Virus record (IMG/VR): IMGVR_UViG_3300044260_000048
Location: 1-36,220 of that record
Source: a virus
Lineage: Duplodnaviria > Caudoviricetes
Direction: 5' to 3' (one strand)
Length of the DNA stretch: 36,220 nt
Position numbers and translations under genes: made by a program. The notes under the pieces are model-generated. The model saw only the letters and a list, made by a program, of their open reading frames with translations, searched no databases and was not told the DNA's origin. The stretch's first letter is position 1; each line of letters starts with the position of its first letter. This document shows positions 1 through 36,220 of the stretch, one piece after another.

Positions 1-127
1 TCGTCGGCGTCGGGAGGCCGTAGTAGCCGGTGATCGTCCGGGCCACGCCATCGGTCGTCACCCAGCCGCGAGCCTTGACCGAATCCCAGAGCTGGGGCGG
101 CCAGAGGCCTGGCGACGTGTCGTTCGG
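1..127. repeat. Terminal direct repeat (copy 1), identical to 36094-36220; circular-assembly overlap
   Basis: Exact 127-nt match of window start and end; one reading frame runs straight through it. Confidence 0.95.
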
Positions 128-436
128 ATCGCCGTTCTCGGCCTTTACGCGCTTGTACGTGGCCTGGAAGTCGATAGCGCCCTTGGGCACGACCCGGCCC
201 TCGTCGAGGACCTCCTGGCCGTCCTGGACGTAGGAGCCAGAGGCCGAGACGCAGGACCCCAGCGGGAACTGGTCGATCGTGTAGGACGGGCACATCGGCG
301 AGTGGAACGTCGGCTCGGGGTCGGGCGCCACCGGCGGGGCGATGAGCAGCTCGATCGGCCAGGCCTTGGCGAGCTTCTCGCGCGGCGTCGGCAGCCCACC
401 GAGCGGGTAGGGGAACGGCGCGAGATCGTCAGCCAT
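1..436 (-). CDS. Papain-like (C1-type) cysteine peptidase, 5' part; continues across the junction into 36220-35513 (338 aa total); putative lysin
   Basis: ATG at 436 (MADDLAPFPYPLGGLPTP...) is in frame with ORF 35513..36154; motif IDQFPLGSCVS has the oxyanion Gln and catalytic Cys. Confidence 0.8.
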   Translation of the reverse strand, partial: MADDLAPFPYPLGGLPTPREKLAKAWPIELLIAPPVAPDPEPTFHSPMCPSYTIDQFPLGSCVSASGSYVQDGQEVLDEGRVVPKGAIDFQATYKRVKAENGDPNDTSPGLWPPQLWDSVKARGWVTTDGVARTITGYYGLPTPT

Positions 437-662
437 CGGTGCAGCCTCGCGGGCCGAAGCACGACTCGCAGAGCGCCTCGGGCGGGACGTTCTCGATCGA
501 GCCGATGACGAGCTCGGCGTGGAGGTCGAGCTCGTGGCAGGAGCGGACGTGGTCACCGAGCAGGAACGCCCGGTGATAGGTCCCGCGGTGCTCGAGGTAG
601 AGCACGCCTGCCTGGAGCGGCAGGGCGATCTCGGCGAGCTCGGCCTCGAGGACGGCGCTCAT
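429..662 (-). CDS. Hypothetical protein (His/Cys motifs, CxxC)
   Basis: 77-aa ORF overlapping both neighbours at stop/start junctions. Confidence 0.6.
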   Translation of the reverse strand: MSAVLEAELAEIALPLQAGVLYLEHRGTYHRAFLLGDHVRSCHELDLHAELVIGSIENVPPEALCESCFGPRGCTDG

Positions 663-982
663 GGCGCTACGTCCACCCGCGGGTCATGGCGCCCGACGAC
701 GCAGAAGCCGCAGACCGGCACGGGGACGTCGATCGCGCAGCCGCAGCCGCAGGCGCAAGAGACGGCAGGGGCCGGGAGCGGGCGAGGGAAGCCTGCCGGG
801 GCGGTGACGAGGCTCGGATCCTCGCCACGTTCCCTCGCCCGCTCTCGGGCCCGGCGGAGGCGTTCACGTTCGCGGTACTCCGGGTGTGCCGCCTTCCAGG
901 CCCGCCAGTACGCGCGTCGGTACTCGGGGTCGTGGATCCGGCCGCCACGACTGCCGGGGCCGGTCGGGAGGCGGTTGCCCAT
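659..982 (-). CDS. Hypothetical protein with an Arg-rich helix and a Cys-rich C-terminus
   Basis: MGNRLP...CACGCGC...CGFC; start may instead be GTG 997. Confidence 0.55.
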   Translation of the reverse strand: MGNRLPTGPGSRGGRIHDPEYRRAYWRAWKAAHPEYRERERLRRARERARERGEDPSLVTAPAGFPRPLPAPAVSCACGCGCAIDVPVPVCGFCVVGRHDPRVDVAP

Positions 983-998
983 GGGACGCTCGGCCACC

Positions 999-1316
999 TC
1001 ACGTCGCCCTCCGCCACTCGAGCGTCGCCGCGAGGGCGATCCCGCCGGCGACCAGGGCACCGCGACAGGCGAAGGCGATCGCGGTGAACGCCTGGTGCCA
1101 CGGATCGCCAGGCGCGTGGAGCTCCGTCAAGGCATCGGCGACGAGCTCGAGCCCGGCGATGACGAGGAGCGAGTCGATCAGCAGCAGGCGGCTCATGTCG
1201 CGCTGGTGCCAACGCCGGTGGAGCCGATAGCGGGCGAGCAGGAGGACAACGAAGGCCGCCAGGCCTAGCGTCGCGAGCACGAGCTGGATCTCCCGCTCAT
1301 CGACCGCCACGTTCAT
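999..1316 (-). CDS. Membrane protein (~3 TM) in the putative lysis module
   Basis: ATG 1316 (MNVAVDERE...), three hydrophobic segments. Confidence 0.65.
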   Translation of the reverse strand: MNVAVDEREIQLVLATLGLAAFVVLLLARYRLHRRWHQRDMSRLLLIDSLLVIAGLELVADALTELHAPGDPWHQAFTAIAFACRGALVAGGIALAATLEWRRAT

Positions 1317-1530
1317 CCTCGTCGTCTTTCCGGGGCCGAGATAGTCCCGGGATGACGACCTCGTACCCAAGTTGGAGCAGGACTGCGCCAGAGAGCAGGG
1401 CGACGAGCGGCAGGTCGCTCCCACGCACCGGGTCGAGAACCACGATCACGACCAGGCCCAGGAAGGCGACGATCGACACGACGCGCAGCCAGCGGACGAG
1501 CGGATCCCGCCCGCCCCACAGCATCCCCAC
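1297..1530 (-). CDS. Small 2-TM membrane protein, holin-like; first gene of the putative late operon
   Basis: Two hydrophobic helices, charged C-terminus, AGGAG upstream. Confidence 0.6.
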   Translation of the reverse strand: MGMLWGGRDPLVRWLRVVSIVAFLGLVVIVVLDPVRGSDLPLVALLSGAVLLQLGYEVVIPGLSRPRKDDEDERGGR

Positions 1531-1537
1531 CCGCGGC

Positions 1538-1770
1538 GGTGCTCCTATGCACCAGGTAGGCGCCGGAGATGCGCGGCGGCTGTGGCTGGCCGTTCATCGC
1601 ACATCCGCGGCCGCCGCCCTGAACGGCGGGAAGGAGGTGCCCGGCGTTACGGCGCCGGGCTGCCGGGCGAGCCTGGAGGCACAGATGGCGCTCGCCAGTA
1701 GATGGTTAGGACGGCCCGGCTCACGGCCGTCCTCGTGATCTGCCGACACTGTCACGCCCTACAGCGTGTC
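1538..1770 (-). promoter_or_regulatory. Structured leader with six stem-loops upstream of the late/lysis genes
   Basis: Inverted repeats at 1538-1553, 1589-1627, 1639-1660, 1666-1696, 1708-1733 and 1745-1770. Confidence 0.5.
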
Positions 1771-1998
1771 CTCGTCGCCTCCCGTGACGCTAGTAGGAGT
1801 AGTACTAGGGCCATTCGGCCCCCAGACGAGCCGGGCGGCGGCGCCGAGGTGGTCGACGCCGAGCTTGCGATAGGCGGCTCCGAGGTGGCGATCGACCGTA
1901 TGAACCGTCACGCCCAGGGCGTGAGCGGTGGCTCGCCGGCTACCGCCGGGACGCGTACACAGCTCGAGGACCTCCAGCTCGCGCTCGGTCAGGTCCAT
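1759..1998 (-). CDS. LuxR/GerE-type HTH protein, candidate late-gene regulator
   Basis: LTERELEVLEL...TAHALGVTVHTVDRHLGAAYRKLGV matches the LuxR C-terminal pattern. Confidence 0.85.
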   Translation of the reverse strand: MDLTERELEVLELCTRPGGSRRATAHALGVTVHTVDRHLGAAYRKLGVDHLGAAARLVWGPNGPSTTPTSVTGGDEDTL

Positions 1999-2435
1999 CG
2001 CCCCGTCGGGTCGGGCTGGCTACCTTTGCCGAGGTTGCACGGCTCGCAGGCAGTCGCCAGGTTGTCAATGTCATCCGTTCCACCGGCGGCGACTGGGACG
2101 CGGTGGTCGATGACGAGTCGGGCATGGGCGGCTGTCGCGCCGCAATACACGCACCGGAAGCCGTCACGCTCGAGGACGAGCCAGCGCTTGCCGGGACTGA
2201 TTCCGTGGCGCGGTGACTCCCGTCGGCCGAACCGCCACGGGCGAGGGTATGAGTACATGTAGCCGAGCTGGCCGGCGTACTCCGCGATCAGGTCGGCTAC
2301 GGCTTCCTCCGCTGCCTCCCGGGTTGGCCGTGTCCGCGACTTGCGCCTCCCGTCGGCCAGGGTGATGACAGCCAGCCAGCTATCGCGGCCCGAGTGGCGT
2401 TTGACGCAGCCGCTGCCGAGCGGCCGGCGGCTCAC
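1989..2435 (-). CDS. HNH endonuclease with an N-terminal integrase-arm-binding-like domain
   Basis: RDGFRCVYCG...IDHRVP...GGTDDIDNLATACEPCNLGK; N-terminus aligns by eye with the integrase N-terminus. Confidence 0.85.
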   Translation of the reverse strand: MSRRPLGSGCVKRHSGRDSWLAVITLADGRRKSRTRPTREAAEEAVADLIAEYAGQLGYMYSYPRPWRFGRRESPRHGISPGKRWLVLERDGFRCVYCGATAAHARLVIDHRVPVAAGGTDDIDNLATACEPCNLGKGSQPDPTGRWT

Positions 2436-2439
2436 ACCA

Positions 2440-2461
2440 GACCCCTATCCGAACCCCTACG
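2440..2461. repeat. Putative integrase arm-type sites, left pair
   Basis: GACCCCTATCC (2440) and AACCCCTACG (2452), 12-bp spacing; same motif on the other side of the att core. Confidence 0.65.
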
Positions 2462-2484
2462 CGGTCGGAGGGTGTCGGTTCCTG

Positions 2485-2509
2485 GCATGAACAGACGTGC
2501 TGTTCGTGC
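2485..2509 (-). terminator. Hairpin just downstream of the tRNA-His CCA; possible terminator/processing signal in the lysogen
   Basis: GCATGAACAG-N5-CTGTTCGTGC; no U-tract. Confidence 0.35.
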
Positions 2510-2516
2510 GGGGTGG

Positions 2517-2568
2517 TGGGGTGGCCTACGGGGCTTGAACCCGTAACCTTCGGAGCCACAATCCGATG
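2517..2568 (-). other. attP core: 3' half of tRNA-His(GUG)
   Basis: Minus strand reads TCGGA-TTGTGGC-TCCGA (anticodon arm, GTG), ACGGG-TTCAAGC-CCCGT (T arm), AGGCCAC-C-CCA (C73 discriminator typical of His); D arm and 5' acceptor strand absent; adjacent to the integrase. Confidence 0.9.
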
Positions 2569-2595
2569 CCGTTGAACGGGGAATCGCCGGTTCCG

Positions 2596-2617
2596 GACCC
2601 CTACCGAGACCCCTATC
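2596..2617. repeat. Putative integrase arm-type sites, right pair
   Basis: GACCCCTACC (2596) and GACCCCTATC (2608), 12-bp spacing, overlapping the int stop codon. Confidence 0.65.
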
Positions 2618-3680
2618 CCGTCCGGCGCTTGTCGATGCGGCGGATGTTGGCCGCCTGGCGGACAGGGTCGACGTGGGCGTAGATGCGGGCCGTGAGCGCC
2701 GGGTTGCGGTGCCCGAGCTGCTCCGCGATGTCCCGCATCGGGACGCCGTCGGCAAGCAGCAGCGTCGCCACGCCGTGGCGGAGGAGGTGCGGATGGATGC
2801 GTCCCAGCCCGGCAGCCTCGAGGATCCGGGGCAGGGCGTGGCTGACCGTGTAGCCGGCCAGGCGATCGCCAGAGCGCGGGCCGAAGAAGACGGGCTCGTC
2901 TCGCCCGCGGCGGGGAGCTGCGGCGATCGCCTCGCGCAGGGCGACGACGGCATCGTCGCTGATCGGCACCGCCCGGACGCGGGTCTTGCTGCGCCGCACC
3001 TGGAGGTAGCCCCGCTCGAGCTGGCAGTCGCCCTGGTCGAGCCCGAGCGCCTCGCCGAGACGCAGGCCGGATCCCAGCAGGAGCCGCACGAGCGGTCCGA
3101 GGAAGGTCCCGGCGGTGGCGTCGACGATCGCGTCGCGAGCTTCGGGTGTGAGGGCGCGGACGGGCTCGCGCTCGATCCGCGGGAGGGCCACGCCGTCGGC
3201 CGGGTTGTCGAGGATCGTCCGGTCGGCCTTCGCGTCGTTGAGCGCGACAGAGAGCGTCCGGATGATGAGGTGGATCGTGCCGGCGGACAGGCCCCTGCGC
3301 TCGAGATCGGCCACGAGCCGGCGGACATCGCGTGGGGCGAGCTTGCCGAGCGCGATCCCGCCCAGGAGCGGGCCGATGTGGTTGTCGATGTGGCCCTGGT
3401 AGGACACCCGGGTCGACGGGCGGATCTTGCGGCCGTGGTCGACGATCCATTCGCGGAGGTACGTGTCGAGCGTTTCGCTCGCTGGATGCCCGCCCTGGCC
3501 GTACAGGCGGCGGAGCCGCTCGAGCTCGGCGTCGGCCTCGGTACGGGTGCGGCACTTGACGCGCTTGTCGAGCCGGCGCCCATCGACGACACCCAGCGGG
3601 TACCGGGCGACCCATCGCCGCTCGGAGCGAAGGAAGTAGACGGTGCCCTCCCCGCGGCGTCCCCTGCGCGCCATGCCCAC
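2613..3680 (-). CDS. int: Tyrosine integrase
   Basis: Catalytic R (GLRLGE), K (RSKT), HxxR (HLLRH), H (LGH), Y (IYAH); arm and core-binding domains; alternative start ATG 3674. Confidence 0.95.
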   Translation of the reverse strand: MGMARRGRRGEGTVYFLRSERRWVARYPLGVVDGRRLDKRVKCRTRTEADAELERLRRLYGQGGHPASETLDTYLREWIVDHGRKIRPSTRVSYQGHIDNHIGPLLGGIALGKLAPRDVRRLVADLERRGLSAGTIHLIIRTLSVALNDAKADRTILDNPADGVALPRIEREPVRALTPEARDAIVDATAGTFLGPLVRLLLGSGLRLGEALGLDQGDCQLERGYLQVRRSKTRVRAVPISDDAVVALREAIAAAPRRGRDEPVFFGPRSGDRLAGYTVSHALPRILEAAGLGRIHPHLLRHGVATLLLADGVPMRDIAEQLGHRNPALTARIYAHVDPVRQAANIRRIDKRRTG

Positions 3681-3681
3681 A

Positions 3682-3861
3682 TCATGCGCCCCCGCGGCGC
3701 TGCTGCGCGGCCACGAACGCCTCGAGCTCGCGTTCGGTGACCAGGCGCCGGCTGCCGATCGGCACGACGCGGATCCGGCCGGCGCGGACGAGGCGCTCGA
3801 GCGTCCGCCGGCTGATCCGCAGGCGCTCGGCGGCCTCGGTGAGCGTGAGGAGTTGCGTCAT
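3682..3861 (-). CDS. xis: Excisionase (HTH_17-like)
   Basis: MTQLLTLTEAAERLRISRRTLERLVRAGRI...; immediately upstream of int. Confidence 0.8.
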   Translation of the reverse strand: MTQLLTLTEAAERLRISRRTLERLVRAGRIRVVPIGSRRLVTERELEAFVAAQQRRGGA

Positions 3862-3974
3862 CGCCGCCTCGGGCATCGTCGATGCCACTTCACCTTCTCG
3901 CCCCGGACGCCCACGACGAAGCCGAAGTGCTGCCACGGCCAGATCCACCCTGCGCAGTACAAACATCGGGTCAT
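3858..3974 (-). CDS. 38-aa Cys/Trp/His peptide (not in the ORF track)
   Basis: MTRCLYCAGWIWPWQHFGFVVGVRGEKVKWHRRCPRRR; ATGA overlaps at both ends. Confidence 0.55.
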   Translation of the reverse strand: MTRCLYCAGWIWPWQHFGFVVGVRGEKVKWHRRCPRRR

Positions 3975-4558
3975 CGCAGGCCCTCCGCCTGGATCCGCAC
4001 GAGGCCGGCGTCGAGCGACGCAAGGATCCTGAACGCGTCGTCGGAGAGGTCAATCAGCCTGGCTCCGGTGCAGGCGTCGCAGTAGTCGACGACGAGGACG
4101 GTCAGGCAGACGGAGCTCGAGGCCTCGACGCCGCAGATCGCGACGGGGTACGGCATGTCGCCCCAACGCCACGAGTGGACGGCACCGATCAGGCCCTCGG
4201 CCGGGTACCAGGACGCGACGCCGCGGAGGATGGCAGCCGAGGGTGACGCAGTCGGCTGCCGATCGGTCCTCGCCGCTGCTTCGGCGTCAGGGTGGGCCGA
4301 TCCCGGGATCGGGGTCGCCGCCGCCGAGGTCGGCGCCCCGGTCGGCCGTCCACTCCTGCGCCCCAGGACGGACAACGAGTCCAACGCGGGCTGGACGGCC
4401 GACCGCGGAGCCGAGATCTCGACGGGCTCGAACCTGCGCTCGGAGAGTTGGCCGATCGGCGTCGGCGGGCTTGCCGTCACCCGGCCCGCCAGGGCGAGCA
4501 CGACGACGGCCGCCAGGGCGACGAAGGCGAGCGTCACGAGGCGCCACTCGCGGGTCAC
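3971..4558 (-). CDS. Membrane-anchored RlpA/expansin-like double-psi beta-barrel protein
   Basis: N-terminal TM, Pro/Ala linker, GVASWY...VVDYCDAC...LIDLSDDAFRIL; GTG start 4558. Confidence 0.75.
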   Translation of the reverse strand: MTREWRLVTLAFVALAAVVVLALAGRVTASPPTPIGQLSERRFEPVEISAPRSAVQPALDSLSVLGRRSGRPTGAPTSAAATPIPGSAHPDAEAAARTDRQPTASPSAAILRGVASWYPAEGLIGAVHSWRWGDMPYPVAICGVEASSSVCLTVLVVDYCDACTGARLIDLSDDAFRILASLDAGLVRIQAEGLR

Positions 4559-4824
4559 GCCAGCACCGCCAGTCCGCTGGCCGCGCCGAGCGTTCCGACG
4601 ACGAGGGCGCCCGACAGCAGGAGACGCCGGTAGCGCGGCCCGATCGCCGCGGCGCTGAAGATGACGGCGAGCAGGGCGCACTTCGCGGCGAGCGCCGCCA
4701 GCGGGCCGAGGGCCAGCGCCCCGGACATGAGCGGGTTCACTTCCGCCGCGATGCCGTAGGCCCCGACGACGGCGAGGGTCGCGGCGAGGTCAGCAACGTG
4801 GACGGCGAGGACGAGCGGGATCAT
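4555..4824 (-). CDS. Small 3-TM membrane protein (DUF5658-like E-x-N-P motif)
   Basis: ADLAAT...AEVNPLM...K; coupled to both neighbours. Confidence 0.6.
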   Translation of the reverse strand: MIPLVLAVHVADLAATLAVVGAYGIAAEVNPLMSGALALGPLAALAAKCALLAVIFSAAAIGPRYRRLLLSGALVVGTLGAASGLAVLA

Positions 4825-5228
4825 GCCGCGTCCTCGATCGGCTCGACGACGATGCGCGCCCCGAGCTCGTCGAGCCCGTAGATCTTCGAGGCGGCCAGGC
4901 GGACGACCTGGCTGTCGTCGGCGACCACCACGCCGGTCAGGCTGTCGAGGCAGGCCCGAACGAGCTTGTCCAGGTCTGGCCGGCGATCGGGCCAACGATC
5001 GCGTTTCGGTCGGCTGGCCGGGCGGGGGAGCTCGAACTCGACCTGGACGCGCACGGGGCCTCGCAGCATCGGAAGTCCGCCCATCGCGAAGCGAGCCTCC
5101 GATGCGATCGCCGTGCGCCAGACGCCGAGGCCCTTCGCGTCGCTCGTCACGATCGGTCGCCCGCCGCGGACGAACGCCCTCGTCGAACCTTGCGGGACGG
5201 GCAGACCCCGGACCGTGAACGCGATCAT
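4821..5228 (-). CDS. rusA: RusA-like Holliday junction resolvase
   Basis: PVPQGS...RPDLDKLVRACLDSL...DDSQVV. Confidence 0.9.
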   Translation of the reverse strand: MIAFTVRGLPVPQGSTRAFVRGGRPIVTSDAKGLGVWRTAIASEARFAMGGLPMLRGPVRVQVEFELPRPASRPKRDRWPDRRPDLDKLVRACLDSLTGVVVADDSQVVRLAASKIYGLDELGARIVVEPIEDAA

Positions 5229-5620
5229 GACCAGGCGATCCGGTCGAGGATCCGCTTGAGGGCGATCGTCGACTCGCGCTGGCTGGGCAGGTCCGGATCG
5301 GGCTCGTCCCGTTCGGCTTCGGCGAGCTCCGCCCGCCAGGCGTCACGGCGGTGGACGACGTACTGGACGACCCCGGCCCAGGAGTCCCGTCGAGCGATCG
5401 CCTCACGGAGCAGCGCCGGCGTCTCGCGGATCGCCCGGATCAGGATCGCCCGCTCCGACGGGTTCTCGTCCTCCCAGCTGTCCCACTTCGTCCCGTCGGG
5501 CGGGTAGATGATCCCCCGCATCGCGGCCTGGTGGCGGAACGGCTTCCACTCGTCGCTGAACCCGCCGGCGTCCCACGCCTCGAGGGCCGCCTCCCAGTGG
5601 GACCGGCTGAACGTCCTCAC
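5225..5620 (-). CDS. Hypothetical protein in the replication module
   Basis: 131-aa ORF coupled to the initiator and rusA. Confidence 0.7.
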   Translation of the reverse strand: MRTFSRSHWEAALEAWDAGGFSDEWKPFRHQAAMRGIIYPPDGTKWDSWEDENPSERAILIRAIRETPALLREAIARRDSWAGVVQYVVHRRDAWRAELAEAERDEPDPDLPSQRESTIALKRILDRIAWS

Positions 5621-6093
5621 GCCGGTCTCCCCGAAGGGCTCACAGCGACCAGTGGCGGCCTACTACTCTTAGGCGCTGCTGTAAGCCCTGAATCGTCGTC
5701 TTCTTCTCTACCGTTACGCCTTACGCCTAACGCCTCAGACGCGTCGATACGGTCGGGTGACGGCTGCGTTACGGCGTGGTGACGGCGCTGTGACGGCTTG
5801 GAGCGGAGCCGCCGCATCCGCTCGCCGACGGTGATGTCGCCCTCCTGCCACTCGTCCCAGCCGTCGAGGTAGAGACGCCCGTCAGGCAGCACGACCAGGT
5901 CGTGACGCTCGAGCATCGCCCTCGTCCGCCGTCGGCCGAGGATCCTCTCGAGGACCGCCCGGCTCTCGAAGCGGCCACGGTCGGTCTGGCGGCCGGCGGC
6001 GCACATCGCGAGGACCATCCCCAGCGGATCGGGGTGCTGGTCGAGGTTCGGAGACATCCGCAGGTAGGCCTTCGGCAGCGTTCCTCGGGTCAT
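5617..6093 (-). CDS. Putative replication initiator (replisome-organizer-like)
   Basis: ATG 6093; GWDEWQ...ERMRRLR pattern followed by a low-complexity region containing DNA repeats. Confidence 0.6.
   Translation of the reverse strand: MTRGTLPKAYLRMSPNLDQHPDPLGMVLAMCAAGRQTDRGRFESRAVLERILGRRRTRAMLERHDLVVLPDGRLYLDGWDEWQEGDITVGERMRRLRSKPSQRRHHAVTQPSPDRIDASEALGVRRNGREEDDDSGLTAAPKSSRPPLVAVSPSGRPA
5712..5797. repeat. Iteron-like repeats; putative replication origin inside the initiator gene
   Basis: GT(G/T)ACGGC at 5757, 5768, 5779 and 5790 (11-bp period), a degenerate copy at 5746, and tandem TTACGCC/TAACGCC at 5714-5734. Confidence 0.65.
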
Positions 6094-6305
6094 GCGTCCC
6101 CCCGACACGCGCAGCGCCGCTTGCGCCACGCCTGGTGAAGCGCCGAAGCGTTGTGCGCCTTCACGGCTTCCTCGACGTGGCCGGTCGCCGTCGCAACCCA
6201 ACCACCGCAGGCGCATCGTTCGATCCGGCAGACGCACGGCTCCGTGAGACAGCGCGGGCAGCGGGCCTCGACGAAGGAGTAGCGGGGGAGGGCGGGGGCG
6301 GTCAT
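6090..6305 (-). CDS. Small Cys-rich protein, possibly Zn-binding
   Basis: CPRC, CVC, CACG, H..H; ATGA coupling. Confidence 0.6.
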   Translation of the reverse strand: MTAPALPRYSFVEARCPRCLTEPCVCRIERCACGGWVATATGHVEEAVKAHNASALHQAWRKRRCACRGDA

Positions 6306-6514
6306 CGCCGATCCTCGTTGAACCGGCTGGCCGCCGACGCGAGACGCAATAGTCGTGCCAGTTCGTCGCTCCTAGATCGCGGCAGCGCGACCGTGACGAT
6401 CCGGTTTCCTCGTGCCCCGATGATCGTCAGGAACACGCCGACACCCTTGTAGCCGGTGGCGACCTCGATGGACAGACCGTCAAGGTCGAGCGTGATGGCC
6501 TCAGAGGTCGTCAT
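6302..6514 (-). CDS. Hypothetical protein
   Basis: ATG 6514 (MTTSEAITLDL...), ATGA coupling. Confidence 0.6.
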   Translation of the reverse strand: MTTSEAITLDLDGLSIEVATGYKGVGVFLTIIGARGNRIVTVALPRSRSDELARLLRLASAASRFNEDRR

Positions 6515-6539
6515 CGCCCGGCCCACGGTCGCGCCAGCC
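6509..6539. repeat. 31-bp direct repeat, copy 1 (left flank of the methyltransferase)
   Basis: CGTCATCGCCCGGCCCACGGTCGCGCCAGCC, identical at 7542-7572. Confidence 0.95.
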
Positions 6540-6561
6540 CGGAGGTGGAGACGGTGGTCAT
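6511..6561 (-). CDS. 16-aa coupling mini-ORF (MTTVSTSGLARPWAGR)
   Basis: ATGA overlap with the MTase stop and with the next start. Confidence 0.35.
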   Translation of the reverse strand: MTTVSTSGLARPWAGR

Positions 6562-7547
6562 GCGCCGAGACCCATCGGTACCTGCCGGTTCCGTTCGAGG
6601 CACTGGACGAGGTAGTCGCCCGAGAGGTCGATGAGGACGGCCCGCCGTCCGAGGTGCTGCGCCACGAGGCCCGTCGTGCCGGAGCCTGCGAAGGGGTCGA
6701 GCACGGTCCCGCCTTCGGGGCAGCCCGCCTTGACGCACGGCTCGACGAGCTTCTGTGGGAACGTAGCGAAGTGGGCGCCGGGGTAGGGCTGGGTGGCGAT
6801 GGTCCAGACGGAGCGGAGGTTGCGGCCGGCTGGATTCCCGACGCTGCGCTTCTGCCCGACGTTCGTCAGTCCGGACGCCGCCATCTTCCGGTCAGTGGAC
6901 TCCTTGACCAGCCCGCCGATCCGATCTCGGCCCTCGGTCATCTTCCGAATGTCGGACGGGCCCGACTGGACGGCCTCCAGCACCGCCTCGGTGTCATAGA
7001 AGTACCGCGCCGACTTCGAAAGCAGGAAGAGGTACTCGTGGCTCTTGGTCGGCCGGTCCGTGACGCTCTCGGGCATCGGGTTCGGCTTCGACCAGATGAT
7101 GTCCGAGCGGAGGTACCAGCCGTCCGCTTGGAGGGCGAAGGCGACGCGCCACGGGATGCCCACGAGGTCTTTGGGCTTGAGGCCGCCGGATGAGCGCGGG
7201 ACGATGACGCTCGGTTCCTGCGGCAGTCCCTTCCGGTGGCGCGAGGGATGGCCGTTGCTCGACTCACTGGCGTTGCTCGTGGCGTATGAGTCCCCGAGGT
7301 TGAGCCACACCGTGCCGTCAGCGCGCAGGACGCGCCGCACCTCGCGGAACACGTCCACCAGCGCGGCGACGTACTCCTCCGGGGTCGCTTCGAGACCGAG
7401 CTGGCCCGCCACGCCGTAGTCCCGCAGTCCCCAGTACGGCGGCGAGGTCACGACGCAATGGACCGACTCGTCGGGCAGCTCGCGGAGGACCTCGCGGGCG
7501 TCGCCCTGGTAGACGGTGAGGTGGTCGTCGTGCCAGTAGGGCGTCAT
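6558..7547 (-). CDS. DNA methyltransferase, N4-C/N6-A class beta
   Basis: Catalytic TSPPY precedes SAM-binding VLDPFAGSGTT; ATG 7547. Confidence 0.95.
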   Translation of the reverse strand: MTPYWHDDHLTVYQGDAREVLRELPDESVHCVVTSPPYWGLRDYGVAGQLGLEATPEEYVAALVDVFREVRRVLRADGTVWLNLGDSYATSNASESSNGHPSRHRKGLPQEPSVIVPRSSGGLKPKDLVGIPWRVAFALQADGWYLRSDIIWSKPNPMPESVTDRPTKSHEYLFLLSKSARYFYDTEAVLEAVQSGPSDIRKMTEGRDRIGGLVKESTDRKMAASGLTNVGQKRSVGNPAGRNLRSVWTIATQPYPGAHFATFPQKLVEPCVKAGCPEGGTVLDPFAGSGTTGLVAQHLGRRAVLIDLSGDYLVQCLERNRQVPMGLGA

Positions 7548-7572
7548 CGCCCGGCCCACGGTCGCGCCAGCC
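7542..7572. repeat. 31-bp direct repeat, copy 2
   Basis: Identical to 6509-6539. Confidence 0.95.
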
Positions 7573-7888
7573 GGTCCCGGCCGAACACCGGGCGCCCCAT
7601 CTCAGCGGCCGCCATCTCGTCGGCGGTGGCCGCGAGGGCGCCCGCGGTGGCGAGCTGCGTCTCGGCCCGTTCTCGGAGCCGTTGGGCCATCTCCCGGGCC
7701 TCCTGAGCGGTCCTGACGAGCCACACGCCCCGGCTCCCCGAGCCGATGGGCTCACCCGCGAGACGGAGGGCCTGGAGGGCCGCCTCGACCTCGCGGCGGG
7801 GGATGCCCGTCGCCTGTTCGAGGTCCGCGATCGTGCGCGGCGCGTTCGAGGCTTGGAGGGTCGCGAGGACGAGTTCGGGGTCAGTCAT
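7544..7888 (-). CDS. Winged-helix DNA-binding protein
   Basis: TIADLEQATGIPRREVEAALQALRLAGEPIGSGSRGVW; ATG 7888. Confidence 0.7.
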   Translation of the reverse strand: MTDPELVLATLQASNAPRTIADLEQATGIPRREVEAALQALRLAGEPIGSGSRGVWLVRTAQEAREMAQRLRERAETQLATAGALAATADEMAAAEMGRPVFGRDRLARPWAGR

Positions 7889-8184
7889 GCGACCGTTCCG
7901 AGGTACGCGAGCAGCGCCGGCCGCCACGTCCTCCCGGCCTCGGTCTTCAGGCGGTGATGGACGGCGCAGAGCATCACGAGGTTGTCGGGCTCCGTTCGAC
8001 TCTTGCGTCCGAGCGCCCCTGAGGCCCGGACGTGGTCGAGCTCCGTCCGCCCGTTGCACGGCCCGGGCATCCCCACCCGGCGCCCGACGCAGCCCCGGTC
8101 CCGGCGGTAGACGTCGAGGCGAACGTCCGTCGGGATGACCGTGCCCCGTGAGGCGTGGAGCGGGGTGTAACGGCGGAGGGTCAT
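7885..8184 (-). CDS. Small HNH nuclease in the recombination module
   Basis: RDRGC...C...ELDHV...DNLVMLCAVHHRLK. Confidence 0.8.
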   Translation of the reverse strand: MTLRRYTPLHASRGTVIPTDVRLDVYRRDRGCVGRRVGMPGPCNGRTELDHVRASGALGRKSRTEPDNLVMLCAVHHRLKTEAGRTWRPALLAYLGTVA

Positions 8185-8828
8185 GCGACTTGCGGCCACA
8201 TGCCGCCGCGGTTGCGGTGCGGGCCCGTGTGACCGGGCGCGAGGGCGCACGGCCCCGTGTCGAGGGTGGCGTCTTCCGCGAGGCAGTAGGCGGGCTTGTC
8301 GGTGAGGGCGGCCAGCTCGTCGTCGGGGACGTCGGGCGGGAGAGTGGACGCCGGCACCGGGGCTGGGCCGCGACGGGCGCGTGGCGCGCGCTCGGGGGTC
8401 TCGGCCGCCTCGGGATCGTCGCCGGTCGAGAGCAGGAAGCCCATGAGGAGCGCGTACTTCATGGCGTTCGTCTGGGCCTTGCCGGAGTACTTGTCCCCGC
8501 CGTCCGCGCCGGCCCCGAATGACTGGATGACGATGCTCTCGCCCGACTCACCGTCGGTGATCGTCCAGTCCATGAGCACGTCCACGGTGGTCATGGACCC
8601 GCCGGCCTTCGTTCCGTGCTCGCTCTGGCCGACCACGGCCAGGCGTGTCGGCATCATGGTGAGGACGTTCTCGGCGAGCGCCTTGCGGATGTAGTCCGCA
8701 GCGTCCCCGACCTGGACAAACTCGAAGCCGCCCATCGCCGCAGGGGCCCGGCCCCGCTTCGGGATCCGCTCCGCCTCGTACATGATCTGCGCGAGCTTGC
8801 GGTGCAGGCTGCGCGTCGGCTCGCTCAC
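8181..8828 (-). CDS. erf: ERF-family single-strand annealing protein
   Basis: GADGGDKYSGKAQTNAMKYALLMGFLLSTGDDPE; GTG 8828. Confidence 0.85.
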   Translation of the reverse strand: MSEPTRSLHRKLAQIMYEAERIPKRGRAPAAMGGFEFVQVGDAADYIRKALAENVLTMMPTRLAVVGQSEHGTKAGGSMTTVDVLMDWTITDGESGESIVIQSFGAGADGGDKYSGKAQTNAMKYALLMGFLLSTGDDPEAAETPERAPRARRGPAPVPASTLPPDVPDDELAALTDKPAYCLAEDATLDTGPCALAPGHTGPHRNRGGMWPQVA

Positions 8829-9631
8829 CCGTCCGTCCCCGTGGGCGCCATCCGGCACGGCCCGCCCATGAGCGGGTTGTACTGGCACGTCAGGCACAGG
8901 CCGGCGTTCTTGGGCCCCGAGGGGAACGTCCAGTTCACGGGGACCTCGGCTCGCCGGTTGAGGAGCTCGTCGGCCCGCTTGGCGCGGACGTAGGCCGCTA
9001 CCCGTTCTCGTGTCCATGAGCGGAAGTCCTCCGTCACATCGCTCTCGATGACCTGCCAGTACGGCTTGACGAGCCGCACCCAGGCGAAGTACCCGACCCG
9101 CGGCACGGCCGCGCCCGTCTCCTCCTCGACCATGAGGGCGTAGAGACCGAGCTCGACCGAGCGGGCCGTCTCCTTCGCCCGCTTGCTCGTCTTCACGTCG
9201 TACACGGCGCCCGAGGCGAGGACGATGTCGGGGTGGCCGTCGACCTCGCCCCAGTCCTCGAGCGGCACGTTCACGTGCGGCTGGAGGCGGCAGAACGACC
9301 AGTCGTACTTGGGCAGGACGTCCGTCCCGAACCGCGTGATGGCCCGCTCGACCTCGTTGAAGTCGACCTCGATCCCGTCGCGTTCGATGACGAGCGCCGC
9401 GGCCTCCAGGGGTTTCGCCGTGTCGGGGAAGCCCGCGCGCGCGGCCGTCAGGAGGTTCTCGACGCCCGCATCGACAGCGGAGCCGAACGTGACGTCGGGG
9501 TTCGGGATGAACGGCCGGCGGTCATGGATCTCCAGCCACGCCTTCTGTCCGCAGAGCTCCGCGACGGCGAGGGCCGACTTGGAGAGGGCGGTGCGCTCCG
9601 AGAGGTCCGGCCGCTCGACGACTGCGGTCAT
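8825..9631 (-). CDS. PD-(D/E)xK exonuclease, Cas4/RecB-like, with a putative Fe-S cluster
   Basis: N-terminal Cys, GHPD...DVKT, ELGLY, C-terminal CLTC...C; next to ERF. Confidence 0.85.
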   Translation of the reverse strand: MTAVVERPDLSERTALSKSALAVAELCGQKAWLEIHDRRPFIPNPDVTFGSAVDAGVENLLTAARAGFPDTAKPLEAAALVIERDGIEVDFNEVERAITRFGTDVLPKYDWSFCRLQPHVNVPLEDWGEVDGHPDIVLASGAVYDVKTSKRAKETARSVELGLYALMVEEETGAAVPRVGYFAWVRLVKPYWQVIESDVTEDFRSWTRERVAAYVRAKRADELLNRRAEVPVNWTFPSGPKNAGLCLTCQYNPLMGGPCRMAPTGTDG

Positions 9632-9864
9632 CGGGCGAACTCCAGCTCGGCGCTGTTCCACTCCGTCCAGCCGAGGTCGGCCAGGCGCTTGGCGATGCGC
9701 TGGTCGAGCGCTGCGGCGTCCTCGTCGAGCCGCCGCTCCATCTCGAAGTCCGCGTGCGCCTGGCGCACGAACTCCTCGAGCTGCTGAGGGAGGTCCGGCG
9801 CCTCCTCGAGCGCGCGTCCGACGTGCTCCCTGATGTCCGTGCAGCCGGGCTGGTGGACTGCCAT
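9628..9864 (-). CDS. Hypothetical acidic helical protein
   Basis: 78 aa, AGGAG SD upstream, ATGA coupling downstream. Confidence 0.65.
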   Translation of the reverse strand: MAVHQPGCTDIREHVGRALEEAPDLPQQLEEFVRQAHADFEMERRLDEDAAALDQRIAKRLADLGWTEWNSAELEFAR

Positions 9865-9891
9865 GCGACACTGCTCCTGTCTGCGAAGACA

Positions 9892-9933
9892 TCGACCGCC
9901 CCGCCTTCTTTCGGAGGACGACGGGGCGGTCGA
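9892..9933 (-). terminator. Long hairpin after the first two early genes (attenuator/terminator)
   Basis: TCGACCGCCCCG (9892-9903) pairs with CGGGGCGGTCGA (9922-9933). Confidence 0.5.
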
Positions 9934-9934
9934 A

Positions 9935-10093
9935 CTACTCCCGACGTCCCCGAGACGTCGGCCCGGCGGTGCGGGTGAGGGAATAGACGCTCGCGGCGAT
10001 CGCCACGAACCCGGCGATGACGCCGAGGCCGACGACCAGCTGGAGGAGCGTCGAGAAGGCCTGGAGGAAGGGGGCCATCAGGTCGGGGGTCAT
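9935..10093 (-). CDS. Small single-TM protein
   Basis: MTPDLMAPFLQAFSTLLQLVVGLGVIAGFVAIAASVYSL...; ATGA overlap with cro. Confidence 0.6.
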   Translation of the reverse strand: MTPDLMAPFLQAFSTLLQLVVGLGVIAGFVAIAASVYSLTRTAGPTSRGRRE

Positions 10094-10284
10094 GCCGCCA
10101 CCTCCACGCCGAGGACGAGCGAGACGCGGCGCAGCCACTCCTTCGAGGGCTCGAGCTCGCCCCGGCTGTACGCGTAGACCGTCCGGCGGCTTTTCCCGGT
10201 GTTGTCGGCGAGCCAGCCGATCGAGCGACCTTGGTAGCGCAGGACGTTGCGCCAGTTCGGTGCTGTGGTTTCCGCGGTCTGCAT
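10090..10284 (-). CDS. Cro-like XRE HTH protein
   Basis: SIGWLADNTGKSRRTVYAYSRGELEPS; divergent from the repressor. Confidence 0.85.
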   Translation of the reverse strand: MQTAETTAPNWRNVLRYQGRSIGWLADNTGKSRRTVYAYSRGELEPSKEWLRRVSLVLGVEVAA

Positions 10285-10319
10285 GGCTAGACACTAGCGA
10301 ATCGCGGAACCGCTGTCAA
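10285..10319 (-). promoter_or_regulatory. Early lytic sigma70-type promoter, probably leaderless
   Basis: TTGACA (10319-10314)-17 bp-TAGTGT (10296-10291)-6 nt-ATG. Confidence 0.75.
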
Positions 10320-10388
10320 CGTCTTTACAGCCACAATCTCGGGGTGTACCGTCCGCGATTGACGGAACGTGGTGCGTTCTGGCACCAC
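10300..10388. promoter_or_regulatory. Candidate operators in the immunity region
   Basis: Imperfect palindrome GCTGTCAA-cgtc-TTTACAGC (10312-10331) over the -35; inverted pair AATCGCGGA (10300) / TCCGCGATT (10352); GTGGTGC-N6-GCACCAC (10369-10388). Confidence 0.45.
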
Positions 10389-10408
10389 TTCGTCGGAGGC
10401 ACGGCTCT

Positions 10409-10780
10409 ATGCCCGAGCCGTTGACGAGGGGCGAGTCCCTGAAGCGAGCCGTCCTCTCAGCAGCTGCTGCCGAGGGGATCTACTCCCTCGCGGACCTCGC
10501 CCGGCGGGCCCACGTGAACAAGGACACGATGGGCAAGTGGTTCAGCGAAGCGAGCACCCCGACCGACGAGACGTTCGCTCTGGTCGCTTCCGCCATCAGC
10601 CGACCGGTCAGCTATCTGTGGGATGCCTGGGAAGGCCGTCAGAAGCCCTCAGGCGACGCGATCCGCGAAGCCGTGGCCGTTGGCGTCGCCGAGGGCCTCG
10701 AGCGGTTCCTGGGCCGTCCTGGGGCGGCAGAAGCAATGCGACGAGCGCGGCCTCGACAGCCGCGGCCACCGTCTCGGTGA
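10409..10780 (+). CDS. CI-like immunity repressor (XRE HTH, no S24 peptidase domain)
   Basis: SLADLARRAHVNKDTMGKWFSEASTP; GGAGG SD; divergent from cro. Confidence 0.8.
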   Translation: MPEPLTRGESLKRAVLSAAAAEGIYSLADLARRAHVNKDTMGKWFSEASTPTDETFALVASAISRPVSYLWDAWEGRQKPSGDAIREAVAVGVAEGLERFLGRPGAAEAMRRARPRQPRPPSR

Positions 10781-10805
10781 TGAGCTCGAGATCCCGCTCG
10801 TCCAC
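10608..10805 (-). CDS. Putative antisense ORF over the repressor 3' half (candidate antirepressor)
   Basis: GGAGG-6 nt-GTG start; MDERDLELITETVAAAVEAALVALL; own promoter upstream. Confidence 0.4.
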   Translation of the reverse strand: MDERDLELITETVAAAVEAALVALLLPPQDGPGTARGPRRRQRPRLRGSRRLRASDGLPRHPTDS

Positions 10806-10890
10806 GACTGACCTCCGGGTCGATCGTGCCCCTGCAAGTGACGGCCCGGGCAGTTGGGTCGGGAGCCGGCGGGGTGGTGCCGGGCGGCTA

Positions 10891-10919
10891 AGGATAGAAC
10901 GGGCGTTCGATGGCGGCAA
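10891..10919 (-). promoter_or_regulatory. Sigma70-type promoter firing antisense into the repressor gene
   Basis: TTGCCG (10919-10914)-17 bp-TATCCT (10896-10891). Confidence 0.55.
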
Positions 10920-10957
10920 GGGGGGGCTGGCCACGGAGATGCAGACAGGAGGAACTG

Positions 10958-11056
10958 GTGCGGACGCTCATCCGAGCCCTGCTCATGACCGCTATCGCCA
11001 TCGCGGCGGTTGTGCTCGTCGCGATCCTGCTGCGTGAAGCGGGGCTCATGCTCTAG
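10958..11056 (+). CDS. 32-aa single-TM peptide (not in the ORF track)
   Basis: AGGAGG SD, GTG start; MRTLIRALLMTAIAIAAVVLVAILLREAGLML. Confidence 0.6.
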   Translation: MRTLIRALLMTAIAIAAVVLVAILLREAGLML

Positions 11057-11087
11057 GTCCGCAGCCGCGTCCTCGTCGACCGCTCTC

Positions 11088-11258
11088 TCAGCGTGGAGTC
11101 GCCGGCGGGACCAGGATCCGGCGAGGCCGGTAGATGAGCCGGCTCACGTAGACCGTCTGGCTGCCGGTGCCGACCGCCTGGAACGCTCTGCCGATGCCGA
11201 CCTGGGCGATCGCCCCACCGGCTGCGGGGTTGTACGGCGCCGTCCAGGCAGACCAGCC
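11088..11258 (-). pseudogene. Start-less relic resembling a tail-fibre C-terminus
   Basis: GWSAWTAPYNPAAGGAIAQVGIGRAFQAVGTGSQTVYVSRLIYRPRR...stop; GC3-rich codons; no start codon before the upstream in-frame stop. Confidence 0.4.
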
Positions 11259-11260
11259 AT

Positions 11261-12046
11261 ATGGTAGCCGCGAAAGGTTTCGACACCTTGGTGCCCGCGC
11301 GCGCCAGCTACGTTGTCACGCGGGTCGCGATCGGCGTCCTGCTCGTCATTCTCGCGGCCGAGGTCTGGGTCGGCCTGACGAACCCGCTCGGGCTCCTGCG
11401 CCAGATGGGCGGCGACTATCGGCTCTATACCGGCGCGGCGCGGACGTGGCTCGCGGGCGACGGCTTCTACCGCGACTGGCAGCTCGCCGGGCCATACGAG
11501 GTGACGCTCGCGCCCGGCTCCCGCGGGTCGACGGCGATCCTCTATCCGCCGGTCGCGCTCGCGCTCTTCGTGCCCTTCAGCTTCCTGCCCGCGTTCCTAT
11601 GGTGGGCGGTGCCGCTGCTCGCGATCGGCGCGATGCTCGCCTACTGGCGCCCCTCGCCCTGGGGCTGGACCGCCATCCTCGCCTGTCTCGTCTACCCGAC
11701 GAGCTGGGCGATCGTCACGAACGGGAACCCGTCGTTGTGGGTGGCCGCCGTCGTGGCACTCGCGACGCGCTGGCCGTTCCTCGGGCCGTTCGCCTTCCTG
11801 AAGCCGACCCTCGGCTGGCTCGGGCTCGGCGGACTCCGGCGGCGCGAGTGGTGGCTCGGGGCTCTCGCGTTCGCGCTGCTCTGCCTCGCCTTCGCCCCGA
11901 TGTGGCTCGACTACCTGACGGTCGCCCGCAACGCCCGAGGGGCCGTGCTCGACCCGATGTATTCGCTCTCGAACGTGCCGACGATCGCGGTCGGCCTCAT
12001 CGCCTGGGCGACTAGGACCGCAGCAGCGCCCGCAGGACGTCGGTGA
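11261..12046 (+). CDS. GT87 (DUF2029/PimE-like, GT-C fold) polytopic glycosyltransferase; lysogenic-conversion gene
   Basis: GDYRLY, LYPP, GN and LKP motifs with many TM helices; start uncertain. Confidence 0.75.
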   Translation: MVAAKGFDTLVPARASYVVTRVAIGVLLVILAAEVWVGLTNPLGLLRQMGGDYRLYTGAARTWLAGDGFYRDWQLAGPYEVTLAPGSRGSTAILYPPVALALFVPFSFLPAFLWWAVPLLAIGAMLAYWRPSPWGWTAILACLVYPTSWAIVTNGNPSLWVAAVVALATRWPFLGPFAFLKPTLGWLGLGGLRRREWWLGALAFALLCLAFAPMWLDYLTVARNARGAVLDPMYSLSNVPTIAVGLIAWATRTAAAPAGRR

Positions 12047-12371
12047 GGTCGTTGAGGTAGCCGATCTCGTCGGCCTCGCGCTGTGTCGCGGTGAGGGCCT
12101 GCCACGCCGCGAGCGTGCGCGTGCGGAACGTTCGCAGCTCGGCGAGCTGGGGCTTGATCGCCTGGAACTCGGCGAGGGTGAGGTCCGCCGTGATGCCGAA
12201 CCGCGCCATCGTCTGGAGGTCGGAGAGGACTGCCTGCTCGGCCGTCGTGAGCGGCGGGTCGAAGATCCACGCCCCCGTCGCGCCGTCCCAGCCCGTGACC
12301 GGGCGAAGGTACGCGGCGCAGAGATCCTTGAGGAGCATCGCCGCCGCGTCCGGCATCTTGTCGTTCGCCAT
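12012..12371 (-). CDS. Hypothetical helical protein after the tail fibre (possible fibre chaperone)
   Basis: ATG 12371 with GAGGG SD; position. Confidence 0.6.
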   Translation of the reverse strand: MANDKMPDAAAMLLKDLCAAYLRPVTGWDGATGAWIFDPPLTTAEQAVLSDLQTMARFGITADLTLAEFQAIKPQLAELRTFRTRTLAAWQALTATQREADEIGYLNDLTDVLRALLRS

Positions 12372-12379
12372 CGTTCCCT

Positions 12380-13759
12380 CTAGGTGAACCTGATCCAGTC
12401 GCAGGCGACCTCGGCGGCCTGCGCGAGGCCGCGGCCGACGCACAGCCCGGCGTTGGCGGGCGTCAGGCCCGACGCGAGGCCGGTTGCATCGGTCCGCCAG
12501 AAGAGCCCGTCGAACGAGTGGGCGACGTCTACGTTCGTCCCCGAGTTGACGACCATCCGCATGTAGAGCGTGCCTGGCAGGAAGGTGGGATTGAAGACGT
12601 TGGTCTGAGTGCCGATCGTCGTGTTGTTCGACCACTGGAACGTCCAGAGTTGGACGGCGCCGGCGTTGTAGAGGATGACGAACGTGAACAGAGCGCCGGG
12701 CGAGGTGGCCGTGATCATCGGCCCCTGGCACTGGTAGCTGTCGCCGAAACGGAAGCCCGTCAGCTTGGTCGTCACGGTGAACGGCGTTGAGGGCGCAGCC
12801 TTGTAGATGCCATCGACGCGCGACGCGAGGACCGACTGCTGGCCGTGCCAGTTGCTCGCGAAGTCGGTGACGTTCGAGACGGCGAGCGTCCCGAGCGTCG
12901 TCCAGCCCGACAGTGCCTCGAACTCGTCATCGTAGGAGGACGGGCTGCCTGGCACCGCGTCGGGCGAGCCCTTGAGGCCGGGGATCGTGACCGAACCCAT
13001 GCCCGAACTGACCTGAACGACATCGCTTGCCGAGCCGCCGCTGCCCCAGCGAGTGCCGAGCGTCTCGCCCGAGTCGGCGATCAGGACCTCGTCGTCCACG
13101 CCGATCGGCAGGACGTCCCACGCCGCGCCGTCCCAGACGAGGAGGTCGCCCGGGTCGGTCCCGTCGGGGACGGTGCCCGAGCCGACGGCTGTCGTGCTCG
13201 CCCAGACGGCCGCGCCGACGGTCGCATCGAGACACACGAACTCCTCCGCGCCGGTGAGGTTGAGCCAGCGCGAGCCCGGCCGGAAGCCGTCGGCGCTGTC
13301 ATCGCCCGTCGTCGGGTTGGTCGTCGTGACGGTGTTCTTGCGCCACTTGAGGCCCGTGCTCTCCGAGGCGAGCGAGATGAAGTCCGACTCGTCGGCTCCG
13401 ACCGGGAGGCGGGCGGCCGTATCGGCGGCCGTCGCCGCGATGAGGTCGCCCTTTGCGTCAAGGATCGTCGCGGGAATCCCCGTGGCCTCCGAAGCCGCCT
13501 CCTCGATGGCCGCCTGGACGTTCGTCGCGGCGATCGTGCCGGCCGGGACGAAGCTGATCGCGCTCGCGTCGTGGGCGTCGGTCGGGTCGGCGAGATGCTC
13601 GTCGATCGCACCCTGGACGGTCGTCGAGATGAGGCCCGATCCACTGTTGTCGTAGGCGGTGTTCGTGCCGTAGCCGAGCCGTTGACGGGCAACCGTTGTC
13701 TCCAGCCGCTTGAGGCGGTCGAGGATGCGGCGGAGGGCCTCGCCGATGGGATCGTTCAT
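12380..13759 (-). CDS. Tail fibre / receptor-binding protein
   Basis: N-terminal coiled coil (ILDRLKRLE), two VQxAIxE repeats, two GDL...LPxG...GxxW repeats, C-terminal beta-sandwich ending ACDWIRFT. Confidence 0.8.
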   Translation of the reverse strand: MNDPIGEALRRILDRLKRLETTVARQRLGYGTNTAYDNSGSGLISTTVQGAIDEHLADPTDAHDASAISFVPAGTIAATNVQAAIEEAASEATGIPATILDAKGDLIAATAADTAARLPVGADESDFISLASESTGLKWRKNTVTTTNPTTGDDSADGFRPGSRWLNLTGAEEFVCLDATVGAAVWASTTAVGSGTVPDGTDPGDLLVWDGAAWDVLPIGVDDEVLIADSGETLGTRWGSGGSASDVVQVSSGMGSVTIPGLKGSPDAVPGSPSSYDDEFEALSGWTTLGTLAVSNVTDFASNWHGQQSVLASRVDGIYKAAPSTPFTVTTKLTGFRFGDSYQCQGPMITATSPGALFTFVILYNAGAVQLWTFQWSNNTTIGTQTNVFNPTFLPGTLYMRMVVNSGTNVDVAHSFDGLFWRTDATGLASGLTPANAGLCVGRGLAQAAEVACDWIRFT

Positions 13760-13992
13760 GGCGTCGGCGGGCTCGGGAGGACGAGCCTGAGACGGGCGAG
13801 CGTGGTTTCGACCGCCGCGGCGTCGACGCCCGCGTCGGGCTCCTCTCCGATCTCGCGGAGGCCGTCGGTGCGCCAGATGAGGATCGCCGCTGGCGGGTAT
13901 TCCTCGATGTGGGCGAGCAGGCGCTCTCCCATCTCGATGTAGACCCTGACGCGACTCGGATGACCGATCGGCTGATCGCCCGGATGCTTCAT
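13756..13992 (-). CDS. Hypothetical protein, cassette between hub and fibre
   Basis: AAAGGAG SD; flanked by 21-bp imperfect direct repeats. Confidence 0.6.
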   Translation of the reverse strand: MKHPGDQPIGHPSRVRVYIEMGERLLAHIEEYPPAAILIWRTDGLREIGEEPDAGVDAAAVETTLARLRLVLPSPPTP

Positions 13993-14015
13993 CGTGGGGC
14001 TCCTTTCATCGGCCG

Positions 14016-16061
14016 TTAGGGCGTCGGCGGGTTCGGAAGGGTCACGTCGAACGTGAAGCCGAAGGAACTGCCGTTAAACGCCTCCTGGATGATCGAGAAG
14101 CCTGTGGTCTCCATGAGCAGCGCGGCGTAGCCGCGGCCCATGACGTTATAGGGCGGGCCGGAACCCGGGCAGGTGATCGTGCCGCCGATCGTGAGGTCGC
14201 CGGTGCCCGTGGCGTAGCCGGTCCATGAGTATGGCGGGGCGACGTCTGCGACGGCCATGCAGGCGTAGGCCGACCCGTCGAGGTTGTCGCGCGCCCACTG
14301 GCGCACCTGCGTGCCGTCTGTCGTGGTGATGATCGTGTTCTGGCCATAGGCGACCTTCTGGAGGCTGAACCCGCCGAACAGGACCGACTCCGCCGAGGCC
14401 GAGGCCGAGACGAGCGAGGGCGCGTCCGAGCCCGACGTGACGAGGCTGTCGCTGCCCGAGACGACCGAGAGCGTCTGGGAGAAGACGCCGGCCACCTCGT
14501 ACACCCACATGGCATTGCCCTGCCCCTGCGCCACGAACGTCGCCACGGTCGCCGACTCGCCGGGCACCACCTCCCGGTAGTACATGGACATGCCGCCAGC
14601 CCCCGCACCCGGGAACTGCGTCGGATCGGCGAAGCTGGCGATCCCGTAGGCGAGCGTCCACGGGTGCGCCGATCTGTCGAGGGGTAGCTGGCTCACGCTG
14701 GCGCAGTAGGCGATGAGGAAGTGGCCGGCGGGCGGCGGCAGCGACACCTCGCGCAGCCGGGGGATGACGATGAGCTCGCCATTGTCGTCGTCGCGGCTGA
14801 TCGTGATGGCGACGACCTGGAAGCTCGCCTCGTTGAAGTCGAAGGGCCCGGTCCCCGTGTGGACGGTCACGTAGTCCCCGACCCAGAAGTCGCCGTTGGC
14901 CGAGCCGGGCGGGCCGGGCAAGTAGAAGCCGGCGGTCGCGTCCGGGCCGATGACCGCTCCGACCGTGACCGGGTCCGCGAGCGAGAGCGCCGTCCGCCGG
15001 TTCGCGATCGGGAAGCTGATGACGTCGCTGACCCGCTGGCGTTCGACAAGATCGGCGGCGCCAATCGCATCGAGCGTCGCCGTGACGGCCCCGAACGCCG
15101 TGACGAACCCCTCCTTCGTCACGCGGGAGGCGGCGTCGGAGAGGACGGCCGAGCCGTAGTGATCGGTCTCGCCGCCGACGAGATCGTGGGTGACGACGCG
15201 ATCCTCGGCCAGCGTCCGCCGGAGTTCCGAGGCGATGTTGACGCCCTTCTCGAAACGCACGATGCCCGGGCCGAAGGCGACGCCGTGCAGGTCGCGGCCG
15301 AACTCGTTGTACGCGTGGAGTCCGAAGTCGGGGTCCATCTGGATGGTGAGGGCATGTGTCTTGAGGAGTTCCAGGGCGATGTCGACGCCCGGATCGCCCA
15401 CCTTGTACGTGAACTCGTCCGTCGCGTCGGTATCGAGCCAGGTATCGCCGTTCGAATCGATGTCGTAATCGAAGTCGGCCATCACCAAGGGGATCGGCGC
15501 CTGCGGCCGGGTGCTCGATTGGAACTCCTGCACGAGACGGAAGAGGATCTGGCCCGCTTTCTTGCCCGTCCCCGCGAGGTAGGCCCGCACGAGCCCGTCG
15601 GCCGGCGGTGGGTCGCCGCCCGGGATGAACGATCCGGCCCACGCGACGCCGTAGCCGAGGTACGACAGGATGCCCCGCCCACCGAAGCGGAGCAGTTCGC
15701 CGCCCTCCTCATCCTCACTGATGAGCGTGAAGTCGCCCGTCTCGATGAAGAACGCGAAGAGGTAGTCGGGGCCGACCTCGGGCAGGCGGACCCTGACGAG
15801 GTTGCCCTGGGCGAGGATCGCGGCCGTCGCCTGCGCGCTCCCCTGCGGGATCGTGAACTCACCCGAGCCCGTGCCGTCGAGCTCGACATGGATCGTCTTC
15901 TCTCGCGCGTCATAGAGCGTCGCGAGGTATTCGGGCGCGCCGGCCCCCGGCAGCATCGCGAACATGTCCCATTCGAGCACGGGCTCGGCGGACGTGCTGA
16001 GCGGCGCCGAGCGGAACGGGCGGCTCGGCCCGAACCCGGGAGCGCCGCCGGGAGCCGGCAT
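14016..16061 (-). CDS. Tail hub / minor tail protein with a C-terminal accessory domain
   Basis: Position after Dit; ELDGTGSGEFTIP and DFWVGDYVTV hub-like motifs. Confidence 0.75.
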   Translation of the reverse strand: MPAPGGAPGFGPSRPFRSAPLSTSAEPVLEWDMFAMLPGAGAPEYLATLYDAREKTIHVELDGTGSGEFTIPQGSAQATAAILAQGNLVRVRLPEVGPDYLFAFFIETGDFTLISEDEEGGELLRFGGRGILSYLGYGVAWAGSFIPGGDPPPADGLVRAYLAGTGKKAGQILFRLVQEFQSSTRPQAPIPLVMADFDYDIDSNGDTWLDTDATDEFTYKVGDPGVDIALELLKTHALTIQMDPDFGLHAYNEFGRDLHGVAFGPGIVRFEKGVNIASELRRTLAEDRVVTHDLVGGETDHYGSAVLSDAASRVTKEGFVTAFGAVTATLDAIGAADLVERQRVSDVISFPIANRRTALSLADPVTVGAVIGPDATAGFYLPGPPGSANGDFWVGDYVTVHTGTGPFDFNEASFQVVAITISRDDDNGELIVIPRLREVSLPPPAGHFLIAYCASVSQLPLDRSAHPWTLAYGIASFADPTQFPGAGAGGMSMYYREVVPGESATVATFVAQGQGNAMWVYEVAGVFSQTLSVVSGSDSLVTSGSDAPSLVSASASAESVLFGGFSLQKVAYGQNTIITTTDGTQVRQWARDNLDGSAYACMAVADVAPPYSWTGYATGTGDLTIGGTITCPGSGPPYNVMGRGYAALLMETTGFSIIQEAFNGSSFGFTFDVTLPNPPTP

Positions 16062-16064
16062 CGC

Positions 16065-16628
16065 TCAGTTCAGCGAATCGACGCGGAAGCCATGGACGGT
16101 CAGCGAGCCGGTCGCCACGGTCTGGGTGAAGAACATGTCGAGGGCCGAGGCGACCGTATTGTCGAAGCCTGCGCCGACCGCCGGGGCACCAACGGGGACA
16201 AGCAGCGTGCCGTTACCGCCGGCCGATGGGAGCGGAGCGCCGACGACGGCCTCCGAGGTGAACTTCCCGAGACCGAAGAGCGTGGTCGAGGTTCCGGTGC
16301 CGACCGACCGACACGTCAGGTCGATCTCCAGCCACCACGGGACCGTCGTCTTGGCGACGACGTTCAGGCCGAGGGCGCCCGTGTCGAAGACGATCGTCGT
16401 TCCAGCCGAGCCAAGGCAGACATCGAAGCGCGCCGTGCCCGGCGTCGTCACGGCACAGGAGATCCGGCCGTGCATCAGGATCCGGAGGACGCGGCCGATG
16501 GAGAAGTAGTTGTTCGGCAGCGTGATCCGGTTGGCGACCGGGATGCACGAGGCGCGCGCGGCGGCGGTCAGGGTCGGCCCATCCGTCGCCGCCGCGACGA
16601 TCGTTTCCTGCCAGGTCTGGTTGCTCAT
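16065..16628 (-). CDS. Beta-rich minor tail/virion protein
   Basis: ATG 16628 with AGGAG SD; Thr/Gly-rich. Confidence 0.7.
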   Translation of the reverse strand: MSNQTWQETIVAAATDGPTLTAAARASCIPVANRITLPNNYFSIGRVLRILMHGRISCAVTTPGTARFDVCLGSAGTTIVFDTGALGLNVVAKTTVPWWLEIDLTCRSVGTGTSTTLFGLGKFTSEAVVGAPLPSAGGNGTLLVPVGAPAVGAGFDNTVASALDMFFTQTVATGSLTVHGFRVDSLN

Positions 16629-16653
16629 GCGGCATCTCCTCGTGTGTCCATTG

Positions 16654-17355
16654 CTACGTGATCGACCAGTCGGGATCCACCGACTCGAGCTCGATCGAGA
16701 CGGCGGCGATCTCCGGCGCCCGCTGGTCCCAGACGGCATTGAGCGTGCGCGCGGCGATCGTCGCGGTCGAGCCGTCCTCGAGCGCGGCGACGAGGTCGGC
16801 GGGCTCGGCCGTCGGGTCGAAGAGCGTCCGCACCGCATGGGCGTTCGCGCGGAAGTTCGCCCGGTCCCCGCTGCTGCCGGCGCTGTCGACCTCGCGGACC
16901 TGGTCACCCGAATCGTGCGCCCAGGCCAGCGGTGCGGTGAGCGTGATCGTCGTGCCGCTGATGCCGCCCGGCGCGATGCGCCGGATCTCGGTCTCGCCCG
17001 TGTCGCCGATACGCAGGTAGTCGCCGGCGGTCATCGAGCCGTTCGAGGCGACCACGATGACCGCTGCCCCGGCCGCCGCATCAGCCGTCAGGGTCGTATC
17101 CGCGCCGCCGGCCGTCTCGGGCGCCATGGCGGGGGCGCCGGTGCCCATGACGTAGCCGCGCAGCTCGATGACCAGGCGGTCGGCGACGCGGTTGCGCACG
17201 TAGCGGCCCGAGCGCGCCGGGATGACGACGTCGACGCCGCGCACCTCGGGCGGCTCGCCGAGGCCACGCACGAGCTCGAGGAAGATGCCGAGGTCGGAGC
17301 GCTGGACGTCGGTCCCGTCGAACGTGAGGCCGATGACGGCGAGCGGGCTGCTCAT
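16654..17355 (-). CDS. Distal tail (Dit-like) protein with an inserted 81-aa module (16876-17118)
   Basis: Follows the tape measure; ATG 17355; ends ELESVDPDW. Confidence 0.8.
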   Translation of the reverse strand: MSSPLAVIGLTFDGTDVQRSDLGIFLELVRGLGEPPEVRGVDVVIPARSGRYVRNRVADRLVIELRGYVMGTGAPAMAPETAGGADTTLTADAAAGAAVIVVASNGSMTAGDYLRIGDTGETEIRRIAPGGISGTTITLTAPLAWAHDSGDQVREVDSAGSSGDRANFRANAHAVRTLFDPTAEPADLVAALEDGSTATIAARTLNAVWDQRAPEIAAVSIELESVDPDWSIT

Positions 17356-19712
17356 CGGTAGGCCCTCGCTGGCGTGAGCACGCCGAACTCCGACAGCCGC
17401 CGGAGTTGGTTGGCGACCTCGAACGGGTCGCGGGCGCGCAGCAGTCCCTGGACGTTCACCTGGTAGGTGTTCCCGCCGCCCGGCAGCTGCGCCATCGGGA
17501 TGACCGTGCCCGAGACGTTCGGGACGAAGAGCTCGGGCACGCCCTGCTCGCCGACCCAGTACGGGTGTCCGGCGAGGGCCGGCCCGCCGGCCGCGAGCTG
17601 GTCCTTGCCCGGATGGGCATCGTTGCTCTTCCACTCGGGCAGCGGCGTGTTCGGGTGGGTCGTGAATTCGTGGATCGTGCCCTGGATGAGACGGATGACG
17701 CCGAGGATCGCCTCGTAGACCTTCTTCTTCCCGGCCGGGCTCCGCAGGTACGCCGCGAGGTTGTCTACGACGCCCGCGCCGGCTGCGGTGCCGGCCGGCG
17801 GGAGGTCCCGCAGCGCGGCGTCGACGATCTCCTTGAGCGCCTGGGCGTTCGCGCGGACCTGCGGGTCCTTCGAGCGCAGGCCATCGGCGATCGCCTTCGC
17901 AGTGTCCTTGCCGATGATGCCGGCGTCGGGCTTCATCTCCGCGATGCGGCCGAGGATGGCGTCCTTCACGGCCTCCGCCTGGGCGCGGATGGCGGGGTCC
18001 TTCGAGCGCAGCCCGTCGGCCAGGGCCTGGCTCGTCAGCTGACCCGATAGGCGGGCGAACTCGGCCGTCTTGGTGAGCGGGTGCTTGAGCATCTCGATGA
18101 GCGCGTCGAAGGCGTCGACCGGCTTGCGGCGGGCGGCCGTGATCCCATCGGCGAGACCCTGGGCCACGCCGTCGCCGGCGCTCTTCGCCGCGGTGGCGGC
18201 CCGCTCGGCGGCGGTCTCGACCGCATCGGGGATGGTGGCAGCGACCTTGGCCGCAGAGGCGGCGACCTTCGGCTCCGCGGCGGCGATCGCCGCGTCGACG
18301 GCGTCGAGCTGCTGCTGGAGGGCATCGATCTGCCCGCCGTAGAGGAAGCCCGAGAGCGGGCCGGCCGCTCCGCCGATCTGCCGGATCCCTTCCTCGAGCG
18401 CGGCCTTCGACTGCTTCAGCTGCGCGACCGTTCCGCCGGCGATCTGTTTGCCGACGGCCTCGCCGATCTCCGTCGTCTGCTGCTGGAGCCCGGGGTCCAA
18501 GATGAGCGACTTGAAGGCGACGACGACGCTGGCGGCCACGGCGGCCATGCCGAGCGGGATCGCGAGGGCGATGGCGCTGCCCAGGGCGGTGCCGCTCGAG
18601 AGGCCGACCGAGGCCATGACCGGCGCCAGCATCGCAATCATCCGCGGGCCCAGCAGCCCCGCGATGCCACCGACCCCGCCGAGGATGCCCTTGAGCAGCC
18701 CGGGCCCGACGACCGAGGCGGCCATGATGAGCGGCCCGAAGTTCGTCCCGAACTCGGCCAGCGCGCCCGTGGCGTTCTTGAGGATGAGCTGGAACTGGGC
18801 ACCGAAGCCCGACTCGACGGCCTTGGCCGCGTTCGTCGTCGCGCCGGCGGCCTCGTCCATGCTGATGCCGAACTGGCTGAGGTCGCCACCCGACGCGGCC
18901 AGCGCCGCGGCGAGCTGCGGCCCCGCCCGGTTGCCGAAGAGCTCGGTCGCCTTCGTCGCCCGCTCGAAGGGATCCTTGGTCGCCGCGATGTCGGCGATGA
19001 GGGCCTTGAGCTCGGCCGGGCTCTTGACCTTCTTGAGCGCCGTGGCGAGCGCCTGGGGCATCTTCGAGGCATCGATGCCCGCGGCGTTGAAGAGGTTGAG
19101 CAGCGCGATCCCGTCGTCGATGCTCATGTTCGCGGCGGTCATCGCCGGCGCCATCCGGGCGAGGGCGTCGTTCGTCTCGGCGATGGATCCGCCGTAGCGG
19201 TGGTGGCTCGCGACGAGCTTGTCGAGCAGCATCCCCGAGTCGGCGGCCGTGAGGTTCCAGGCGTCGAGCGTGTCGTCCGCCTGGCTCACCGCCTCGGCGG
19301 CGTTCTGGCCGGTCGCCGTGGCGAACTTGAGGAACAGGGCCGTCGCGTCGTCGGCCGCCTGGCCGGTCAGCCCGAGGTCGTTGTGGACCTTGGCCATCGC
19401 GGCGCCGATCTCGTCGAAGCCCTGGAGGTTGTTGCGGTACATGCCCGCCAGCGCCTTCTCGGCGAGCCCGGCCTCGGTGGCCGTCATGCCGGTGTCGGCC
19501 TGGAGCTGGCGCGTCGCCGCGTCGAGCTGGTTGGCGCCGGAGAGCGCGGCCCCGAGGGCCATGCCGACGCCCGCGCCGAGCCCGGTCCGTAGCAGGCCCG
19601 ACATCCGCTTGCCCATCGACGTGGCAGCGGAGTCAGCGGCCCGGGCGGCGTTCGCCTCGAACTCGCCGGTCTCGAGGTTGAGATGGACCGACGCGAAGAT
19701 GTCAGCTAACAC
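17352..19712 (-). CDS. Tape measure protein
   Basis: 786-aa Ala-rich helical protein with a hydrophobic middle; C-terminal AAGGP...VGEQGVPELFVP. Confidence 0.92.
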   Translation of the reverse strand: MLADIFASVHLNLETGEFEANAARAADSAATSMGKRMSGLLRTGLGAGVGMALGAALSGANQLDAATRQLQADTGMTATEAGLAEKALAGMYRNNLQGFDEIGAAMAKVHNDLGLTGQAADDATALFLKFATATGQNAAEAVSQADDTLDAWNLTAADSGMLLDKLVASHHRYGGSIAETNDALARMAPAMTAANMSIDDGIALLNLFNAAGIDASKMPQALATALKKVKSPAELKALIADIAATKDPFERATKATELFGNRAGPQLAAALAASGGDLSQFGISMDEAAGATTNAAKAVESGFGAQFQLILKNATGALAEFGTNFGPLIMAASVVGPGLLKGILGGVGGIAGLLGPRMIAMLAPVMASVGLSSGTALGSAIALAIPLGMAAVAASVVVAFKSLILDPGLQQQTTEIGEAVGKQIAGGTVAQLKQSKAALEEGIRQIGGAAGPLSGFLYGGQIDALQQQLDAVDAAIAAAEPKVAASAAKVAATIPDAVETAAERAATAAKSAGDGVAQGLADGITAARRKPVDAFDALIEMLKHPLTKTAEFARLSGQLTSQALADGLRSKDPAIRAQAEAVKDAILGRIAEMKPDAGIIGKDTAKAIADGLRSKDPQVRANAQALKEIVDAALRDLPPAGTAAGAGVVDNLAAYLRSPAGKKKVYEAILGVIRLIQGTIHEFTTHPNTPLPEWKSNDAHPGKDQLAAGGPALAGHPYWVGEQGVPELFVPNVSGTVIPMAQLPGGGNTYQVNVQGLLRARDPFEVANQLRRLSEFGVLTPARAYR

Positions 19713-19773
19713 GCTCGTGGCACACCTCCTTTGTCGTGAGGCGCGGCCGGCCGAGCGGTCGCTGGGGCTGCAT

Positions 19774-20170
19774 TCAGTTCACCTTCACGATGCCGAGCCG
19801 GCCGAGCTTGGCGAGCGCGGCGCGGTACTCGGCCGGCGTCTGGGCCGGCACGTCGGGCAGATACGGTGGCCGCGGCAGGTTGGGCGCCCGGTCCATGACG
19901 ATCTGGTACATCGGCACCGCCGAGCGGCGCAGCGCGTCGCTGACCGCGGCGAACGTCTCGGTCATGCGGTCGCGCTGCTCGCGGTTCATGCGCTCCTGCG
20001 CCTTCGCGTAGAAGAGGCTGACCTGGCGCTCGGTGAGCGCGGCTTCAAGATCGTCGGGGCCGCGGAAGTGCCAGTGGGCGATGGCCCACTCGTGAAGTTC
20101 GCCGAGGCTGACCCGGCGGCCAGGCGGACGAGCGCGAGGAGCATCGCCGTCTGGCTCTGTGCTTGGGGGA
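19774..20170 (-). CDS. Tail assembly chaperone, frameshifted C-terminal (T-like) segment
   Basis: The -1 frame of the chaperone stays open through ELHEWAIAHW...LTERQVSLFY into MNREQRD...; slip site inferred. Confidence 0.6.
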
Positions 20171-20492
20171 AGGCCACCTCCACGAGCTTCGTGTAGATCG
20201 CGTCGATCTCGCGCTCGGTCGCGTCCTCGAGGTCACCCAGGGCGCCCGTGACGTCGTAGGCCAAGATAAGCTCGCGCTCGGCGTCGGCCATCGCGCGCTG
20301 ACCATCGGGCGTGTCCGAGGGGACCCCGACGAGCTCGACGAAGCTCGCCTGGAGCTTCGCCTGCCAGTCGCGGTTGGCGCGCCACTTCAGCTCGGGGACG
20401 AGGCGCGTCGTCCCGTCGATGTCGAAGGAGAGCAGGCCGCGGACGATCTCGAGCTCGGCCTGCTCCTCGTCCTTCTGCTCACGCGGCGACAT
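19986..20492 (-). CDS. Tail assembly chaperone (G-like)
   Basis: Between tail tube and TMP; ATG 20492; C-terminal tail looks like out-of-frame sequence. Confidence 0.75.
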   Translation of the reverse strand: MSPREQKDEEQAELEIVRGLLSFDIDGTTRLVPELKWRANRDWQAKLQASFVELVGVPSDTPDGQRAMADAERELILAYDVTGALGDLEDATEREIDAIYTKLVEVAFPQAQSQTAMLLALVRLAAGSASANFTSGPSPTGTSAAPTILKPRSPSARSASSTRRRRSA

Positions 20493-20859
20493 GGCTGATC
20501 TTCCCGAAGCCCCTGCGGCCGGGTCCTTTGGCTCGGTTGCACGGGCGGCACATCGTCTGGATGTTGTCGACGGTGTTCGGCCCTCCGAGGATGAAAGGCA
20601 GGATGTGGTCGACGCCTCTTCCCTCACCGCAGACGATGCAGACGGGTTGGCGTGCCCAGAGGGCGAGCACGTCCGGCATCGTCAGGTGACCCGGAACACC
20701 CGCCGCCGCGGCATTGCGGTTGCTTCGAAGCGCTGCCTTGCTAGCCGCGTAGTTCAGCGGATGAGCGGCCTTCCACCGCTGGGTTGCTTCGTACTGGCGG
20801 CCGGGCGCGCGCCGGTAATAGCCGCGGAGGTATTCCCGGCGCGCTTCAGTCAGGGGCAT
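20479..20859 (-). CDS. Free-standing HNH endonuclease in the tail operon
   Basis: CIVCG...VDHILP...GGPNTVDNIQTMCRPCNRAK. Confidence 0.88.
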   Translation of the reverse strand: MPLTEARREYLRGYYRRAPGRQYEATQRWKAAHPLNYAASKAALRSNRNAAAAGVPGHLTMPDVLALWARQPVCIVCGEGRGVDHILPFILGGPNTVDNIQTMCRPCNRAKGPGRRGFGKISHVAA

Positions 20860-20865
20860 GACCGG

Positions 20866-21636
20866 TTACCCGATCTCAATCGAGACGGGGCACAGAGTCG
20901 GCGTCGCTCCGTCATAGAAACCCGTCATGATGACGTGCGAGCCGGCCACGACGGCGTCGCTCATCTCGACGTTCAGCTTGCCGTCCGAGAGGGCGTCGGA
21001 CACGGTCACCTTGAGGTGCCGGCCGTCCACGCCGAGCCCGTCGATGATGACGTCCTTGAAGGTGGCGGACGGGACACGACCGGTCGACCAGGTGATGACC
21101 GTCGTCCCGGCGTCGTCGACCTCGACGTAGTCGTCGCCCGCGTCGTGCGCGCGGAGCAGCGGCGTCTCGAGCGTGATGCCCGTGCCGCCGTTGATCGTGC
21201 CGACCCCGCCGACGGCGATCCTGTGGATCTCCTCCTCGCCGGCGTCGCCGATCTTGAGGTAGTCGCCCGCCGTGAGGTTGGCGACGCTCGTGACCTTGAT
21301 GTTCGTCGCACCTGCCGCGACGTCGGCATAGAGGGTGCCCGTGCCGCCGCCGCCGGTGGTGGCCGCGGTGCCGACGACGGAACTCGAGCCGGGCATCGCC
21401 CAGGCGAGCTTGGCGGCCGTGATCTCGTTCACGTCGAACTCGACCGTCGCCTTGATCTTCGTGTTGAACACGGCACCCGAGATGGGCCCGCCGGCGCCCT
21501 GGAACTCGGGCGCGTACTGCGTCGCCTCGACCGTGACCTTGGGAGGCGTGAGGGTGGCCCCGACCTCGGTCCCACCCACCGTGAGCGAGGCGGGGGGCCC
21601 GAAGAACAGGGCGGTGCTATCGATCGTCGTCGCCAC
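20866..21636 (-). CDS. Major tail tube protein with an inserted module (~21106-21360)
   Basis: LFFGPPASLTVGGTEVGAT; AGGAG SD; position. Confidence 0.85.
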   Translation of the reverse strand: MATTIDSTALFFGPPASLTVGGTEVGATLTPPKVTVEATQYAPEFQGAGGPISGAVFNTKIKATVEFDVNEITAAKLAWAMPGSSSVVGTAATTGGGGTGTLYADVAAGATNIKVTSVANLTAGDYLKIGDAGEEEIHRIAVGGVGTINGGTGITLETPLLRAHDAGDDYVEVDDAGTTVITWSTGRVPSATFKDVIIDGLGVDGRHLKVTVSDALSDGKLNVEMSDAVVAGSHVIMTGFYDGATPTLCPVSIEIG

Positions 21637-21667
21637 TGTGGTCTCCTATTCCGGATGTGCTGCCTGG

Positions 21668-22090
21668 TCAGACCGGGATCGCCTGGATGCTGCGGTTGAG
21701 TTCGACCACGCCGTAGGCATACGGCTGTTGCGTGTCGGGGTCCTTCCCCAGCGTTGGCCCTCCTACTGCGGAGCTGTAGTAGATGCCGAGCCCCGAGGTC
21801 GCGACGCGCGGCCCGCGGCGATGGAAGACGGCGGCGCAGGCGAGATAGAGCATCTCGGCCCGAGCGAATGTCTCGGCGTAGCAGCGCAGCCCAAGACTCG
21901 TCATGGCGATGGCGGTCGATGCCTGCCACGGGTCGTCGAGCGTGACGAGCACGACGAAGGGCACGTAGGATCCCGGGCCCTTGGCATCGTTCTCGCCCGG
22001 TTCGACCGGGCGGATGCGCGTCGTGATCGCCGTGACGCCCGCATCGGCGCCGAGCTCCGCGATCGCGGCGCCGAGCGGCGAGAGCGTCAC
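21668..22090 (-). CDS. Tail terminator-like protein
   Basis: GTG 22090; PFVVL...LRCYAET...A; precedes the tail tube. Confidence 0.7.
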   Translation of the reverse strand: MTLSPLGAAIAELGADAGVTAITTRIRPVEPGENDAKGPGSYVPFVVLVTLDDPWQASTAIAMTSLGLRCYAETFARAEMLYLACAAVFHRRGPRVATSGLGIYYSSAVGGPTLGKDPDTQQPYAYGVVELNRSIQAIPV

Positions 22091-22668
22091 AGGACACCCC
22101 TCCCGCGGACCTTCGCCTCGGTCGTCCGGACGGCCTTCTGGGCGATCCGCAGCGCCTCGGTGTCGCCGGCCTTCATCGCGACGCCGACCTGCGCCCGCCA
22201 CGGAGCGGAGGCCATCCGGGCGGCCATCGCGCGCTCGACGTAGGGGCCGGCACCGCGGATCTGGCGATTGACGGCCGGGAGGAGGAACGGGCGGGCTGTC
22301 ATCTTGACCGTGCCGAGCTCGAGGAGGTGCGCGAGATGGCTGCTGAACCAGACGCCGAGGACGGCCTGCCCGGCCGGCGTGTTCATGCCGCGCGGCTTGC
22401 CGGTCCCGCCGACATCGCCGGCGACCTTCTTGCCGTTCGCGTAGACGACGAAGTTCCCCGTGTCGCGCATCATCGGCACGCCCCGCGCCGCCGCGGCCAC
22501 CGGATCCTTCGGTGCGGTCTCCCGGGCGTCGGCGATGATCCGCTCACCGATGGCCGCCAGGGCGTCGGCCATCCCGAGTTGCGCCTCGTCGAGCGCCTGG
22601 CGGTTCATGACGACGCGCGCCTTGCGCCGGGCGGTCAACTTCGCGGAGACGATCGTCGGGCTGGGCAT
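22087..22668 (-). CDS. HK97 gp10-like tail-completion protein
   Basis: AHLLELGTVKMTARPFLLPA. Confidence 0.85.
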   Translation of the reverse strand: MPSPTIVSAKLTARRKARVVMNRQALDEAQLGMADALAAIGERIIADARETAPKDPVAAAARGVPMMRDTGNFVVYANGKKVAGDVGGTGKPRGMNTPAGQAVLGVWFSSHLAHLLELGTVKMTARPFLLPAVNRQIRGAGPYVERAMAARMASAPWRAQVGVAMKAGDTEALRIAQKAVRTTEAKVRGRGVL

Positions 22669-23273
22669 CAGGCGATCCTCCGCAGGCCGAGTTCGAGGTG
22701 ATGCTCGAGCCCCGCCGCGTCGGGGACACTCAGGATGTCGTAGCGCCCGGCCATGTCGGCGGGCGAACCGAGCTCGATCCAGTCGTGCGTCGTGAGGCCG
22801 GCGAGCGGGCGCAGGTAGCCGACGTACTCGCCGATCGCGGCCCCTGCCTGCGACGCCAGGGCGACCTCGCGCGCCGCGCGCGGCTGGATGAGCCCCGCCA
22901 CCGTGGCCACGGTCGTCGCGACCGTGACCGGCTGGCCGTAGTCATCGAGCGTGGGCGTCCCGGCGTCGTCGACCTGGCGGACCTGGTCGCCGCTGTCGTG
23001 GGCCGCCGCGAGCTCGGCCGTGAGTGTGACGACGAGCCCGGCCACGCCCCCCGGGGCCACCTGGCGGATTTCCGTCTCGCCGGCGTCCCCGATGCGCAGC
23101 CAGTCGCCCTCGGCGATGCCCGTCGCGTCGGCCACCGAGACCGAGGTCGCCCCGGCGGCGGTATCGGCGGTGAGGGTCGTGTCGACGCCGCCCGCCGTCT
23201 CGCCCGCGCCGCCGGTGGCCGCGACCAGCCGGCGGACGACGAGCGTATGGCGCAGGCGGTCGTCGAAGCTCAC
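22668..23273 (-). CDS. Head-closure (stopper, SPP1 gp16-like) protein with an inserted 81-aa module (22959-23201)
   Basis: GTG 23273; LRHTLVVRR...DDYGQP...YDILSVPD...HHLEL. Confidence 0.8.
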   Translation of the reverse strand: MSFDDRLRHTLVVRRLVAATGGAGETAGGVDTTLTADTAAGATSVSVADATGIAEGDWLRIGDAGETEIRQVAPGGVAGLVVTLTAELAAAHDSGDQVRQVDDAGTPTLDDYGQPVTVATTVATVAGLIQPRAAREVALASQAGAAIGEYVGYLRPLAGLTTHDWIELGSPADMAGRYDILSVPDAAGLEHHLELGLRRIA

Positions 23274-24058
23274 AGGATGCCTACCGCGTCGGCGAGCGTG
23301 GCCAGGATATCGGCCTGTTGCTCGGCGTAGGGCTTCGGGTTCGACTGGTACGCCTCGGACCAGGTGCCGATCGTCTGGCTGGCGAGGCCGGGCGCGAAGG
23401 CGATGGCCAGGCGGACGAGCTCGAGCTGGACGCGCTGGCGCTGGGCAAGGTCGTCCCACGGCGTGTAGGTCACAAGCACGCGTCCGAGCCAGCGACGGCC
23501 CGGGTGCGAGCCCGAGTCCAGCCGGCGCAGCGTCTCGCCAGTCGGGCTGATCGCGTAGTCGGTCGCGTCGAGCGTCGTCCCGTTCTCGACGACCGAGCTG
23601 ACGCCGGCCGCCCGGCCGCCCAAGAGCAGGAGCTCGCCGCTCGAGGAGAGCCATTCGGTGACCGGGCCCATCGGCCCGATGTAGCGGGTGATCGTTTCGG
23701 CCGTCGCGTCGAGCAGGATGAGCAGCTGCTCGTCCGGCAGGCCCGTGATCCCGAAGCCCTTGAGCTGGGCGAGGGTGAGCGGCGAGCGTCCGAGCGCGGG
23801 CTGCCAGGGCGTCGTGTACTCGCTGAAGAGCGAGCCGCCGACATCGCTGACGCGCGTCCGGTACCAGGTCGACGCGCTGCCGGCCGGGTCCCAGACGTCG
23901 TAGAGGAACTGGTCGGCCACGAGGGCGACCGTCCCACCCTCGACGTAAACACCGTCGACGGTCGCGCTCGACTCCCAGCGCAGCAGCGCGCCGGCGTCGT
24001 AGGCCTGCGGGTCGAGCAGTTCGGCCGGGTTCGTGATCTCGGCGAGGAAGTGGATCAT
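23270..24058 (-). CDS. Head-tail adaptor with an N-terminal Ig/FN3-like extension
   Basis: C-terminal LLDATAETITRY...SQTIGTWSEAY; N-terminal YDVWDPAG...WYRTR. Confidence 0.7.
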   Translation of the reverse strand: MIHFLAEITNPAELLDPQAYDAGALLRWESSATVDGVYVEGGTVALVADQFLYDVWDPAGSASTWYRTRVSDVGGSLFSEYTTPWQPALGRSPLTLAQLKGFGITGLPDEQLLILLDATAETITRYIGPMGPVTEWLSSSGELLLLGGRAAGVSSVVENGTTLDATDYAISPTGETLRRLDSGSHPGRRWLGRVLVTYTPWDDLAQRQRVQLELVRLAIAFAPGLASQTIGTWSEAYQSNPKPYAEQQADILATLADAVGIL

Positions 24059-25573
24059 CTACAGGCTCCGTCCGTCCACGATGCGGGTTGCATCGTCGAT
24101 GCCGAGATGGGTGGCCGGGGAGGCATCCGCGAGATGGATGACCGGCGCCAGGCCGACCGGTGCCGGGCCGAGCCCGCCGATGCCGTGGACGACCGCCACG
24201 CCGCCGCCGGTCGCCACGATCAGGGTCGCGCGGCCGGACCTCTCGCTCGGCGTCAGGACCCCGCTGCCGCTCAGCTGCACGTCGCCGCTCCGGGCCGATC
24301 GCAGGCCGAGGGTGAGGACGCCGCCGCCGGCGAGGGCCACGGCGATCCGGTGCGCCGCCGTGACCGAGGGACTGGCCGCCCCAGCGCCGGTGACGGCGAG
24401 CGAGACGGCACGTGCCGCCAGCGCCGCGACCGTCACCGTGCCGCCGCCGGTCAGATGCGGGCTGGCGCTCGGCTGGACCGTCTCCTTGGTGCCATCGATG
24501 ACGGCGATCCCGCCGCCGGCCGCGCTGACGCTGATCGACCTCGCGCTCATCCGCTCGGGCGTCACCACGCCGCCGCCCGTCATGAGCGGTGCCGACTGTC
24601 GACCTGCCACGACCCCGGCCGTCACGACGCCGGCACCGGTCGCACTCGCCGCCTCACCGTGCGCGCCCCGGGCGGCCACGGTCGCGACCCCGGCACCGGT
24701 CATCGTCGCCACCGACTGGCGCCCGGCGAGGGCGGCTATGCCCACCACGCCGCCGCCGGTGAAGGTGGGCGCGGCGGTGTGCGCGCCACGGGCGGAGGCC
24801 ACGAACACGCCGCCGCCCGTGATGGTCGGGCTGGCGTTGTGGTTCTCGACCGAGACGACGGCGTAATCGAGGACGAACACGCCACCGCCGGTCGCGCTCG
24901 CGGATACCCTCCGCCCGGCCACCGGCGCTGGCGCGGCGACGCCGCCGCCGGTGAAGGTGGGCGCGGCGACATGGGCACCCTTCCCGGACGTGAGCGCGAC
25001 GCCGCCGCCGGTTTCGGTCGGGGCGGAGGCGCGGGCCGTGGTCAGGGCCGGCGTCACGATTCCGCCGCCGGTCATCGTCGGGCTGGCGTTGCGGTTGTCG
25101 GTGAAGTCGACCGTGACGTACAGCCGGTCGATCTGCGCGGTGCTCGCGGTCGAGCTGTTGCCCTTCGTGGCGCGGGCGCGGATGCGGAGCTCGTTCGCCG
25201 TGCGCAGGTCCGTCAGCGTGCAGCCCGTGGCGGTCCCGTTCGCGTCGGCCATCGACGCCGCGGAGCGGGTGATCTCCGAGCCCAGGGTCGTGCCCGACGA
25301 GTTGCGGCGGGCCTGCATGCCGACGAGAGCGCCGGTCGCAGTCGCCGTCAGGCCGTAGGTCGTGAAGAAGGTGACGCTGTTGATGATCGCGCCATCGGGG
25401 ATGTCGGACGTCGTGAAGGCCGGGAAGCCGAAGTCACCCGAGAGCGTGCTGTTCTTCGCCGTCGCGAGCGTCGCGTAGGACGAGTCGTTCGTCGTGGAGT
25501 AGGCGTTCGACGGGTTCGTCCAGCCCGTCGAGACGACCGTGTGGGCGTTGGCGGCCTTCGTGACGGTGGCCAT
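24059..25573 (-). CDS. Fibre-like virion protein with ~15 repeats of ~20 aa
   Basis: N-terminal globular beta domain followed by periodic TGGG/TGAG repeats. Confidence 0.7.
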   Translation of the reverse strand: MATVTKAANAHTVVSTGWTNPSNAYSTTNDSSYATLATAKNSTLSGDFGFPAFTTSDIPDGAIINSVTFFTTYGLTATATGALVGMQARRNSSGTTLGSEITRSAASMADANGTATGCTLTDLRTANELRIRARATKGNSSTASTAQIDRLYVTVDFTDNRNASPTMTGGGIVTPALTTARASAPTETGGGVALTSGKGAHVAAPTFTGGGVAAPAPVAGRRVSASATGGGVFVLDYAVVSVENHNASPTITGGGVFVASARGAHTAAPTFTGGGVVGIAALAGRQSVATMTGAGVATVAARGAHGEAASATGAGVVTAGVVAGRQSAPLMTGGGVVTPERMSARSISVSAAGGGIAVIDGTKETVQPSASPHLTGGGTVTVAALAARAVSLAVTGAGAASPSVTAAHRIAVALAGGGVLTLGLRSARSGDVQLSGSGVLTPSERSGRATLIVATGGGVAVVHGIGGLGPAPVGLAPVIHLADASPATHLGIDDATRIVDGRSL

Positions 25574-25806
25574 CAGATGCCGCCCCGGCTGATGGAGAGG
25601 GCGCGCTCGAGGTCGCCCGAGTAGATCGGGTTACGGCCCAGCGAGACCACGACGACGAGAAGATGCAGGTCGAGGTAGGGGCCGAACGAGCGGCCCCTGC
25701 TGTCGACGTGCTGCGAGAGATCGAGATGCACGCCGAGGCTGAGCCACGGTCCGATGACCCATTGGACCGCCCAGAGCGGGCCGTAGCGGCAGCCCCAGCG
25801 CATCAC
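25573..25806 (-). CDS. Hypothetical Trp/Leu-rich protein
   Basis: 77-aa ORF with TGATG overlaps at both ends. Confidence 0.5.
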   Translation of the reverse strand: MMRWGCRYGPLWAVQWVIGPWLSLGVHLDLSQHVDSRGRSFGPYLDLHLLVVVVSLGRNPIYSGDLERALSISRGGI

Positions 25807-26174
25807 GCGTCATTGAGATCGAGGGTCGTGGTCGTGCCCTTGATCGTGTAGGTCCCCTGGGCGCCGAAGACCTCGTCGGTGACGTCCTTCTTGAGGTAGC
25901 GCACGGTCCCTGCGGTGTTCCAGAGGGACAGCCAGGACACGGTCGTGCCGGCCGGGATGTCGAGCACGACGTCGCCGTTCTGGGTCGCGGCCCCGCCGCT
26001 GGCGGAGTTCCAGGCGACGGCCTTGCGGGCGTAGGCGGGTGAGCCGCCGGTCACCTCATTGGAGGCGGTATTGGCTCCCCCGGGATCGCCGGTATGCGCT
26101 GCCCAGCGTGTGCCCAGGGCCGCGATCGCGTCGACCCCGACGTTGCGGGCGGTAGCGTCATAGTCGTTAGCCAT
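25803..26174 (-). CDS. Small virion protein of the HT.DPG...NEV.GG..YAR...W type
   Basis: HTGDPGG...NEVTGGSPAYARKAVAW, a motif I recognise from fibre-associated phage proteins. Confidence 0.7.
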   Translation of the reverse strand: MANDYDATARNVGVDAIAALGTRWAAHTGDPGGANTASNEVTGGSPAYARKAVAWNSASGGAATQNGDVVLDIPAGTTVSWLSLWNTAGTVRYLKKDVTDEVFGAQGTYTIKGTTTTLDLNDA

Positions 26175-26186
26175 CGTCTAAGGCCC

Positions 26187-26534
26187 TCAGTGCTCGTAGA
26201 AGAGCGTGATCTCACCGCTCGTCGAGACGCCGGCTCCGGCGATCGCGATCTGCAACCGGCCCAGGATCGGGGCCGGGAGCGCGGCGCCGGCGACGTCCGC
26301 GCCGTTGGATCCCGCGCCGAGGATCGTCGGCAGGTAGTCCTTGTCGGTCGCGAGCGCCGACACGCCGAGGATCGTCTTGTTGTTCGGCTGCTCGGTGATC
26401 GTGATGTCCGGGGTCGAGAGGGTCCCGAGCTCGACCCGGATCATCCGCAGGACGCAGGGCCCCAGGCGGACCGTGGTGAGATCGGTCCCGTCGGCGGCGA
26501 CGTTGATCGGGACCGTCCGGACGAGCAGGCTCAC
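26187..26534 (-). CDS. Hypothetical beta-rich virion (decoration?) protein
   Basis: 115 aa, in the head gene cluster. Confidence 0.6.
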   Translation of the reverse strand: MSLLVRTVPINVAADGTDLTTVRLGPCVLRMIRVELGTLSTPDITITEQPNNKTILGVSALATDKDYLPTILGAGSNGADVAGAALPAPILGRLQIAIAGAGVSTSGEITLFYEH

Positions 26535-26764
26535 GGCTCGGGCTCCGGATCGGGAACGGCCACCGGCTCGGGCTCCGACTCTGGCGTCTCGCCCGGCAGC
26601 GGCCAGGTCGGCGTGAACGGCCGGAACAGGTGCTCGCGCCCCCGGAGGAGCGGGTGGCCGGCCGCGACCGTGTGGCCGGCCATGACCAGCGTGGCGCCGT
26701 CGAGGTAGAAGGTCGCGAGCGCGACGTAGGCGGTGGGTTCGGTGCGGATGCGCTTCTCGGCCAT
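26531..26764 (-). CDS. Small capsid-adjacent protein with a Pro/Glu tail
   Basis: GAGGG SD; its domain recurs in the portal C-terminus. Confidence 0.7.
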   Translation of the reverse strand: MAEKRIRTEPTAYVALATFYLDGATLVMAGHTVAAGHPLLRGREHLFRPFTPTWPLPGETPESEPEPVAVPDPEPEP

Positions 26765-26779
26765 CGTGGATCCCTCTCC

Positions 26780-26817
26780 GCGCGGGCGGGTCCGGTGGGT
26801 CGGACCCGCGGTCGCGC
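26780..26817 (-). terminator. Hairpin after the major capsid gene
   Basis: GCGGGTCCG (26786-26794) / CGGACCCGC (26801-26809); no U-tract. Confidence 0.45.
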
Positions 26818-26825
26818 TTCGACGC

Positions 26826-28298
26826 TTACTGGACCTTGAGGAGCCGGAAGGCGTTCACCGACAGGAGGCCGGTGTCGTTGCGCCACCGGACGAGGATGCC
26901 CCGCTCGGAGAGCGGCTTCCCGTCGCCGTCGAACAGGTTCGGGATGTACTCGCTCGTGACCCCGAGGCGGTCGACGATGACGAAGTAGCTGAAGTCGCCC
27001 ATCAGGACGATCTCCTTGGCGTCCGTCGCGACGTCGTCCATCGCGGACGCCTCGTGCACCGGGTAGCCGCGAAGGGTCTTGCTGATGGCGTTGTAGATGC
27101 TGTCGGACGGCTGGCCGGCGGTGCCGAACGCCGGGACGAGCTGGAGGATCGCGAGGTTGGCGGCCATCTGGGCACGGCTCCGGAAGCGCGGCGGCAGGGC
27201 GCCGATCAGCTTGTCGACGTCGGCCAGGGCGAAGACGTCGTTCGTGATCGTCGGGACGATGCTCGTCGTGTCGGTGATGAGCCGGGCGACGATACCGTCC
27301 GGCTCCGCGGTGCCGGAGCCCATGAAGAACTTCGTGGCCTCGAGGTCGTCCTTGGCGACCTGGACCATGCGGCCGATCTCGGACGCGATGGCCGCGGCAC
27401 CGTAGTCCTCCTGATAGGCGGCGGTGAAGGAGGCGAACGAGCTCGCCTCGACCGGCGTGATTGTCGGGTTCGCGACATCGGCGGGGGCGGACGAGGTGGT
27501 CGCCGTGACCTCCGTCGCCTTGTAAGCGGCGGTCATGCCGGCCGTCGTGACGGCCTGCCACTCCTTCGTCGTGATCGTCTCGACGCGGCTGATCGCGCGT
27601 AGCGGGTTGACCGAGCCGTCGCTCGTGTTCACGAAGGTCGGGTCGATCGTGAACGGGATCGCGTAGCCGCCGTCGGCGTCGGAGTAGGTCTGGAGGACCG
27701 CCTTGAGGCGCTGCGGGACGGCGTTCTCGCCACGGGTGGCGTAGATGCCCCACGCCTCCTCGTACTCCGGGGACCCGGTCGCGAGCATCCGCCGCGCGAC
27801 GGCCCCGGGCTCCCGGTGGCGCGTCGGCGTCAGGAGCTTGGCGACCGCGTGCTGGGCCTTCGCCTTGTCGGCGGTCGGGAACTCCGCTCGCTCGAGGAGC
27901 CGCATCGCGCCGTCGCGGTAGAGCCCGGGCAGCTCGTCGAGGCTCCGTGCCCGCACACGGTAGGCGGCGAGGTCGAAGATGTTGTCGGGCGCCTTGACCA
28001 CGCTCGGGAGGCCGAACCTCGTGGCCGCGGGCTCGCGCTCGGTCCCACGGTCCGCTCCGTCGATGACGGTCTCGACGACCCGGCCGCGGATCTCGAGCTC
28101 GGTGATGGCCTCGGTGACCTGGTCGAGCAGGCCGTCGGTGCCGGAGATCGCCTCGAACTCCGCGCGCTGGTCGGCCGTGAACGGCTTGCCGTCGGCCTCG
28201 GTGTCGAGCTCCGTCAGGCGAGCTCGCAGCTCCGCGTCGGCCTTGCGATAGGCGTCGAGTCCGCGGAGCTCGTCGAGGTCCGCCTTGGTCTGGATCAT
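26826..28298 (-). CDS. Major capsid protein (HK97 fold) with an N-terminal scaffolding domain
   Basis: ATG 28298; DGGYAIP, GSGTAEPDG, LRGYPVHE, GDFSYFVIVDR. Confidence 0.93.
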   Translation of the reverse strand: MIQTKADLDELRGLDAYRKADAELRARLTELDTEADGKPFTADQRAEFEAISGTDGLLDQVTEAITELEIRGRVVETVIDGADRGTEREPAATRFGLPSVVKAPDNIFDLAAYRVRARSLDELPGLYRDGAMRLLERAEFPTADKAKAQHAVAKLLTPTRHREPGAVARRMLATGSPEYEEAWGIYATRGENAVPQRLKAVLQTYSDADGGYAIPFTIDPTFVNTSDGSVNPLRAISRVETITTKEWQAVTTAGMTAAYKATEVTATTSSAPADVANPTITPVEASSFASFTAAYQEDYGAAAIASEIGRMVQVAKDDLEATKFFMGSGTAEPDGIVARLITDTTSIVPTITNDVFALADVDKLIGALPPRFRSRAQMAANLAILQLVPAFGTAGQPSDSIYNAISKTLRGYPVHEASAMDDVATDAKEIVLMGDFSYFVIVDRLGVTSEYIPNLFDGDGKPLSERGILVRWRNDTGLLSVNAFRLLKVQ

Positions 28299-29629
28299 CG
28301 GATCTTCCCTTTCATGCGCTTGTTCCAGCCCGGGTCCGGGCGGCCGATCGAGGCGGCGATCGCCGCCCTGTTGAGGGGAGTGACCGAGGCGGCCGGACGC
28401 GTCCGGCTCGCCTTGGGCTGGAGACGGAGGACCGTGGCCTCGAGGGTGTCGATCCGGTCCACCATGCCGGCCGCCTTCGCCTTGCGGGCGAGGAGGGTGC
28501 GGCCCTGGCCGAAGTCCGCGGCCGCGGCGTCGAGCGTCGTTCCGCGCCCGGCCGCGACATCGCCGAGGAACATCCCGTAGAAGGCGTCGACCTGGTCCTG
28601 GATCGCGGCCCGCGCCTCGTCGGCCAGCGGCTCGAATGGGTTGCCCTCCGTCTTGTAGGGCCCCGCACTGATGAGCGTGGTCTTGACGCCCGCCATCGCC
28701 TCGGCCTGACTGACGTCCTCGTGGGCCGCGTAGACGCCGATCGAGCCGACCTCGCCCGAGGGGGTCATCACGATCTCGCTCATGTTCGAGGCGAGCCAGT
28801 AGGCGGCTGACGCGCACAGGGTGTTGACCTGGCCGACGATCGGCTTCGGCCCCTTGGCGAGCGACCGGAGTTCGGCGGCGAACTCGGGCACCCCGTCGAC
28901 CGAGCCGCCGGGGGAGTCGATATCGAAGACGACCGCCGACACGGACTGGTCGGTGAGCGCCAAGCGGAGCAGCGAGCGCAGCTCGTCGATGCTCGTCCCG
29001 CCAGACATGGCGCTCATCAGGCTCTCGCGCTGGGTGATGAGGCCGTACATCGGGATCACGGCGACGCTGCCCGCGAGCGCTCCGCCGGCGCGGTCGCCGT
29101 TCTGTGCCTTCGCCGCCGCGAGCCGCTCGTCGATCTCCTCGGCCGAGAGGACGATGCCCGAGACCCGGTTGCGCAGGAGGTCGACCATGAACGTGAGGAC
29201 CTGCGCCTGGATCGCCCACGGGCGCTCGTGTAGCGCCTTCGTCACGTGGCGGTAGGACCGCGGCGCGATCAGCGCGCCCGGCTCCGTCGGCTGGTCGGTC
29301 GCCGTCTCCTGGGGCGCGTCGTCGAGATGCGCCTGGAGGTGGCGCTCGATGCCCGGGTGGTCGCTCATCGGAACACTCGACTGACCGAGGCGCGACATGC
29401 CGGCGCGGCAGCCGTTGAGGTTCGCGGCTCCAGGCGTGCCATCGGCAGCCACCTCGTGGTGCGGGAACTTGTAGGCGACCTTCGTGTCGGGGTCCGCCCC
29501 GGAATCGACCCAGGCGTACTCGCGGCGGTAGGTCGCTGCGCCGGCGTCATTGGACAGGCGCGCCTCTGCGGCCGGGCCGTCCCAGGGCGTGTCGACGGTG
29601 TCGGTGTGGTGCACGCCGATCGCTGGCAT
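28295..29629 (-). CDS. S49 (SppA/ClpP-fold) prohead protease with an extra N-terminal domain
   Basis: DIDSPGGSV, CASAAYWLAS, VGSIGV, YKTEG. Confidence 0.9.
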   Translation of the reverse strand: MPAIGVHHTDTVDTPWDGPAAEARLSNDAGAATYRREYAWVDSGADPDTKVAYKFPHHEVAADGTPGAANLNGCRAGMSRLGQSSVPMSDHPGIERHLQAHLDDAPQETATDQPTEPGALIAPRSYRHVTKALHERPWAIQAQVLTFMVDLLRNRVSGIVLSAEEIDERLAAAKAQNGDRAGGALAGSVAVIPMYGLITQRESLMSAMSGGTSIDELRSLLRLALTDQSVSAVVFDIDSPGGSVDGVPEFAAELRSLAKGPKPIVGQVNTLCASAAYWLASNMSEIVMTPSGEVGSIGVYAAHEDVSQAEAMAGVKTTLISAGPYKTEGNPFEPLADEARAAIQDQVDAFYGMFLGDVAAGRGTTLDAAAADFGQGRTLLARKAKAAGMVDRIDTLEATVLRLQPKASRTRPAASVTPLNRAAIAASIGRPDPGWNKRMKGKIR

Positions 29630-29649
29630 CTCGAGTGATCCTCCTCCCC

Positions 29650-29714
29650 GCAGGGGGGTGCAGGTCTAGGGGTGCAGGGGGTCGCAAGTGGGGGTGTGCA
29701 GGGGATGTGCAGCG
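29650..29714. repeat. G-rich imperfect tandem repeats (~24-bp period) between portal and protease
   Basis: GCAG/GCAA at 29650, 29660, 29674, 29684, 29698 and 29709, separated by G-runs. Confidence 0.6.
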
Positions 29715-29718
29715 CTCG

Positions 29719-31362
29719 CTAGTCACGGTCGCGAAGCCTGCGGCGGACCGTGTCCGAGCTGACCGACAGCGCCCGGGCGATGCTGTTGTGCCCGGCCGGC
29801 TGGCCGAGCCGGAGCAGCTCGAGGCGCTTCGCCATGACCTGCTCGCGGGTCACGATCTGTGCTGGGCCGCTGGCCCGCGCCGGGAGCAGCAGCTGGTCGA
29901 CGACCGGCTCGAACAGGCTGGGGTAGGCGGCGAGGATCGGGTGACCGCCGGGGACGACCGCGCCCGCGGCGATGGTGCCCATCGAGGCGTAGGGAACGTC
30001 GATCGACCAGAACTGGCGGGTCGCCCGGTAGGCCGCGGCCGGCTGGTCGAGCGGCGGCTGGAGCTGGACGGACGTGAGACCCGTGTGGACCAGGAGCGAG
30101 GCGTCGCCGCCCGAGACGATGTAGGTCACTGCGGACGCAGCCGTGAAGCCGTCCTTGACCAGCTGCCCGATCGTCTGGGCGTTCTTCTGGTTGATGTCCG
30201 CCTGGTCCCCGACGTCCTGGCGCAGGAACGCGATGTCCCGATCGTCCGTCCACAGGCGCGTGCCCGGCGAGGGCGGTGGGACGATCGTCTCGAGCGATCC
30301 CGCCATGTCGCCCCACAGGGGTCGGAGGGTGGCGTCGGCGACGAGGCGCGCGGCCGAGCCGAAGTTACCCGCGTTGAGCGAGCTGCCCTGGAGACCCTCG
30401 GAAAGGGCGACGACGACGGGGTGCATCCCGGTCAGGGCCGCGATCCGAGTCTCGGCCTTGCCCTGGATCTTCGCGTAGTCCATGCCCGACTCACCGAACC
30501 CGAGCCCGACCGGCACGGGCTCGACGCCGGAGCCCAGGAACAGGGTCCGGAAGCCCTTCGTCGCACCGCGGTGCTCCTGCTCGAAGAGCTCGATCCACTC
30601 GAGCGCCCTGTCCTTGGTCATGCCGGGCGGGAACTTCAGGGCGAGGTTCGGCGTGGCCGCGTTGCTGAAGAAGCTGAGCTTGTGGGTGGTCGCGCTGTTG
30701 TCGGCGAGGATCTCGCGCAGGCCAGCCGTGAGCAGGCTGATCCCCCGGTTGCGGGCGAGCGGGTCCTTCGTCGGCGCGAAGTGGCTGATCTCCTCGGGCA
30801 TGTAGACGAGGACGTCCTCGCCCGAGGCATAGCCGCCGGGGTAGTAGCCGTAGCCGATGACCTCGGCGTCCGGGTCCCACGAGCCGAGCTCGCTGGCGCG
30901 GCGCTTCGAGCCGTAGGCGATCGCCATCCAGTCTGGGCGCAGGCGCCGGATCGCGTCCGTGCGTCCGAGATTGAACCCATTGCCGCCGAGATCGGCATCG
31001 AGGATCGCGGTCTGCAGGAGGTCGCGGGTCGTCTTGCCAGGCTCGGGGCGCTCGAGCAGGCGCAGCGCCGGCGTCCCGAACAGCTTGCCGGGCCGGCTGT
31101 TGTTGAGCTGCTGGAAGGCGAACCGCGCCTCGGAGAACAGCCGGGCCCGGATCGCGAGCGAGCTGAATACCACGCTGTTGCGTAGGTACGCGCCCATCAC
31201 GAGCCCCGTGAAGGTACCGTCCGAGGTCTCCTGCTCGCGGGGCATCGTCGTCTGGAGCATCGACGCGAGCCCGTCGAGGCCCCACAGGCCGACCCAGCCA
31301 TCGAAGGAGCTGACCGTCCCCGCTGAGCGAGGCGGCGCGAGCGTCTCGATCAGCGCGGCCAT
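29719..31362 (-). CDS. Portal protein (HK97 family) with an extra C-terminal domain and HTH
   Basis: RLRPDW, EEISHF, RGIS, FFSNAATP, IAALTGMHP; position after TerL. Confidence 0.92.
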   Translation of the reverse strand: MAALIETLAPPRSAGTVSSFDGWVGLWGLDGLASMLQTTMPREQETSDGTFTGLVMGAYLRNSVVFSSLAIRARLFSEARFAFQQLNNSRPGKLFGTPALRLLERPEPGKTTRDLLQTAILDADLGGNGFNLGRTDAIRRLRPDWMAIAYGSKRRASELGSWDPDAEVIGYGYYPGGYASGEDVLVYMPEEISHFAPTKDPLARNRGISLLTAGLREILADNSATTHKLSFFSNAATPNLALKFPPGMTKDRALEWIELFEQEHRGATKGFRTLFLGSGVEPVPVGLGFGESGMDYAKIQGKAETRIAALTGMHPVVVALSEGLQGSSLNAGNFGSAARLVADATLRPLWGDMAGSLETIVPPPSPGTRLWTDDRDIAFLRQDVGDQADINQKNAQTIGQLVKDGFTAASAVTYIVSGGDASLLVHTGLTSVQLQPPLDQPAAAYRATRQFWSIDVPYASMGTIAAGAVVPGGHPILAAYPSLFEPVVDQLLLPARASGPAQIVTREQVMAKRLELLRLGQPAGHNSIARALSVSSDTVRRRLRDRD

Positions 31363-31550
31363 GTCAGCCTCCTCACCGCGGACGGGTCGAAAGTGAGGCC
31401 GGCGAACAGCGCGAGACCCGTCGCGATCAGGCCGGCCGGCGGATAGATGAGGGCGATCCCGGCGACGACCAGGGCGAGCCCGCCGAGGGCGACCAGCAGC
31501 GTGACCAGGAGCCGGCCTCGGGCCCGGAGCCAGGCGCGGATCCGGATCAT
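31350..31550 (-). CDS. Small 2-TM protein between terminase and portal
   Basis: ATG 31550; GIALIYPPAGLIATG. Confidence 0.7.
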   Translation of the reverse strand: MIRIRAWLRARGRLLVTLLVALGGLALVVAGIALIYPPAGLIATGLALFAGLTFDPSAVRRLTWPR

Positions 31551-33229
31551 CGGACGATCACCCAAGGCTCGACCTCGGGAGCGATCTCCGGCATCGTCAT
31601 CGCGGCCTCGAGCGCAAGGACATCGGCGACGGTCGAGTCGTTGCCGACGAAGCCGTCCTTCTCGAGCATGTACATCGTCCGGTCGCTCTCGAGCTCGGCG
31701 AGGTTGACCTTGCGCAGCCGCGTCGCCTTGACCTGGTCGGTCGTGAACTCGTCCCCGTCGTGGGAGTAGGGAAGCAGGAGCGGGCCGGGGAGGCCGGCTG
31801 CCTCCCATTCGCGGAGCATCCGGCTGGCGCCTCGGATCGCCGTGAGCCAGCGATCGACGGCGGGTGCCATCCGGCGCGCCTGGTTCGTGTCGAAGGCGAG
31901 GACGACCTCCTCGCCGTAGCGCTCCTGCAGGGCCTCGATCTCGGTCCACCAGCGAGGCGGATCGCAGAGCATCTTGCCGACCCGGTAGTAGGCGAAGACC
32001 TCGTGGATCCTCTGCATGACCTCCGGTCGCGGGACGCTCCAATCGAGCGCTCCTGCGGGGCGCGACCAGCGGCCGAGGATGAACGTGTAGCCCGAGCGCG
32101 TGCAGCCGCGCAGCACGGTCGCGTCGTGGTAGTCCGAGCCGTCGAAACCGAGCCCGATCGGCGTCCCCGCCGGTATCTCCCTCGGCAGCGCCAGGGCGTC
32201 CCAGCCGCGCGGATCCACGGCCCGCGACACGCCGGCGGTCGGGATGTTGAAGAAGAAGCGGAGCGCGTCCTCCCAGGGGGTGTCCGGGTCCCTGATGTCG
32301 GCAACCAGGCGGTGCAGGTCCACCCACCACGAGTCGCCGTAGGCCTCGCCGAGCGCGCCGAGCAGCCGGGCGTCATCCCAGCGTGGATCCGGCTCGAGCG
32401 CCGGGCGTTTCACGTCGAGCAGGATCCCGGGCGCCCCGGACTGCGCCGCCCTCACCGACCGCTCGGCGACCGACTCCTCGCCGAGGACCGGCGCGTTCGC
32501 GGTTTCGATCGTCCGGCTGTTCATCTTCGCCGCGTTGCGCCGGATCGTGCGGGCGAGCTTCGTCCCGCCGTTGCGGGACGTGTAGAGGTGCGTCTCGTCG
32601 AGGACGGCATCGGTGATCGGCTGCCCCTCGCGGGATCCGGCAGAGGCCGTGACCGGCTCCAGCTTGCCCGGGCGCCCGCGCAGGAACAGGCGGGTCAGGC
32701 CGTCGTCGATGCCCAGCAGACGCGCGGCCTTGTGGTCGTTCGCGGTGAGCATCTGGTAGATCGCCGAGTAGGTATTGTCGGTCTGGTCCTCCGAGACCGC
32801 GGCGATCTGGACCCAGGCCGGCGGGTGACCGCCCGTGCCCCAAGGACGCCCGGCGGGCTCACCGCCCGCGTCCCAACCGTCGAAGAGCACCGGGGCCGAG
32901 TCGTTCTCGCGGGCGGCGCCGAGACCGGCCAGCATGATCGCGCCGACCAGCGGGCTCTTGCCCCAGCCCTTTGCCCGCTGCTGGAGCCAGCGTCGATAGA
33001 TGAACCGGCCGGTCTCCGGGTGGATCGCGTACCAGAGCAGGACCCGGCGGGCCTGTTCGTCGGTCGGCATGAATGGCTGCGTCTCGTCGCGCGGCGACGC
33101 GAGGTAGCTCGTCATCCACTCGAGGACGCCGTAGCCGAGGGTCGGGACCTCACCGTCGTAGCGAGGACCTCGCCAGCCGCGCCGGACGATCGGGCGCCGT
33201 GCCGCCGCGGGGGCGATCGCGACGCTCAC
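31547..33229 (-). CDS. terL: Terminase large subunit
   Basis: Walker A AKGWGKS, Walker B AVLDETH, nuclease LGFDGS. Confidence 0.95.
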   Translation of the reverse strand: MSVAIAPAAARRPIVRRGWRGPRYDGEVPTLGYGVLEWMTSYLASPRDETQPFMPTDEQARRVLLWYAIHPETGRFIYRRWLQQRAKGWGKSPLVGAIMLAGLGAARENDSAPVLFDGWDAGGEPAGRPWGTGGHPPAWVQIAAVSEDQTDNTYSAIYQMLTANDHKAARLLGIDDGLTRLFLRGRPGKLEPVTASAGSREGQPITDAVLDETHLYTSRNGGTKLARTIRRNAAKMNSRTIETANAPVLGEESVAERSVRAAQSGAPGILLDVKRPALEPDPRWDDARLLGALGEAYGDSWWVDLHRLVADIRDPDTPWEDALRFFFNIPTAGVSRAVDPRGWDALALPREIPAGTPIGLGFDGSDYHDATVLRGCTRSGYTFILGRWSRPAGALDWSVPRPEVMQRIHEVFAYYRVGKMLCDPPRWWTEIEALQERYGEEVVLAFDTNQARRMAPAVDRWLTAIRGASRMLREWEAAGLPGPLLLPYSHDGDEFTTDQVKATRLRKVNLAELESDRTMYMLEKDGFVGNDSTVADVLALEAAMTMPEIAPEVEPWVIVR

Positions 33230-33666
33230 TCGTTGACGACCTTGAGGTGGGCGAACCGGCCGCGACTGGGCTCAGGGCTCGGTGAGCTTTCCTCCGCCTT
33301 CGGCAGCATCCACGGCGGCGTCCAACGGCGATCCTGCTGGCCCTTGGGCGTGATGCCGTAGGAGTCCATCAGCTGACGGAGCTCGGTCCGGTCCGACGAG
33401 CTCGCGACGCCGCGCTCAACCGCGTCGAAGATCCTGATGATCTGGCGCAGGACGGGCACGTCGTCGGAGGTCCAGTGGGCCGCGAACCAGGCGTGCATCC
33501 AGGTCATCCAGGTGATGCGGGACTGGCGGGCCATCCCGGTCGGCGGCTTCGGCACGTCGCCGTGCTGCCAGCCGATCCCCGGCGTCGCCTGCCACTCGCC
33601 GCGCTGCGGGGCGTGGCGCGTCCGGCGCTGGTCAGCCGGCTTTGGTGCGGGTCCTCGACCGGCCAC
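33226..33666 (-). CDS. terS: Terminase small subunit
   Basis: MAGRGPAPKP...ELRQ...YGITP...RRW; upstream of terL. Confidence 0.85.
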   Translation of the reverse strand: MAGRGPAPKPADQRRTRHAPQRGEWQATPGIGWQHGDVPKPPTGMARQSRITWMTWMHAWFAAHWTSDDVPVLRQIIRIFDAVERGVASSSDRTELRQLMDSYGITPKGQQDRRWTPPWMLPKAEESSPSPEPSRGRFAHLKVVNE

Positions 33667-34050
33667 TCAGCCGGTCCTCTGGGTCTGGCGACCGGGTAGC
33701 CGCAGACTTGCACGCACCGCGAAAGGGGCGCGCGGGTGTCCGAGGGCTCGACCCGAAGCCCGTCGTTGGCCCTCCCCCCTCCCTGCCCCTCGCGAGGCAT
33801 TGCAGTGCGCGCACGCCGGGCGGAGCGGGCCTCGACCATGGCCGACGACCTTGGGGATGACGTGGTCGGCGGTCGTCGCGACGCCGGTGCAGCCGGGCAG
33901 CCGCAGCTCGCAGGAACGACCCACCAGGGCAGCCCGCCCCGCTCGGTACTCCGCCGTGTGATAAGGCGCCTTGTACGCGCCCTCGCACCGACGGCAGCGA
34001 CTCCCGGTGGTGGGCACCCCGCAGTCAAGGCAACCTCGCTTCACCGGCAT
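33667..34050 (-). CDS. Packaging-associated HNH endonuclease (HK97 gp74-like)
   Basis: CLDCG...CRRC, C...C, ADHVIP, CAHCNASRG; directly upstream of terS; alternative start GTG 34086. Confidence 0.85.
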   Translation of the reverse strand: MPVKRGCLDCGVPTTGSRCRRCEGAYKAPYHTAEYRAGRAALVGRSCELRLPGCTGVATTADHVIPKVVGHGRGPLRPACAHCNASRGAGRGEGQRRASGRALGHPRAPFAVRASLRLPGRQTQRTG

Positions 34051-34082
34051 CAGCGCACCTCGAAGAAGGTGGGCAGACTCGC

Positions 34083-34343
34083 TCACGGCGGCGTCGTGCC
34101 CGGCGTCGTGGTCGTGGGCTGGCCCTGCCCGAGCGTCACGGCGCGTTCCGTCTGCCGCGCGGATGCGGATGCGCCCTCCTTCTGGAACGCCCAGCCCAAC
34201 ACCAGCCCTGTGATGCCGGTGAGGAAGGGCAGGAGCTGCTCGGACGGTACCTGGCTCGGGACGACGAGCAGGATGAAGGAGCCCACGAGCACGAGGACGG
34301 CGATGAGGTACGTCGCGACGATGCGGATCGTGTCGGTCTGCAT
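34083..34343 (-). CDS. Holin-like 2-TM protein
   Basis: Two TM helices and a polar tail. Confidence 0.6.
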   Translation of the reverse strand: MQTDTIRIVATYLIAVLVLVGSFILLVVPSQVPSEQLLPFLTGITGLVLGWAFQKEGASASARQTERAVTLGQGQPTTTTPGTTPP

Positions 34344-34642
34344 CAGGCCACCGGCGGCTCGGGCTCATAGATCGCCTTGACCTGATCGTCGACGCTCTGC
34401 ACCGTGGCGGCCACAGCCGCGAGTTCCTCGTCGGTGACCTGCCCTGCGGTGAGCGTGGCGACCTGTCCCTGGAGATCGGTCACGGTCACGCCGAGCGCGG
34501 CGAGCGCGTCGAGGACCTGCTGATGCTCTGCCGCCGCGTCCGCGCTGACGCTCTCGAGCGCTGCCTGGATGATGTCGAGTCGTGCCATCGTTGCCTTCTC
34601 CTGTCCCTTCAACCGCTTCCTAAGCCAGAACCACTCACTCAT
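34343..34642 (-). CDS. Coiled-coil hypothetical protein
   Basis: Heptad-like pattern; start may be ATG 34588. Confidence 0.6.
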   Translation of the reverse strand: MSEWFWLRKRLKGQEKATMARLDIIQAALESVSADAAAEHQQVLDALAALGVTVTDLQGQVATLTAGQVTDEELAAVAATVQSVDDQVKAIYEPEPPVA

Positions 34643-34811
34643 GGGCGGTCCACCTCCGACGCATCCAGACCGCGCCCGCGATGAGCGCCCAAACCGCGAA
34701 GAAGACGGGCACCGGGTGGGGCCAGCCTGAGATGCCGTAGGGGTCGAGCGAGCCGAGGACGATGGCGTAAAGGATCCCGATCGCCACGGCGGGCCAGAGC
34801 GTCCATCGCAT
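34635..34811 (-). CDS. 58-aa 2-TM membrane protein (not in the ORF track)
   Basis: MRWTLWPAVAIGILYAIVLGSLDPYGISGWPHPVPVFFAVWALIAGAVWMRRRWTAHE. Confidence 0.65.
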   Translation of the reverse strand: MRWTLWPAVAIGILYAIVLGSLDPYGISGWPHPVPVFFAVWALIAGAVWMRRRWTAHE

Positions 34812-34817
34812 CACACC

Positions 34818-35333
34818 GTGAACGGATATACTGCGAACGTGGACTTCGCCGAACGGTTCATGTCACACACCCGACCCGAAGGCGACTGCCTGGTCTGGAC
34901 CGGCACCCGACATCGCCAGGGCTACGGACTCACGAAGCAGGACGGCAGAACCCGCCGAGCTCATCGCGTCGCCTGGGAGCTCGAGCACGGCCAAGCCGTC
35001 CCACCCGGTCTGCTCGTCTGTCATTCCTGCGACAACCCGCCATGCGTCCGCGCAGCCCATCTCTTCCTGGGGACCATGCGCGACAACCGCAGAGATGCGA
35101 TGACCAAAGGCCGAACCGCGACTGGCGCGCGACATGGCTCCCGCACGCGACCCGACCGCGTACCGCGCGGACAGCGGAACGGGCTCGCCAAGATCAAGGA
35201 CGTGGAGCTGCCCACGATCAGGGATCGCATCGCGGCAGGCGAGAGCAACGCCGCGATCGCCAAGGACTACGGCGTCGTCCCTGGCGCCATCTGGAACATA
35301 CGGACGGGCGCGACGCATCGGCCTATCCCGTAG
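34818..35333 (+). CDS. HNH homing-type endonuclease with a C-terminal HTH, inserted antisense in the lysis module
   Basis: CLVWTG...AHRVAW...CHSCDNPPCVRAAHL...N; likely leaderless start GTG 34839 after TATACT (34827-34832). Confidence 0.9.
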   Translation: MNGYTANVDFAERFMSHTRPEGDCLVWTGTRHRQGYGLTKQDGRTRRAHRVAWELEHGQAVPPGLLVCHSCDNPPCVRAAHLFLGTMRDNRRDAMTKGRTATGARHGSRTRPDRVPRGQRNGLAKIKDVELPTIRDRIAAGESNAAIAKDYGVVPGAIWNIRTGATHRPIP

Positions 35334-35520
35334 TGAACAGGTGGCCGAGCAGAAGCCCAGCCCCGAGGCCGACGAGGAAGCCGATCGGCGGCCACGCCTT
35401 GCTGAAGCGCCACACCTGCTCGCTGATCGTCGGGGCGTGATGGACGGCCTGCCACACCTCGTAGCAGGCGAACGCCGCGAACGCGGCGATGACGAGGAGC
35501 GGCAGCGTGAGGTCACCCAA
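35323..35520 (-). CDS. Small 2-TM membrane protein in the lysis module
   Basis: Two hydrophobic helices around PTISE; directly after the peptidase. Confidence 0.65.
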   Translation of the reverse strand: MGDLTLPLLVIAAFAAFACYEVWQAVHHAPTISEQVWRFSKAWPPIGFLVGLGAGLLLGHLFTTG

Positions 35521-36220
35521 GCTGAGCCGTCCCGATCTGGCTCACGTCGGCGCGATTGACGCGCACCTGCTGGAGCACGCCGCCGGTGCTGATGGCAATC
35601 GCGCACTGCGTCGCGCTGATGTCGCCGAGCGTCCAGCGCGTGGCCGCGGCGCCAAGCTTCACGAGCGGGGCGTTCGTGTCGAGCGTGTAGAACTGCGTAC
35701 CCGTCGGCATGGACACGAGCCGCCGGACGCTGTTCGTGATCGGGAACACGGTGACCTCCGGCTTCGGGGCATCGATCTTGTCGGTGACATGCCAGCCCTC
35801 GGCCCACATGTAGGAGCGGTCCCAGAACGCCGGGTCCATGTCGAAGTGGCCGGCGATCGGGTGCTTGCCCCAGGTGGCACCCCAGGTCTGGTGGAACGTG
35901 AAACGCAGGACGCCGCCCAGGGTCCGCCAGCCGCAGGCCGAGTAGGCGTGGCCGCCGACGAGCGTGCCGATCGGCGCCTTGAGACAGCCGGCCGCGTCGG
36001 TCAGCCCCCAGTTCGCATCCCAGCCCGAGTCGAGCTGCGTCGGGCCGAGCTGGCGGATGGTCGCCTGGAGGAGCGCGATGAAGGCGTCCGACTTCGTCGG
36101 CGTCGGGAGGCCGTAGTAGCCGGTGATCGTCCGGGCCACGCCATCGGTCGTCACCCAGCCGCGAGCCTTGACCGAATCCCAGAGCTGGGGCGGCCAGAGG
36201 CCTGGCGACGTGTCGTTCGG
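35513..36220 (-). CDS. Papain-like cysteine peptidase, 3' part (starts at 436)
   Basis: GGHAYSACGW (catalytic His), FHQTWGATWG (NSWG-like), then a ~80-aa C-terminal beta domain. Confidence 0.8.
   Translation of the reverse strand, partial: PNDTSPGLWPPQLWDSVKARGWVTTDGVARTITGYYGLPTPTKSDAFIALLQATIRQLGPTQLDSGWDANWGLTDAAGCLKAPIGTLVGGHAYSACGWRTLGGVLRFTFHQTWGATWGKHPIAGHFDMDPAFWDRSYMWAEGWHVTDKIDAPKPEVTVFPITNSVRRLVSMPTGTQFYTLDTNAPLVKLGAAATRWTLGDISATQCAIAISTGGVLQQVRVNRADVSQIGTAQLG
36094..36220. repeat. Terminal direct repeat (copy 2)
   Basis: Identical to 1-127. Confidence 0.95.

Follow-up and report, generated by a model that had tools for sequence, protein, structure and literature searches.

An optional module, predicted to be a barrel, carried in-frame by the stopper, tail tube and likely distal tail protein of a Caudoviricetes virus

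The window is the whole 36,220-nucleotide stretch of IMG/VR virus record IMGVR_UViG_3300044260_000048. Three of its tail genes carry copies of one module (Table 1). The GTG start codon of the stopper gene (at 23273) overlaps the stop codon of the adaptor gene, and the ATG of the Dit gene (at 17355), which directly follows the tape measure gene, overlaps the tape measure stop codon in the sequence ATGA (17352-17355). Because of these overlaps with their neighbours the stopper and Dit genes look real. The virion region of the genome also includes uncharacterised small genes.

Table 1. Module-bearing genes, module copies and other genes of the window referred to in the text
Feature	Position	Strand	Basis or extent
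Stopper (SPP1 gp16-like head-closure protein), 201 aa, carries module	22668..23273	-	PF05521 E 9e-4 (below gathering score); fold
Module copy 1, after first strand of stopper	22959..23201	-	insert vs module-less relatives ~22959-23213, ~aa 21-105
Tail tube protein, 256 aa, carries module	20866..21636	-	phrog_885 major tail; fold
Module copy 2, in tube at JBD30 decoration domain/YSD1 domain 2 site	21106..21360	-	insert ~21106-21372, ~aa 89-177
Likely distal tail protein (Dit), 233 aa, carries module	16654..17355	-	gene position; weak profile/feature matches
Module copy 3, stopper-type, internal in Dit	16876..17118	-	insert ~16867-17142, ~aa 72-163
Tape measure protein, 786 aa	17352..19712	-	phrog_991 E 7e-28, PF10145
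ERF-family single-strand annealing protein	8181..9017	-	PF04404 E 4e-8

The stopper and tube labels were confirmed by the predicted folds (whole-protein pLDDT 88.9 and 91.7, respectively). The core of the stopper model matched the GTA stopper 6tba_3A (Z 11.6, rmsd 2.4, 103 aligned residues), as well as Milano (Z 11.4) and SF1141 (Z 10.1). PF05521 is present in many stopper homologues, and the gene sits after the adaptor. The tube model matched the Mystique tube 9n71 with Z 13.7 over 228 residues. The protein encoded after the tape measure gene is likely Dit, judged from sequence comparisons and gene position. Among the 89 members of its family nine match phrog_106 and nine phrog_5577, both minor tail families, and an Atlas cluster, 15% of whose members have PF05709, scored 0.95 for the module-less member P0250; both lines are weak support for Dit. 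The profile search with Dit gave no PDB match.

An earlier note made from the letters alone had described three in-frame copies, with 55 of 81 residues identical without gaps between Dit and stopper and a more diverged copy in the tube. Translation and tblastn bore this out in full. The Dit and stopper copies are 81 residues each (E 6e-34), and the tube copy shares 58% identity with that of Dit (E 5e-25) and 50% with that of the stopper (E 4e-22). In each host protein the insert, as defined by module-less relatives, is a few residues wider than the 81-residue segment. No fourth copy was found in the window (the next six-frame tblastn matches had E values of at least 0.12, and hmmsearch --max gave none), and five related virus records contained copies solely at the already known positions. 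At the DNA level the Dit and stopper copies agree at 161 of 243 positions, with 59, 64 and 38 of 81 identical at codon positions 1, 2 and 3, indicating that these copies are old and have been maintained at the protein level. An assembly artefact or recent DNA duplication is ruled out by the 66% DNA identity together with the third-position divergence, and is also contradicted by the many other contigs that share the architecture. The only pointers to a host are one 'Actinomycetes bacterium' MAG contig and one 'Coriobacteriia' label. There was no tblastn match in 50,697 GenBank phage records, locus searches with single proteins found no matches in viral contigs, and the Atlas search with the module returned only unnamed clusters plus one head-fibre cluster (0.90).

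In the AlphaFold models of the stopper and the tube the module forms a separate six-stranded barrel (pLDDT 86-98 across the module blocks), in agreement with the proposal that it folds independently. Fold searches gave Z scores of 9.7-12.1 to 9n71, 8rk3_U, 8vjh_B and 7w1c, with an rmsd of about 2 Å for the last three. The best match was the insert of 9n71 (Z 12.1), followed by residues 245-325 of JBD30 8rk3_U (Z 10.1, rmsd 2.1) and Chi 8vjh_B (Z 10.1, rmsd 1.9), both 554-557-residue baseplate chains of Dit type, and by the K1-lyase rider (Z 9.7, 24-27% identity). Lower scores were obtained with the P22 coat I-domain (7.6-7.8), T5 pb9 82-171 (6.7-7.2) and the barrels of EF-Tu, SelB and ATPase (6.4-6.9). 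The module is therefore predicted to fold by itself into an EF-Tu domain II/RIFT-type barrel. The Ig-like framing of the earlier note was not supported as stated, since the fold search favours this barrel over an Ig sandwich, and none of the three copies matched the Ig-like Pfam families (Big, I-set, FN3) at E <= 0.1. The Pfam K1-lyase_Rider profile PF24149 reached 16.1-21.9 bits against a gathering cut-off of 27, over profile positions 3-32 of 89. As to the BppA carbohydrate-binding fold, the top structural matches were barrels in a search that could miss an unlisted family.

In the tube model a helix (74-80) and a strand (84-88) precede the module (89-177), compared with helix 77-83 and domain 88-175 in JBD30. 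The insert thus follows the peripheral helix and the next strand of the core, as in tubes of the YSD1, JBD30 and Mystique type, and by analogy with the outward site of these tubes the module is predicted to face outward. A complex prediction with two tube subunits and a free module scored 0.00, informative neither way. Several other identities were discarded. An intein/Hint domain found no Pfam match and the model resembles other barrels; a palindromic mobile element is at odds with the ordinary DNA folding of the two copies folded (z -0.46 and -1.26); and the Gln after HDSGD, which we take to be part of a motif for a self-forming ester or isopeptide bond, is not conserved in tube copies.

The homologue search mapped clean insertion sites. 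The module was absent from 33 of the 120 listed stopper homologues, 9 of 120 tube homologues and 81 of 90 Dit homologues (present in 9 of 90), in match lists that are biased to module-bearing relatives. With core identities of up to 0.74 (stopper), 0.75 (tube) and 0.70 (Dit) between such relatives and the window, the module is a plug-in, as had been suggested, rather than part of a conserved core. Tubes of relatives carry zero, one, two (tandem) or nested copies, and 25 of 120 are longer by one module-length. Dit-type genes with the module occur in three other contigs, and the module lies at three different positions in such genes (N-terminal, internal and C-terminal). Further domains are nested within the module in three proteins (P0014, P0021 and P0174). 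Among 38 contigs with both stopper and tube genes, the module was found in the tube only in 21, in both in 14 and in neither in 3, so that all 14 stopper-positive contigs were also tube-positive. A strict order of tube before stopper was not significant in these 38 contigs, only three being tube-negative (Fisher p 0.24). For stoppers, 70 of 84 relatives show higher conservation in the module than in the core (0.63 versus 0.58 over all pairs); in tubes the module was more variable than the core (0.40 versus 0.61).

Trees of the module are based on about 83 columns and leave 110 of 230 branches open. The earlier note had inferred spread within this genome. As a statement about all three copies this failed, a single clade being rejected (p-AU 3.4e-5); only a sister relationship of the stopper and Dit copies is compatible with the data (p 0.43). 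Stopper copies of other phages share 80% identity with the stopper copy of the window, whose identity to the Dit copy of its own genome is 68% (rank 52 of 241). One clade was likewise rejected for the single-copy Dit-type modules (p 3.5e-4) and for the single tube modules (p 0.0098). The Dit module of contig L002 groups with modules of that contig's tube type (99% support), with 80% identity to the tube copy and 49% to the stopper copy of the same contig, and the Dit of L044 contains both halves of a tandem tube pair. We infer that the tube and stopper copies are lineage-wide, the stopper gain concerning part of the lineage, and that donors of stopper or tube type supplied the module to Dit-type genes on repeated occasions, into three positions. 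The internal Dit insert may have arisen once. We are highly confident of the anatomy and history of the module as described here.

The module also occurs in enzymes and sheaths. Of 68 long matches in the module profile search, 23 had carbohydrate-enzyme domains (two of these the Rha78A Ig domain only), four were peptidases and 11 sheaths. Enzyme copies reach 46% identity to the tube copy, and enzymes contain the module in long arrays; many of them begin with signal-peptide-like ends as judged by eye. A Gly, an Arg/Lys, a Glu and a His are near-invariant across all host classes, and in the 27 glycosidases and peptidases His was kept in 27 and Glu in 25. The surfaces differ, phage copies being strongly acidic (net charge -7 to -11) with few aromatic residues (median 1-3 in single copies), and enzyme copies near neutral (median -1). 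A further idea is that the module is a promiscuous envelope-binding domain tethering secreted glycosidases and peptidases of soil and sediment bacteria, which a phage clade captured and re-copies among stopper, tube and Dit; the whole tail would then mimic an enzyme anchor of the host and bind through the conserved Glu/His site. We regard this version as doubtful.

Our working explanation is that the module is a mobile, dispensable surface decoration selected for weak adhesion, a reading that we judge equally likely to prove right or wrong. On this view recombination has likely copied an optional 81-residue barrel, predicted to lie on the virion exterior, from one tail gene to another. The tube would have carried it longest and be its principal reservoir, the stopper would have gained it in some of the lineage, and Dit genes would have received it on several occasions from copies of tube or stopper type. 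The copying probably ran through an annealing recombinase of the phage itself, for which the ERF-family protein is the candidate, working on short flanks that code for Gly, Thr and Ala. The module likely lets the tail hold weakly and multivalently to polymers on the surface of host cells. Tape measure length sets the number of tube rings; rule-of-thumb scaling from 786 residues suggests 27-29 rings, whose ~165-175 tube copies would supply avidity, with the 6 + 6 copies on stopper and Dit adding little and perhaps being local or tolerated extras. Adhesion is a plausible, putative function. The K1 rider, which participates in polysaccharide binding, counts in its favour, as do the occurrence in enzymes and sheaths and the greater variability of tube modules than of tube cores; the acidic, aromatic-poor composition, unlike that of typical carbohydrate-binding modules, counts against it.

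The main rival to adhesion, possible although somewhat unlikely in our estimate, is a structural brace. The barrel would wrap the neighbouring subunit and gird each hexameric ring of tube, stopper and Dit, or act as a fast-folding stabiliser like the P22 I-domain. The studied homologues are indeed described as stabilisers: YSD1 domain 2, which shares fold and tube site with the module and is structurally matched by our best match, Mystique 9n71, latches ring neighbours over 950 Å2, and rider mutants lose thermal stability. The conservation of the module relative to the stopper core also fits a brace. However, almost the same module is found on differing host-protein surfaces, namely on the stopper and at the N-terminus, in the interior and at the C-terminus of Dit-type proteins, and a single latch interface cannot suit them all; moreover, relatives build tubes without the module, and the arrays in enzymes speak against a ring-bracing role.

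If the barrel were instead a tolerated passenger, its compact shape and adjacent termini would let it fit any surface loop and be copied by phage recombination, perhaps useful on the tube and nearly neutral on stopper and Dit. Its patchy presence in the 38 contigs, the rare and repeated Dit gains, the domains nested within it and the contribution of only ~12 of ~180 copies by stopper and Dit are consistent with this, but the strong conservation in stoppers, the near-invariant residues in all host classes and the codon-position pattern make it quite improbable. It is very improbable that the module is where a distinct virion protein docks or where module-module contacts form (fibre, cement protein, virion-virion clustering). 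A single acidic surface, conserved across the three rings, would present one binding site over the full length of the tail, and the small virion-region genes are at hand, but no candidate partner emerged and a phage partner would not account for the module in bacterial enzymes.

Returning to the mobile surface decoration, the clade offers a natural series in which scaffolds 70-75% identical to one another, in three different rings, bear zero, one, two or nested copies, which makes adhesion versus stability of outer tail-tube domains directly testable. Loops tolerating inserts of ~85 residues are now mapped in stopper, tube and Dit. The results also tie separately named domains (YSD1 domain 2, the JBD30 decoration and 'oligosaccharide-binding' domains, the pb9 insert, the rider and the I-domain) to one mobile module common to bacterial enzymes.

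The matches to Mystique, JBD30, Chi, the K1 rider, P22 and T5 pb9 mean that the fold and the tube site were already known; in open-access papers we found no report of an EF-Tu-II-type barrel in a stopper. The earlier note had called the host proteins unrelated and such additions usual for one protein at a time. Neither point is supported as stated: tube and Dit share a fold, and inserts in several tail proteins have precedents in JBD30 (tube and Dit) and in the lactococcal 936 phages (Dit, tube and neck). Domain 2 of YSD1/Chi, the decoration domain of JBD30 gp44 (88-175) and the insert of Acinetobacter phage Mystique (9n71) share the module's fold and tube site (here ~89-177), and residues 102-175 of 9n71 match it by sequence too (E 0.006). 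These inserts are only 16-25% identical to the module, and the papers report the tube location and use the term Ig-like; here, the module is optional, sometimes doubled, and 50-68% identical to the copies in stopper and Dit. Inserts in T5 pb9 (82-171), JBD30 gp49 (domains V/VI) and Chi 8vjh_B match it structurally (Z 6.7-10.3), so that JBD30, with one inserted domain in the tube and two in Dit, already has this type in both proteins. Those Dit inserts occupy an apparently tube-equivalent site, are highly diverged and may be ancient, whereas the Dit insert described here lies upstream of a helix predicted from the sequence, is missing from most relatives and has N- or C-terminal counterparts in others. 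The K1 lyase rider (PF24149) and the P22 coat I-domain place the same barrel in unrelated phage proteins, in a single host protein each. Phage Ig-like domains are likewise promiscuous and non-essential. A parallel in distribution is provided by the 936 phages, in which BppA-type modules on evolved Dit, TpeX and the neck passage structure place one class of module at neck, tube and tip, as here. For two of those modules, binding to the host was demonstrated. The BppA-type modules have a different fold and are attached to accessory proteins or to extensions of the tube, whereas the present module is inserted in the core stopper and its binding is putative.

The occurrence of one module in three tail genes is real and reproducible across a clade of uncultured phages. 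The copies in the window were found as described in the earlier note: those in the Dit (likely distal tail protein) and the stopper align without gaps (55/81 identical residues), and the tube copy is more diverged (58% identity to the Dit copy, 50% to the stopper copy). A six-frame search of the window for a fourth copy found none. DNA identity between the Dit and stopper copies was 161/243 overall and dropped to 38/81 at third codon positions, indicating that the copies are old and have been maintained as protein.

As had been proposed, the module is an insert in all three genes. Module-less relatives, whose cores reach identities of up to 0.74 (stopper), 0.75 (tube) and 0.70 (Dit) to the window proteins, align with single clean gaps. 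Among the best 120 of 159 stopper matches, 33 lacked the module, 86 (including one fragment) carried one copy and 1 had a module split by a nested insert. The best 120 of 159 tubes comprised 9 without module (166-173 aa), 86 with one and 25 of 334-345 aa; the long tubes gave two profile matches in 18 cases and one in 7, and of those inspected, P0029, P0091 and P0117 contained tandem pairs. The best 120 of 135 rows of the Dit search included 90 Dits, 9 with module; the remaining 30 were taken up by stoppers (28) and by two Dit-position proteins whose module is N-terminal. On the core tree the nine module-less tubes fall among module-bearing ones (2 changes). This suggests that they lost the module, although matches carrying it were over-represented by the search. 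In P0014 and P0021, the other long tubes inspected, the single module is interrupted by another insert of 80 residues. Such Russian-doll insertions, domains of 60-85 residues nested in the module itself, also occur in stopper P0174, where the nested domain differs from that of the tubes. The stopper-like P0377 apparently carries a circularly permuted module at another insertion site.

The tube and the stopper were modelled with AlphaFold2 (pLDDT 91.7 and 88.9, respectively); in both models the module forms a six-stranded fold apart from the core, in keeping with the suggested independent domain. Its predicted barrel class is named RIFT. The whole tube model matched best the Mystique tube 9n71 (Z 13.7, 228 residues aligned), and the JBD30 and YSD1 tubes also matched; the stopper core matched the GTA, Milano and SF1141 stoppers at Z 10-11.6. 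The module itself matched the insert of 9n71 (Z 12.1 at 25% identity; sequence match E 0.006), residues 245-325 of JBD30 8rk3_U as well as Chi 8vjh_B (both with rmsd ~2 Å, Z 10.1-10.3), the K1-lyase rider (Z 9.7) and a VP1 capsid chain (Z 8.7-8.9). Matches below Z 8, weak taken alone yet consistent with the stronger ones, were the P22 I-domain (Z 7.6-7.8), T5 pb9 82-171 (Z 6.7-7.2) and the EF-Tu, SelB and ATPase barrels (Z 6.2-6.9). There is good support for an outward orientation of the tube copy, because the JBD30 tube domain (residues 88-175), located at the same site, protrudes from the ring. The stopper and Dit copies would presumably also face outward.

A tree was built from 236 sequences of the module; on its 83 columns, and with many forks left open, the modules clustered chiefly by host gene. 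The window stopper copy was 80% identical to the copies of other stoppers versus 68% to its own Dit copy, and the tube copy 87% identical to those of other tubes. AU tests used 55 of the rows, made up of every Dit and locus module and a sample of 22 from stoppers and tubes, with groupings picked after the first tree had been seen. The three window copies were rejected as one clade (p 3.4e-5), so that the proposed spread within this genome is not supported as stated, whereas the stopper and Dit copies together were not rejected (p 0.43). A single clade was likewise rejected for the 14 single-copy modules of Dit type (p 3.5e-4), and also for the 15 modules that occur singly in tubes (p 0.0098).

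Direct evidence of gene-to-gene copying comes from two related loci, L002 and L044. The post-tape-measure gene of L002 encodes an N-terminal module 80% identical to the tube copy of that locus, which ranks 4 of 235 among its matches (one higher match is in the same protein); this module lies within the window-tube-type clade with 99% support. In L044 the corresponding gene's C-terminal end consists of both halves of a tandem tube pair, whose identities to the A and B copies of its own tube are 66% and 63%. Together with the window and L036, whose N-terminal module is of stopper type, the post-tape-measure gene carries the module in 4 of the 13 loci where it is recognisable, at three different positions; in one of the negative loci, L003, the gene extends past the contig end. 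Among 38 distinct contigs with complete stopper and tube genes, duplicates excluded, the module was present in both in 14, in the tube only in 21 and in neither in 3. ERF-type annealing proteins and PD-(D/E)XK-type nucleases recombine short, imperfect homologies. Since the window encodes one of each, copying between tail genes may proceed through the phage's own recombination proteins.

Searched against 1.84 billion representatives, a profile of the three copies matched 852 proteins (E <= 0.001), and many of these contain the module in long tandem arrays. The 150 matches listed included 143 new ones. Of the new ones, the 75 of up to 620 aa included, by PHROG, several tube and minor-tail families, an adaptor and a sheath, most having no PHROG match. 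The 68 longer ones were 23 carbohydrate-enzyme proteins (GH2, 3, 20, 27, 35, 53, 54, 78, 106 and Sde182; two with a Rha78A Ig domain only), 4 peptidases, 11 sheaths, 1 beta-helix protein, 5 others and 24 without family. The best copy per enzyme (n=27) had a median identity of 33-36% to the window copies (maximum 46%). Of the residues near-invariant in the phage clade (Gly41, Arg/Lys60, Gly62, Glu68, His92; stopper numbering), the His was kept in 27/27 enzyme copies and the Glu in 25/27. Phage copies are acidic (charges of -7 to -11 in the window) and aromatic-poor, those in the enzymes near neutral. In the enzymes among P0345-P0457 a full copy is often preceded by a run of partial repeats, each of ~50 residues, and the module sometimes splits the catalytic domain (e.g. 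GH53 P0370, GH27 P0354). Further host classes are the beta-helix protein P0454 and, with a weak copy, a likely tail-fibre gene that follows the Dit in related locus L052 (16517-17740, +).

For a putative role in adhesion we see about even chances. It is the preferred reading because a single conserved module functions on surfaces with nothing in common, including enzymes of unrelated substrates, because the module is dispensable, and because its variation and exchange are more rapid than those of the tube core (conservation 0.40 vs 0.61). The acidic, aromatic-poor surface counts against adhesion, as do the stabilising roles reported for YSD1 domain 2 and for the K1-lyase rider; for the rider polysaccharide contacts are also reported. 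A structural brace, to which these roles would correspond, is the main rival but less likely. That the module is a tolerated passenger is unlikely, and its higher conservation relative to the core in 70/84 stoppers argues against pure neutrality; a docking site appears very improbable. As a rule of thumb, tails measure 0.15 nm per tape-measure residue. With this rule and a reported ring rise of 38-43 Å, the tail was estimated at 27-29 rings, which puts the ratio of tube copies to those of stopper and Dit combined at ~14:1.

The virus record is circularly closed (36,220 bases, G+C 70.7%, terminal repeat 127 bases), and its minus strand holds a siphophage morphogenesis operon: terminase, portal, S49 protease, HK97-type capsid, likely adaptor (by position), stopper, tail completion protein, likely terminator (by position), tube, HNH, likely chaperone, tape measure, Dit-position and Tal-position genes. 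The likely adaptor has an additional N-terminal segment of ~90 residues, probably another decoration, and L036 has such a segment too. The Gly/Thr-repeat protein, which adjoins a gp80/phrog_240-like gene, is a probable head fibre. The capsid ORF overlaps the S49 protease ORF in a different frame, and its long open stretch is probably a start-call effect of the high GC. The membrane protein presumably resembles GT87-type glycosyltransferases; a Pfam search at E 0.001 gave no match.

Coordinates of module copies and other features in the window
Feature	Position	Strand	Remark
Module, Dit	16876-17118	-	
Module, tube	21106-21360	-	
Module, stopper	22959-23201	-	
Membrane protein	11261-12046	+	opposite strand, after tail genes
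HNH endonuclease	20479-20859	-	between tube and likely chaperone genes
Likely adaptor	23270-24058	-	262 aa
Gly/Thr-repeat protein	24059-25573	-	504 aa, many short repeats; weak DUF2807 match
Capsid ORF	26826-29219	-	~330 open codons upstream of capsid match
Second HNH	34818-35333	+	

In a search of open-access papers (among them PMC7385642, PMC12013898, PMC11945409, PMC10684548, PMC9022992, PMC8822698, PMC7291167, PMC11445458, PMC6669499), no report was found of the barrel in a stopper, of its being common to three tail genes at 50-68% identity, of its repeated gene-to-gene copying or of its link to bacterial enzymes. Such similarities may already be recorded in the homology tables supplementing the YSD1 and JBD30 papers. 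The barrel fold on tubes and Dits is already known, under several names. The earlier note had assumed that such additions usually affect one protein at a time; lactococcal 936 phages are already known to reuse one module class at three sites, the neck, the tube and the tip.
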